From: a virus
Lineage: Duplodnaviria > Caudoviricetes
DNA: 52,374 bases
IMG/VR virus record: IMGVR_UViG_3300028364_000046
Location: 1 to 52,374 of that record
Reading direction: 5' to 3' (one strand)
Under the pieces are notes generated by a model. That model did not search any database. It was not told the DNA's origin and worked only from the letters and a program-made list of their open reading frames with translations. Shown here piece after piece: positions 1 to 52,374 of this stretch. Made by a program: the position numbers and the translations under genes. Each line of letters begins with the position of its first letter. Positions within the stretch are counted from its first letter, which is position 1.

Positions 1-271
1 ATAAAGATGGGCCAGGGTGTGATTATTGCCTTTGAGCCGTTCATTGCAATGGTTTCGCAAGTTGCCGGTTTGTTGTCTAAAGCTAGCCCAGAAATGCTAC
101 AGTTTGCTGGTGCGTTAACGGCCGTAGTTGGCGTTACACTCACGCTAAACGGTGCTGTGCTAATTATGATTGCGCAGTACGGTAGTGTGGTAAAGACTGT
201 AACCACTCTTTCAGGTATTATTACAGGCACTCTTATTCCTGCTATGACAGCGCTACTGGTGTCCACTAAGA
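1..271. repeat. Terminal direct repeat (circular overlap), copy 1
   Basis: Bases 1-271 match 52104-52374 with 9 substitutions counted by eye. Confidence 0.95.
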
Positions 272-2358
272 AGTATGTGGCAACACTTTCGTTGGCTAAC
301 ATTGGGCTGACTGGGATGATGACCAAAGCCGCTCTGGCCGCTGCACCTATTGTTGCTCTGGGTGGTGCTTTTATTGCCTTGAATAAGCATGTGGACAATA
401 TGAGCACGGAGATGGAAAACATTGAGATGCAGGGCCTACTCCAGCAAACTGACCAGCTGGCCCAGAAAGCTGCCACCCTGGGTATACGCATAAGTGAGAC
501 TGGTGAAGCTATTCCTGAAGAAGAATTCAACAAGTGGATTAGCCTACTTAAGCAAGCCGACGAAGGCAACGGCACACTTACAGGCATAATTGGAGCACTC
601 GAGAAAAAGCAAGCGTCTGCTAAGGGTAGTACAACAGAACTTTCAAGTGCTGTAGAAGAGTCTGGAGACGCTGCGGATGAGGCAGCAAAGGCATACGACG
701 AATATGCCAAGTCTGTGGAGTCAGCGGTGAGCCGCCTAGATGCTCAGAAGGCAAATTCACAGGCAAACGTTTCAGGTGGCTCTGAGGCTGCACAGGCAAG
801 AAAACGGCTAGTCATTGAAGAGGAAACCACTGCAAAGCAAGTGGCGCTACTTGAAAACCTCAAAAACCAAAGTGCAACAACTGCTGAAGAACGCTTGAAT
901 ATTGAGGTAAAAATCCAAACAAAGATGGTTGCCTCAAACAAAGTGCGTATAGACACGCAGAAGCAACTAGAAGAGTCTTACAACGGCTTTTTGAGGAACA
1001 AACTAGAGGAATCTAAAGCCAACCTAGAAGCCTCCCTAACGCAGTCTGGTAAGTCTGTTGAAGAGTCTTATGAACAACGCAAAGGAATACTTATTGACGC
1101 TTACGAGCTTGAGAAAAGCTTGCTTGATAGTGCCTTTAATAAAACTGCCGCAAACTCTGCTGAGCGCCAGGCAATTTCAACCCAACTTGCGCAACTAGAA
1201 GCGGGCCACATTTCAGACTTGCAAGCACTTGAAACGCAAGCTCATGACGAAAGAATGAACAACTTGCAGATGCTTAATGTTGCAAAAGTGAGTTATCATC
1301 AAGCGGAAATGGAACGAACTGAAAACCGCAAGCTAGCCTTGGACAACGAGACAGCTTCACTGGATGCCCAGAGTTCAATCCTAAGTAGAATTGGCGCTGC
1401 CCTAGGTGACCAGAACGGCAGCCTTGATCAACGCCAAAGTTTGCTTGAGTTGGCCAATGAAATCACGGGTGAGACGCTTACTATTGACCAGGCAGCAGGT
1501 GCAATTGCTAACATCCAAGCAAGCATTGAAAAACGCAAGCTGGACCTGAAGATACAGCAACTGAAAATAGACAAAGAACAACTGAACATAGCCAACCAAA
1601 TCAAACAGCTTGAAATACAAGGACAACGCGAGCAAATAGCTGGAAAGCTTGAGGGAGGTGGTCTGAGTCAAGCAGAGAGGAACAGCTTAGCTAGGCAAGA
1701 CCAGTCGTTGGCTACTCAGAGTGGGCTTCAAAATCAGGCCACTGACTTGCGTAATTCAGGAATAGACCGAGCTATCAATACAGCGCAACTAGAACAACAG
1801 CTTCAAGAGATACTCTCAAGAGCTGTTGGTCAAAGTGTTGAGGACCTTGAGAGGCAAGCTGTAGAGAGAGCCAAACAGGATGGCAGAACGGGCGGCGCTG
1901 CAGGTGGATTTGAACAAGCCAGAACAGATGGACAACTGTCTGCTGAAGAGTACGACAAAATCTCTAAAAGCCAGACGCAGGCTGCAAACGAACAGCGCAA
2001 GGAAGTTGCAAAGAGGCAAGAAGAAGCCACCCGAGAAAACACTCGTAAGCAAGACGAAAGCCGTGCTGGACAACAAGCATCTAGTGGTAGGCAAGATTTG
2101 TCCAACCAAAATCAACTAAGTACTCTGAGTGGTGTGGCTACAAACACTGAGGGTACGCATTCAAGCTTGAAGAACGTTAGCGGGTTTGTTTCTCAGGTGG
2201 CAAATAGCATGCCTGTGGTGGTAGATAGGCTAACTGCAATAAGCTCTACGGCGTCTGTGATTAGCAGGCAGGTGGACTTTGTTCAACGGCAGCTTAATGC
2301 CCTGCCTGAAGCGATTGCGGCCAGAATGCCTAGGCCTAGGCCACCAAGCAAAAACTAG
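7..2358 (+). CDS. Tail tape measure protein, C-terminal part (continues from 51102 across the circular join; ~1119 aa in total)
   Basis: Hydrophobic Ala/Gly/Leu segment followed by a long coiled coil. ATG at 7 corresponds to ATG at 52110, which is in frame with GTG at 51102. Confidence 0.85.
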   Translation: MGQGVIIAFEPFIAMVSQVAGLLSKASPEMLQFAGALTAVVGVTLTLNGAVLIMIAQYGSVVKTVTTLSGIITGTLIPAMTALLVSTKKYVATLSLANIGLTGMMTKAALAAAPIVALGGAFIALNKHVDNMSTEMENIEMQGLLQQTDQLAQKAATLGIRISETGEAIPEEEFNKWISLLKQADEGNGTLTGIIGALEKKQASAKGSTTELSSAVEESGDAADEAAKAYDEYAKSVESAVSRLDAQKANSQANVSGGSEAAQARKRLVIEEETTAKQVALLENLKNQSATTAEERLNIEVKIQTKMVASNKVRIDTQKQLEESYNGFLRNKLEESKANLEASLTQSGKSVEESYEQRKGILIDAYELEKSLLDSAFNKTAANSAERQAISTQLAQLEAGHISDLQALETQAHDERMNNLQMLNVAKVSYHQAEMERTENRKLALDNETASLDAQSSILSRIGAALGDQNGSLDQRQSLLELANEITGETLTIDQAAGAIANIQASIEKRKLDLKIQQLKIDKEQLNIANQIKQLEIQGQREQIAGKLEGGGLSQAERNSLARQDQSLATQSGLQNQATDLRNSGIDRAINTAQLEQQLQEILSRAVGQSVEDLERQAVERAKQDGRTGGAAGGFEQARTDGQLSAEEYDKISKSQTQAANEQRKEVAKRQEEATRENTRKQDESRAGQQASSGRQDLSNQNQLSTLSGVATNTEGTHSSLKNVSGFVSQVANSMPVVVDRLTAISSTASVISRQVDFVQRQLNALPEAIAARMPRPRPPSKN

Positions 2359-2415
2359 GGTGTCCTAGGCCACTCAAAGCACACTTACTAACAACCTAAG
2401 CGAGACAACAAAAGG

Positions 2416-2934
2416 ATGGCAGACCTAAGTATAGTACTAGACCCAGGAGGTGTTCCAGGTGGGAGGCCGGGAATTAATTTGCCCGTGTACCCAAGTGGTC
2501 AAGAGCCCATTAGGTGGTCTAGTCTGGGGCCAGATATACAGCGCTTGTCAAACGCAAACTTGTCTGCAGGTGGTTTCTCGGAGCTTATGGAGTTTGGCTG
2601 GACTGCAACACTTGAGGAAGCAGACTATAACAAACTTAAGGCTCTTATTGTAGCAATACAGCAAACCAAAAGCCAGTTGAAGCAATGGGAGGTTGTTATA
2701 TATAACCTAACGGAGCCTTTTGTTGAACTCAGCCTGGCACGCAGTCGCTTTAGAGTGCCTGGAACCACCATAGACACTATAGACATGGGTAATGGGTGGT
2801 TGCAATACAGCTACTACCTAGCGCTTCAAGGGAGTTTGTCTATTACTCCTAGGCGTGTCGGTGCTTACTACGTGTGTGACTTTGAGTTTGTTGAAGGTTT
2901 GAAGCTTACTAAGGAAATTGAAGACTCACTTTAA
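2416..2934 (+). CDS. Putative distal tail protein
   Basis: 172-aa ORF directly after the tape measure gene; the call is positional. Confidence 0.5.
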   Translation: MADLSIVLDPGGVPGGRPGINLPVYPSGQEPIRWSSLGPDIQRLSNANLSAGGFSELMEFGWTATLEEADYNKLKALIVAIQQTKSQLKQWEVVIYNLTEPFVELSLARSRFRVPGTTIDTIDMGNGWLQYSYYLALQGSLSITPRRVGAYYVCDFEFVEGLKLTKEIEDSL

Positions 2935-2948
2935 GGGTATTTAGCTAG

Positions 2949-4043
2949 ATGAAAAGGACGATAAAAGTAACCAACAAAATGCCTCCAGGTTGGCCTAAGA
3001 CTGCACCTAGTGGCCAGGCAGTTATGCTTAACTATGTGGTTGGGCAGGACAACTTGACGGGGAAGACTATTTCCTCTGATGGTAGTCAGGGTTTGACAAA
3101 GGGCTTAACTGATGGCCAACCTCGAGTGCTTCAGTCTGTTGTTGTTAGTCGTTCTAAGGCTTCTGGTAATGGGCGAAGGGTAAGCATGAAAAGCTCTTCG
3201 CGTAAAACTGTAACAATCTCTACAAGCACTGTGCTTACACAAGGAGCCATAGGGCAACCTGAGGTGGATTTATGCAAGTCTAACAGCTTTACAAATAGAC
3301 CACCACCAGAAGACCCGGAAGACCCTGAGCCACCCCCTCCGCCTGTGCCACCTGGTCCTAATGCTCCAGAGCCTCCTGAGACACCTGACCCACCCCCGGA
3401 AACACCTGAAGGGTGCTCTACAGAATCGGATTGTCAATGGTACAATTCAGGCGATGGTGAAGACACTAGCTGTCCTGCGGGAACTACTTACAAAGGATTT
3501 GCGCAACTCAACAGTGGCTTTAAGGTACTTTGTTGCGGGCCAGACAGGCCTGTGGGTGACGGCTGTCCAGAAGACCCTAGCACCTACGGATACCAATGCG
3601 TAAACGGCACTTGTGAAGTTGTTCCAAACGGTCTTTACAGTACACGCGCAGAATGCGAAAGTGCTGGGTGCGGGCAAGATACACCTGAATTACCAGACCC
3701 TGACCCTAGGTATTCGTGCTTGAATGGCAGCTGTGTGGAAAACTCTAAAGGTGAGTTTGAAAGCTTGTCCGCGTGTGAGTCTGGGTGCACGGGAGGTTCT
3801 GAGCCTGAAGAGCCATTTGACTATGGGCCATATGGCATGGTACGCATATTCTGGAAAAACCGTTTTGGGCGTGCTGCAACTCCTCCTGAGGGGAGATGCG
3901 TAAGAGGCTATAGAGTAGATTCTGATGGGCTTTATATACGGGCCACTAACGGCATTTGGGGTGAGCTTAGGCCTTCAACACCAGCTGTAAATACATATCA
4001 ACAAGGCTCATTAAGAGTAATGAGTGTGGGTACCTGTACCTAG
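2949..4043 (+). CDS. Pro/Cys-rich minor tail protein
   Basis: PE/PP linker and two repeats of YxCxNGxC...G.(Y/F).(T/S)..xCES.C; located in the tail module. Confidence 0.6.
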   Translation: MKRTIKVTNKMPPGWPKTAPSGQAVMLNYVVGQDNLTGKTISSDGSQGLTKGLTDGQPRVLQSVVVSRSKASGNGRRVSMKSSSRKTVTISTSTVLTQGAIGQPEVDLCKSNSFTNRPPPEDPEDPEPPPPPVPPGPNAPEPPETPDPPPETPEGCSTESDCQWYNSGDGEDTSCPAGTTYKGFAQLNSGFKVLCCGPDRPVGDGCPEDPSTYGYQCVNGTCEVVPNGLYSTRAECESAGCGQDTPELPDPDPRYSCLNGSCVENSKGEFESLSACESGCTGGSEPEEPFDYGPYGMVRIFWKNRFGRAATPPEGRCVRGYRVDSDGLYIRATNGIWGELRPSTPAVNTYQQGSLRVMSVGTCT

Positions 4044-4083
4044 TAGTGCCACTTTCAAGTAAATTTTATTGGGTTCAAAAGAA

Positions 4084-5430
4084 ATGTCTTTGAGTTATCG
4101 ATCGACGCAGGTAATGGCCCCTAGTTTGGCTCCTACCACTTCTGCTGCGGGAACCACTTATGATGTTGTTACACGCAGACTAAATTTGGATGGCCAACCG
4201 TCGTCCTTTAGCCCAGTGCAGGAAAGCAATCTACCTGCAACTATTACGCCTCAATTTTACTTACTTACAGCAGACTATTCAGCAGACCAGGTGTTGGTAT
4301 CAAGCAATTCAGGTATCACTTGGAGAATAGTTCCCGGTCAAACAAAGGGTGCGCAAGTTGTTCCCGCGTTTGACACAAGTTGGGTTGAGGCCACCAACAT
4401 AGACACCCAAGACTCCGTAACTACGGGTATAAACTTTGGTTCTTTTGGAGCTCTCACAAGTCCCACTAAAAGCTTCTTTATCGTAAACACGGGCAACCCT
4501 GTCCAGAGCCTTACATATTCGTTCATTAATCAGGTTACCAACCAGGTTGCGTCTGAATATTCGGGCCTGATTCAGATTGCTATAGATGGGGTTTTTAGCG
4601 CTTCTGGAAACCTTCCAAGTACAATCTATAACAACCTTTTGCTGTGGTCTAATGCCTCCGGAAGTCTAAACACACAAAGGCTTTTGTTGGCTTCTGGACA
4701 GTTTGTTAAGTTGACTGTTAGCTTTGTTAATTTTCCTATTGGTGGAATCAATTCACAGGAGTTAAACCTGAGTTTTCAGGCCGTTGCCAACCAGACAACA
4801 ATTGCACTAGGGTTAGCCAATAGTTGGCCAGATAATACACTTGAAATAGACTACCAGTCTTGGACTCCAGATATACTTGTAGGTAATTCTGCGGGCTCGA
4901 TTATTGTTAAGCCATTTTTAGCACGCGTGAGTGGTGTACTTGTGGTTAACTATTTTAACAGGACAATAAGCCTAGGTGGTAACTCAGTTGAAAGGTGGAT
5001 ATTTGTTAATAGTCTAGGTGTTATAAAAGCGGCCACCTCACTTGCTGATGCAAACGCGGGTGGACTGGTGTTGGGTAGGGTAGAATCACAGGAAAGCTCT
5101 ACGCTGGCTGGGTTGGATTACCTGTATTCTGTTAAGCCCCAGGTGTGGTTAAAGCAGCCTGGTAGCCTGGCCGTGGGGTTATTTGCAGCAATTGCCACAG
5201 GTGACCTGGAGGTAGCCGTAACAGTGCTTGCGGCCGCTGGAGTGACGTTTGGGAATGGCTTGCTTGCGGTTTCTGGGCTGGCTTGGGTGGTTGCTGGTGA
5301 GGAGCTAAGTAAGGGTGACCTGATAGCACCTGGCACTGGCGGTAAGGCTTTTGTTGCAAGCGGCACAAAGTCAGGTGTCTGCCTGCTAGGTGCCGCGATT
5401 GACAAACCTGCGTTGATTACACTCACATAG
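4084..5430 (+). CDS. Structural/tail protein with a C-terminal capsid-cement (DUF2190)-like beta domain
   Basis: Ser/Thr/Gly-rich, beta-type composition. The C-terminus GLAWVVAGEELSKGDLIAPGTGGKA resembles the cement-protein motif. ATG 4084 is preferred over TTG 4069. Confidence 0.55.
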   Translation: MSLSYRSTQVMAPSLAPTTSAAGTTYDVVTRRLNLDGQPSSFSPVQESNLPATITPQFYLLTADYSADQVLVSSNSGITWRIVPGQTKGAQVVPAFDTSWVEATNIDTQDSVTTGINFGSFGALTSPTKSFFIVNTGNPVQSLTYSFINQVTNQVASEYSGLIQIAIDGVFSASGNLPSTIYNNLLLWSNASGSLNTQRLLLASGQFVKLTVSFVNFPIGGINSQELNLSFQAVANQTTIALGLANSWPDNTLEIDYQSWTPDILVGNSAGSIIVKPFLARVSGVLVVNYFNRTISLGGNSVERWIFVNSLGVIKAATSLADANAGGLVLGRVESQESSTLAGLDYLYSVKPQVWLKQPGSLAVGLFAAIATGDLEVAVTVLAAAGVTFGNGLLAVSGLAWVVAGEELSKGDLIAPGTGGKAFVASGTKSGVCLLGAAIDKPALITLT

Positions 5431-5520
5431 GGCGTCCTGTGGGGCTGTTTAAGGCCTGCTGAGTTGGTTAGATTGGGTAACCTAAGTAAACCAACTCAGC
5501 AAGCCTCTATGGGCGCCACA
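5431..5520. repeat. Dispersed inverted-repeat element (AGGCYTGCT-N37-AGCAAGCCT)
   Basis: Arms aggcctgctgagttggtt / aaccaactcagcaagcct. Confidence 0.85.
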
Positions 5521-5581
5521 AGTATGCCCTAGGCCTCTGGTTGGCATCTCCTAGTTGCACTTAAAGGTTATGGTGATAAAA

Positions 5582-5935
5582 ATGGCTGCTAAGAAAGTTT
5601 CAATAAGCTTGCCTGAGGATACTCTGGAGCAGATTATTTCGTACGCAAAAACAAAGGGCATTTCTGTTGTTTCAGAAGCTGTTCTAGATTTGATTAGGCT
5701 AGGTCTGGCTTACCCTGCAGAAGCCCGTAGGTACAACTTGAACGACTTCTTTGAGTACGCTGGGAAGGAGTATAGAGACGCTGATAATGCACGAATTGAA
5801 TTTACTAAGCATGTGGAATTTGGTGTAGAGTCTTGGCAAGTTGTTGTTACTGAGAATGGCCAAGAGCTGTTCAGTCAGAAGCTAGGTAGGGAAGAAGGAA
5901 GTGATACCAAGCTGCTGTGGGGCAGCTACAAGTAA
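5582..5935 (+). CDS. Ribbon-helix-helix (CopG-like) DNA-binding protein
   Basis: N-terminus KKVSISLPEDTLEQIISYAKTKGISVVSEAVLDLIRLGL fits the RHH pattern; ATG at 5582. Confidence 0.7.
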   Translation: MAAKKVSISLPEDTLEQIISYAKTKGISVVSEAVLDLIRLGLAYPAEARRYNLNDFFEYAGKEYRDADNARIEFTKHVEFGVESWQVVVTENGQELFSQKLGREEGSDTKLLWGSYK

Positions 5936-5937
5936 GC

Positions 5938-6026
5938 CCAGGAGCCGACAAAGGCTTGCTAGCCTAGCAAATAGGGGTTACTATAGGGTAGCCGCCCAGC
6001 AAGCCTCTATCGGCCTCCAGGAGCTG
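5938..6026. repeat. Dispersed inverted-repeat element
   Basis: aggcttgct (5952) - N37 - agcaagcct (5998); the core is shared with the copies at 6652 and 6785. Confidence 0.85.
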
Positions 6027-6098
6027 CCTAAAAGCCAGTCCGCGTGCACCGGTGTGCTTGCACCCTATACATGAGCGTACGTTCATATACATAGGCAA

Positions 6099-6134
6099 TA
6101 AAAAGCCCACCTAGGTTGCTCTAGGTGGGCTTTC
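6099..6134. terminator. Bidirectional intrinsic terminator
   Basis: aaaaagcccacctag-gttgct-ctaggtgggcttt between convergent genes. Confidence 0.75.
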
Positions 6135-6144
6135 TAGTCTGCAC

Positions 6145-6429
6145 TTAGTCAACCATGTTTTCTATGCAGCCCTCACTGAATATCTCGGCGATTGTTACAA
6201 GTTCAGCCTTGGCTTCTTTGAGAGTCTTGAATTCTGTCTGGTCAAAATCGTAATCGGAGTGCTGTTCTCCGGATATGCACCATACACTTGGGCCCTCGTT
6301 AACAATGTAGAATTCGTAAGGGCGCTGAACTGAAGTGCTTCCCCACCAGTTTGCGGAAACTGTATAACACCCTGCGGATGTTCTCTTGACTGAAGTAGCT
6401 GGAATAAAAGTAACGTTTGTCATGCCCAT
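6145..6429 (-). CDS. Early hypothetical protein, family B (W.I...F.TL.EA motif)
   Basis: Paralogous to 12036-12257 and 13846-14067. Start placed at ATG 6429/6423, just downstream of the conserved promoter. Confidence 0.75.
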   Translation of the reverse strand: MGMTNVTFIPATSVKRTSAGCYTVSANWWGSTSVQRPYEFYIVNEGPSVWCISGEQHSDYDFDQTEFKTLKEAKAELVTIAEIFSEGCIENMVD

Positions 6430-6512
6430 TGTTTTGTCCGGTGTGTTTGATATTCCTAATATGACCTGTACCCCAGGGAATGTAATTAGTAAATACACTT
6501 AACTTTGAATTT
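6430..6512 (-). promoter_or_regulatory. Conserved early promoter/leader cassette 1
   Basis: Minus strand AAGTTAAGTGTATTTACT...GGTCATATTAGG; the same block precedes the other leftward genes. Confidence 0.8.
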
Positions 6513-6651
6513 AGGCCCCTTACACGCGTGCATGCATATGTGAGGGCGTGCATATGCGAGGGCGTGCTTGAGGGCAGGCATGCATACGTGAGGGCGTGCT
6601 TGTGGGTGGACTGGGGGATCAGCAGGAGGCATACGGTGGAAGGCTTTCAGG

Positions 6652-6878
6652 TGGCTCCTGGACGGCCATAGAGGCTTGCTGGTTGGCCAGCCTATAGTAA
6701 CCCCTATTTGCTAGGCTGGCAAGCCTCTATGGCCGTCCAGGAGCCAGGGAGGCTTGCTGGGATAGGCTAGGGCAGGCTTTCAGGTGGCTCCTGGAGGCCG
6801 ATAGAGGCTTGCTGGTTGGCAAATAGGGGTTACTATAGGCTGGCCAACCAGCAAGCCTCTATGGCCGTCCAGGAGCTG
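6652..6878. repeat. Two tandem inverted-repeat elements with cores in opposite orientation
   Basis: The first has perfect 27-bp arms ggctcctggacggccatagaggcttgc. Its core cctatagtaacccctatttgc appears as the reverse complement in the second copy. Confidence 0.9.
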
Positions 6879-7041
6879 CTGAGGCAGGCCTATGCATGTG
6901 GGTCCGTGGACCTGCTGGATGGTAGTCGAGTATGAGCGTATGTTCATATGTCTAGGCAAAATAAAGCCCACCCAGATTTCTCCAGGCGGGCAGGGATTAT
7001 TTAGGCGGGCCCAGATTTCTCCAGGCGGGCAGGGCCAGGGG

Positions 7042-7992
7042 TTAGTTGGCTAGGTAGGCTTGGATGCATTCTCTGCCTGTCTCAGCGGCCACCTGGTAGG
7101 CTGTGGCTGCTTGCTTGTATACTTGGGGATTGGTTAGCAACCAGTCGGCTATCATGATGGCTGGGGAGAATACTTGGCCGGGCTTAGTCTCGGCTAGGAT
7201 GTACTTGAATCGGCTGGCGGACTGGATGGTCAGGGGCTGCCTAGGTAACTTTCTTGAAGCCAGGACTACAAGCTGATTGAATACTTTTTCGCCGATGTTG
7301 ATTGAGTGAACTTCTTCAATCATATTTCTGATTGCCTGGCGGTTGATTACCTGGCGCCCTGGGTCTGAGCAAGTTTCGGACGTCACACTTATCAGGCTTT
7401 CTAATAGCTCTCTTTGCTCAGCACTTAGGGTGTGCAACTCCTCATATACTTTCTTGGGTGCTTTTGCCTTAGGTGTTTTCTTAGGCGTCTTTGTAGTGGC
7501 CTCAGGCGTGGCCTCAGGTGTAGCCTCAGGTGTAGCCTCAGGTGTCTCAGGTGTGGCCTCAGGTGTCTCAGGTGTGGCCTCAGGTGTCTCAACAGCAGGC
7601 TCAGGTGTGGCCTCAGGTGTCTCAACAGCAGGCTCAGGTGTGGCCTCAGGTGTGGGGCCGTTAATGAAGCCACGCTTGGATTCTTTTACTTTTACTTTAG
7701 GTGTCTCAGGAGTAGGCTTGGGCATTTCTACAGGCGTCTCAGGGGCAGGCTCTTGGGTAGGCTTGGGCATTTCTACAGGCGTCTCAGGGGCAGGCTCAGG
7801 AGTAGGCTCGGGCATTTCTACAGGCGTCTCAGGGGCAGGCTCAGGAGTAGGCTCAAGTGTGGCTTCAAGCATTACAACTAGTTGGGCTTTCGTTGCTTTC
7901 CAGGCGCCGGGAATTTTCATCTCCTGGGCAATGGGTCTCATCTGGGCAGCAGTCATAGTGGAGATTTGAGTAGCAGTTAGTGGGTTAGTCAT
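7042..7992 (-). CDS. Early protein with an N-terminal Rho-N-like helix-extension-helix domain and PE(A/T)TP repeats
   Basis: ISTMTAAQMRPIAQEMKIPGAWKATKAQLVVML fits the Rho-N pattern; low-complexity linker; preceded by the conserved promoter. Confidence 0.75.
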   Translation of the reverse strand: MTNPLTATQISTMTAAQMRPIAQEMKIPGAWKATKAQLVVMLEATLEPTPEPAPETPVEMPEPTPEPAPETPVEMPKPTQEPAPETPVEMPKPTPETPKVKVKESKRGFINGPTPEATPEPAVETPEATPEPAVETPEATPETPEATPETPEATPEATPEATPEATTKTPKKTPKAKAPKKVYEELHTLSAEQRELLESLISVTSETCSDPGRQVINRQAIRNMIEEVHSINIGEKVFNQLVVLASRKLPRQPLTIQSASRFKYILAETKPGQVFSPAIMIADWLLTNPQVYKQAATAYQVAAETGRECIQAYLAN

Positions 7993-8076
7993 TTAAGTTT
8001 CGGTGTGGTTTGTTTGCTTGACTCTTTTAATATGACACGTTGCTGGAGGTAATGTAACCGGTGAATATACTTAACT
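7993..8076 (-). promoter_or_regulatory. Conserved early promoter/leader cassette 2
   Basis: GTTAAGTATATTCAC...TCATATTAAAAGAGTCAAGCAAACAAACC...AAACTTAAATG. Confidence 0.85.
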
Positions 8077-8356
8077 CCCCGGGTTGGGCTCCTTATATGT
8101 ATGCATGCATGAGAGGGTGCGTGGGTAAGCATGCTGGGGATCAGCCTAAAGGTATGCCACCAAAGGCTTGCAGGCTTGCTGGGGATCAGCCTGAGGGCAT
8201 GCTTACAGGTGGGGCTAGGGCATGCATGCGAGGGTGCGTGGCTGGGCAGGCTTGTGGGCTGGCTGGAGGCTTGTTGGTGGCCTGGCTAAGGGTTTGCATA
8301 GCCAAGCCGGCCGGGGTGCCTTAAAGGCTGTCGTGAGCCCGGCTGGGCTCGCTTGG

Positions 8357-8776
8357 CTAGGATGCTAGGGCAGCTTGGTAGTGGGCAATCAATTCAGCTT
8401 TTCTCAAAAGTCTTTTGCCATCTTTCAGTGGGATGTCCAGGGCTTTTACCAACGCGGGCAATTTCAGGTCGGTTACTTTCCACGCCCCAAAATCTACAGG
8501 CACCTCTTCAAGTTGTTCTACTTTAGGTTGTTGTACTTCAGGCACCTCTTCAAGTTGTTGTTGTTGTACTTCAGGCTGGACTTCAGGTTGTTCTACTTCA
8601 GGTTGTTGTTGTTGTACTTCAGGCTGGACTTCAGGTTGTTGTTGTTGTACTTCAGGCTGGGCGAGGTCATGTGAGGCAACAAAGACAATGAACGATATTG
8701 AGACGAATAATGCACCGCCGTATAATGTGCCAGTTAGAAGAGTAGTAAGAACGTTGTCGAGAATTTGGTAAGTCAT
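8357..8776 (-). CDS. Early membrane-anchored protein with QPEV repeats and a C-terminal Rho-N/SAP-like helical domain
   Basis: N-terminal transmembrane helix, Q/P/E/V repeats, and C-terminal WKVTDLK...LRKAELIAHY. Confidence 0.75.
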   Translation of the reverse strand: MTYQILDNVLTTLLTGTLYGGALFVSISFIVFVASHDLAQPEVQQQQPEVQPEVQQQQPEVEQPEVQPEVQQQQLEEVPEVQQPKVEQLEEVPVDFGAWKVTDLKLPALVKALDIPLKDGKRLLRKAELIAHYQAALAS

Positions 8777-8856
8777 GAAGTTGTTTGTTTGTGTTTGACT
8801 CTTCTAATATGGCCTATCCTCCAGGGAATGTAACTAGTAAATACACTTAACTTTAG
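8777..8856 (-). promoter_or_regulatory. Conserved early promoter/leader cassette 3
   Basis: -10 CATATT (8806-8811), GTTACA at a 17-bp spacing, and the upstream GTTAAGTGTATTTACT box. Confidence 0.85.
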
Positions 8857-9045
8857 AAATGGCTCCTTATATGTATGCATGCATACGCGAGGGCGTGGGT
8901 AAGTGGGCTGGGGATCAGCCTAAAGGTATGCCACCAAAGGCTTCCAGGCTTGCTGGGGATCAGCTTGCAGGCTTGCTGGAGGCTGGGGATCAGCATGCGT
9001 GTGAGGGCGTGGGTAAGCGGGCGGGCTGGGCAGGCTTGTGGGCTG

Positions 9046-9123
9046 GCTGGAGGCTGATAGAGGCCTCCTAATTGGTTGGCTTGGCTTATGCCAGGCTTCT
9101 TAATTAGCAGGCCTCCGTGGGCC
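9046..9123. repeat. Dispersed inverted-repeat element
   Basis: aggcctcct-N36-agcaggcct. Confidence 0.75.
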
Positions 9124-9593
9124 TACAGGCTGATGTTAGGCACGGAGAAGCTAATCCCAAGTGCATTCACTTTTCGGTCGAATTTCATGCTAGAAGCGGC
9201 GCCCTTAACATCTTTCCAAACACTTGTAAACAACTCTTTGTTATCTTTCTTGTTTACATCGAACTGTAACGATACCCGACTAATCCGGCCGGCAGTGAGC
9301 AACGTAGGTGTATTACGCAGGCTGTAGAATTCCACACTTACGTCAGGGAGGCCTTGACTTCTTAGCTGGTGGTTAAGTGCAATCACTTGGGCAGGGTATA
9401 AGCCAATCAGGACATCTTCAAGTGTCTCATAGCTAGACTCTATGGTGGGCTCATCCATGGCGTTAAGAACTTCTTTTACATCGTCTGCAGTAACCGCCCA
9501 GAGTTCAGGCATTTGAAGCTCTTTAGCAACTTCAAGTAATTGGTATCTAGAAAGGGAATCGATTTGAGTAGCTGTGAGATTTAGGTTAGTCAT
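9123..9593 (-). CDS. Early protein family A (Rho-N-like N-terminus plus LN..L...GLP...YSLR..P domain)
   Basis: Aligns by eye with 9887-10225, 10533-11003, 11208-11693 and 21089-21433. Confidence 0.85.
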   Translation of the reverse strand: MTNLNLTATQIDSLSRYQLLEVAKELQMPELWAVTADDVKEVLNAMDEPTIESSYETLEDVLIGLYPAQVIALNHQLRSQGLPDVSVEFYSLRNTPTLLTAGRISRVSLQFDVNKKDNKELFTSVWKDVKGAASSMKFDRKVNALGISFSVPNISL

Positions 9594-9660
9594 TTAAGTT
9601 TCGGTTGGGTTGTTTGTGTTTGCCGGAAGTAAAAGCGGTGTATCTACTTAACTTTTGAAA
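9594..9660 (-). promoter_or_regulatory. Early cassette 4 (leader and upstream box kept, -10 core deleted)
   Basis: Relative to cassette 7 it lacks the actcttttagtatgacctg segment. Confidence 0.7.
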
Positions 9661-9886
9661 TTTGTTTGGGCTCCCTTATATATGCACGTGGGCAGGCGTG
9701 GAGGCATATTTGAGGGCGTGCTTGTGGGCGGACTGGGGATCAGCCTGAAGGTATACGGGGCAAGGGTTTCAGGCTTTCTGGGGATCGGCTGGAAAGCTTA
9801 CTGGTGAGGGCTGGAAGGTATACGGGGCAAGGCTTTGGGCTTAGGGGCATGCCAACCAGGAGGCTGGAAGGCATGCCCCGTAAGGG

Positions 9887-10225
9887 TTAGAAGTCGATTC
9901 TAGTTACCCGGTAGGTGATTTCCATGGCGTTGATTTTAGAATTAAATTCCATCTTTGCAGAAGTATGCTGGATGTTTTCCCACACATCTTCGAACAACGC
10001 GGAATTATTCACATTGTTCACGGTGAACACTAAGTCCAACGAACAGATTCTGGCTTTGCCTGCCCGTGTTTCTACCCTAGGTGTGGCGGCCAGCCTGTAG
10101 TTGGCCATGTAGAAAGACCCAGCACTGAACGTAGGCAGTCCAATCTCATTCAACGTCTGGTTCAACACCATCAGTTGCAGTGCGTCCAGGTTTCTCATGA
10201 CTTGATTTAAGGTGACAAAATTCAT
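9887..10225 (-). CDS. Early protein family A (no Rho-N-like domain)
   Basis: LNQTLNEIGLP...YRLAATPRV...LDLVFTVN...LFEDVW matches the family. Confidence 0.85.
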   Translation of the reverse strand: MNFVTLNQVMRNLDALQLMVLNQTLNEIGLPTFSAGSFYMANYRLAATPRVETRAGKARICSLDLVFTVNNVNNSALFEDVWENIQHTSAKMEFNSKINAMEITYRVTRIDF

Positions 10226-10318
10226 TTTGAAGTTTCTCGGTAGGTTTGTTTGCTTGACTCTTTTAGTATGACCTGTTGCCGGAAGAATAGAACCAGTAAA
10301 TACACCTAACTTTCAGAA
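10226..10318 (-). promoter_or_regulatory. Conserved early promoter/leader cassette 5
   Basis: GTTAGGTGTATTTACT...GGTCATACTAAAAGAGTCAAGCAAACAAACC. Confidence 0.85.
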
Positions 10319-10434
10319 TTGGTTCTTTATATGTATGCACGTGTGTATGCGAGGGCATGTGGAGGCTGACTGGGGGTATGCGTGGCAAGGCTTTCAGGCT
10401 GGGCGGGGATCAGCCAGAAGTTGGTTGGAGGCGT

Positions 10435-10522
10435 GTCCTGGAGGCCATTTAAGGCTTGCTAATCGGCCAGGTGGGTTTATACCAGCCAATCGGATTAGCA
10501 AGCCTTAAATGGCCTCTGGGAG
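10435..10522. repeat. Dispersed inverted-repeat element
   Basis: gaggccatttaaggcttgctaatc ... gattagcaagccttaaatggcctc, with N36 between the 9-mer arms. Confidence 0.9.
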
Positions 10523-10532
10523 GCCGGTGAGC

Positions 10533-11003
10533 TTACAGGCGGATATTGGGCACGGAGAACTTAATTTCTAAGGATTGGGTGGCGTTATTGAATTTAATTC
10601 CGTTGTAGGAGGAAGCGTATCGTACCAATACATTTTCGTAAGTGACCAAATCCTGCTTTTGGCTGACGTGGAAGGTTAGAGAAATCTGTTCTACTTCTTG
10701 GCCGTAGAGTCCCAAACGCAGGCGGGGCTTGGCTCTCAGGCTGTAGTACTCTTCGCAAACTTTTGGCAAACCTTGAGTTTCTAGCTGGCGGTTGAGGTCC
10801 ATGATTTGGGTAATAAGCATGCCATCCAAGACTGTTGTAATGGAAGTGGTGTCCACCTCAATGTTGAATTCAGGGCGTGCCTTAAGTGCTTCACTTAGCT
10901 GCTCTTTTGTCACGTTCCAGGCACTTGGTATGCCTAGCTTTTGGGCAAGAGTCATCATCTGAAAAGTGGTCATGTTATTGATTAGGGATTGGAGGTTGGC
11001 CAT
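10533..11003 (-). CDS. Early protein family A with Rho-N-like N-terminus
   Basis: Paralogue. Only the short leader CCGAGAAATTAAATG remains upstream. Confidence 0.85.
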   Translation of the reverse strand: MANLQSLINNMTTFQMMTLAQKLGIPSAWNVTKEQLSEALKARPEFNIEVDTTSITTVLDGMLITQIMDLNRQLETQGLPKVCEEYYSLRAKPRLRLGLYGQEVEQISLTFHVSQKQDLVTYENVLVRYASSYNGIKFNNATQSLEIKFSVPNIRL

Positions 11004-11207
11004 TTAATTTCTCGGTGTGTATACGGGCATGCGTGGTGTGGGCTGGGGATCAGTGGAAGGTATGCCACCAAAGGCTTACAGGCAGCCTGAGCAAGCCCGG
11101 GACTGGCCTGGAGGCTTGCTGGAGGCTGGGCAGCCTAGCGGCCTCAAGCAGCCTGTAGGGGCCTCAGGCAGCCTGAGCAGCCTGAGGCTTTCTGAGGCTG
11201 CGTAGAA

Positions 11208-11693
11208 TTACAGGTGGATGTCAGGAACTCGGAAGTTCACTTGGGCGTTGCCTACTACTTTGCTGAAGTTGGCTCCGCGAGAAGCGCCCCTCACTTTGGA
11301 CCATACTTGGTCAAATAGCTTTCTGTCTTCTCCTTGGTTGACTTTGAACAGCAGGCTGACACACTTAATTTGAGGCCCGTGTGCTTTGAATTCCACACTT
11401 GGCTCAGCACGCAGACTGAAGTTGCCGATGAACAATCCGCCGCGGAAGATGGCAGGCAGGCCGCGGGCTTCCAGCTGTTGGTTTAACTCCCACACTTGGG
11501 CTTCACTTAGGTGTCTCATAACCTTGTCCAGGCTGTCCAGGTCAATCGACGACTGGAACTTGGGGTTGGCGTTGACGGCCTGCATGACCTGCGCCTTGCT
11601 GCACTCCCAGGGGTTGGGCATACCTAGCTCTTCGGCCAGGGCGTTCAGATTTCTCGAGGACATGGAGTTGATTTGGGATTTGAGGTTAATCAT
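11208..11693 (-). CDS. Early protein family A with Rho-N-like N-terminus
   Basis: Paralogue ending F.VP(D/N)I.L like the other members. Confidence 0.85.
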   Translation of the reverse strand: MINLKSQINSMSSRNLNALAEELGMPNPWECSKAQVMQAVNANPKFQSSIDLDSLDKVMRHLSEAQVWELNQQLEARGLPAIFRGGLFIGNFSLRAEPSVEFKAHGPQIKCVSLLFKVNQGEDRKLFDQVWSKVRGASRGANFSKVVGNAQVNFRVPDIHL

Positions 11694-11785
11694 TTAAGTT
11701 TCTCGGTAGGTTTGTTTGCTTGACTCTTTTAGTATGACCTGTTGCCGGAAGTAATAAAGCGGTGTATCTACTTAACTTCTAGAAT
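11694..11785 (-). promoter_or_regulatory. Conserved early promoter/leader cassette 7
   Basis: Near-identical to cassettes 5 and 9. Confidence 0.85.
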
Positions 11786-11794
11786 TTGGCCTCT

Positions 11795-11824
11795 TATGTG
11801 TGTGTGTGTGTGTGTGTGTATATG
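11795..11824. repeat. (TG)11 microsatellite within a 30-bp alternating purine-pyrimidine tract
   Basis: tatgtgtgtgtgtgtgtgtgtgtgtatatg read directly. Confidence 0.95.
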
Positions 11825-12035
11825 GGAATGCATGAGTGTATGCATGCATGCGTGTGGGCGTGCTTACAGGTGGGCTGGAAGGCATGCCACCAAAGGCTTC
11901 CAGGCTTGCTGGGGATCAGCCTGAGGGCATGCTTACAGGTGGGCTAGGGGTATGCCACCAAAGGCTTCCAGGCTTGCTGGGGATCAGCCTGAGTGGAATG
12001 CCAACCAGAAGGCTGGAAGGCATGCCACGCAAGGA

Positions 12036-12257
12036 TTACATGCTGTTTAGGGCGTGCTTAACTAGGCAAGCACAGGCTTCTTCGAGAGTATTAAAATGGG
12101 TCTGAGGCATGTTGGGGAACTCTTCATATTCGTTACAGATACTCCAGACATCATTACTTTTTATTACGTAATGGCCATAAGCAAATTCATTATCATTTAT
12201 AAACATCTCGTAGCACTGGTAAGAGGTGAGTTCGAAAGTGGCTTTGAAGTTAATCAT
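12036..12257 (-). CDS. Early hypothetical protein, family B
   Basis: YVIKSNDVWSI...FNTLEEA motif; promoter upstream. Confidence 0.8.
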   Translation of the reverse strand: MINFKATFELTSYQCYEMFINDNEFAYGHYVIKSNDVWSICNEYEEFPNMPQTHFNTLEEACACLVKHALNSM

Positions 12258-12344
12258 TTAATTTCTCGGTTGGGTTTGTTTGCTTGACTCTTTTAATATG
12301 ACCTGAATTCTGGGGAATAAAATCAGTAAATGTACTTAACTTTG
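12258..12344 (-). promoter_or_regulatory. Conserved early promoter/leader cassette 8
   Basis: Same conserved block. Confidence 0.85.
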
Positions 12345-12430
12345 GTTGATCCCCAGAATTTGTATGTGGGTGTTTATACCAGGCCCAGGCATGCCAGCCA
12401 GAGGGCTGGAAGGCATGCCAGGCAAGGGTT

Positions 12431-12610
12431 CTAGCCGTTTCCTTGGAGTTGGTCAATCACATCTTGGAGTCTGAGATTCATACTCATAATCTCATTTAAG
12501 TAGCCCTTAGAATCAGGCAACTTTTCCAACTCTTTAATAGACTTCTGAATGGTGGCCACCTTATTGGCGAAGGTAATGATTTGAATTGCTTGGGCTTCTT
12601 TATTAGTCAT
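12431..12610 (-). CDS. 59-aa early helical-hairpin protein, family C (absent from the ORF track)
   Basis: Hand translation: MTNKEAQAIQIITFANKVATIQKSIKELEKLPDSKGYLNEIMSMNLRLQDVIDQLQGNG*. Preceded by the conserved leader; aligns without gaps to 13270-13455. Confidence 0.8.
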   Translation of the reverse strand: MTNKEAQAIQIITFANKVATIQKSIKELEKLPDSKGYLNEIMSMNLRLQDVIDQLQGNG

Positions 12611-12702
12611 TTAAGTTTCTCGGTAGGTTTGTTTGCTTGACTCTTTTAATATGACCTGTATCCGGAATTAATAAAGCAGTAAATACACCTAACTTCTAGA
12701 AT
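12611..12702 (-). promoter_or_regulatory. Conserved early promoter/leader cassette 9
   Basis: Same conserved block. Confidence 0.85.
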
Positions 12703-12744
12703 TTGTTTGGGGCTCTTATATATATGTATATGCATGCCTGCGCG

Positions 12745-13022
12745 TAAGGGGATCAGTCCAAAGGCATACGGTGCAAGGCTTTTAGGCACTCTGGGGATCA
12801 GCCAAAATCTAGCCGGGGATCAGCCCAAATTTTTATGAATATAGCCGGGGATCAGCCCGAATTTTTATGAATATTAAAAAGTCTGCCTACTAAACTTTAT
12901 GCATACTCTGAGTTGGAATACTAAACTTTATGCGTATTCATACTTTTTCATGAGCGTGCTTCCACATGAACGTATGAGCATACATCCACATGAACGTATG
13001 AGTGTGCTTTCACATGAGCGTG
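12745..13022. repeat. Iteron-like direct-repeat cluster
   Basis: 4x GGGGATCAG, 2x tttttatgaatat, 2x tactaaactttatgc, and several catgaacgtatgag / catgagcgtg units. Confidence 0.8.
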
Positions 13023-13269
13023 GATTCACTATTTGGTAGCCCGGCCGGCCCCATACACGCTCATACGTTCATGTATTCATGCTTTTAAGAAGCCTGAACG
13101 TATGAGCGTGCGTTCATGTATTCTTAATTGCAAAAGGGTACTATATAACCATATAGCTATATGGCAATATAATTGTGCGGCAATATAACCATATAGCTAT
13201 ATAGCAATTAAGTTTTAGAACGGAAATCCAACCAAAAAAGTTGATTGGTTGAATTCCAGTTCCCTAATT

Positions 13270-13455
13270 TTAATTTTCCATTTGTTCTAGAATTTTTTCG
13301 AGTTTTTTATTCAAATCCAAAAGTTTAGAAACATTTTCCCAAGAAATTGGCAAATCTTTTGAGATATTTAATAAAACTCTGGCTTTTAGAATTTTATCTT
13401 CCAAATCTCTAAGTAAATTTGCTTGAGCAAGTTTTTGTGTTTTTTCGTCGTACAT
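13270..13455 (-). CDS. 61-aa early protein, family C, very AT-rich
   Basis: AQA...K...LP.S...N..L..I..Q matches 12431-12610; promoter upstream. Confidence 0.75.
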   Translation of the reverse strand: MYDEKTQKLAQANLLRDLEDKILKARVLLNISKDLPISWENVSKLLDLNKKLEKILEQMEN

Positions 13456-13547
13456 CTTAAGAAGTCTCGTGATTTGTTTGCTTGACCTTTTTATTATAAC
13501 GGAATAAAGTCTGAAGTGTACCAGTAAATATACTTAACTTTTAGAAT
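13456..13547 (-). promoter_or_regulatory. Conserved early promoter/leader cassette 10 (consensus TATAAT -10)
   Basis: GTTAAGTATATTTACTGG...GTTATAATAAAAAGGTCAAGCAAACAAATC. Confidence 0.85.
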
Positions 13548-13749
13548 TGAATACATAACCACATAACCATACAACTATATGGCTATATTGCTATATTGCT
13601 ATATGGTTATATGAGCGTGCGTTCAGGCTTCTTAAAAGCATGAATACATGAACGTATGGACGTGCTTAGGGTGGCCCGGGGCTACTTTTAATAAGCATGA
13701 ATACATGAGCGTGCTTGAGGGGCTTGTGGGCTACCAAATAGTGGTCTTG

Positions 13750-13830
13750 TGGCGTCCACGGAGGCTTGCTAAGTGGTTTACTGGTGTAATGCCTATTGAC
13801 GGGTTTAGCAAGCCTTAATGGACGACGGGG
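13750..13830. repeat. Dispersed inverted-repeat element
   Basis: aggcttgct-N36-agcaagcct. Confidence 0.85.
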
Positions 13831-13845
13831 AAGCCTTAGGTGGAT

Positions 13846-14067
13846 TTATAGGCCGCTTTCGTAACTCTGCGCAAACTGGATAAGCCGTCTTTTAGCTTCT
13901 TTAAGTGTTTGGAATTCACTTTCATATAAATGGTCAATTTCAAACTCGTTACTGTCTATGGCCCACATACCATCGTTCTTAATTAGGTAGTAGGGAAAGG
14001 GGTCTTCGTTGTAGTTGATGTACAGGTAGTAACAACTAGCGTAAGTAAGCCTGAAAGTATAATTCAT
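13846..14067 (-). CDS. Early hypothetical protein, family B
   Basis: YLIKNDGMWAI...EFQTLKEAK motif; AGTATACT -10-like box upstream. Confidence 0.8.
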   Translation of the reverse strand: MNYTFRLTYASCYYLYINYNEDPFPYYLIKNDGMWAIDSNEFEIDHLYESEFQTLKEAKRRLIQFAQSYESGL

Positions 14068-14121
14068 TTGAGTGCCTGTAAATTACTTCTAAGTATACTT
14101 TGAAAGAGCTTGTGATATAAC

Positions 14122-16131
14122 CTAGGTATACTTTGCAAGCAACAAAGTCTTCTGTGAGTCAGGCCCACTTTGCGTAACTGTTATGTTGTACACCAGGTAG
14201 CCAGATACATTGCCTAAGTGGTCAGTGTAGCTTATAGACTGGCCTAGGGATGCTGGAAAGAAGTATGAGACAGCCACCTCAATGCTTTGGGCTAGGCTGT
14301 TGTTCTCTTTAAGCGTTCTTGTCCCGTACACTTGGAGTTGGGAAAGAGTGTAACAAAATGGCGCTTCTATGGACTCAGGTACGCCCTCTAGTTGCTCTGC
14401 GGCGGAGTCGGTTATGCTGTCAAAAACCAACGCAGACTTTAGGCCAGGACGAACCCACTTAGAGCCACTTGGGCTTTCTGGAGTTACTACTGCGGGTTGG
14501 ACAATAAATGACTTGTCAGAGTCTGAATAAGCGCCCTCTGAGGTAACTTTGGACCACTCTTGCGTAAATCCCTCAAAAGTACTGGTCTCTTGTGGGTTGC
14601 TTGTAAGTGTAGAAAAGCGCTCGTCAGAAACACCATGCAAGCGGTACACAAAATTGTTATCAAGCTTGTAAGTTTCTTTACGTATTGCCGTAAGGAGGTG
14701 GATATAGTCCTTTACGCATACTTCGTTGTTCACTTGCGGTGTATTTACGTACGTCTCAATAGCGTATTCCAGGTTGCCACTGAATAGTCTCCAAACGCGT
14801 GGGCTGTCTGCGTAGTTGGAATCACTTGAGAGCAGACGGTCAGAAGCTTGGTATTGCTTGCCCACCACCCAAGTTTCTGACTTGCTGACTAGGAAGCTGC
14901 CTGAAGCGTGTGGGTAGTAGCCGAGTGCTAGGGTGGTAGTACTTACAATCTGCCAGGATGTGGGTATGGGAGTCCCGTCACACTGGTCCTCGCTATAGTC
15001 AGCATCTGAGATTACTGAGGCTGTGGGCACGTATCCCATAAGTACTTTTGTTTGGAACACTAGGGTATCACCTATGAAGTGGCTGGTTATGGTGGTCTCC
15101 GTGTAGCCACTTTGGAACCATGGACGTATGTTGGAGGGCAAGCTAGAGACTATTTTAGAGACTTCTATGCGTGGATGCAAACTCTCTAAGATTTCATACT
15201 GGTTGCTAACACGCAGTCTAGGTATGGCCACATAACTGGAGGCTACTTGCGTGTCAACCTCAAGTGTGTTTTGAAAGCTGAGGGGCAAGCTAAAGTTTTC
15301 TAGGTAGTTGGGCCTAGGTATTGCTATAATTCCGCCTGAGGGATTACACCTAACGTCCTGGTTAGTAGGCGCGTAAAGTGCCTGCAAATACTGGTAAGGG
15401 GTTTCAGATGAAAATGTTTGGTCATTGCGGTCAATCAGCTGGTGGCCATTGGGGAATGTACGGGTAAGTAGGCCATTATATTGCGCGTATATTTTTGCTG
15501 CTTGTTGTGCAGTCCTAGGCAATTCCCCGCAATACAGTTTGGTTCTCATTCTTGCTCTTTCGTTGAACAGCGCCAACTCATCACCCAGACTCAGGGTGGC
15601 AGAAAAGTAGCCTGACTCTTCGATCGACAGAATAGGGCTAGCTAGTAAGTAAAGTGAGGCTATGCTGAGTGTTTGAAATAGCTTGGATGTGGCCTGGCTG
15701 GTTGCTGGTAAGGCAAACTGTTGAGTGACTTCAAAGCGTTGTCCAACAGCCAACAAGAAGTCTGGAGGCAGGCCTGTGAGTGATACGTATCCTTCTATGA
15801 GGCCACTTAGGGGGAAGCTAAGTGAAAAGCCATTAACGTACTCACCTAGCTGAAGGTTGTCTGAGGTGCGCGTGAGGCCTACTGACGAAACGGAGGTGGT
15901 TAGATTTAGGCTAGGCTGGGAAGTAAGCCTAGGTAGTCCAGCAAACTGAAAGCCAGCTGATGTAGGGCTTTGGCTTGCTTGGGGTGTAGGTGCGTCTAGT
16001 ATTAGTCCCGCGGGCATACTTAGACTGTCTAGCAGAGTGCCTGTGAAGTTTATACCGCTGTTGGTTTCTAAGGCTGCTAGAAAGGTTAACCCAGGCCTGC
16101 TAGGTGTGTTCCCCGTGAGAGCTAAGGTCAT
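14122..16131 (-). CDS. Putative tail tip/hub protein
   Basis: 669 aa, Ser/Thr-rich. The C-terminus ASLGQSISYTD...YLVYNITVTQ...KTLLL resembles a tail-hub C-terminal OB-like end. Inference only. Confidence 0.5.
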   Translation of the reverse strand: MTLALTGNTPSRPGLTFLAALETNSGINFTGTLLDSLSMPAGLILDAPTPQASQSPTSAGFQFAGLPRLTSQPSLNLTTSVSSVGLTRTSDNLQLGEYVNGFSLSFPLSGLIEGYVSLTGLPPDFLLAVGQRFEVTQQFALPATSQATSKLFQTLSIASLYLLASPILSIEESGYFSATLSLGDELALFNERARMRTKLYCGELPRTAQQAAKIYAQYNGLLTRTFPNGHQLIDRNDQTFSSETPYQYLQALYAPTNQDVRCNPSGGIIAIPRPNYLENFSLPLSFQNTLEVDTQVASSYVAIPRLRVSNQYEILESLHPRIEVSKIVSSLPSNIRPWFQSGYTETTITSHFIGDTLVFQTKVLMGYVPTASVISDADYSEDQCDGTPIPTSWQIVSTTTLALGYYPHASGSFLVSKSETWVVGKQYQASDRLLSSDSNYADSPRVWRLFSGNLEYAIETYVNTPQVNNEVCVKDYIHLLTAIRKETYKLDNNFVYRLHGVSDERFSTLTSNPQETSTFEGFTQEWSKVTSEGAYSDSDKSFIVQPAVVTPESPSGSKWVRPGLKSALVFDSITDSAAEQLEGVPESIEAPFCYTLSQLQVYGTRTLKENNSLAQSIEVAVSYFFPASLGQSISYTDHLGNVSGYLVYNITVTQSGPDSQKTLLLAKYT

Positions 16132-16182
16132 TGCTCAAAATCTCAAATATAATTTTTAATTAAGTGCCAACAAAAGGGCCCC

Positions 16183-16292
16183 AGGCATGCATGACACACT
16201 TGAGGCTTGCTTGAGGCATACCTGACGTATACCTGAAGCACACTTGAGGCTTGCTTGACGCATACCTGAAGCACGCTTGAGGCTTGGCTATG
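16183..16292. repeat. Short imperfect direct repeats (catacctgaagcac.cttgaggcttg)
   Basis: 2-3 copies in the intergenic spacer. Confidence 0.7.
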
Positions 16293-17061
16293 GCTTGGAA
16301 GGCTTGCTGACGTTACTTGATAAGGTGTACTCAAGACTCTTAATGTTTTTTATTAAAGATTTGGGGAGCTCTTCAAGTGGTTCTTCCATGTATCCTAGTG
16401 AGACCACACCCATGAGTATGTTGCCTAGGTGGAGCCCGTAGAGCACTGTGTGGTAGCCTTGTATTTGCTTAGTTATTTGTTTGGTATCAGCAAAGCATCC
16501 TGACACTTTGTTGTTGTACAGCTTAACGCTTACCTCGGTGGGATTGAGATTTTGTAAGTGTTTTAAGGGTAGCAAGGTGTTGGGTTCGTTTACGGTGTAG
16601 TCCCAGTTGAGGTTGCAAAAGTGATAACCAAACTCTGACACTTCACCATTAGAAAGTACACCTAAAGCACACCATTTTGCCGTGGTTGAATTAAGTATCT
16701 TATTGACGTGGTATAAGACCTCTTTCTTAAGCTCTGAGGTGGGATCTAAGGTATACTTATAAGCGTCCTTGGGTTGGACTTTAAGAAATTTTATAGTTGT
16801 TTGTAAGCTTTCTTTAAGCTTGCCTAGGCTTATGCGTGTGATGATTAACGACATGGATGCAACAAGCAAAGCAATATCCAGCAAGCCTGTGAAAACTTCT
16901 GGATTGTCGTCTACCCACTTGTTGATAATAGGAGGGTGTGTGGGATGCTCTTCTCGTGTTTCCATTTCAATAGGCCTAGTGTGATACAACTTAAGTACGC
17001 TAAGACAACCCAGGGCTGCCGATAGTAGCAGTATCAACTTCTGTCCATACTTTAAGTGCAC
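16288..17061 (-). CDS. Membrane protein with a GAF-like C-terminal domain (T4-holin-like architecture, tentative)
   Basis: Two hydrophobic helices, then LSNG...GYHF...LQNLN...LMGVVSLGY. Confidence 0.45.
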   Translation of the reverse strand: MHLKYGQKLILLLSAALGCLSVLKLYHTRPIEMETREEHPTHPPIINKWVDDNPEVFTGLLDIALLVASMSLIITRISLGKLKESLQTTIKFLKVQPKDAYKYTLDPTSELKKEVLYHVNKILNSTTAKWCALGVLSNGEVSEFGYHFCNLNWDYTVNEPNTLLPLKHLQNLNPTEVSVKLYNNKVSGCFADTKQITKQIQGYHTVLYGLHLGNILMGVVSLGYMEEPLEELPKSLIKNIKSLEYTLSSNVSKPSKP

Positions 17062-17195
17062 ATACAGATCAACTTTTGCTTATACATTAATTTGCTAATA
17101 AGAGACCACAGTACTGCTAAGTGTATAGGCTTATAGACGCTCGGTGCAAATTACGTCTGCCTTAAATTGCTAATGTCTTGCCATACAAGCTTGTG

Positions 17196-17268
17196 GCAGC
17201 TGTGTGGGCTTGTTAGTTGGTTTCCTAGTGGTTAATAAGGCAAACTGGTTGACGTGCCTCCGTGGGCT
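17196..17268. repeat. Degenerate inverted-repeat element
   Basis: gggcttgtt-N36-gacgtgcct. Confidence 0.55.
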
Positions 17269-17602
17269 TTGTGGCTCTAGAAGGTATACTAATGGGGCAC
17301 TAGAAAATGGCGGAATCCTGTAACCCATGTATACCAAGCATTACACCTCAGAAGTGCGGGGGGCCTATGGGTATGAAGTTGGAAAGCTGCTTGTAGTGTT
17401 GGAAAGCATGGTGGGCATGCTCTACAGGCTTTTTAGCATACCCTGGGCGATAGCAGCCCTAAGTAATAATTTGGAAAAAGGGCATGTGAGTTACACGAAA
17501 AAAAAAAAGCACTAGGTGTACTGGTGAATGTACTGGTATAAAAGTGGCCACTCAAGTTTCCTCAAGTGGCCAATAGTTGTTCTAAGTTGTTAATACGGGC
17601 GC

Positions 17603-18778
17603 CTAGAGTAAACTACGCAAAGAGTATGTTTCCTTGTAACCCTCAATCGAACGAACTGGCACCGTGTAGCTTGGGTGAGCGTCTGTCACAATGCCCACCT
17701 GGCTTACGTTTAGTATACCTGTGTCTACTCCGGCGTACATAACACCCTCTAGACATTCTAGAACAACTCTGAAGTGGTTATAGTAAACGGTATCACAGTT
17801 TGCAATAGGCCTATATTCACTGTCTAAAAACCCAAGAGTGCCTGTGTTTTTGCTTATTAATCCACCGTTGACTAGATGCCAAGTAGCTATACCTATCTTC
17901 TCTTTTTCAGGAAGTTTACTCATGTTCTTAATAAAGACCGATTGGGTGGAGTCAGAGCCGATAGCGGGGGTATCACTTATTTGGATGCTATTGTGGTACC
18001 CCAAGTACTTTTTGTAATACTTACGTAACTTTTTAGGTATGTTAAAGTCAAACCTATTTCCCGTCTTATTGAGCAAACTGTAGCAAGCCAGCTGTACCAC
18101 ATAGACGAGCTTATCACCTAGGCTGCCCTTGAGTGCTAGATTAAGTTCTGCATCATACCTCTTTTTAGAATTGAAAGATGGCATGGGGTCTGCGTACACA
18201 TCCTTATACACATCTTTAATTACAAACGCAAGTCTGTCATTTAGAAGCTCCGTGTCAAAGTAAGCACTCAAAGAAGGCACACTACCCTTGACAAATTCAC
18301 TTAAAGTGTACCTATTTTTTAGATAGACAAACTTGTTAGTGTGCAGGTCTAAACACTGACGAGAGGTGTTCAATAAACAATGTGAGTTTTGAGTATACTT
18401 TTTAATCTCTAGAATAACCTCTTTGTTATCAAATGCCCACTCCAAGGCTGCTAATGAAAAGCATTCTTTCTTTTTGAACAACGCCAGGTTGTCTATTACG
18501 AACGTAAGCTTACAAAGGCTTTCGGAGGTAAGCCCAAAGTACTCACGTACGCTCAAAGGCCACCACGAGTTGAAACTTTCAAGCTTAGGTATAAATACAC
18601 CCTCAGTGCGCCAGTAGTGTTCCTGAGTGTTTACCCAATGCTTAAATTCATCGTTAAACGTTGGCGAGACTATTTCAAAAAGCGGCTTGAGGTAGTCATG
18701 TCCTTTGCATCTTGGGGGTGTAAGTACTATGGCGTAATGGCGTTCAACTGGATACAACATATTCTTAGGTGGTCTCAT
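17603..18778 (-). CDS. Hypothetical protein (391 aa)
   Basis: Long ORF with a TATACT box upstream; no motif recognised. Confidence 0.75.
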   Translation of the reverse strand: MRPPKNMLYPVERHYAIVLTPPRCKGHDYLKPLFEIVSPTFNDEFKHWVNTQEHYWRTEGVFIPKLESFNSWWPLSVREYFGLTSESLCKLTFVIDNLALFKKKECFSLAALEWAFDNKEVILEIKKYTQNSHCLLNTSRQCLDLHTNKFVYLKNRYTLSEFVKGSVPSLSAYFDTELLNDRLAFVIKDVYKDVYADPMPSFNSKKRYDAELNLALKGSLGDKLVYVVQLACYSLLNKTGNRFDFNIPKKLRKYYKKYLGYHNSIQISDTPAIGSDSTQSVFIKNMSKLPEKEKIGIATWHLVNGGLISKNTGTLGFLDSEYRPIANCDTVYYNHFRVVLECLEGVMYAGVDTGILNVSQVGIVTDAHPSYTVPVRSIEGYKETYSLRSLL

Positions 18779-19055
18779 TGATTTACTTTATAAGTATAAC
18801 AAAAGCAAACAGCATGTGCAGCGGGGGACCAGGCTAAGTAAATTAAATAAGCAAATACTTAGCAGCCCCAGTTGACAAATAGTTGGCTATGTGGTACGCG
18901 CGTGCGTGTGTCATGTGCGTGCGTCATTAATTAGAGGGAAACAATTCAGGAAATATGTAAGGGGCTAGGCTACCAACAAAAGGCCATTGTCGTATATTTA
19001 ATAAAGAAGCAACAAACACACGCTTCAAACACTTAAACACAAAGAGACTTTTATT

Positions 19056-19529
19056 ATGACTACTCCACAAATCACACGTACTAAGACACGCATTGACCTT
19101 TTGGTTGACCGTATTATCGAAACGCTGGTAAGCTACCCAACACTGTCCATTAATGCTGTTGCAGTTGCTTCATCTTGGACTCAATCCAGCTTCCTGCGTG
19201 CTTGTGAATCTCGCGAAATCTCCTTGCCTGAGCGTGAAGGTCGCGCCTCAATTGAATCGCTGTTGTCTGAGTATGCAAAAGCACGTGACTTTGACTCTAT
19301 CACCTTGCTGATGGACGCAGTTGACCATATGGTGGATGCCCAGACATGCTTCGTAGAAGAGCCACCAGCCAAAGAGCCAGCACCTAAGAAAGTCTCCAAG
19401 AAAGCACAAAAAGCTCTTGACGAAGCTGCTGCCGCTGACGAAGCCACCGACGAAGAAGTTGCTCAAGACATCTGGCCTGAAGGTGAAGTAGACGAAGACA
19501 GCGACGACGACGAAGACGACCAGTTTTAA
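19056..19529 (+). CDS. Hypothetical protein with a possible N-terminal HTH and an acidic tail
   Basis: Helical N-terminus; D/E-rich C-terminus ending in F; A/C-rich leader. Confidence 0.75.
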   Translation: MTTPQITRTKTRIDLLVDRIIETLVSYPTLSINAVAVASSWTQSSFLRACESREISLPEREGRASIESLLSEYAKARDFDSITLLMDAVDHMVDAQTCFVEEPPAKEPAPKKVSKKAQKALDEAAAADEATDEEVAQDIWPEGEVDEDSDDDEDDQF

Positions 19530-19611
19530 TTCCAGTCTGTTTGTTTGATTAACTAAGTGCCTCTTGCCCCAAAAGCCTGAGGCGCTTTTCTTACCCACCT
19601 AGGCAAAATCA

Positions 19612-19857
19612 ATGGCAAGACCTAAGTACCATTACGTGTACATGACCACTTATGCAAACGGTTCAATAACTCACGGCACGCGTTCATGCAAGTGCACACC
19701 AGCCCAGGATACTAAGTATGCAGGCCCAGAAGCACTACAGGGAGGCGTCTGGTGGAAGTGCTCATACTACAAGACCATCCTAGGTGTATACCCAACTAGA
19801 CAAGAAGCGCTTGATGAAGAATACAAGCTTGTTGCAAAAGCCACTTCCGGCCGCTAA
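19612..19857 (+). CDS. Degenerate Seg-like GIY-YIG endonuclease domain
   Basis: HYVY...NG..THG.RSC...P..D..Y.G...K.IL..YPTR.EAL..E; the YIG motif reads THG and there is no DNA-binding tail. Confidence 0.6.
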   Translation: MARPKYHYVYMTTYANGSITHGTRSCKCTPAQDTKYAGPEALQGGVWWKCSYYKTILGVYPTRQEALDEEYKLVAKATSGR

Positions 19858-19883
19858 ATCCAACACCCCGGGCCCCTAAAGAC

Positions 19884-20879
19884 ATGCCATTCAAACCCAC
19901 CCTGTCCGCTAGTATTGACTCAGAAAACCAAATCATCCTACCAGCATACGCAAGCCCCAAGCTTGACGGCATTAGGGCTGTAGGTACTGCTACGGGCTTG
20001 CTGTCAAGAAGCCTTAAGCGTATTCCCAACATTGCCACCCAAGAAGCCTACAAGCTTGCATTAGAAACGCACCCACAGCTTGTTGGCTTAGACGGTGAAC
20101 TAACAATATCCTATACGCCCCACAGCCTGGCTTATTGGTTGGATGAAAAAGGGGCCAAACATGGAGGCATAGGAGGAGACTACAACAACATCCAATCTGT
20201 AATCATGAGCGCCAACAAGCAAGCGTTGAACGTTTGCTGGAACGTATTCGACGTATGGGATGAGGACCCCGCCAAGAGCTTCACGCAACGTTCCCAGCGA
20301 CTAAAAATGAAGCTCAACAACAATCTGATTTGCTTCTATCAAGACGACCTCCCAACCTCCCCGGTGTTCAACGTCTGCACCGTGCCTCAAACGCTTATCA
20401 CCAGCCTAGAACAACTCGAAGCATACGAAGCAAAACAGCTAGGCCTAGGGTATGAAGGTGTTATGCTTAGGAGTCCAACAGGACCCTATAAGTATGGCCG
20501 CAGTACCGTTCGACAATTTTACCTAGCCAAGTTGAAGCGCTTCCAAGACTCTGAGGCAAAAATTGTAGACTTTGTAGAGCAAGAATCCAACCTGAATGAA
20601 GCAACCATAGGTGAGCTAGGACAAACTAAGAGGAGTGCCCACAAAGCCAACAAAGTAGGCAAAAACACTTTAGGCGTACTTATAGCAGAGCACCCAACGT
20701 TTGGACAAATACGTGTTGGCACCGGTCAAGGACTCACAGCACACTTACGCAAAGAAATCTGGGACAACCAACCTAAGTATGAAGGTCAAATAATCAAATT
20801 CAAGTACCAGGCCATAGGTACACAAGACAAGCCACGACTACCAATCTTCGTTGGCTTCCGGTCACCTGAGGATATCTAG
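19884..20879 (+). CDS. lig: ATP-dependent DNA ligase
   Basis: KLDGIR adenylation motif, LDGEL, VFD, GYEGVMLR, KLKRF and OB-fold motif PRLPIFVGFR. Confidence 0.95.
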   Translation: MPFKPTLSASIDSENQIILPAYASPKLDGIRAVGTATGLLSRSLKRIPNIATQEAYKLALETHPQLVGLDGELTISYTPHSLAYWLDEKGAKHGGIGGDYNNIQSVIMSANKQALNVCWNVFDVWDEDPAKSFTQRSQRLKMKLNNNLICFYQDDLPTSPVFNVCTVPQTLITSLEQLEAYEAKQLGLGYEGVMLRSPTGPYKYGRSTVRQFYLAKLKRFQDSEAKIVDFVEQESNLNEATIGELGQTKRSAHKANKVGKNTLGVLIAEHPTFGQIRVGTGQGLTAHLRKEIWDNQPKYEGQIIKFKYQAIGTQDKPRLPIFVGFRSPEDI

Positions 20880-21025
20880 CCCAGCCTCCGCAATCCAAGC
20901 ATTCTCAAAGCAGCCCAGCCCACGCAACCCACGCATTCTCAAAGCAGCCCAGCCCAGCCTCCGCAATCCAAGCATTCTCAAAGCAGCCCAGCCCAGCCTC
21001 CGCAATCCAAGCATTCTCAAAGCAG
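20880..21025 (+). repeat. Tandem repeat, ~4 copies of a 34-39 bp unit
   Basis: cccagcctccgcaatccaagcattctcaaagcag repeated with no spacers. Confidence 0.9.
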
Positions 21026-21088
21026 CTAAGGCTACTAACAGAATGCTTTAATGACATACTTAATTAAGACACTTACAGGTTACCCAAA

Positions 21089-21433
21089 ATGTTTGGACTA
21101 TTTCTCAAGACTCTCCCCGCTACGCTTGCAAGCTTACTGGGCACCCAGTCTATTGCACTTAATGAGGCACTTGAAGTTCTCAATCTTCCTTCACTGTACC
21201 CTAGCAGTGAGTATGCGCGACATTACAGTATGCGAGCGACTCCGCAATTTAAGTTCACTTGGAGAGGCCTGAAGCTTAACCGTATTTACCTAAGGTTCCA
21301 AGTAAACGAAAAAGAGGACCCCACGCTATTTGGGTACATCCTGGGACACGTGAAAGGTGCCAAACAAAGCATGCACGTAAACAACGCAGGCATCAAGCAG
21401 ATTGACTTGCGTGTGCCAGATATCCAACTGTAG
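21089..21433 (+). CDS. Family A paralogue located outside the early array
   Basis: LNEALEVLNLP...YSMRATP...LRFQVNEKED..LF...VKGA...LRVPDIQL. Confidence 0.85.
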   Translation: MFGLFLKTLPATLASLLGTQSIALNEALEVLNLPSLYPSSEYARHYSMRATPQFKFTWRGLKLNRIYLRFQVNEKEDPTLFGYILGHVKGAKQSMHVNNAGIKQIDLRVPDIQL

Positions 21434-21440
21434 GAGTTTA

Positions 21441-21522
21441 CAGCGTCCATTGGGGCATCCAAACCAGCAGACCGACTGGTAAGCCACACGACCGACCAAC
21501 AAGCCTCAATGGACACCCCAGG
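21441..21522. repeat. Dispersed inverted-repeat element (degenerate)
   Basis: gtccattggggc...N36...aacaagcctcaatggac. Confidence 0.65.
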
Positions 21523-21558
21523 CACCTCTAACGGCATACCCTTAAACCCAAGACCAGC

Positions 21559-21780
21559 ATGAAAATTCTCAAAATTCTCTCGTTTGTTCTAATTATTACC
21601 CTTTACTCCTCCTTCCAGCCCGCTTACGGTAATCAGTATTGGGTAATGGAATACACACTAGGAGGCAAGTCCGTATCCCTCAGGTTTGACGACCCAACCA
21701 CTTGCAAAACAACAGCAGACTTATTGAACACCAGCAACCGGATTAAAGTTACCAACACATGCTCCAGCATCTGGACCTAG
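21559..21780 (+). CDS. Small secreted protein
   Basis: Signal-peptide-like N-terminus ending PAYG; two Cys. Confidence 0.6.
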   Translation: MKILKILSFVLIITLYSSFQPAYGNQYWVMEYTLGGKSVSLRFDDPTTCKTTADLLNTSNRIKVTNTCSSIWT

Positions 21781-21786
21781 GCCTAA

Positions 21787-22317
21787 GTGATGAAAAGACC
21801 CTCTATAAACCAGTATCTCATGACTATGGCATTTCAGGTGGCAACAAGGGCTACGTGTGAAGAAGCCCAAGTAGGCTCCGTGCTAGTGTCCAAAGATAAC
21901 CACATCCTAGCCACGGGTTATAACGGCTCACCGGCTGGTCAGTCCGAGTGCCTAGGTAAGGCCTCCTGCAAACTGCTAAGAGACCGCGGCAAAAGTGGAG
22001 TGTACCAACTATGCCCGACCATACACGCAGAAGCCAATGCCATTTCGCAATACAGGGCAGCCTACGGCAAGCCACATGCGCCCAAAGGCTCCCGGATATA
22101 CGTAACTACGGCACCATGCTTATCGTGCCTTCAGCAGCTCCTGGCAGCTGGCGTAAATCATGTGGTTTACGGCTCTTCAAACAGCTGGCTGAGTGTAGCC
22201 CAAGATTACACAAAGTATATGCCTGATGTATACTTAGAAAAGTACTACTTGAGGGCAAACTCAAGTGCTCCTTTGCTTCTCCACTGTAAAGACCCACACA
22301 CCCACGGATGCCAATAA
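21787..22317 (+). CDS. dCMP deaminase family
   Basis: RATC..AQVG, ATGYNG, HAEANA and PCxxC zinc motifs. Confidence 0.93.
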   Translation: MMKRPSINQYLMTMAFQVATRATCEEAQVGSVLVSKDNHILATGYNGSPAGQSECLGKASCKLLRDRGKSGVYQLCPTIHAEANAISQYRAAYGKPHAPKGSRIYVTTAPCLSCLQQLLAAGVNHVVYGSSNSWLSVAQDYTKYMPDVYLEKYYLRANSSAPLLLHCKDPHTHGCQ

Positions 22318-23234
22318 TGAACCCAAATAACACTTACGAAGTCACTTCTCAAAACTTTGACGCAACATATAAAGACATTTTCAAGTACATTATGAAGTAT
22401 GGCGTGGCACACAAAGGCACAACAGCCGTTTTCAATGTGTCCTGGTCATTTCAAGGTTGGATGACACCTGTATTAGGATTACGCAAAGTGTACCTAGGCA
22501 CTCTAGTTAAAGAGCTCAACTGGATTCTTAGGGGTGAATACAACGTCCAAGCGCTTGGCAAGCAAGCTCACATCTGGGCTCCGTGGGCAGACAAGAACGG
22601 CAACCTCCAGTCTAGCTATGGCCGTTACCTGAGAAGCTTTCCAACCAACTTTACACCTAGCCCAGGAGAAGCTTGCCAAGACACCCTAGACAAGTCTCCA
22701 AGGGGCCTAGGTGGCATTGATCAGATGCAAAAGCTCTTAGAAGGACTGCTAGAAGAAACGCCTAGCCGCAGACTTCAAGCATCCCTCATGCACCCTGAAT
22801 CGCACTACTCTTCTAACCTACCACCATGCATGTCTGGCCTGGGTCTAAACTGGTTTGCCACCGAGAGAGATGGACGCAAGCTTATTGCAAACATCAAGTT
22901 CCGTTCCTCAGACTTTGGCATTGGATTCGTATTCGACATTTTGCAGTGGTACCTAGTTGTTCAAATGCTCATCCAGGAAGCCAACAAAAGTCTACCATTC
23001 AGCGAGCAATACAGCCTTGCCTCGTATACCTTTTCAGCCGACTGCATGCATGTCTATGACCAGCACCTATACAGCCTACGTGAGATGGTCACAAGGCTCA
23101 ATACACCTGCTATAGAGTGGCACGGATATTACCTAACGCTGCCTGAAAACTCTCTGGATATGACTGAGGACATTCAACTAAATATTCCTCATTACCACCC
23201 ATATGACTCAATCAAGCTTCCTCTAATCGTCTAG
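22308..23234 (+). CDS. Thymidylate-synthase-fold enzyme predicted to act on dCMP (putative dCMP methylase)
   Basis: ELNW, IWAPWA, SRR, PPC and HVY motifs of ThyA. RSSDFGIGFVFD puts Asp at the Asn177 specificity position, and PPCM replaces PPCH. Confidence 0.85.
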   Translation: MPIMNPNNTYEVTSQNFDATYKDIFKYIMKYGVAHKGTTAVFNVSWSFQGWMTPVLGLRKVYLGTLVKELNWILRGEYNVQALGKQAHIWAPWADKNGNLQSSYGRYLRSFPTNFTPSPGEACQDTLDKSPRGLGGIDQMQKLLEGLLEETPSRRLQASLMHPESHYSSNLPPCMSGLGLNWFATERDGRKLIANIKFRSSDFGIGFVFDILQWYLVVQMLIQEANKSLPFSEQYSLASYTFSADCMHVYDQHLYSLREMVTRLNTPAIEWHGYYLTLPENSLDMTEDIQLNIPHYHPYDSIKLPLIV

Positions 23235-23299
23235 CCCACTTATGGCTTACTTACGAGTAAGCCTTTAAGTATAATTAAAATACACTTACGGACAACTAA

Positions 23300-23812
23300 A
23301 TGCTTGGAATTCTTGCAACTGATGAGCGATACGGACTAGCACAAAAGGGTAAACTCCCATGGGAGTGCCCCGCGGACATGACGTTCTTTAAGACCATGAC
23401 CACAAACAGAATACTATGGGTATCTAAGAGCACATTCAACAGCTTACCTAACAGCGTCAAGAAAGACCCCAAGCGTGGCTTCAAAATCCTGACCAGCAAC
23501 CCTCAAAACGCCCATGAATACACCTTTGACCAATTCAACCCACGCCTGCTGAGTAACGACCACATCCTCATAGGTGGAACAAAGGCATACAACAAATTGC
23601 TGAGAACTTGCGCCTGTGTATTTCACACCACCATCAAAGGCACTTATGGGTGCGACACTTTCCTTATAGAAGATGCCACATTCGGCTGGTTTCCTCACTG
23701 CCTGAGGCTCATAGAGGCACCTACGTTTTCTATCGATGTATATTACAAGTTTCCCAGCTGCCTCCCACCAGACGCGCTCAGGAAAGCAGCTGACATCTCT
23801 TGGGAAGACTAG
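23300..23812 (+). CDS. folA: Dihydrofolate reductase
   Basis: GKLPW.CPADMTFFK..T, STFNSLP, LIGG and CDTF motifs. Confidence 0.9.
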   Translation: MLGILATDERYGLAQKGKLPWECPADMTFFKTMTTNRILWVSKSTFNSLPNSVKKDPKRGFKILTSNPQNAHEYTFDQFNPRLLSNDHILIGGTKAYNKLLRTCACVFHTTIKGTYGCDTFLIEDATFGWFPHCLRLIEAPTFSIDVYYKFPSCLPPDALRKAADISWED

Positions 23813-23867
23813 GTTACCTAGAACCCTTTCACGACTCATACTAATACAGTAACCCACCAGTAAAACA

Positions 23868-25610
23868 ATGAACGACTTTCAAGAGTACCTAGACAATCCC
23901 AAAATTGCCATCGTTGGTCGCTTACTAAACTACTTGAACAATCCCAACATGAAGACACTGCCGGCGTCTTGCACAATCCTTGTACCAACATTTCAAGACT
24001 CAGGCATCCGTGAGCTTATCCACTTTGTATCCAAAGCACTTAGGTGTGGCGCCGGTGTAAACGTACACCTAGACAACTTTATCCCAGCCCTGAACTACTT
24101 GGAAATGGGTGAGTGTGCCATAAGCTTGCACCCAGACCACCCCGAATACACCCCAGACATGCTCCAAGCAACTCCCTGGTCTTTCCCAGTGTCTGATAGC
24201 ATGGAAGAAGACTGCCAAGTGTGGCCTGCGCACTCAGATATTGCCCGCAAAGCAAACCTGTCAATTGAGCAAGCAATCTACCACGCTTGGTCTGCTGGTG
24301 AGGGTGGCTATGACTTGCAATTTGACCTAAGTGCTTTAAGACCACCAAACACACCTAACAGCGTTGGCATGGTTTCCTCTGGCGCACTTAGCTTCGGCGA
24401 ATGGATTAAGTCTGCGTATGAGTTTGGCAAAAAGTCAGACATTGAAAGCCTCCTGTATTTCCTAAGTAACTTCAACGGTGTACTCTTACGTGGAGGACAT
24501 TACAAAGGCGGTGCAATTACCACCTCTATGCCAGTGTGGAACAAGAGTGCCCTAGACTACCTGACCCTGCCTAAAGAAGCCCACCCATGGCTAAAGAAAG
24601 GCCTCACGCTTTCCTCAGACTACTTCGAATATGGCTTGGACGAGCTGATCATTGAGAAAGTTAACAACGGCTCTCTCTGGCTTGAAAAAGCTGTTCAACA
24701 AACCACCAACGGCTATGACTGGCTTACCTCCGTGGACACAGGACTAGACGAAAGACTTCGCTCTAATGTCTGCCGAGAAATCCAAATAACCTCTAAGGCT
24801 ACGTGTGACCTCTCCCACGGCAACCTAGGTCAAATTGCCTACTTCAATGAACTACCTGATATGCTGGTAAAGACCACACGGATGCTTTGCACACTTAAGT
24901 CTATGGGCATACAGGACACAGCAGGCATATACAAGAAGTCCTCTGAAGACAAGCAAATAGGTGTGGGTCTAATTGGCCTAAGTAACCTTCTGGCTCGCTT
25001 TCAAATCACTTACAGGGAGCACGTAGACTCACTCAACCGAGTAATCAAGATGGTTACCAAAGACAAGATAAACGATGCTTGTTATGGCTTTAGAATACTG
25101 TCTAAGCCTGAGTTTGAAACCGACAGTGACAGTCTTGCTTGGTGGATGATTATGGCCTACGTAGAAGCGTCCAAAGTGGCACGCTCCTATGGCATGGAAA
25201 GAGCGTTCTGTATTGCGCCCACAGCCAATTCTAGCTTCCGTTATACCGACCTAGAAGGCTACAGCACATCACCTGAAATCAGTCCACCCATCAGCCTGGA
25301 AATAGAACGACTTAGTGAGACTCTAGAAGACACCGATATATTCTTCTACCACCCAAATGCCGAGACTGCTGAACAGGTTGGCTTTCATACATACCAGGGC
25401 TTGGTTGAAGCCTACCAAGAGTTGTTCAATGTCACTGGGTTGGGCCACTCAATATCGTTCAATATCTGGGAGCCCATTGACTTCACATTCCTAGACTGGT
25501 TTGACAACAGCGAAGTGCTAACCACGTACTACCGTATAACCGTAGACCAGGGCTATTTGAACAAGTCCACCCAGTTCGGTGATGAAATCAAGTGTGATTG
25601 CGTAGGCTAG
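23868..25610 (+). CDS. nrdA: Class I ribonucleotide reductase alpha subunit (cyanophage small type)
   Basis: LPASC, NVCREI, QIGVGLIGL and IAPTA motifs; C-terminal CxC; no ATP cone. Confidence 0.88.
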   Translation: MNDFQEYLDNPKIAIVGRLLNYLNNPNMKTLPASCTILVPTFQDSGIRELIHFVSKALRCGAGVNVHLDNFIPALNYLEMGECAISLHPDHPEYTPDMLQATPWSFPVSDSMEEDCQVWPAHSDIARKANLSIEQAIYHAWSAGEGGYDLQFDLSALRPPNTPNSVGMVSSGALSFGEWIKSAYEFGKKSDIESLLYFLSNFNGVLLRGGHYKGGAITTSMPVWNKSALDYLTLPKEAHPWLKKGLTLSSDYFEYGLDELIIEKVNNGSLWLEKAVQQTTNGYDWLTSVDTGLDERLRSNVCREIQITSKATCDLSHGNLGQIAYFNELPDMLVKTTRMLCTLKSMGIQDTAGIYKKSSEDKQIGVGLIGLSNLLARFQITYREHVDSLNRVIKMVTKDKINDACYGFRILSKPEFETDSDSLAWWMIMAYVEASKVARSYGMERAFCIAPTANSSFRYTDLEGYSTSPEISPPISLEIERLSETLEDTDIFFYHPNAETAEQVGFHTYQGLVEAYQELFNVTGLGHSISFNIWEPIDFTFLDWFDNSEVLTTYYRITVDQGYLNKSTQFGDEIKCDCVG

Positions 25611-25687
25611 ACTTGAGTGCTAGGGTTGCCTCAGGTAGCCCTAGCCCTTTTGCCGTTACTTATATTCACATTAGCAATACCCCCACT

Positions 25688-26479
25688 ATGCCAAATACTT
25701 ACGAAGAATTCCGAGCGCTTACAGAAGCCCAACTGGTATTGCCTAGTCCCACCCCTGAGTCTGAGTTCTATTCATTCATTGGCCGCAAGTCAGGATGGCA
25801 ACCAGCCAAGTACACCCAAAGCACCTTCAAAGTTAGCCCCGTCAATACCCACGTAGCCGTTCAAAAAGCCCTGGCGCTGGCACTCGCACTTGAGATTCCC
25901 GTTGGTGAGTTTACCCTAGAGGCCAGCAAGCGTGAATTCACCGGTGAGCAGCGGTGGGCTCTCCTGGATAACTCCAAAGACGAACTGGTGCACTATGAGG
26001 CACTTAGCAATTGGGCCTCAGGTTTGAGCACAAGCCTGCCTCAAGAGTACCTAGATGAAGCACAAGCTATGTGCGAAGAGTTCTTGAGCAATGTAGAGCA
26101 CCCAGTACTCAAGGCAGGCTTTATTGAGCTGGGTATATTCTTCCCAGTGCTGTCCATCTTTCGCAAGTTTGGCACCACATCACTCAAGCTCTTGGCAAGT
26201 GATATCAGCCGCGACGAAGCAAGCCACGTGCTTACCAATTGGGCTGTTATCAAGGAGCAAGAAATTGCTTGGGATTTACCATCGTTGAACAAAGTTAGAC
26301 GTGAGGTAATATCCTGGCTTACGGAAGACATCAAATCTAGCAAATTTGGCGCAGACTTTTGGCTGGCCCAGAGTGATTCGTTAATCACCACACGCCAGGC
26401 AGAAGGACTGAAGTTTACCAAAGTAGCCCAGTATACAGCATTGTTCGAAGTGGATAACCGCTCGCTTGCTCAGTACTAA
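25688..26479 (+). CDS. nrdB: Ribonucleotide reductase beta subunit (ferritin-like)
   Basis: E...DExxH...E...DExxH ligands (ALEIP, DELVH, IELGIFF, DEASH); ATG 25688 preferred. Confidence 0.85.
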   Translation: MPNTYEEFRALTEAQLVLPSPTPESEFYSFIGRKSGWQPAKYTQSTFKVSPVNTHVAVQKALALALALEIPVGEFTLEASKREFTGEQRWALLDNSKDELVHYEALSNWASGLSTSLPQEYLDEAQAMCEEFLSNVEHPVLKAGFIELGIFFPVLSIFRKFGTTSLKLLASDISRDEASHVLTNWAVIKEQEIAWDLPSLNKVRREVISWLTEDIKSSKFGADFWLAQSDSLITTRQAEGLKFTKVAQYTALFEVDNRSLAQY

Positions 26480-26493
26480 ATCGAACGACACTT

Positions 26494-26532
26494 AAAGGCC
26501 AGCCTAGGTTAACTTCTGGGCTGGCCTTTTAG
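26494..26532 (+). terminator. Intrinsic terminator
   Basis: aaaggccagcctagg...tctgggctggcctttt after nrdB. Confidence 0.75.
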
Positions 26533-26658
26533 TTTGCCTTTAGCAAGCCTTTACGCATACCCTGGGCCCCTAAGTAAACCCAAGGCTTGATTACCCACTA
26601 AAGCACCATTCAAGTATAATAAAAGAGACAAACAAACACACTCAAGTAAACACTTTTT

Positions 26659-27348
26659 ATGGCTAGTAAACTCAAGACTATCTACGTATTTGAAGGTCCT
26701 GACCGCGTTGGCAAATCTAGCCTAGCCAAAGCGTTCTCAGAAGCTATCAACGCACCTTTATTTCACTTTGGCAAACCTGACCCAGCACTTGTAGAAGAAA
26801 GAGGTTTGCAGTATCAATACGAAGACCTTACAAACATATTTTCCGACATCGTTCTTGACAGGTCCTGGGTGTCTGGTCTGTTCTATGAGATGTTCAGGCG
26901 CAACCAACCTGCAAGCCTAGACTCCGTAGTCAGCCTAGAAAACCGCCTTATGCACCATGGGTTTAATCTCCAGTACATATTCGTCAACAGACAGTGGTCT
27001 AAAGGCATAGAGAGTGACCACCTAGAAGAAGTTGAAGCGGGCTTGGGATACGGAAACATGCACATAAGGAAATTTGAGCACGTAATGTGGCCCATGTTTG
27101 TTTATAAGTTTCTCCCCTTGACAGCGGCAAATCTTCAAGTGGTACATAGCCCCGCACCATACAACCTAAAAACTTCTGTATCCAACCTAGTAAATACCCA
27201 TGAACACCGACAAGCAGTTAGACAAAGCTATGGTAAATCTAGCAAACGAATTCTTAGGATTTTTAACTCTCAGACAGAAGTCTGTCCTGGTGCTCTTATA
27301 TGGCCTTCAAGCAAGTGGCCTAACAATGACCCAAGCAGAACTTTCTAA
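26659..27348 (+). CDS. Deoxynucleoside monophosphate kinase (thymidylate-kinase-like P-loop)
   Basis: FEGPDRVGKSS P-loop and LDRSW motif. Confidence 0.85.
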   Translation: MASKLKTIYVFEGPDRVGKSSLAKAFSEAINAPLFHFGKPDPALVEERGLQYQYEDLTNIFSDIVLDRSWVSGLFYEMFRRNQPASLDSVVSLENRLMHHGFNLQYIFVNRQWSKGIESDHLEEVEAGLGYGNMHIRKFEHVMWPMFVYKFLPLTAANLQVVHSPAPYNLKTSVSNLVNTHEHRQAVRQSYGKSSKRILRIFNSQTEVCPGALIWPSSKWPNNDPSRTF

Positions 27349-27475
27349 GCACCTGAAAGTTAGCCCCAAGCGCATCTCTGCACTTAGAGAAGATGCCCTG
27401 AACAAACTAAGGTGGGCTAAGTACAAACCCTTGCTTGACCTAGCAGCCTCTAGCCGCTCATTTGAACACTTCTAA
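27200..27475 (+). CDS. Stand-alone sigma-70 region 4 HTH protein
   Basis: LTLRQKSVLVLLYGL...MTQAELSKHLKVSPKRISALREDALNKLR. Confidence 0.8.
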   Translation: MNTDKQLDKAMVNLANEFLGFLTLRQKSVLVLLYGLQASGLTMTQAELSKHLKVSPKRISALREDALNKLRWAKYKPLLDLAASSRSFEHF

Positions 27476-27482
27476 AAACACC

Positions 27483-28397
27483 ATGAACATACCCCTAGTT
27501 ATTTACGATTACCGTGTACTATGTTTCTTAATCATGAGCACAATAGACGGTAACGAAATGCAGACCGCTGAGGAGCTCATACTTAATGGGCATTACTCAA
27601 ACAAAATAGAGGAGCTTGAAAGCAACCCTGCGTTGCGACCATACCTAGACCGTGAGGAGCTTGTGCAGTACATTAAGTGCTGCTGGGCAATAGTACTTAA
27701 TAGAGGACCAAACGCATGCCCTTATCAGCCCCACACCGCGGTAGTGGTAGACGACGACGGGAAAACAACTCCCTACTGGAGAAAGCAGATATTTCCCACC
27801 TACAAAGGCAACCGTAGCAAGAAGCCTGAGCTGGTGCTATCAGTTGGACAGATAGGCTTGCAGTATGTAAATGCACCTAAGTCTACCTTCCACTACTTTT
27901 CGTGTCCTGGGTATGAAGCAGATGACTTCGCCGGCGCATTTGTGTATCTTAAGAGGCTCAACCAAAAGCTTCCTGGAGGCAAACCTGAGCTAGGTGACCG
28001 AGAAATCTGGCTATACACCGTAGACTCCGACTGGATGCAATTGGTGGGCGACGGGGTTACCTGGTACAACACTGGACCATGGGAGCCACGCATCAGAGGG
28101 CCTATTGAGACAGCCGGCTGGGCACTTAAGCGCCTCAAGGTTCACATCTCGCATCCTAGCCAGATTGTGGATACCAAAATGAAGCAAGGAGACAAAAGCG
28201 ACAACCTACCCCCCAACACACCTAGATACATGATTGACCTGATGGTGGGCCATCCTGAGTACCACCTAAGGCACAACTTGCCCATCTGGAGACAGCTAGA
28301 GCTTACACTAGGGTCTACGGAAGTTAACCAGAATTTAATACACTGGGGAACAGCAAAACGTTGGATCATGAGACGTGGATACAGACTACCCGTCTAG
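27483..28397 (+). CDS. 5'-3' exonuclease / flap endonuclease (T4 RNase H or T5 D15-like)
   Basis: YWRK..FPTYKGNR, GYEADD, VDSDWMQL and GDKSDN motifs. Confidence 0.92.
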   Translation: MNIPLVIYDYRVLCFLIMSTIDGNEMQTAEELILNGHYSNKIEELESNPALRPYLDREELVQYIKCCWAIVLNRGPNACPYQPHTAVVVDDDGKTTPYWRKQIFPTYKGNRSKKPELVLSVGQIGLQYVNAPKSTFHYFSCPGYEADDFAGAFVYLKRLNQKLPGGKPELGDREIWLYTVDSDWMQLVGDGVTWYNTGPWEPRIRGPIETAGWALKRLKVHISHPSQIVDTKMKQGDKSDNLPPNTPRYMIDLMVGHPEYHLRHNLPIWRQLELTLGSTEVNQNLIHWGTAKRWIMRRGYRLPV

Positions 28398-28430
28398 CAC
28401 ACTTAAACGCATACACCATCAGGAACAGAC

Positions 28431-28790
28431 ATGCCTCGGACTAACGACCTTTACGACTTGATTGCCAAACTAGCCCCTAACATACCTAGCCACTTTTTGT
28501 ACACTCGTGATGACCTCATCAGTGAAGTGTACTTAAAAGCTGTTACACTTAAGCTGACCTCCACCCAGGCACTTGAAATCAAGAAACTTGTAGTAGAGGC
28601 TAGCTATTCACGCTATAGACCTAAGTACAAAAGCCACAGCACTGCTACTTACACAGCGGAGGAGCTTGAGATATATTGTCGCGAGCGCTTAGTCTTGCCT
28701 GAGGATACACTTGCTCCTACCCAACCTGAGGCCAACTTATGGGACTACCTCCGAGAGGCACTCACCCTACACCTTGATTACACTCCGTAA
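28431..28790 (+). CDS. Hypothetical protein with a sigma-70 region 2-like N-terminus
   Basis: LIAKLAPNIPSHFLYTRDDLISEVYLK resembles region 2.1-2.2; tentative. Confidence 0.45.
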   Translation: MPRTNDLYDLIAKLAPNIPSHFLYTRDDLISEVYLKAVTLKLTSTQALEIKKLVVEASYSRYRPKYKSHSTATYTAEELEIYCRERLVLPEDTLAPTQPEANLWDYLREALTLHLDYTP

Positions 28791-28893
28791 TCCTTTCACA
28801 GTATACTATAAGAAGTTAAGCAAACCCACTTAACACGAGTCTAACAAGCCTATTAAAAGGCATTTTGTTCACTTAACTCAACAAGAAACACAC

Positions 28894-29856
28894 ATGAAAC
28901 TTTTCAACAGCCCTATTTCCACCGAGAATGCTTCCCTAGGCGCTTACACAGGACGCCGGTACAACAAAGGCTTCAACTCAATCTCTTTCACTGACTTAGA
29001 ATCAGTAAGCAAGAACACCTCTAAAAGCCTCTCCGTGCTCTACCGTGTATTTGCTGGCATCGAACCAGAAGCGGACGCAACAGCTATTTCTATCGCTGTA
29101 GAGTCTGGAGCATTCAAGCGTTTCTACGGGCCAACACTCAGCCAGAAAGATGACCAATTAGCTATCGACTTTAACGGCACTGCGCTGACATTTGAAACAA
29201 AGAAAGGAGCACTTATTGCAGGCCTTCCTGAAGGCGTGGATGTCAAGTTGGGCTTTGAATCCATCGACTTGAACGGCTTCAAAGAGACCACCTTCAAAGT
29301 ATCTATCTTCATTGAATCTTCTGACACGCTGTTGGTCTTCAACCTGCCTATCCGGTTTGCTGACTACAAAGCTGAAAAAGCAACAACAACAGACGTCCTG
29401 AGTACAATGCTTGAACGCAAGCCTAAGGACCTAGTAGCCAAGCTGGATACACCCTACGCAGGCTCTGATTTTGACGGGCCCACTCTGAAGTTGGGACAGC
29501 TGATTACAGGTGAAGTTTATGCAATCACCTCAGTCCGCGCTGTCAATACCACGCATGGCTCCAGCTATATGTTCACCATTGAGCCAACTACACCTGGTCA
29601 AACATACCTGGAAGTGGCCAGTATTGAAGACACCGAGGAAGAGGTAGCACTTGAGCAAGCAGAAGTATGGTCCAACCAGCCACTTAAGAGCTTCTTCGGT
29701 AGCCAGCCTAACATCACTCAAGAGAACCCTGCGCAGCTCTTGATTCGCGGCAAGAAAGCAACAAAGAGCGGAAACATCACCGTAGACGCCGCTTGTATGT
29801 TTGACAGCCCTGACGTCGTTGCAGTTGATGAGGAAGACTTAGACTTTAACTTCTAG
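28894..29856 (+). CDS. Putative single-stranded DNA-binding protein
   Basis: In the replication module; beta-rich; acidic tail DEEDLDFNF. Confidence 0.55.
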   Translation: MKLFNSPISTENASLGAYTGRRYNKGFNSISFTDLESVSKNTSKSLSVLYRVFAGIEPEADATAISIAVESGAFKRFYGPTLSQKDDQLAIDFNGTALTFETKKGALIAGLPEGVDVKLGFESIDLNGFKETTFKVSIFIESSDTLLVFNLPIRFADYKAEKATTTDVLSTMLERKPKDLVAKLDTPYAGSDFDGPTLKLGQLITGEVYAITSVRAVNTTHGSSYMFTIEPTTPGQTYLEVASIEDTEEEVALEQAEVWSNQPLKSFFGSQPNITQENPAQLLIRGKKATKSGNITVDAACMFDSPDVVAVDEEDLDFNF

Positions 29857-29863
29857 GCATACT

Positions 29864-29900
29864 TAAGGCAGCCTGAGCCTTCTTGGGCTGCCTTAATTTT
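29864..29900 (+). terminator. Intrinsic terminator
   Basis: taaggcagcctgag...ttgggctgccttaattttt. Confidence 0.75.
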
Positions 29901-29931
29901 ACCTTAAGTAAACTTCTAGCAACCCCCAGGC

Positions 29932-31866
29932 TTGGCTATGACAGACAGACACAATGCGGAAGTCCCTAACCAGGCAGGATTTGAGGATGACCTCCAGAGC
30001 CAGCTGGATATACCTACAACAGCTGAAGCATATAGGTCAGGCATAGATTACTTTTCTCTAAATGGGTATCGCTTAACGCCTGACATAGCAGGCCAATTTT
30101 GCTTCCACCGCGTATTCAAGCTAAGCGCACCTATTAAGCTCAAGGGTATACACTACCCCAAAAGCTTCAAGGTATGGACCCAAGTGGCTTCTCAAAGGGC
30201 TATTGAACGCTTTGAGAAAGTTGTTCTAGAGTGGCTCCAAAGAGACCCACAAGCCAATCAACTATGGTTACCACTCATAAAACCTGACGCAGCCAAACGC
30301 AAGCCAATCTATGCCTACACCCAGTCTCTAGTAAACCTCAAGAGTACCCAAGAAAAACAGTCCATTGAACCGGATAATTACGGCGTGGATACATTCCCCA
30401 GGATATGCCTAGAGGATGAATCACCCGCCGCCGTTGCACCTAGGGCATTTGTTCCCCTTGCTGAGTGGTTTCCCGCCAGCGTACGTAGCCTAACCCTCAT
30501 AGACTTACTTTCACTCTTCCCTGAAGCCGAACGAAACTTGCTGGCACTTTGCATAGGCCGCGCTGTCGTAGGTAAGTCAGGTGCCATAACTCCTTCAGGT
30601 GTCCTAATCAAGCACACCTCCCGTATGGCTGCCATCATACTAGGTAAAGACCCCGGGCTAGGCAAATCCACCCTGTTTGACATGCTCTGGAAAGCACTTG
30701 AGAGCACGGGATATATTGTAGAAACCTTTAGCAAGATGGGAGCTCGCTTTAACCTAGGTAGTGTTGCTACTGCCGATATCATCTACAAGGATGACATTAC
30801 CTCATCTGGATTAAAGTCTTTTGTTGCCAGTGAAAATACTAAAATTATTATTACTGGCAACGGCTTACTTAGGGTAGAAGACAAAGGTGTTAACGCAGTA
30901 AACGTTAGGCCATGTGGGGCTATATTCCTTAACTCAAACGAATTCAATCCACGCAACGTTTACAACATTGACCCAGGCACCGCTGATAGACTGAAGATGC
31001 TTAGTACTTTGCGCAAAGGAGAACTTGACTCACTTGAACCTGACTCCGCAGCATACCCTGAAATCAAACTAGAACAACTTTCTAAGGACCTGGATGTACA
31101 TACGCACACCATCATGCTTTGGTTGGCCAGGCTATCCGCTGATTACTTTTGGAATTCTATCCAACCTCTGAAAGAGTCTAAAGAAAACCAGCTAAAAAAA
31201 GAAGTACACTACTGGACACACCGCCTGAGAGTACCCTTACATAAGAACGCAACTAGCCAGGTGCTGGGTTTGTTCTTGTTTACTCACTTGTACGAAGTCA
31301 ATCACGGGTCTAAGGCAGGACGCAAGAAGTTTGTAAAAATGGTGTCTAGCCAATCAACTCCTATAAACGCAGTAGACTGGAAGCCCAAGATAGGACGCTT
31401 TTGCGCTTTCGTTGCCGACCCCAGCAGCCTCCCATTCCAAGCGTTCCTTAGGTGGCACTTTGAGACAGTCGACCCAACCAACGAATATCACCCATACCTA
31501 GGCCTGCGCATCTTAAGCACAAAGCATGTAGCCTACATGGAAACCGAGATGGCCCAAGTACTTAGCTACCCTGAGATTATCTCTGAGATTATGGACCAGC
31601 TAAAGTTGTCTCAGGGCTTGCCTCTTTCTAAAGACTACGTGTGGCTTAACGAATCATGGACAACAATACTTCCGCAAACTATCGCAAACTTAAAGCTTGC
31701 CCAACAAATGGAGGATGTTGCTTATGTCCTAGACGAGGATGCCGACCTAGCAAACTCCGTGACAATCAAATCAGAGTCCATAGGTAACCACCAGTTGGCC
31801 TTGGACCAGTATTATACGCCTGAGATACAGCAGACAATATCAGACGCTTGGGAAGACGCACAATAG
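29932..31866 (+). CDS. Superfamily 3 (D5/VirE-like) replicative helicase
   Basis: Walker A GKDPGLGKST, Walker B IIYKDD, motif C FLNSN. Confidence 0.8.
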   Translation: MAMTDRHNAEVPNQAGFEDDLQSQLDIPTTAEAYRSGIDYFSLNGYRLTPDIAGQFCFHRVFKLSAPIKLKGIHYPKSFKVWTQVASQRAIERFEKVVLEWLQRDPQANQLWLPLIKPDAAKRKPIYAYTQSLVNLKSTQEKQSIEPDNYGVDTFPRICLEDESPAAVAPRAFVPLAEWFPASVRSLTLIDLLSLFPEAERNLLALCIGRAVVGKSGAITPSGVLIKHTSRMAAIILGKDPGLGKSTLFDMLWKALESTGYIVETFSKMGARFNLGSVATADIIYKDDITSSGLKSFVASENTKIIITGNGLLRVEDKGVNAVNVRPCGAIFLNSNEFNPRNVYNIDPGTADRLKMLSTLRKGELDSLEPDSAAYPEIKLEQLSKDLDVHTHTIMLWLARLSADYFWNSIQPLKESKENQLKKEVHYWTHRLRVPLHKNATSQVLGLFLFTHLYEVNHGSKAGRKKFVKMVSSQSTPINAVDWKPKIGRFCAFVADPSSLPFQAFLRWHFETVDPTNEYHPYLGLRILSTKHVAYMETEMAQVLSYPEIISEIMDQLKLSQGLPLSKDYVWLNESWTTILPQTIANLKLAQQMEDVAYVLDEDADLANSVTIKSESIGNHQLALDQYYTPEIQQTISDAWEDAQ

Positions 31867-31960
31867 GCTCCCTGGAGACGCCTAAAGGCTTGCCAACCAG
31901 TAAGCCTTTAGTTTGCCATTAGACAGCCATTAGGAGTGCCTTAATTGACTCCCTAGGCAC
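31866..31960. repeat. Degenerate inverted-repeat element
   Basis: aggcttgcc-N~38-ggagtgcct with phased GC patches. Confidence 0.55.
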
Positions 31961-32026
31961 CTGATTACTTTACAAAATACAGTCCGCTACACTTGAATAG
32001 TAAACATTAAAGACACCTGAATCAAA

Positions 32027-32452
32027 ATGCAAGACTTTGTTAACCCGCTTAGAGACATGATTGCACACCAGACACACTTACAAACGCAACTGACTCGTAA
32101 GTGTCAGCCTGAAGATAACCACCAAAACATTGCGCATACCTGGACGCCCATGCACCTAGGTATAAACGCACTAGACAATGTAATTGAAGAGGCTATTGAA
32201 GCCAAGCGCCACGTCAAGGCACGCAAGTGGTGGGCAAACCCAGACGCCATACGAGAATCCAACATTGGACTGATGACTATGACAAACTTGCGCAAGGCTT
32301 TTGTAGAAGAGCTTGCAGACATCTTCATTTGTTGGATTAACGTTCTTGTTTACTTCTCAATTAGCCCCCAAGAATTCGTCTTTGTTCTAGAGTCCAAGAT
32401 GAAGAAGAACAACCCTGACAACTCCAAATCAGATATCGGCAATCGATCGTAG
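32027..32452 (+). CDS. All-alpha dNTP pyrophosphohydrolase (dimeric dUTPase / dCTPase / MazG-like)
   Basis: IEEAIEA...RKWW...EELADIF...K...N motifs. Confidence 0.8.
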   Translation: MQDFVNPLRDMIAHQTHLQTQLTRKCQPEDNHQNIAHTWTPMHLGINALDNVIEEAIEAKRHVKARKWWANPDAIRESNIGLMTMTNLRKAFVEELADIFICWINVLVYFSISPQEFVFVLESKMKKNNPDNSKSDIGNRS

Positions 32453-32490
32453 TCACACCCCCTAAGCATACACTCAGGTGTGCAATCAAA

Positions 32491-34008
32491 ATGCCTCAGT
32501 TTAACGAATACCAAAAAGACATAGCTAGAAGATACTTAACCACCAGAGACAACATTTCAGTGGACGCTACGCCAGGCTCAGGCAAAACTACTATGCTGGT
32601 AGGGCTGGCGCACAAGATTAAGAAGCCACAGTCATTCTGTTTCCTTGCGTTTACAAAGGCAACGCAAAGTGTGCTCCAAAAGAGGCTCCCACACATGTCT
32701 GGAAGCATTATGACCACCTATTCGTTGGGCTTCAAAAACTGCTACAACTACCTAGACAGACCCCTCACGGTGGCTTATAACAAAACCCAAAATACCTTTG
32801 ATAGCTTGATAAACAAGAACACTTATTGGTCCACCCTGTACACTCGAACAACCGGATGCACGCTTGCAGATAGCTTGTACAACCTCAAAAAGCAAGTGTG
32901 CAACCTTCAGTCACTTAGTTTGCTTAACTGCTGGACAAGAGTTGAAGACATATTTGAATACTCCCAGGAGCTGAACAGCTCTTGGGGGCATGAGGATGAG
33001 GTTCTTGAGTGGATGTCCCAACTTACCCACGCCATAACTAAGCACAATTACTATCTCTTGATAAACGAGGGACAAATAGACTTCAGCGAGATGGTGGCAT
33101 GGCCGGCTATGTGGGATGACTTAATTCCCATGACGTTTCAAGAGATATTTGTAGACGAATTCCAGGACCTATCGCATGCCCAGCAAATGCTGGTGCACAA
33201 GAGCCTAGCCAAGGGTGGCCAGATCGTTATGGTTGGCGACCGGAGACAGGCAATCTACGGGTTTGCTGGGGCAGACCACAACTCCGCCGAAAACATGACT
33301 CAGCTCTTTGACGCAATAACAATGCCTATGCCCATAAACTACAGGTGTGCGCTTGAAATCATTAAGCATGCCCAAGAGATAGACGGTGAAATCCAAGCAC
33401 GCCCTGGTGCACCCGTAGGTGAGGTGAAAGACCTAAACACGCAGGATGCATTTAGTCACTTACTTCAAACAAAAGAAGAGACTCTGGTGGTAGCCCGTAC
33501 AAACGTTGCGCTTATTAAATTGGCATTGCGTTTAGTGGCCCTAGACAAGCCCTTCTGTTTCAACAGGGATGTCTTACTTGAGCGCCTAACCGGCCAGATA
33601 TACAAAGCAACTTCGTCCAACCCACCCGTAGACATAAGCCAATTTAAGGTCTGGCTAGGAGAAAGTAAGCTGTTTGCTAAAGAGAAGAAAGCAAGTGCCA
33701 TGATGGACCTTCTGGAGTGCTTAGAGCTCTTTTACAACAACTACAGGCCCAACAGCTGGTCTGCCTTCAAAAGACTACTTAAGCGCTTCTTCAAGAAGGC
33801 TGAAACAACCTCGCAAGTAACATTGTCCACAATACACGCAGCCAAGGGTGCCGAAGCCCATACGGTGGTGTTTTGGGGAACAAACCTAGTGCCACACCGT
33901 ATGGCCGTTACGGAATCTGAATTGGTACAGGAAACCAACCTAGAATACATTGCCAGAACAAGGGCTATTATGAGGCTATACCGCGTAGACACCTCTGAAG
34001 ACACCTAG
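32491..34008 (+). CDS. UvrD/Rep-like SF1 helicase
   Basis: ATPGSGKTT, VDEFQD, VGDRRQAIYGF, NYR, STIHAAKG and YIARTRA. Confidence 0.95.
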   Translation: MPQFNEYQKDIARRYLTTRDNISVDATPGSGKTTMLVGLAHKIKKPQSFCFLAFTKATQSVLQKRLPHMSGSIMTTYSLGFKNCYNYLDRPLTVAYNKTQNTFDSLINKNTYWSTLYTRTTGCTLADSLYNLKKQVCNLQSLSLLNCWTRVEDIFEYSQELNSSWGHEDEVLEWMSQLTHAITKHNYYLLINEGQIDFSEMVAWPAMWDDLIPMTFQEIFVDEFQDLSHAQQMLVHKSLAKGGQIVMVGDRRQAIYGFAGADHNSAENMTQLFDAITMPMPINYRCALEIIKHAQEIDGEIQARPGAPVGEVKDLNTQDAFSHLLQTKEETLVVARTNVALIKLALRLVALDKPFCFNRDVLLERLTGQIYKATSSNPPVDISQFKVWLGESKLFAKEKKASAMMDLLECLELFYNNYRPNSWSAFKRLLKRFFKKAETTSQVTLSTIHAAKGAEAHTVVFWGTNLVPHRMAVTESELVQETNLEYIARTRAIMRLYRVDTSEDT

Positions 34009-34070
34009 GTTGTTTACAAGCCAACTTTCAAGTATACTTAAACAAGCAAACCTGACACTCAACCAAACGC

Positions 34071-36923
34071 ATGCAAACTAAGATACTGAGTACAAAGCCC
34101 AAAGTAAACGAACTGGGCTTTGAGATGATTTCAGACCCACTGTGGAATTACTTATTCGGCAGTGATGAAGACCGCCCTGAAATTCACAAAGTTACTCAAG
34201 CAGAAATACGGGCAAGCTTCAAGAAGTTTGATGGATACCTATTCCCACCTGACACAGTAGGGTATGAGGGATTTGACCTTGCCGTGCCTGCATTTGAGGG
34301 ACCCCTTCAAGACTACGTAAACAAGCTTGCGTCAGACAAGTGGCTACCAACTAAGAACCAGCTGCTGAAGTTTCTCAACAATGACATAAGTATATTACCT
34401 AGCTGTGATGTCGTCGTCAAGCAATCGGGGTGGACTAGGTATCAATTCGTAGGCAAAGTGAAAGAATCTTTGTTTGACTTTGACTTTGGCCATGAAGAAA
34501 AGCCCGAAGAAAGCTGGCTAATTTCTAAGGTTGCTTATCCCACTGAGGACACGCTGGTTTTTGACGTAGAAACCTTTGTAAAGCAAGGCAATGGGCCCGT
34601 GCTAGCTGTTGCTGTTTCTAATGATGCCTGGTACCTCTGGATTCATCCTGCGTTGGCCCATAACAACGTAATGTACGCTGACTGTTTGATACCCCTAGGC
34701 ACTGGCAAACTTATCTTAAACCACAACCCAAAGTTTGACAGTACACGCGTGGCTGAAACATATGACCTAAGCCTAACCGGTAGAAACATCTGGTTAGACA
34801 CTATGAGTATGCACATGGCTGTGTGTGGCATGTCCAGTAAGCAAAGAGTGCCCTACAAAGCTTACCAGTCGGGCTCTCAAACCTTTGCATCTAAGTGGGC
34901 CACACAAACTTCAGACAATTCCCTGGTTGCTGTATATAACCACCACGTGAAACCACTTAAGCCCCTTACCAAGGCAGACAAAGAAACCAGGAACATCTTT
35001 GTCCAGGCTAGTGATGTGCAAGAGTTCCGTGAATGCCTAGACGAACTGCTGGACTACAACCTGAAAGACGGTCTGTATACCTACCAGCTTGGCCAAGCGC
35101 TTGTACCTAAGTACTTCAGAAGCCAACCGTCTATCATTTCGTTTGGTGGTTCTTGTATACTTTCTAAGAGCTTTTTACCCGTACGAGACGACTGGTCTGA
35201 AAGGCTTTTTGAAATTGATAGAGTGTATTCATCTACTAAAAAGAAGCTTAAGAAGGACATAGAGGCCATTGCGCATCACTGGGCTAAGGGGTTTGCAAAC
35301 GGGAAGCTTACCAGAGAGATGATTGATAAGTGTCCTTGGAAGTCACAGTTAGACTGGACACCGGCCAAAACAGGAGCCAACAAAGGGTACCCAGCATGGT
35401 GGAGAAAAGCCAAATCCAAAGGTATATCCACTGGCTCTCGTTTAGCACCCAGACTTCTAAAGATGTGTTGGAAGGGACAGCCACTTGTTCACCACCCAAA
35501 GCTAGGATGGATGTTCAAGGCACTACCTAGCAGCCCAAGTGTGATAGATTTGCCTCAGGGAATTGTTGGATGCCTAAGTAGTTTGTTCCCGCCCGGAGCA
35601 TACCAGAAAGTGCCTCACAAGAAAGGCGACAAGAACAACTGTGGTAACCCCCTAGCTAAGGACTATATCGACGCAATCCAGAGTGGCTTACTTAGTAGTC
35701 CTAATGAGAAGGCTAAAGGCTTTCTGGAGGCAGCACGTAGCATTGCTTATTGGACTTCCATGCGCTCACGGGCAAATGACTACAAGCCCAAGCAGTGCAC
35801 GTATCCTGACGGCTCTACGGGGCTGATGGTGGAGCCTGTTCTAGCATACTTTGGCACAGCCTCTCGTAGGTGCGTAGAGCGCTTATGGCTTACTGTGAGC
35901 AGTGCCAAGTCGGTAGTAATAGGCAGCGAACTAAAAGGCATGGTCAGGCCTATTAACTGGGACAAAGAACTACCTATAAGTTCGTTCGGCAACTACGAGA
36001 TGGTGGGCTATGACTTTGACGCACAAGAGCTCAAGATTGCCTCCAGCTACGCAGACTCACTGTCCTTTGGCATATTCGGTAGCAGTCCTATGGGGTACAC
36101 TCAGCTCCTAGGTGACAAGGACAAAGGCACGGACGGCCACACCTTGCTTGCGACGTTCTTGAAGATGTCCAGAACTATTGCAAAGAACCTCAACTTCCAG
36201 ATGTTGTACTTGTCCGGGGTACTCGGGTGTGCAGGGACCATCAAAAGTCAGCGTCCGGAGCTTACTGAGGCAGAGTGCAAGAGTGTTGCCAACAAAGCCT
36301 TGAAGCTACGCCGTGGCTCAAAAGTATACGGTAAAAATGGCACATACAAATACGTAGGCGGAACTGACTCCCAAGCGTATAACTTTATGCTTCAGTTGGC
36401 CAACCGAGAGCCTCTGCCCCACAAGCTGAGACACTTACAGACAGACAAGCTACCTAGGACACCTATGTTGTCTTCTGCTATGTCTGAAGCTGTTACTGAG
36501 TCCAACTGTAGTGGCGATTACCTAACCTCAAGGGCTAACTGGACAGTGCAATCACCTGGCGCAGACCTCTTGCACACAATGCTTGTGCTAACTGACCACT
36601 TTTATACTGCCCTGGGCCTGGATGCTCAGTTTATGTTCTCTTATCACGATGAGATTTGGAACCTAGTTCACGCAAAAGATGTCAAGCAAGCTACTTGGGT
36701 GGGTCAAATATCTCACTTGCTTGCTTGGGCGTATTTCTTCCAGCGCTTGAACTTCAAAGATATGCCATACCAATACATGTTCTTCTCAGGTGTTAACGTA
36801 GACAAGGCGTTCAGGAAAGAAGTCTATGAGAGTCAAGTAACCATCAGTAATCCCACCGACGCACTCAAGCCTGGTAAAAGCTACAAACCAACTGACTTGG
36901 CACACTTGCCACAAACCCACTAA
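34071..36923 (+). CDS. Family A DNA polymerase, mitochondrial Pol-gamma-like
   Basis: Blocks FDVE, LDTMSMHMAV, PHK.G...N.G.PLAKD, GT..RR.VE..WLT.S, GSELK.MV, DFDAQEL, SRANWTVQS, HDEI and FFSGVNVDK.FRKE match POLG-specific sequence. Confidence 0.95.
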   Translation: MQTKILSTKPKVNELGFEMISDPLWNYLFGSDEDRPEIHKVTQAEIRASFKKFDGYLFPPDTVGYEGFDLAVPAFEGPLQDYVNKLASDKWLPTKNQLLKFLNNDISILPSCDVVVKQSGWTRYQFVGKVKESLFDFDFGHEEKPEESWLISKVAYPTEDTLVFDVETFVKQGNGPVLAVAVSNDAWYLWIHPALAHNNVMYADCLIPLGTGKLILNHNPKFDSTRVAETYDLSLTGRNIWLDTMSMHMAVCGMSSKQRVPYKAYQSGSQTFASKWATQTSDNSLVAVYNHHVKPLKPLTKADKETRNIFVQASDVQEFRECLDELLDYNLKDGLYTYQLGQALVPKYFRSQPSIISFGGSCILSKSFLPVRDDWSERLFEIDRVYSSTKKKLKKDIEAIAHHWAKGFANGKLTREMIDKCPWKSQLDWTPAKTGANKGYPAWWRKAKSKGISTGSRLAPRLLKMCWKGQPLVHHPKLGWMFKALPSSPSVIDLPQGIVGCLSSLFPPGAYQKVPHKKGDKNNCGNPLAKDYIDAIQSGLLSSPNEKAKGFLEAARSIAYWTSMRSRANDYKPKQCTYPDGSTGLMVEPVLAYFGTASRRCVERLWLTVSSAKSVVIGSELKGMVRPINWDKELPISSFGNYEMVGYDFDAQELKIASSYADSLSFGIFGSSPMGYTQLLGDKDKGTDGHTLLATFLKMSRTIAKNLNFQMLYLSGVLGCAGTIKSQRPELTEAECKSVANKALKLRRGSKVYGKNGTYKYVGGTDSQAYNFMLQLANREPLPHKLRHLQTDKLPRTPMLSSAMSEAVTESNCSGDYLTSRANWTVQSPGADLLHTMLVLTDHFYTALGLDAQFMFSYHDEIWNLVHAKDVKQATWVGQISHLLAWAYFFQRLNFKDMPYQYMFFSGVNVDKAFRKEVYESQVTISNPTDALKPGKSYKPTDLAHLPQTH

Positions 36924-36937
36924 TAGGCCCACCAGTT

Positions 36938-37012
36938 GACCATTTAGGCCTGCTAATCGGCAAGCACTCAGTAACCGCTAAGTGTCCGATTGGTGGGCCT
37001 TCATGGTTGCCA
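36938..37012. repeat. Dispersed inverted-repeat element
   Basis: aggcctgctaatcgg ... ccgattggtgggcct, N37. Confidence 0.75.
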
Positions 37013-37079
37013 CAGGTTAACCCTAGGCAACTAAGTATGTCCTTTAAGCTAGCCCCTAGAATCACAAGGTTGCCTCCTA

Positions 37080-38348
37080 GTGCCAAACAATAAACTTACA
37101 GACCTAATCTGGTACTTGGCAGGTGAAACTTCCAAGTCTAATCACGCAATTATATGGGACACTCAGCGAGCTTGTTGTTTGCCTGTGGTTGCTTCACCTA
37201 TATCCAATTACCTACACGAGGTTGGCCGGTTCTTATTTGATGGTGGCCTCAATGTGGATGTGGAGTACGTAGACAGCCAAGACGCTCGCCAAACATTTGT
37301 AGAGGACCTGATTACTAAGAACAGCCTTCAATCCTCTCTTGAAAGCATCTGGGAAACAGGGGCAATCACGGGCGAACTATTAGTGGTGCTAAGGTTGTCT
37401 GGTGACAACTATTCATTTGAGTGGTTCGATAAAACAGAATTCACACCTGGGCTAAATGAAATAACCGTTGAGACGCTTAGGGACATAGACGGGAAAACTT
37501 ACGTATACAAGCTGGACATCACACCCAGCGCCTACATAGAGTATCCTCTGGTTGAAAAGCAGTACGCCTACCTGTATGACTGGGCGGCTAACCAAGAGGT
37601 TGTCCCTCACGCTTATCAAGAGATTCCAGCGATCGTTATAAAGAACGCTGTTACACTTGGGTCTAATCGTGGTGAATCAGAGTTTAACTTCGGCGCATGT
37701 AGGCTAGCTGCAAGCGTTATTATGGCTACGTTTGACAGTCTAGAAAACGTGCATTTCTTTGGCTCTCCAATGCTTGCCTCACCTGACCCTGAGGACACTT
37801 TGAAGAGGCTTAAAAAACGCATCCAAGTACTCCAGAAAGAATCCAACGAAGATGGTGGAACGGTAGACGTCCTAAACTACCAAGCAATCTCAGAAGAGCA
37901 CCTAAAGCTTATTGACAAGCTAGAGAACAACATGAATCGCCACATGGGTATACGTGTTGGAGGAGAGGCCAAAGCAAGCGCTGATGTGTCGTCACTTGCC
38001 TTAAGGATACTAAACTCGTCTACCATTAGCAAGGCAGAGGGCAAGTGGCAAAACTACGTAGAAGACGGCCTGGTGTTGGTGTTTGAGCTAGCCCTACGCA
38101 TGTCTGCCGCAGACGGTATGCTTTTGATGGTCAACCCAAGTGTGCCTGAAAGCTACAAGGTGGCTGTCACACGCAAGATGCCATACTTCGTGGAATCACC
38201 TATGGAGAAGAGCCAACTACTGTCGGTGGCACAGCAAATGGTAGACCTAGGTGTAGACCGTATTGAAGCACTCAAAGCAACAGTCTGGCCACACCTAAGC
38301 ATCGGACAAATTGAAGAAAAACTGAGGATAAACTTGGAAGATGTCTAA
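37080..38348 (+). CDS. Portal protein
   Basis: First gene of the head module, 422 aa. PHAYQEIPAIVIKN...GESEF and SSLAL motifs are typical of SPP1-like portals. Confidence 0.7.
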   Translation: MPNNKLTDLIWYLAGETSKSNHAIIWDTQRACCLPVVASPISNYLHEVGRFLFDGGLNVDVEYVDSQDARQTFVEDLITKNSLQSSLESIWETGAITGELLVVLRLSGDNYSFEWFDKTEFTPGLNEITVETLRDIDGKTYVYKLDITPSAYIEYPLVEKQYAYLYDWAANQEVVPHAYQEIPAIVIKNAVTLGSNRGESEFNFGACRLAASVIMATFDSLENVHFFGSPMLASPDPEDTLKRLKKRIQVLQKESNEDGGTVDVLNYQAISEEHLKLIDKLENNMNRHMGIRVGGEAKASADVSSLALRILNSSTISKAEGKWQNYVEDGLVLVFELALRMSAADGMLLMVNPSVPESYKVAVTRKMPYFVESPMEKSQLLSVAQQMVDLGVDRIEALKATVWPHLSIGQIEEKLRINLEDV

Positions 38349-38622
38349 TCAAGACGACGGTAAGAAAGTTTGCAAGAACTGCGGGGAAACCAGGGCCTCT
38401 TCTAAAGGCATAAATACTGACACAATAACAACACTTAAAATGATTCCTGTACCCTCTGATTCACAGAAAAAGTTTGAAGAAGCATTAGGCCTGACTGCTG
38501 GGGAATGGTCTTTGGCCACAGAAGTTAAATACGCCAAACAAAAGTGGACTTTTAATATCTTGTTGCGCAACAACCTGGACTCAAGCAAAAATACACGGAT
38601 ATTTGGTTGCACATTTGGGTAA
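38341..38622 (+). CDS. Hypothetical protein
   Basis: ORF overlapping the portal stop; CxxC near the N-terminus. Confidence 0.6.
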   Translation: MSNQDDGKKVCKNCGETRASSKGINTDTITTLKMIPVPSDSQKKFEEALGLTAGEWSLATEVKYAKQKWTFNILLRNNLDSSKNTRIFGCTFG

Positions 38623-38692
38623 CCCCTAGGCATGATTGCCCACACAGTCCACTCCCAAGTATACTCTTAGTAATTACACAGGCATACCTAAA

Positions 38693-39271
38693 ATGACTTT
38701 CAAGTCCACTCGTAACGCACCTGAGCCTGGTACAGAAGGCTCCTCAGGCTCGCCAGAAGCCACTCCACCCGTAGTGCCTGAAGCCACTCCACCCGTAGTG
38801 CCAGAAGCTGCTCCAGAAGCCACTCCTGAAGCTGCTTCTGAAGTACCTGAGGCCACACCTGAGTCGCCTGAAGCTTCTAAGGGGTTTACACTGGCAGACA
38901 TTGTTGCTGCTGTTAAAGCTCTTTCACCTCAGCCTGAAGCCGCTCCAGAGGTTACACCTGAAGTGCCTGAGGTTGCTCCGGACCCCACAGGCGCGCTGCT
39001 CCGGAGCATGCTAATCCAGCAAGCAAAAGTACCTGATGAGCTCACGGCTCTACTTCCCAAGGATTTGACTAAGTTAAGTGAGTTCTTAGGTTCAGAGTCT
39101 TATAAAGTTCTATCGTCTGGCATGAGGGTGGCTAGTCAAAAGCAACCACCTAATACAGGGGCACCCAGTCCAACACCTGGAGCTGGAGAGAAGCCTAAAG
39201 AAACCATTTCGCCTAAGACGTTTTCTGATGTGACCCTAGAGTTACTTACAGAATTCGACAACTTCTCTTAA
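38693..39271 (+). CDS. Putative capsid scaffolding protein with PEATP repeats
   Basis: Acidic, Pro-rich protein upstream of the capsid gene; ATG at 38693. Confidence 0.55.
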   Translation: MTFKSTRNAPEPGTEGSSGSPEATPPVVPEATPPVVPEAAPEATPEAASEVPEATPESPEASKGFTLADIVAAVKALSPQPEAAPEVTPEVPEVAPDPTGALLRSMLIQQAKVPDELTALLPKDLTKLSEFLGSESYKVLSSGMRVASQKQPPNTGAPSPTPGAGEKPKETISPKTFSDVTLELLTEFDNFS

Positions 39272-39295
39272 TAACCACCTATTAGACACCTAGCC

Positions 39296-39508
39296 ATGAC
39301 ACCTAAAGAACAAGAAAGAAAACCCCAAGTAAAAGTAGTTGATTCCAAAGACTTTGGAGACAATTATCCCTCATCCGTAGAGTCAGCCAAAAAGCAGCTT
39401 GAAGAGAAGCTCGCAAGCTACTTGAAAGGTGGGTGGGTTTACTCGGGAATCATTCAGAGAAACATTGGGGCCGCACCTAGAGACTATTACGTGTTTTACA
39501 AGATTTAA
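39296..39508 (+). CDS. Hypothetical protein
   Basis: 70-aa ORF followed by a terminator. Confidence 0.65.
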   Translation: MTPKEQERKPQVKVVDSKDFGDNYPSSVESAKKQLEEKLASYLKGGWVYSGIIQRNIGAAPRDYYVFYKI

Positions 39509-39537
39509 GACTGCTTAGGGTATGCACTAAGCATCTC

Positions 39538-39569
39538 AGGGGTTTGCAATCCTGTAGACCCCTTTTTTA
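39538..39569 (+). terminator. Intrinsic terminator
   Basis: ggggtttgca-atcc-tgtagacccc followed by a T run. Confidence 0.75.
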
Positions 39570-39579
39570 ATAGTCAACT

Positions 39580-39672
39580 GGAGGCTTCTACGGCAAACGT
39601 GGAGGCCTTTCTATTAGCAAGCCTGTCAATACACCTATAAATGGTTTGGCAAGCCTCCACGTTTGCCGTGAG
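39580..39672. repeat. Dispersed inverted-repeat element
   Basis: Perfect 17-bp arms acggcaaacgtggaggc / gcctccacgtttgccgt; N36 core. Confidence 0.85.
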
Positions 39673-39776
39673 CAAACCCTAAGTGACTAGTTAACCCTAG
39701 GCCACTATGTTGCTTATTGATACCTAGCAGAGGCTACTAGATGGCCCATCCTAAATAATCTCCAAGGTACAAACAC

Positions 39777-40847
39777 ATGGCTATTGATTACGCTGCAATT
39801 TCGGGAGTAGCAAATAGAATTTTTGCTGAGCCTCTGCAGGACTACGTAAACCGCGCTAACCCTATCCTCCAAGCTATTACTAAGCGCGCCGTAGCGTCTG
39901 ATCGTATTTACATGAAAGGCATTCTGTCCAGCTCTCATGCTGCTGGTGCTATTGCTGACGGTTCAACTGTCACACTAGCCGGCACTGAAGGGACTCAGTA
40001 CACCGCACCTACACTTGATTGGTCTACTTACGTTTCCAAGTTTGCTGTAAACAAGCGCGCTGCTGAGCAAATGGCCAACCAGCCTGGTGGCCTAGGTAAC
40101 TTGCTGCAGTCTGAAGTTATGATGGCTGCTAAAGACCTGGCCGACAAGATTGCTGCAGACCTGTTTGGTGGGTCTGTATCTAACGGCTTGGTTGGCGTTC
40201 AGTCCATGATTAACAACACTGGCATCTACGGCGGCGTAAACCGTGACACTTCTGGTAATGAAGCGTTTCGGTCTGTTGTACTTGACGTTAAGGACACTGA
40301 CGATGCAACCGTTGAGCTGTCTACAAACGCTCTCTATGAAGCAGACAGCCTGTTCTTCGAAGCTAACGGCTATGGCTTCACCGAGACTCCAGGCCTGTTT
40401 ACTGGCGTCACTGATCGCAAAATCATGACTAAGTACAAGCAGCTGATGGAGAACATCGACCTAAGCGCTATGAGTGCGGCTCACTTTGTTAACCGCGCTA
40501 ACTCCACTGGCTCTCTGGGCTATGGCAGCGTTGGTTTTGCTGGTGTTCCTTTCATCCGCGACCGCAACATCTCGGCCGCTGGTGATATTGCTGATTCTGG
40601 TCGCCTGTATATCCTCGATATGTCTAAGATTGAGCTGGCTGTGCTGGTTCCTAATCCAAACATGTCCTTGATTCATCAGGTGCAAGGGTACAGCCAAGCA
40701 CCTGTAGTAGACGGTATCCGCACTACTATTGAGTTCTTAGGTAACACTGGTGAGCAACTTCAAGGCTACGTAAAAGCGTATGTCCAGTTGGCTTCTCCTA
40801 ACCCTAAAGCTGCTGGCATGGTCATCAAGAACATCAAAGCCAACTAG
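39777..40847 (+). CDS. Major capsid protein
   Basis: 356 aa; LADKIAADLFGG...NGLVG...YGGVNR...F.GVPFIRD...GRLYILD capsid-like pattern; follows the scaffold. Confidence 0.85.
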   Translation: MAIDYAAISGVANRIFAEPLQDYVNRANPILQAITKRAVASDRIYMKGILSSSHAAGAIADGSTVTLAGTEGTQYTAPTLDWSTYVSKFAVNKRAAEQMANQPGGLGNLLQSEVMMAAKDLADKIAADLFGGSVSNGLVGVQSMINNTGIYGGVNRDTSGNEAFRSVVLDVKDTDDATVELSTNALYEADSLFFEANGYGFTETPGLFTGVTDRKIMTKYKQLMENIDLSAMSAAHFVNRANSTGSLGYGSVGFAGVPFIRDRNISAAGDIADSGRLYILDMSKIELAVLVPNPNMSLIHQVQGYSQAPVVDGIRTTIEFLGNTGEQLQGYVKAYVQLASPNPKAAGMVIKNIKAN

Positions 40848-40932
40848 GGATACGGCCTAGGTAACTTGAGACAACTCTGGCTACCTGGGCCTCCTTTAGA
40901 CCACTTATACTTAGCTGACGTTGTAAATTGTA

Positions 40933-41184
40933 ATGCTCTATATTCTCTCAACACTTGTAGTCTTTCTACTTATCACGGAACAAGAGCCAAACCCTGGGCA
41001 ACGTCAGCTATTTATTTATATCTGCGCATGCTTAGTGTGGCCTTTGCTTGCACTAGGTTTGCTATTTGAAAAGCGCAAAGAGCTCTTATACACACTCAAG
41101 TACGCCTTTGAAGTACCTGAGGCTGAAGAGCAATTACCCGCAGTATTATTCCCGCTAGATGAAGTAGACCCTGAAACGCTTTAG
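40933..41184 (+). CDS. Small membrane protein
   Basis: Two hydrophobic segments and an acidic tail. Confidence 0.55.
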   Translation: MLYILSTLVVFLLITEQEPNPGQRQLFIYICACLVWPLLALGLLFEKRKELLYTLKYAFEVPEAEEQLPAVLFPLDEVDPETL

Positions 41185-41220
41185 AATAACAAACACGCAT
41201 ACCCTAGGTGTGCCTAAGTA

Positions 41221-41631
41221 GTGTCTTTAACACCTCTCCAAAGAAGCAGAATTGAATACCACCTGGACCTTGACAGCTTGCAAGGGTTGCTTGCGTTATC
41301 TTTCAACATACGTAGCTCCACCCTAAGTGACTCAAGGTTGCTGTCAGTAGTTGGGAATTTAAGCACCGCACCTACAGCAGAAATCTATACCCACCAAGGA
41401 CAATCCCTAGCTACTACGGAGAGTGCCCTAGGTAGGTGTGAAAGAGCGTTTGATAAGTTGAGCCCAACAACCATAGATGACTCTTTGTTGGTATCTAAAG
41501 CGGGCAAGGTAGTATTACGCAAAGACGAGTTAAAAGCACGCAGACAGTTGTACCGTGAGGCAGCCTCACAGCTTGCACAGGCTATGGGATACACAGACTC
41601 AACGGATTGTCGCGCCCAGCTATGGGGTTAA
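41221..41631 (+). CDS. Putative head-tail adaptor
   Basis: LT..QRSRI.YHL N-terminus; position after the capsid gene. Confidence 0.55.
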   Translation: MSLTPLQRSRIEYHLDLDSLQGLLALSFNIRSSTLSDSRLLSVVGNLSTAPTAEIYTHQGQSLATTESALGRCERAFDKLSPTTIDDSLLVSKAGKVVLRKDELKARRQLYREAASQLAQAMGYTDSTDCRAQLWG

Positions 41632-41637
41632 CTCAAA

Positions 41638-43398
41638 ATGGCGGAGCAAACTTCCAAGTCGCTCATCAGAGCACTTGCTAACCAAGACCTAATGCTTGAA
41701 ACCAAAGCAGCTAGGCGTGTGCAAGAAAACCTCACAGAAGTGCGTAATAGGCTCAAGGCACACTTAGAGGAAGACCCCAACAACTGGAACGCAAATAGGC
41801 TCGCTCCCGTAATAGAGGGTTACCTAAGAGAGTTTGAGGCAAAGGGAATATCCTCCTTAGGCGTTGAAGGAGCCATCAACCAGGGAGTAAACAATGGGCG
41901 TTTAGTGGTAGCCGAAACCGCTAGAATTCCCAAAGATTCCAACTACTTCAACTGGTCCCCCGTACTGCCAATAAACTCAATCAGCTTGTTGGAGTCTAAA
42001 GCAGCCTCAGACATCACCAAAGTAAGCGCTCAAGTAAAGGACCAGATACTTAGGAAAGTGCAGGTGGGTCTGGCCCTAGGTGCTCCAGTAAACGAAATTG
42101 CTGATGACATCCTAGGTGTGGGCTTAAAAGGCTCAAAGGGACGTGACGGTGTATTCAGGTCTGCTTCTGTACGTGCTGAAACTATTGCCCGCACGGTATC
42201 CAACGACCTGATAAACGAGGGCGCACTTATTACCTACAATGGTGTAGACCAAGTAACACCTGAGTTGGACCTGAAGAAGATATGGCAGACGCTTTCTGAC
42301 AGGCGTACGTCTAAGCGTTGCTTGTCCCTAAGTGGTCAGGTCAGGGGCTTGAAAGAAGAATTCAATGCATCAGACGGTTGGGCTGGAGAACACCCATCTG
42401 CACACCCCAACTGCCGTTCTCGCATAACAGTCAAGAGCGAGCCCTACAACAGCAAGTGGGAATCCCGTTGGCCAAGTAAACCAATAAGCATACCCAAGCC
42501 TCCTGTAAGCATACCTGTAAGTGTGCCCAAGCCCACTGTTAGCACGCCTCTAAGTGTGCCTGTGAGTGTTCCTAAAAAGCCTAGGAAAAACGCTAAAAAG
42601 TCTGAAAGAATGCCTGAGCCAGACGCACTAAGTATCCCTAAGAACACTGTTCTAAGCGAAAACCCAGCATTTAATGACGCCAGCCTACAAGCAGCAATCA
42701 GAAGCTTGCCCACAGCTCAGGCCGAATTGATTGAAAAGTTTCTCAAGAATACAGACGTCCAGACAGTGTTCTCAACTGAAAAACCTAAGAGTGTTCAAAA
42801 GCTTGTAGATAGCCTAAAGTTTTCAGGTAGTTCTGAACACAGGAACATTTTCAATAAATCAGTAAGTGCATACGCTTATAGAGACGACGACGGCAACAAA
42901 ATGGTGGCTAACGGGTACACGAGTAATTACTATAATCACATTCAAGTACGCCTGATTGAGCCTATAAAGAAGTTTAATCCACAAGTCAAACTTTTGCAAG
43001 CTTCAGACAAGAAAGTTGTAAGTAAGCACCTAGCTGATAAAGACTACATGGCGTGGTCTTATTCAGAGTTTCTTGATGAAAAGGGCCCAGAGCAAATCTT
43101 GTGCACTATGCTACATGAAATAGGCCATCAAATGCAACACAAGGCAGGATTTGGATACCAAGGTGCCCCTGAAAATGTTTGGTGGTTTACTGAGTACGGT
43201 GACCCCAACGACGACCAGGCGGAATGGCACGCAGAAAGCTTCCGGTTATGGGCAGTATCACCTGAACTGTTTAAGGAAAGTGACCCTCTAGGATACGAAT
43301 ATATCAACAGCATGGCCATTAAAGCCGCAAACACACCTAGCTTTAATCACATTCCAAAAGATACTAAAAATGGTACTAAATTACAGGATAGAAAATAA
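41638..43398 (+). CDS. MuF (SPP1 gp7-like) minor head protein fused to a C-terminal HExxH metallopeptidase
   Basis: RAETIART, KIWQT..D.RTS..C..L.G and P.AHPNCRS MuF motifs; Pro-rich linker; then LHEIGH...EYG...E..AESF. Confidence 0.85.
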   Translation: MAEQTSKSLIRALANQDLMLETKAARRVQENLTEVRNRLKAHLEEDPNNWNANRLAPVIEGYLREFEAKGISSLGVEGAINQGVNNGRLVVAETARIPKDSNYFNWSPVLPINSISLLESKAASDITKVSAQVKDQILRKVQVGLALGAPVNEIADDILGVGLKGSKGRDGVFRSASVRAETIARTVSNDLINEGALITYNGVDQVTPELDLKKIWQTLSDRRTSKRCLSLSGQVRGLKEEFNASDGWAGEHPSAHPNCRSRITVKSEPYNSKWESRWPSKPISIPKPPVSIPVSVPKPTVSTPLSVPVSVPKKPRKNAKKSERMPEPDALSIPKNTVLSENPAFNDASLQAAIRSLPTAQAELIEKFLKNTDVQTVFSTEKPKSVQKLVDSLKFSGSSEHRNIFNKSVSAYAYRDDDGNKMVANGYTSNYYNHIQVRLIEPIKKFNPQVKLLQASDKKVVSKHLADKDYMAWSYSEFLDEKGPEQILCTMLHEIGHQMQHKAGFGYQGAPENVWWFTEYGDPNDDQAEWHAESFRLWAVSPELFKESDPLGYEYINSMAIKAANTPSFNHIPKDTKNGTKLQDRK

Positions 43399-43400
43399 CA

Positions 43401-43610
43401 ATGCCAGTTTATAAATCTCAAAGCACACCTAAGCCTAGAAGAAGCCCACTGTTTGGTAAGCTCCATAAACTTAAGATAAACTCTCCCACACTTGAAGTGT
43501 TTATAAGTAAGCTCTCTAAAATGGAGTTTACCCCTAAGCAACGTAAAAGGGTCGGAGAGTACCTAGAGATTGCGTTGGTATATTATTCATCGTCTCCTGG
43601 GCCTCTTTAA
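43401..43610 (+). CDS. Small basic hypothetical protein
   Basis: Starts 2 nt after the MuF stop. Confidence 0.55.
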   Translation: MPVYKSQSTPKPRRSPLFGKLHKLKINSPTLEVFISKLSKMEFTPKQRKRVGEYLEIALVYYSSSPGPL

Positions 43611-43646
43611 GTGGTCTATAGAACAAACCTTAGCTAGGGCCGTTGT

Positions 43647-44099
43647 ATGTCTGTTCGTGACTTAGAAGTACGCTTAACTAGGCTTGAGGACAGCATACTA
43701 GGGCGCCTAGGCTACCGAGAGTACGAAGTCAAGGTAGGCAACCAGTTGTTGGACCCTCAGCCAGAAGTTGTTCAAAAGTCTGTTGCTTCTTACTCAGAAA
43801 CAAAGTTAGCCAGCTTTATTAATGCCCTAGGTGGGCGTGGAAATCCAATAAGCTATTTTGAGCTTGAAGTAAGCAGATTGGTGCCTGAGGCAGTCGTTCG
43901 AAGCTATCAGTACTGGTCTCTTAAGCGTGATGGCTTTGTGTCTGAATGTTTGCCCGTTTCTATAACAACAACAGACGCTCGCCATAGAGTAATTTTAGCG
44001 GCCATAAAGATTGCGCAAAGTATTGACTCCAGCCCAAATACACTTGACAGCCTAGAAACTTCTTGGGACAGCCATGTGTCATATTTTGATGGAACGTAA
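43647..44099 (+). CDS. Putative head-closure protein
   Basis: Position in the head-tail module. Confidence 0.45.
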   Translation: MSVRDLEVRLTRLEDSILGRLGYREYEVKVGNQLLDPQPEVVQKSVASYSETKLASFINALGGRGNPISYFELEVSRLVPEAVVRSYQYWSLKRDGFVSECLPVSITTTDARHRVILAAIKIAQSIDSSPNTLDSLETSWDSHVSYFDGT

Positions 44100-44155
44100 T
44101 TAGGCCCGGGCCTTTTAATTGCCGCTATAGCTAAGAAACCTATTTTGCACTTAGA

Positions 44156-45796
44156 ATGACTCAACAAACTCTTAACTTAGGTACTTCCCCTAACGACGGT
44201 ACAGGAGACTCTTTAAGAGTTGGTGGGGCAAAAATTAACGAAAACTTCACGGAGCTTTATGAGCTGTCTGAAGACAACTTTGATGGCACCTACGGCAGTC
44301 TCACTGGCACCCCTACAAGCTTTCCACCAGAGGCTCACAACCAGGCCGCAAGCACTATAACCGGATTGGCCTCCGTAGCCACCACAGGACAATATAGTGC
44401 ACTACTAGGCATACCACTTGCATTCCCACCAGCCTCCCACAACCAAGCCTGGAGCACAATCACGGGCACTCCGACGTCGCTTGCAGGGTATGGCATCCAA
44501 GACACTGTAAGCACCTTTGATGGCGCTTACGGAAGCCTCACAGACACACCTACAGAATTTACACCTGCTGCTCACAACCAAGCCTGGAGCACAATCACAG
44601 GTACACCTACGTCGCTTGCAGGCTATGGCATTCTGGATGGTGGCGGAAGTGATTTTAATGGCGCTTACGGCAGTCTTACTGGAGTGCCAACAAGCTTTAC
44701 ACCGGCTGCTCATGACCAACCTTGGAGTACAATTACTGGCACACCTACCTCACTTTCTGGGTATGGCATCCAAGACACGATAAGTGACTTTGATGGCGCT
44801 TACGGTAGTCTTACTGGAGTGCCAACAAGCTTCACGCCGGCTGCTCATGACCAACCTTGGAGCACAATCACAGGTACGCCAACGTCACTTGCTGGGTATG
44901 GCATCCAAGACACTATTAGCAACTTTGATGGTGCTTACGGCAGTCTTACAGGCACACCTACAGCATTCACACCGGCTGCTCACGACCAAGCCTGGAGTAC
45001 TATTACAGACACTCCGACGTCGCTTGCTGGCTACGGTATCCAAGACACGATAAGCACCTTTGATGGCGCCTATGGTAGTCTTACAGGCACACCTACAGCA
45101 TTCACGCCGGCAGCTCATGATCAAGCCTGGAGTACAATTACTGGCACGCCTACTTCTTTAGCTGGGTACGGTATCCAAGACACGATAAGCACCTTTGATG
45201 GCGCCTACGGTAATCTTACTGGTGTCCCAACAAGCTTCACGCCGGCCACTCATAACCAAGCCTGGAGTACAATTACGGGCACGCCTACTTCACTTGCTGG
45301 GTATGGAATTCTGGATGCTTCTTCAGCAGCTCCCGTCCGGTCTGTGTCTGGTAAAACAGGTGCCGTACAGCTTAACAGCCAAGATGTGGGGTTAGGCTCG
45401 GTAAACAATACGTCAGACTTCTCAAAGCCCGTTTCACAAGCCACTCAATTGGCATTAAATAGCAAAGTTGGAGCCTACACCGAGAGCCAAGAAGTCACAT
45501 ACGTAAACAACACTACTATTTCAATAGCCCACCAATTAGGTTCTGTTCCTAAGGACTGGCACATAGTTATTAGGTGCAAGACTGCTGAACACGGATACCA
45601 GCCAGGTGATGAAATTTTGCCTTTCATAGGTGGTAAAAACCCACAAGTTACAATTTTTGGGTGCTATCCTTTTGTTACTGATCAGAACGTGGGTCTTATT
45701 ACTACTCAGTCTATACCTATTTTAAGTATCCCAGCACGTACGTTTTTTAACATAACACTTGATAGCTGGAGAATTGTTGCAAGATGGAGAAGTTAA
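44156..45796 (+). CDS. Tail/collar fibre protein with ~45-aa repeats
   Basis: N-terminal NDGTGDSLR.GG.KINENFTELY (T4 gp9/gp10-type start). Seven full repeats FDGAYGSLTG.PT.FTPAAH.Q.WSTITGTPTSLAGYGIQD plus one degenerate copy, then VRSVSGKTGAVQL. Confidence 0.85.
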   Translation: MTQQTLNLGTSPNDGTGDSLRVGGAKINENFTELYELSEDNFDGTYGSLTGTPTSFPPEAHNQAASTITGLASVATTGQYSALLGIPLAFPPASHNQAWSTITGTPTSLAGYGIQDTVSTFDGAYGSLTDTPTEFTPAAHNQAWSTITGTPTSLAGYGILDGGGSDFNGAYGSLTGVPTSFTPAAHDQPWSTITGTPTSLSGYGIQDTISDFDGAYGSLTGVPTSFTPAAHDQPWSTITGTPTSLAGYGIQDTISNFDGAYGSLTGTPTAFTPAAHDQAWSTITDTPTSLAGYGIQDTISTFDGAYGSLTGTPTAFTPAAHDQAWSTITGTPTSLAGYGIQDTISTFDGAYGNLTGVPTSFTPATHNQAWSTITGTPTSLAGYGILDASSAAPVRSVSGKTGAVQLNSQDVGLGSVNNTSDFSKPVSQATQLALNSKVGAYTESQEVTYVNNTTISIAHQLGSVPKDWHIVIRCKTAEHGYQPGDEILPFIGGKNPQVTIFGCYPFVTDQNVGLITTQSIPILSIPARTFFNITLDSWRIVARWRS

Positions 45797-46209
45797 TGGA
45801 AGTTTATTACAGTTTGAACAAAGTATTTTATTTGCAAGTGGGTGGTGAAATACCAGCAGGTGCAACAGTCTTTGAAACACTTGAAGATTTTGAGTTTGCA
45901 AAGGAGCTAGAGGTTGGCCAACCCCCAGACTGGGACGGCTTTACGTCTGCCTTATTATCTGATGACCGCCTCAATAAAGTACTTGGAGAAGCCTTTGTAA
46001 AAGCACCTGCTGTGGCCCTAGGTGTGACTGTAGCATTGGGACAAGTAGCTAAAGATGGCCCGAGCGCATTCAGCGTTGCTTTTCCGGCTCTTTGTCAGCT
46101 AGGTGGAGCAACTCAGAAGGACGTAGAAAGCTGGGCAACTATGGCATCAGACCACAACTTACCTAGGGACTTTGTGGCAGTAATTATGGACGTTATCCCA
46201 CCTAAGTAA
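45796..46209 (+). CDS. Putative fibre-associated/assembly protein
   Basis: TAATG translational coupling to the fibre gene. Confidence 0.55.
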   Translation: MEVYYSLNKVFYLQVGGEIPAGATVFETLEDFEFAKELEVGQPPDWDGFTSALLSDDRLNKVLGEAFVKAPAVALGVTVALGQVAKDGPSAFSVAFPALCQLGGATQKDVESWATMASDHNLPRDFVAVIMDVIPPK

Positions 46210-46213
46210 ACCC

Positions 46214-46630
46214 ATGACAAGTTTAGTGCAACTTAAGACCAACTTAGAAAGCTTCCTCAGGTCTACCTTAGGTGTGCAAGCATGGGACACTATCCAGTTC
46301 TCCATGATACCTACGGACGCTCCTAAGGGGTACTTTCAATTGTCTGAGATTACCTACGGCCAATCCACCCAGTCTCTTTGGCTAGTAGGCATAGGTATAG
46401 CCAGCCTCTCTTTAAGTGGTTTAGACAATCAGATTGCCACCATACTTGAGGCTATAGAGGCAAACTATTACTATCCTCAACCTTGCATAAATGGGCTAGG
46501 TGCCCTAAGCATACCAGGGTCCATTCAGATTGAGGTCCCAGACTCTTACGCAAACCAGTCAGGCATCTCTCAGACTACCGGCTTTAGAACTGCGGTAACC
46601 TTTCAGCTGTCTATAAGCTTTGCGCGATAA
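46214..46630 (+). CDS. Putative tail terminator protein
   Basis: Size and position before the gp10-like and tail tube genes. Confidence 0.45.
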   Translation: MTSLVQLKTNLESFLRSTLGVQAWDTIQFSMIPTDAPKGYFQLSEITYGQSTQSLWLVGIGIASLSLSGLDNQIATILEAIEANYYYPQPCINGLGALSIPGSIQIEVPDSYANQSGISQTTGFRTAVTFQLSISFAR

Positions 46631-46653
46631 CCCCTAAGTGAGCCCTAAGTAAG

Positions 46654-47160
46654 ATGGCAACCGTTAAGTTTTCAGGACAGGAACCAACAAACTTTTACAA
46701 CAAGTCCAAGGCTGAACTTGTAGCAATCGTAAACCAGGAGGCTGCCAACTTAGAAACGGCTCTTGTAGAGGCCACCCCAGGTGACCGAGGTGGGCTCAGG
46801 CAGGGTTGGGTATTTAAGCCAGCCACTGAAAGCAAACTTCAAGCAATTGTTGGGCAAAGTAAGGTTTACTTTTTGCCTCTTGAGTTGGGCCGCAAACCAG
46901 GTAAGGGAGTAAGTGCAAAAGGCCAGCAGGAATTGGCAAAATGGTCTATACGCAAAGGCATAACTGGAGACCCAAAAGAAGCCAAATCGTTCGCCTTTTT
47001 GGTTTCAAGGAAATACAAGCGTGAAGGTAAGACTGCACTTGGATTTGCGGGTTTGGCCACTGAGGGTGCTCAAGCAAGCTCCGTAAACTTAGATGAAATC
47101 AAGCCTGTAGGTGGGCCTATTCTAGAGGGATTTAAGAAGCTCACTGAGCGCCTTAAGTAA
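46654..47160 (+). CDS. HK97 gp10-like tail completion protein
   Basis: TPGDRGGLRQGW...VG....Y..PLELGRKPG. Confidence 0.7.
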   Translation: MATVKFSGQEPTNFYNKSKAELVAIVNQEAANLETALVEATPGDRGGLRQGWVFKPATESKLQAIVGQSKVYFLPLELGRKPGKGVSAKGQQELAKWSIRKGITGDPKEAKSFAFLVSRKYKREGKTALGFAGLATEGAQASSVNLDEIKPVGGPILEGFKKLTERLK

Positions 47161-47237
47161 ACTCGCCCAGGGCCACTTACACTAGCCTTAGGTAATGTTA
47201 TAAAATCACTAGGCAGGTCCACGAGGCCTGAAGAAAT

Positions 47238-47954
47238 ATGGGTCTCATTACAGGCTTTATTGAAGGGCTAATCAAGTACGACGCTGCCGGAGTATCTAAA
47301 GCACTGCCCTTCCAAGACAAAATTGAAGGCGCCAACTTCAAGTATATGAGCGAAAGCTTGCTTGTAGAAACGTTTGGCCAAGATGGCATGAAAGGCGCCT
47401 CTGAAGCGTGCCCTTACCGCCATGAGTGTAGCATTGAGTTCAACAGCAAGAACCTAGCGTGGTCTTTCCTCCAAGCTGCAACAAACACCATTGCACGCGC
47501 TTCGACAGTACCTAGCCAAATCACTTACTCCCAGGTGCTGACAGCTGACACAATTACCGCTGGTACATCTACTCTGACTGTTGATTGGACTCCGGTAGCT
47601 GGTACAGACATTATCGTGTCTGACATCAACGGCATTCAGTATGACGTCACTCTGGACTCCGGTTCTTTGGAAATTGAAGGTGTTACCGCAGGCCTGAAAG
47701 TTACCATCACTTACACTGAGGCGCCTAGTGGAAGCAACAACGAAATTGCTTTAGGTTCTGGTGCTAAGCTAGGTGAGATTGGCGTTTACGGTCGATTCAA
47801 CGGTTGTCCCGATACTTTGCTGGTTCAAGTTAATCGCGCAATCATTGACGCCAACCTGGAGTTTGCTGTAGGCACGGATGCCGCTTCTGCCACACTGGTA
47901 GCAAAAGCACTCAGAGACCCAGCAGGCAACTTTGCGACCATCAAGCGCCTGTAA
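47238..47954 (+). CDS. Major tail tube protein
   Basis: 238 aa, acidic and beta-rich; precedes the chaperone gene. Confidence 0.7.
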   Translation: MGLITGFIEGLIKYDAAGVSKALPFQDKIEGANFKYMSESLLVETFGQDGMKGASEACPYRHECSIEFNSKNLAWSFLQAATNTIARASTVPSQITYSQVLTADTITAGTSTLTVDWTPVAGTDIIVSDINGIQYDVTLDSGSLEIEGVTAGLKVTITYTEAPSGSNNEIALGSGAKLGEIGVYGRFNGCPDTLLVQVNRAIIDANLEFAVGTDAASATLVAKALRDPAGNFATIKRL

Positions 47955-48020
47955 ACCAATGCCTCCGGTTTACTAGTAGGTATCTTGTATGCCTATAGGT
48001 TTGCCGAGAGGTACCATAGC

Positions 48021-48102
48021 AGCCCTGTGACGGACATAAAAGCTTTCCAGTCAGTAGTACCCAGTAGTCTACTTGGCAAGCCTTTATGGACGTCGTGGGG
48101 CT
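48021..48102. repeat. Dispersed inverted-repeat element with a core 10 nt shorter
   Basis: gccctgtgacggacataaaagctttcc-N26-ggcaagcctttatggacgtcgtggggc. Confidence 0.7.
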
Positions 48103-48136
48103 GCCCACAATTAACCACCTACGCATACTTAAGCAC

Positions 48137-48739
48137 ATGTCCTCATTTCAAGTAAACAATGAAGAGTTGGGATTCAACGGAAAAGAATCTTTATTAGTAA
48201 TTAAGCCACCCACTGGAGATGCTGTTGTTGTTTCTGAGTTGGCATTGAACGACTTTGAGGTTTTTTACAAGAAGTGGTCTCTAGCCATGCAACTAGGTGG
48301 GAAAGACGATTTCTTAAATTCTTGGACATTCAACCAGCCATTTAGAAGCCTAATTACAGAATGCTTACAAACAGCCGGAGTCATGCAACCGGAGCTCTTG
48401 AGGCTGTCTCAGTTAGAGGCTTTGCTTCTGTCTTATGAGGGGAAAGAAGGGCTATTGTTCCAGTTGCATAACACATTCCCAAAGCTCCTAGCCCAAGAGC
48501 CTCTAAGCAAAACTTGGGTGATGAATTTAGCGACTGCCCTGAGCCTGATAACTTTGATGTTGCAAGAATCTTTGCATACTCTGAGTTGGACGGAGAAGCC
48601 ACTTGTTCAGCTTGGCCTCTTTCACGTGTCATGCGTATCCTGGCTATCAAGGCGTGGGCTTCTTTCCTCGGAGATGAAGATAGGGTTGAAGCCTCACTTG
48701 GAGAAAGATGGAAAGACAACGTTAAGAATACCCAACTAG
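48137..48739 (+). CDS. Tail assembly chaperone (gpG-like)
   Basis: Follows the tail tube gene; contains an in-phase slippery heptamer; ATG 48137 preferred. Confidence 0.7.
   Translation: MSSFQVNNEELGFNGKESLLVIKPPTGDAVVVSELALNDFEVFYKKWSLAMQLGGKDDFLNSWTFNQPFRSLITECLQTAGVMQPELLRLSQLEALLLSYEGKEGLLFQLHNTFPKLLAQEPLSKTWVMNLATALSLITLMLQESLHTLSWTEKPLVQLGLFHVSCVSWLSRRGLLSSEMKIGLKPHLEKDGKTTLRIPN
48478..48484 (+). other. -1 programmed frameshift site C CCA AAG
   Basis: X XXY YYZ in the correct phase; the -1 frame is open from 48481 to the stop at 48765. Confidence 0.75.
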
Positions 48740-48765
48740 ACCTGAATCTCTTGAACGTAGGATAG
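48481..48765 (+). CDS. gpT-like extension of the tail chaperone (frameshift product)
   Basis: The -1 frame includes the 83-aa ORF 48514-48765. Confidence 0.65.
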   Translation, partial: KAPSPRASKQNLGDEFSDCPEPDNFDVARIFAYSELDGEATCSAWPLSRVMRILAIKAWASFLGDEDRVEASLGERWKDNVKNTQLDLNLLNVG

Positions 48766-48766
48766 C

Positions 48767-48800
48767 AAAAAGCCCCAAAGATTTACTCTAAGGGGCTTAA
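48767..48800. terminator. Bidirectional terminator
   Basis: aaaagcccc...ggggctt between convergent genes. Confidence 0.6.
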
Positions 48801-48815
48801 TGCATAATTGGTCTC

Positions 48816-48956
48816 TTATTTTACTCGCTTAACGCACTCCTGGATTGCTTTGTCAGTTGTGTCGGTGCCGGAATTCAAAGTGGTTACTACAACAGGTGTT
48901 TTCTTGTATCCTCTAACTACGGATGCTGCTTCTTTGGCAAGTTGTTCTACAGACAT
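48816..48956 (-). CDS. 46-aa hypothetical protein (absent from the ORF track)
   Basis: Hand translation: MSVEQLAKEAASVVRGYKKTPVVVTTLNSGTDTTDKAIQECVKRVK*. GTATACT box and CAAACAAA leader upstream. Confidence 0.6.
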   Translation of the reverse strand: MSVEQLAKEAASVVRGYKKTPVVVTTLNSGTDTTDKAIQECVKRVK

Positions 48957-49005
48957 GTGATTGGTGCTCTTTGTTTGGTACTCTTAAAGTATACCCCGAA
49001 CAAAT

Positions 49006-49263
49006 TTATAGAGTAACCTGGGCCGGTAATGCTGGGAAAGAAACCACATTATTAAGCGTGCCCGATTTTTGCTTCAGGTCTTCTTGCTGTCTATCATCCC
49101 TCTCCTGAAGTCTCAAGACAAGGTTACCTAGGGCTGCTAGGTCCCTTGGGTGTATGCTTGAAGACTCTCCAGTTTCTGGGTCTATCACTTCCTCACTTAA
49201 GGCTTGGTAAACTTTAAGCTTAAGTGCCTCAAAGATGTCTGCTTGTTTTGTATTGGTAGGCAT
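49006..49263 (-). CDS. Hypothetical protein, possible terminase small subunit
   Basis: Helical 85 aa with a PRDLAAL..LVLRLQ motif; divergent from terL. Confidence 0.45.
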   Translation of the reverse strand: MPTNTKQADIFEALKLKVYQALSEEVIDPETGESSSIHPRDLAALGNLVLRLQERDDRQQEDLKQKSGTLNNVVSFPALPAQVTL

Positions 49264-49383
49264 CTTTCGCCCTTAGCCTTAGAATAGTACACCTAGAAGC
49301 AACCCTAAATAGGCCTAGGGTTGCTTTTGTATCCAGGGCCATATTTTGTTGGCTATTAGTCAGGCATACTCAGGAACGCATAA

Positions 49384-50862
49384 ATGAGATACGAATCCCT
49401 TATTGGCAACGGGTTTGAAAGGTGGTCCACTGGAGCATATTCACCTGGACAACTAGAGGCATTTTCTGACTTTGAAAATAGCTTCATCCTTTTGTCAGGT
49501 GCATACCGTTCAGGCAAGTCAGAAATTGGCTCCCGAATGGCTATCCGTCATGCTATGTTCTTCCCCAACAGTAAGGTAGGTATTTTTAGGGCGTACCTTG
49601 CAAGCCTACGTAAAAGCACCCTAATAACGATGCTTGAGCTAATCCACCCAAGCTGGGTAAAAAGCTGGTCAAACACTTACTTACAAATGGAGCTACTCAA
49701 CGGCTCAACAATATCGTTTATTGGCGCGGACAGTCCAGACCGCTTAGGTAGCATAGAATTGTCGTTTGCGATGATTGATGAGGCCTCTGAGCTTTCCCAA
49801 GAAAGCCTAGGTATGATTCAAGGCCGGCTATCAGGCAACCTAGTGCTACCTAGTAACTACAAGGAGTTGCCTGATAATATCAAAAGCTATGTGGAGAAGA
49901 CCATAGGTATACGTCAGGTGGTTCTTGCATGCAACCCTAAGAGCACGGGGCATTATCTTTACAAGCGTTTTGTAAGTGAACCCCAGCCAGGCCACGTGGT
50001 ATACAACTCAAACAGCGTAAGTAATCCAAACTTGCCTGAAGTTTATTTGGTAAACAACCTGTCTGCGTATGTTAGGCCTGGAGTAAGCCGTGAATGGGTT
50101 ATTGAGCAGGTGCGTAGAGTCAGAGCTGGAGAGGTGGACCCAAACGGCCTACATATGATGGACAGCTTGACACCCTTTGGCCAAAGAAATCTACTTGGCT
50201 TGTGGGTGGCTTTAGAGGGTGCTATTTACGCAATCGATAAGGATGCTCACGTAGTTTCCCAAGTGCCTGATTTTTGGGGTCCAAGCTTGGGCCATTTTGT
50301 AGGTGGTGACTTTGGTTTCCATAACCCACGCCTAGCTGTACTTAGCCACCACAGATTCTTGCAAGGAAACCAAGTTGTAAACGCTTACATAATAGTCGAC
50401 GGCTGGCACAAGAAAAACGCCACCGGAGATGACCTGGTGTTAGCGCTAGAAGTACTCAAGGAAAAGTGGTGCGCTAAGTATGCATACTTACCACATGACC
50501 AACCAGGCATCAAAAAGACAGCCAAGAAAACACTTGGAAGCAGCTTCATCAAGAACGCCAAAAACGCTGTAAACGCGGGAATAAACGTAACCAGCCGTTT
50601 CCTCAACCAAGGACGCTTACTCATACTTGATGGGTGCACAGACTTTGACCTGATTTGGGCAGAGTTTTCAGGCTATGCGTGGAAGTCAGCAAGCGACGGT
50701 GGCTTCAAAGATGAGCCCGTAAAAGCCGAAGACCACTACCCAGATGCTGTCCGGTACCTCTTGTATACCAGGCATTACAGGGACGAAGCCAAAGTGGTCA
50801 AAGGAGAAACTGAGGAGATTACCTACGATGTGCCCACAGTGTTTCCAGGTGGCTTATTTTGA
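49384..50862 (+). CDS. terL: Terminase large subunit
   Basis: Q motif, GAYRSGKS, IDEASE, ACNP, and nuclease motifs GDFG and DHYPDAVRY. Confidence 0.95.
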   Translation: MRYESLIGNGFERWSTGAYSPGQLEAFSDFENSFILLSGAYRSGKSEIGSRMAIRHAMFFPNSKVGIFRAYLASLRKSTLITMLELIHPSWVKSWSNTYLQMELLNGSTISFIGADSPDRLGSIELSFAMIDEASELSQESLGMIQGRLSGNLVLPSNYKELPDNIKSYVEKTIGIRQVVLACNPKSTGHYLYKRFVSEPQPGHVVYNSNSVSNPNLPEVYLVNNLSAYVRPGVSREWVIEQVRRVRAGEVDPNGLHMMDSLTPFGQRNLLGLWVALEGAIYAIDKDAHVVSQVPDFWGPSLGHFVGGDFGFHNPRLAVLSHHRFLQGNQVVNAYIIVDGWHKKNATGDDLVLALEVLKEKWCAKYAYLPHDQPGIKKTAKKTLGSSFIKNAKNAVNAGINVTSRFLNQGRLLILDGCTDFDLIWAEFSGYAWKSASDGGFKDEPVKAEDHYPDAVRYLLYTRHYRDEAKVVKGETEEITYDVPTVFPGGLF

Positions 50863-50927
50863 GCACCTAGATTAACCACCTAAAGGCTAGCGAGGTACAC
50901 TTATAAAGCAAACTTAAGGCAAGCTCT

Positions 50928-51047
50928 ATGACACTCTGGAATTACAAGGACCCTAGCAAAGACTCTGAGTTTACTAAGGAAGACGAGGAAACACTTAAAA
51001 AGATGTACAATAAGCCAAAGAAAGCACCTAAGAAGAAAAGCAAGTAG
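50928..51047 (+). CDS. 39-aa Lys-rich peptide (absent from the ORF track)
   Basis: Hand translation: MTLWNYKDPSKDSEFTKEDEETLKKMYNKPKKAPKKKSK*. Confidence 0.5.
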   Translation: MTLWNYKDPSKDSEFTKEDEETLKKMYNKPKKAPKKKSK

Positions 51048-51101
51048 GCAGCCTAGGCCACTTAAGGGTTACTTAAGGTTAACCTTAGGAGTGACTCTCA
51101 A

Positions 51102-52374
51102 GTGGCCAAAAGTATATACCAGATTCTTATTGACATTGAAGGCGACAAAGATGCCAAGTCAGCCATCGAAGGCCTAGGTAAGGCAGCTGGTTTAACGGGT
51201 GCAGCACTTACAGCCTTCTCTACAGGTGCCGCCAAGCTTGCCGCAGACTATGAAACAGCAATGGCAAACGTAGCAACAGTCTCTACTGAAGCTACTGGCA
51301 GCACTGAAGAATTTTCCGCAGCGCTCTATGAAGCCCAAAATCAACTAGGTGGCGCTCTTAATGTACAGGAAGCAGCGGTGGCTTCCTACGGTATTTTGTC
51401 TGCAGGCATTAAGGACCAAGATGCCGTAATCCAAGCGCTTACAAGTAGCCAGAAGGCTGCCATTGCTGGACAGTCAGACCTGACGTCAGTAACTAAAGCG
51501 GGTGTGGCTATTGTAAACTCCTATGGGGATGCACTTGGAGAGGGACTAACGGAAGCTGAAAAGTTTGATAAGGCCATCAACCTTATGATTCAAACGCAAC
51601 TAGATGGTGATCTTACTGGTGATGAATACGCAGCCAGTATTGGTAACGTTGCCGCTAACTTTAAGGCGGCTGGCGTTAGCATGGAACAAGTTAACGCAAT
51701 AATTGCAGTAACCACCGCTGGGGGTATTGCATCCGCTAGTTCATTTACAAGCTTAAGTCAGGCTATCTCTAACATTCAAAAGCCAACCTCAATGGCTATT
51801 GAAGAAGCCGAGCGCATGGGCATAAAGTTTGATGCCGTAACTTTGCAAACCCAGGGTCTTGATGGCATACTCCAACAAATGGTGGCCTCTGGAAAGATGC
51901 TCCCGGATACCCTTGCCAAGATGTTTGAAAGTACTGAAGCAAGGTCCTCAATTGCCGTACTGGTTGACAATCTAGATGGCCTTGAAGTTGCCTATCAAAA
52001 TCAGCTAGATGGGCTAGGTGCACTTGATAAAGCCTATACGCTAACTTCAGACACAGTGAATCAGCGCGTAACCAACTCAATGAACCTTTTGCAAGGTAGC
52101 CTGATAAAGATGGGCCAGGGTGTGATTATCACCTTTGAGCCGTTCATTGCAATGGTTTCGCAAGTTGCCGATTTGTTAACTAAAGCTAGCCCAGAAATGC
52201 TACAGTTTGCGGGTGCGTTAACGGCCGTAGTAGGTGTTACACTCACGCTAAACGGTGCTGTGCTAATTATGATTGCGCAGTACGGTAGTGTGGTAAAGAC
52301 TGTAACCACTCTTTCAGGTATTATTACAGGCACTCTTATTCCTGCTATGACAGCGCTGCTGGTGTCCACTAAGA
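51102..52374 (+). CDS. Tail tape measure protein, N-terminal part (TP901-like core), open at the window end
   Basis: GTG start 10 nt after AGGAG; reads ...AADYETAMANVATV...; in frame with ATG 52110 (= position 7). Confidence 0.85.
   Translation, partial: MAKSIYQILIDIEGDKDAKSAIEGLGKAAGLTGAALTAFSTGAAKLAADYETAMANVATVSTEATGSTEEFSAALYEAQNQLGGALNVQEAAVASYGILSAGIKDQDAVIQALTSSQKAAIAGQSDLTSVTKAGVAIVNSYGDALGEGLTEAEKFDKAINLMIQTQLDGDLTGDEYAASIGNVAANFKAAGVSMEQVNAIIAVTTAGGIASASSFTSLSQAISNIQKPTSMAIEEAERMGIKFDAVTLQTQGLDGILQQMVASGKMLPDTLAKMFESTEARSSIAVLVDNLDGLEVAYQNQLDGLGALDKAYTLTSDTVNQRVTNSMNLLQGSLIKMGQGVIITFEPFIAMVSQVADLLTKASPEMLQFAGALTAVVGVTLTLNGAVLIMIAQYGSVVKTVTTLSGIITGTLIPAMTALLVSTK
52104..52374. repeat. 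Terminal direct repeat (circular overlap), copy 2
   Basis: Matches 1-271. Confidence 0.95.

What the first reader, a model, noticed from the sequence alone, without database searches (positions are those of the whole stretch)
21787..23812. Natural dCMP-methylase-type ThyA between dCMP deaminase and DHFR: a 5mC genome or a dUMP-free route to thymidylate
Seen: the ThyA homologue reads RSSDFGIGFVFD, with Asp210 (GAC 22935-22937) where E. coli ThyA has Asn177 (RSCDVFLGLPFN). It also reads PPCM (Met175, 22830-22832) where ThyA has Cys146-His147, and Gln165 is replaced by Phe. The gene overlaps the upstream dCMP deaminase and is followed by DHFR. No canonical ThyA or ThyX is visible elsewhere in the genome. 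Established: Asn at this position selects dUMP and Asp selects dCMP (T4 gp42 has Asp). ThyA N177D (L. casei N229D) is a dCMP methylase, and also mutating the His (H199) strongly improves it. Reductive methylation yields dihydrofolate and needs DHFR, whereas hydroxymethylation does not. dCMP deaminases can accept 5-methyl-dCMP. Inference: the phage makes 5m-dCMP and either (a) deaminates it straight to dTMP, reversing the usual order and bypassing dUMP, or (b) incorporates 5mC into DNA as Xanthomonas phage Xp12 does, or both.
Basis: partly seen in the sequence, partly recalled or inferred. Interest (0 to 1): 0.92.

Follow-up and report, generated by a model that had tools for sequence, protein, structure and literature searches.

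The report
Phage dCMP-methylase, deaminase and DHFR module
A lake-water phage carries a thymidylate-synthase relative whose active site is built for dCMP, next to a deaminase and a dihydrofolate reductase, the same gene set that 5-methylcytosine phages such as Xp12 use, so it is a divergent new example of a pathway already described.

Summary
The only ThyA-family gene in this 52.4-kb viral record (22308-23234) has Asp210 (GAC 22935-22937) where E. coli ThyA has Asn177. It has Met175 for His147 and Phe198 for Gln165. It overlaps the upstream dCMP-deaminase gene and is followed by DHFR. No ThyX or second ThyA was found.

Control alignments (T4 gp42, Xp12, PaMx74, RL38J1 gp166 and gp216) applied the published residue code. 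The enzyme reads Asp177 + Leu143 + Asp169 with a full TS-like C-terminal tail. That predicts a reductive dCMP C5-methylase (5mdCMP synthase). It does not fit a hydroxymethylase (Asp/Glu143, no tail) or a 5-hydroxy-dCMP synthase (Asn169).

Xp12 and the Pamexvirus phages carry the same TS-deaminase-DHFR trio. A 2024 preprint showed that Asp177 TS homologues next to deaminases make 5mdC, and that a partner deaminase converts 5mdCTP to dTTP.

What is specific here:
- a tiny, very divergent TS lineage (6 close sequences in 1.84 billion representatives);
- a cyanophage-like backbone;
- no recognisable dCTPase.

No chemistry was tested, and 5mC in the virion DNA is unproven. Verdict: new member of a known kind, moderate interest.

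The parts
21787..22317 (+). dCMP/cytidine deaminase-family gene (176 aa) with zinc motifs HAE and PCxxC. Its stop codon overlaps the TS start. Proposed to deaminate 5-methyl-dC nucleotides to dT nucleotides; the substrate was not tested.
   Evidence: PF00383 1.7e-24 and phrog_174 2.1e-35. Best PDB match is the S. mutans dCMP deaminase 2hvv at 3.8e-15, with HAE and PC..C aligned. It is 32% identical to the Xp12 cd protein. The overlap is seen.
22308..23234 (+). ThyA-family enzyme (308 aa), predicted dCMP C5-methyltransferase (5mdCMP synthase). Key codons: Glu69 22512, Trp90 22575, Trp93 22584, Ser102 22611, Tyr104 22617, Arg154-Arg155 22767-22772, Leu171 22818, Cys174 22827, Met175 22830, Phe198 22899, Asp202 22911, Asp210 22935, His248 23049, Tyr250 23055. 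The C-terminal tail is ...IKLPLIV.
   Evidence: PF00303 2.9e-36. Alignments A2 and A4 with controls. AF2 model pLDDT 91, with canonical TS as the top Foldseek hits, TM 0.85 normalised by target. Family conservation.
23300..23812 (+). Dihydrofolate reductase (170 aa), 65 nt downstream of the TS. It would recycle the dihydrofolate that reductive methylation produces.
   Evidence: PF00186 1.4e-15 and phrog_316 1.2e-22. PDB DHFR 4m7u at 3.5e-11, with the LPW..P.D and GG motifs aligned.
23868..25610 (+). Divergent ribonucleotide reductase large-subunit-like protein (580 aa). Context: supply of deoxynucleotides.
   Evidence: PF02867 5.5e-8 over residues 298-385 only; phrog_367 2.1e-17.
25598..26479 (+). 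Ribonucleotide reductase small-subunit-like protein (293 aa).
   Evidence: phrog_6799 2.1e-37; no Pfam hit at E <= 0.01.
26659..27348 (+). P-loop thymidylate-kinase-like dNMP kinase (229 aa, motif GPDRVGKSS). Candidate kinase for dTMP and 5mdCMP.
   Evidence: phrog_761 7.2e-6. Sequence. Atlas feature hits scoring 0.96-0.97 to viral thymidylate-kinase-family clusters. No Pfam or PDB sequence hit.

Best explanation
This is an Xp12-type cytosine-methylation and thymidylate module.

1. The ThyA-family enzyme binds dCMP rather than dUMP. Asp210 replaces the Asn that selects uracil. Met175 and Phe198 replace the His147 and Gln165 that support uracil binding.
2. It transfers the one-carbon unit of methylene-tetrahydrofolate to C5 and reduces it by hydride transfer, giving 5-methyl-dCMP and dihydrofolate.
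3. The adjacent DHFR regenerates tetrahydrofolate.
4. The thymidylate-kinase-like dNMP kinase and host kinases raise 5mdCMP to 5mdCTP for the phage polymerase.
5. The translationally coupled deaminase converts part of the 5-methyl-dC nucleotide pool (monophosphate or triphosphate) into dT nucleotides. One TS-family enzyme therefore supplies both 5mC and T without a dUMP-dependent thymidylate synthase.

Shown here: gene content and order, the active-site residues, the fold, and conservation in relatives. Inferred: substrate, product, the deaminase's substrate, and the presence and extent of 5mC in virion DNA.
For: Residue code with controls.
- Window: Asp at EcTS 177, Leu at 143, Asp at 169, full C-terminal tail.
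- Xp12 and PaMx74 (5mC phages): Asp, Asn, Asp, with a shorter but present C-terminus.
- T4 gp42 (hydroxymethylase): Asp, Asp, Asp, no tail.
- RL38J1 gp216 (5-hydroxy-dCMP synthase): Asp, Glu, Asn, no tail.
- E. coli ThyA and RL38J1 gp166 (canonical): Asn, Leu, Asp, with tail.

The meaning of these positions comes from PMC6400193 (passages), PMC13326640 (passages) and PMC8670742 (passages).

Other support:
- Trp93 is kept (EcTS Trp83, said to shield the active site from solvent); T4 has Val there.
- The genome has a single TS-family gene and no ThyX.
- DHFR is adjacent. Hydroxymethylation does not produce dihydrofolate (PMC6400193).
- Xp12 and PaMx74 carry the same trio, and so does AXL1 (PMC9206674).
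- In the preprint, 5 of 7 deaminase-linked Asp177 TS homologues, plus the Xp12 enzyme, made 5mdC in vivo. The linked deaminase mSCD-B5 converted 99% of 5mdCTP versus 4% of dCTP in 30 min (10.1101/2024.12.05.627091).
- The pairing appears conserved. Three TS relatives and three deaminase relatives come from clusters whose longest contigs have identical lengths: 53698, 10467 and 27119. This is indirect evidence.
- In the tree, the window sits in an all-Asp clade of 10 tips (SH-like support 0.80). That clade joins Xp12/PaMx74 in a 15-tip group of 13 Asp and 2 Asn (support 0.84).
- A kinase candidate lies nearby.
Against: - No enzymology or DNA chemistry exists for this phage. All public runs that hold it are assembled contigs, which cannot show base modification.
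- No MazG, PRA-PH, dUTPase or MazG-like domain and no homologue of the Xp12 HAD hydrolase was found. The dCTP-removing step that goes with complete substitution is therefore missing or unrecognised.
- The TS is only 20% identical to the Xp12 enzyme and 25% to E. coli ThyA. Membership of the Xp12 lineage is weakly supported.
- In the preprint, 2 of the 7 tested Asp177 enzymes did not yield 5mdC.
- The deaminase resembles ordinary cyanobacterial dCMP deaminases at 34-46% identity, and nothing in its sequence could be tied to 5mC selectivity.
- DHFR homologues were not recovered from the relatives. Only 1 other sequence was found, on a 1316-base contig.
- GATC is strongly depleted (33 observed versus 89.7 expected), so at least one C-containing site is still under selection.
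Confidence: 0.6

Rival explanations
1. Thymidylate route only. The enzyme makes 5mdCMP, but essentially all of it is deaminated to thymidine nucleotides. The virion DNA carries ordinary C or only a little 5mC. The module then serves as a dUMP-independent thymidylate pathway, for example in a host that uses ThyX.
For: No dCTPase-like gene was found, so dCTP would still compete for incorporation. The deaminase and TS genes are translationally coupled. GATC is depleted. The deaminase's more distant relatives are cyanobacterial. In the tool's control genomes, Synechococcus elongatus matched ThyX and not ThyA.
Against: The experimentally studied phages with this module that I saw cited (Xp12, PaMx74) are described as replacing C with 5mC (preprint). 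A phage polymerase would have to exclude 5mdCTP. C/G-containing 6-bp palindromes as a class are not depleted (757 observed versus 645 expected), while TTTAAA is absent (0 versus 12.4). That pattern fits cytosine shielding, but only weakly.
Confidence: 0.12
2. Conventional pathway with an odd TS. The deaminase makes dUMP from dCMP. The TS-like enzyme, despite Asp210, still methylates dUMP (or both nucleotides) to dTMP, and DHFR recycles folate, as with T4 cd, td and frd.
For: The gene trio is also the classical dTMP pathway. The enzyme is overall more TS-like than Xp12-like, with Trp83, Leu143, a full tail and 25% identity to EcTS. Top structural matches are canonical TS. The deaminase looks like a standard dCMP deaminase. 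From recall, N177D/N229D mutants keep some dUMP activity.
Against: Asp at 177 is the established dCMP selector (PMC8670742 and PMC13326640). It is invariant through the 10-tip clade. The supporting His147 and Gln165 are also replaced, as they are in the dCMP enzymes of Xp12 and T4. In the 2024 metagenomic data, deaminase-linked TS genes were found in 104 of 149 deaminase-bearing contigs predicted to be modified, versus 17 of 277 predicted to be unmodified.
Confidence: 0.15
3. dCMP hydroxymethylase. The enzyme makes 5hm-dCMP as T4 gp42 does. The deaminase could then give 5hm-dU nucleotides, for 5hmC- or 5hmU-based DNA.
For: Asp210 is shared with T4 gp42, and the Ser102-x-Tyr104 motif matches T4 Ser94-x-Tyr96. 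The deaminases in the preprint were first screened on 5hmdC, and 7 gave 5hmdU.
Against: The hydroxymethylase signature, Asp or Glu three residues before the catalytic Cys, is Leu171 here. Trp93 is kept where T4 has Val. A full C-terminal tail is present where T4 has none. Ser-x-Tyr is also present in the Xp12 methylase, so it does not discriminate. DHFR would be unnecessary. No Tet/JBP domain was found in the genome scan, and no glycosyltransferase or other modifying-enzyme family appeared among the ORFs scanned against Pfam or PHROGs, of 67 in all.
Confidence: 0.08
4. 5-hydroxy-dCMP synthase or another still-unknown TS-family chemistry.
For: The best tblastn E-value in the phage collection was to Rhizobium phage RL38J1, a phage known for 5-hydroxycytosine derivatives (PMC13326640). 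The family is very divergent.
Against: That RL38J1 hit is gp166, its canonical Asn177 TS, which sits next to a DHFR. It is not the 5hodCMP synthase gp216. The diagnostic D169N change is absent, since Asp202 is kept, and Leu replaces the Glu at 143.
Confidence: 0.03

Closest known systems
Xanthomonas phage Xp12 / Pamexvirus-type module (TS homologue making 5mdCMP, dCMP-deaminase-family gene, DHFR)
   Same: The same three gene families are adjacent. Both have Asp at EcTS 177, non-His at 147, a hydrophobic residue at 165, Asp at 169 and Ser-x-Tyr. Both have a single TS-family gene that is expected to serve both 5mC and T.
   Different: Only 20% identity. Gene order is deaminase-TS-DHFR here and TS-deaminase-DHFR in Xp12. 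Residue differences: Met versus Pro at 147, Leu versus Asn at 143, Trp versus Phe at 83. The tail here is longer and TS-like. There is no homologue of the HAD or pyrophosphohydrolase gene that precedes the Xp12 and PaMx74 TS. The virus backbone and G+C content also differ (47% versus 67-69%).
Metagenomic Asp177 TS + 5mC-selective deaminase (mSCD) pairs of Yang et al., bioRxiv 10.1101/2024.12.05.627091
   Same: The same selection criteria are met: an IMG/VR-type viral contig, PF00383 and PF00303 genes in cis, and Asp at N177. The proposed biology is the same.
   Different: Their sequences and candidate lists are in supplements I could not open. I cannot say whether this contig or its family was among those tested. 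The substrate level of this deaminase is unknown.
Canonical thymidylate synthase ThyA (E. coli, L. casei) and its N177D/N229D mutants
   Same: The fold matches (target-normalised TM 0.85). Glu58, Trp80, Trp83, Tyr94, Arg126/127, Leu143, Cys146, Arg166, Ser167, Asp169, His207, Tyr209 and the C-terminal tail are conserved. The natural sequence carries the same change as the engineered dCMP-methylase mutants.
   Different: Asn177 to Asp, His147 to Met, Gln165 to Phe, Arg21 to Lys, and Pro92 to Ser.
T4 gp42 dCMP hydroxymethylase
   Same: Asp at the selector position, Lys in place of Arg21, Ser-x-Tyr, and a non-His residue after the catalytic Cys.
   Different: Leu, not Asp, at position -3 from the Cys. 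Trp, not Val, at EcTS 83. The C-terminal tail is present. DHFR is adjacent.

Membership tests
Thymidylate synthase superfamily (PF00303) | TS fold with a catalytic Cys, an Arg-Arg pair and Arg-Ser for phosphate, Glu58, Tyr94, and His207/Tyr209 | tested here: met
   PF00303 2.9e-36. AF2 pLDDT 91 and Foldseek E 4e-21 to ThyA structures. Pattern K-E-W-W-S-Y-R-R-L-C-x-F-R-S-D-D-H-Y at EcTS 21/58/80/83/92/94/126/127/143/146/147/165/166/167/169/177/207/209 (position 147 taken).
Canonical dUMP-dependent thymidylate synthase (EC 2.1.1.45) | Asn at EcTS 177, with His147 and Gln165 supporting uracil recognition | tested here: not met
   Asp210, Met175 and Phe198.
5mdCMP synthase (dCMP methylase, Xp12 type) | Asp at EcTS 177 | tested here: met
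   Asp210 aligns with the Asp of Xp12 and PaMx74.
5mdCMP synthase (dCMP methylase, Xp12 type) | No acidic residue at EcTS 143, and Asp kept at 169 (features for hydride transfer rather than water or oxygen chemistry) | tested here: met
   Leu171 and Asp202. The controls behave as published (PMC6400193 and PMC13326640).
5mdCMP synthase (dCMP methylase, Xp12 type) | Deaminase-family gene and DHFR in cis | tested here: met
5mdCMP synthase (dCMP methylase, Xp12 type) | Common descent with the Xp12 enzyme | tested here: inconclusive
   A 15-tip group holding both has SH-like support 0.84, but it includes 2 Asn-type sequences. Identity is 20%. The tree is FastTree on 155 sequences with 266 columns.
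5mdCMP synthase (dCMP methylase, Xp12 type) | Catalysis: dCMP + CH2-THF gives 5mdCMP + DHF | not testable with these tools
   Needs an enzyme assay or in vivo LC-MS.
T4-type dCMP hydroxymethylase | Asp or Glu three residues before the catalytic Cys, and no C-terminal tail | tested here: not met
   Leu171 and the tail ...IKLPLIV are present. T4 gp42 shows Asp and no tail in the same alignment.
5-hydroxy-dCMP synthase (RB69 gp48 / RL38J1 gp216 type) | Asn at EcTS 169 (D169N) | tested here: not met
   Asp202. RL38J1 gp216 shows Asn in the same column.
5mC-selective deaminases (mSCD) | CDA-fold zinc deaminase (HAE and PCxxC motifs) encoded next to an Asp177 TS homologue | tested here: met
5mC-selective deaminases (mSCD) | Preference for 5mC over C nucleotides | not testable with these tools
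   The trait is polyphyletic and I saw no published sequence signature for it (preprint section 20). In that study, of 194 soluble candidates, 56 were active and 34 were 5mC-selective.

The most novel reading that the evidence does not exclude
A separate, TS-like lineage of natural dCMP methylases (Met147, Phe165, Leu143, Trp83, full tail) works with a cyanobacterial-type dCMP deaminase in freshwater cyanophage-like siphoviruses that have no dCTPase. In this reading the pair is mainly a dUMP-independent and ThyX-independent thymidylate pathway. 5mC is partial or absent in the DNA, rather than fully replacing C as in Xp12.
Probability: 0.13. Interest if true: 0.6.

Novelty: new member of a known kind. 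Interest (0 to 1): 0.38.

Why it matters
If the prediction holds, the Xp12-type strategy extends to a distant virus group from lake water. That strategy uses one TS-family enzyme and one deaminase to supply both 5mC and T. The group's polymerase, primase and deaminase point to cyanobacterial hosts.

The finding also offers a very divergent natural dCMP methylase whose scaffold is closer to ThyA than the Xp12 enzyme is. This is useful for working out which residues beyond Asn177 tune pyrimidine choice. Its partner deaminase is a further candidate for 5mC-selective deamination, a property already used in methylome sequencing.

The underlying principle is already published, so it does not open a new question.

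Tried and rejected
Genomic context of relatives. The search for related loci with the protein, with alignment A1 and with P0003 or P0004 returned no locus in viral contigs, metagenome contigs or genome contigs. Co-occurrence in relatives therefore rests only on matching contig lengths.

Rosetta-stone fusions. Of 10 long TS representatives scanned (chosen from 151 sequences), 4 were DHFR-TS, 1 (the Asp-type P0029) was NUMOD4-HNH-TS and 5 were TS only. None was a deaminase-TS fusion.

Sequencing runs. Nine lake-water metagenome runs were listed, all kept as contigs, with no RNA holder listed. The laid pieces were identical to the window and cannot show modification.

Site-avoidance statistics.
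- TTTAAA: 0 observed versus 12.4 expected, the lowest of all 4096 hexamers.
- AATATT: 4 versus 10.7.
- GATC: 33 versus 89.7.
- C/G-containing 6-bp palindromes pooled: 757 versus 645.
This is suggestive of cytosine shielding, but there is no control set and GATC runs against it, so I treat it as circumstantial.

CpG depletion (observed/expected 0.56) is not a 5mC-phage mark. PaMx74 gives 1.12 and the Xp12 fragment 1.01.

The relative A-HIS1 lacks the trio. The phage collection has no near-DNA match. No close TS was found there either: of the 715 records with a match, none reached 60% identity, and the 40 listed were 24-28% identical.

The RL38J1 lead was rejected. The hit was its canonical TS gp166.

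Deaminase substrate prediction was not attempted, because no usable sequence signature for 5mC selectivity is available. The supplements of the preprint, which may list this contig, are closed.

I found no paper on this particular TS lineage, and none of these three searches surfaced a paper describing a 5mC-substituted cyanophage. These searches cover only the held library.
Full report
WHAT IS THERE

The window is a whole IMG/VR viral record of 52,374 bases, estimated 93% complete. On the + strand, from about 19.9 kb, lies a replication and nucleotide-metabolism block:
- ATP-dependent DNA ligase (19884-20879);
- a 39-bp x 3.9 tandem repeat (20878-21026);
- small ORFs;
- a dCMP-deaminase-family gene (21787-22317);
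- a ThyA-family gene (22308-23234);
- DHFR (23300-23812);
- a divergent RNR pair (23868-25610 and 25598-26479);
- a P-loop thymidylate-kinase-like protein (26659-27348);
- exonuclease, primase, helicase and a polymerase-gamma-like DNA polymerase.

The polymerase's only matches in the phage collection are 11 cyanophage records at 30-34% identity. The deaminase's more distant named relatives are cyanobacterial in 14 of 15 organism-named rows. The DNA occurs in lake-water metagenome runs. A freshwater cyanophage-like siphovirus is the likely source. The host is inferred, not shown.

CHECK OF THE OBSERVATION

Every stated coordinate is right:
- Cys174 is TGC 22827-22829.
- Met175 is ATG 22830-22832.
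- Phe198 is TTC 22899-22901.
- Asp210 is GAC 22935-22937.
- The deaminase stop (TAA 22315-22317) is overlapped by the TS start.
- DHFR starts 65 nt after the TS stop.

I aligned the protein with E. coli ThyA, Xp12 TS, PaMx74 ThyA and T4 gp42, all taken from annotated records. Asp210 falls on EcTS Asn177 and on the Asp of the three dCMP enzymes. Met175 falls on His147 (Pro in Xp12, Thr in T4). Phe198 falls on Gln165 (Leu in Xp12, Met in T4).

phmmer against PDB gives the same register. It pairs the motif with the 'fdi' of the chain of entries 1njc/1njd, which I recall as the L. casei N229D mutant. PF00303 hits the genome once and ThyX not at all.

IS ASP210 A FIXED, SELECTED FEATURE?

The word-indexed search of 5.8 billion proteins found only 4 relatives, at 40-44% identity. 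A profile search of 1.84 billion representatives found 8737 TS homologues at E <= 1e-3. Only 6 sequences form the tight family; the next hit drops to 2e-49.

Asp210, Cys174, Leu171, Trp90, Trp93, Ser102, Tyr104, Asp202, His248 and Tyr250 are invariant in the five-member alignment. Among the 150 best representatives, 34 have Asp, 115 Asn and 1 a gap at this column.

In a FastTree of 155 sequences the window lies in a core clade of 6 (SH-like support 0.94). That clade sits inside an all-Asp clade of 10 (0.80). The all-Asp clade joins Xp12 and PaMx74 in a 15-tip group with 13 Asp and 2 Asn (0.84). Asp also appears in several other places in the tree. The character has therefore arisen repeatedly, and common descent with Xp12 is only weakly supported.

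WHICH CHEMISTRY?

The literature gives a residue code.
- Asn177 to Asp switches TS to dCMP. Positions 147 and 177 are the two that separate TS homologues of cytosine-modified and unmodified metagenomic contigs (PMC8670742, passages).
- In T4 dCMP hydroxymethylase an Asp three residues before the catalytic Cys (EcTS Leu143) activates the water. Val replaces EcTS Trp83, and the C-terminal tail that seals the TS active site for hydride transfer is missing (PMC6400193, passages).
- 5-hydroxy-dCMP synthases carry D169N together with L143E (PMC13326640, passages).

I checked that the code reads correctly on controls in one alignment.
- E. coli ThyA and RL38J1 gp166: Asn, Leu, Asp, with tail.
- T4 gp42: Asp, Asp, Asp, no tail.
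- RL38J1 gp216: Asp, Glu, Asn, no tail.
- Xp12 and PaMx74: Asp, Asn, Asp, with a shorter but present C-terminus.
- The window enzyme: Asp210, Leu171, Asp202, Trp93 kept, and a full TS-length tail (...IKLPLIV, against ...IKAPVAI in EcTS).

This is the 5mdCMP-synthase code on a scaffold closer to ThyA than Xp12's. The AF2 model is confident (pLDDT 91). Its best structural matches are canonical TS (M. tuberculosis and E. coli, target-normalised TM 0.85).

The Ser-x-Tyr motif that PMC6400193 lists as part of the hydroxymethylase signature is present here. It is also present in the Xp12 methylase, so it tracks dCMP use rather than hydroxylation.

CONTEXT ARGUMENT

Reductive methylation yields dihydrofolate and hydroxymethylation does not (PMC6400193). 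An apparently intact DHFR directly downstream fits a methylase.

Xp12 (TS-cd-DHFR), PaMx74 and AXL1 (PMC9206674) have the same trio. The preprint 10.1101/2024.12.05.627091 (outline, passages and section 20) reports the following:
- Deaminase genes lie within 3 kb of a TS gene in 104 of 149 deaminase-bearing contigs predicted to be modified, versus 17 of 277 predicted to be unmodified.
- 5 of 7 linked Asp177 TS genes, plus the Xp12 enzyme, gave 5mdC in vivo.
- mSCD-B5 deaminated 99% of 5mdCTP against 4% of dCTP in 30 min, with no detectable activity on dCMP or 5mdCMP.

The authors propose that such phages make dTTP by deaminating 5mdCTP. They cite old isotope-labelling data for Xp12. They also mined IMG/VR for exactly this gene pair.

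Here the pair is translationally coupled. It also appears conserved. Deaminase relatives at 56-59% identity and TS relatives at 40-42% identity come from clusters with identical longest-contig lengths: 53698, 10467 and 27119. This is indirect, because I could not fetch those contigs.

WHAT DOES NOT FIT OR IS MISSING

- No MazG, PRA-PH, dUTPase or MazG-like domain, no homologue of the Xp12 HAD hydrolase, no C5 DNA methyltransferase and no TET/JBP dioxygenase was detected. Of 67 ORFs of 60 aa or more, 25 were scanned against Pfam and 24 against PHROGs; many have no match. A dCTP-removing enzyme is therefore absent or unrecognised. This lowers confidence in complete C-to-5mC replacement.
- DHFR homologues were not recovered from the relatives (1 other sequence).
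- The deaminase cannot be assigned a substrate from sequence. The preprint calls the 5mC preference polyphyletic, and only 34 of 194 soluble candidates showed it.
- Public runs hold the phage only as contigs, so there is no direct evidence on modification.
- Word statistics are mixed. TTTAAA is the most avoided hexamer and C/G-containing palindromes are not depleted as a class, which would suit cytosine shielding. However, GATC is strongly depleted.

VERDICT

Rivals are:
- a thymidylate-only use of the same chemistry (0.12);
- a conventional dUMP pathway with an unusual TS (0.15);
- hydroxymethylation (0.08);
- other chemistry (0.03).

This is not a new principle. It is a divergent new member of the Xp12/mSCD kind of module, in a virus group and habitat where I found no such module described in the three library searches.

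Noticed in passing
window 20878-21026: Tandem repeat of a 39-bp unit, 3.9 copies, 87% matches. It lies just after the ligase gene and upstream of the nucleotide-metabolism genes. It could be iterons, an origin or a regulatory array.
   Followed up: no
whole window: TTTAAA is absent (0 versus 12.4 expected), the most under-represented of all 4096 hexamers. GATC is at 33 versus 89.7 expected and AAGG/CCTT at 200 versus 334. C/G-containing 6-bp palindromes pooled are not depleted (757 versus 645).
   Followed up: partly
whole window: Strong CpG depletion (observed/expected 0.56, and 0.49-0.62 at all three codon-position pairs), with TpG/CpA at 1.16. The 5mC phages PaMx74 and Xp12 show no such depletion (1.12 and 1.01), so it is unexplained.
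   Followed up: partly
window 23868-25610 and 25598-26479: Very divergent ribonucleotide reductase pair. The large subunit is only 580 aa and matches PF02867 over about 90 residues. The small subunit has no Pfam hit at E <= 0.01 but matches phrog_6799 at 2e-37. The two genes overlap by 13 nt.
   Followed up: no
window 21787-22317: Beyond a tight phage-like family (50-66% identity), the deaminase's nearest named relatives are cyanobacterial dCMP deaminases (14 of 15 organism-named rows, 34-46% identity). This hints at acquisition from a cyanobacterial host.
   Followed up: partly
window 34071-36923: Polymerase-gamma-like DNA polymerase (950 aa). Its only phage-collection matches are 11 cyanophage records (A-HIS1/2, S-TIM5 group, S-CBWM1, Mic1) at 30-34% identity.
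   Followed up: partly
L006 (Acaryochloris phage A-HIS1, 1-50000): A-HIS1 has an unusually high CpG observed/expected ratio of 1.89, with TpG at 0.57. This is the opposite of the window. It lacks the deaminase-TS-DHFR trio but has a DNA methylase and a deoxynucleoside kinase.
   Followed up: no
P0029 (representative protein, 447 aa): An Asp177-type TS homologue carries an N-terminal NUMOD4 + HNH endonuclease region. It may be a homing-endonuclease fusion or a merged gene call.
   Followed up: no
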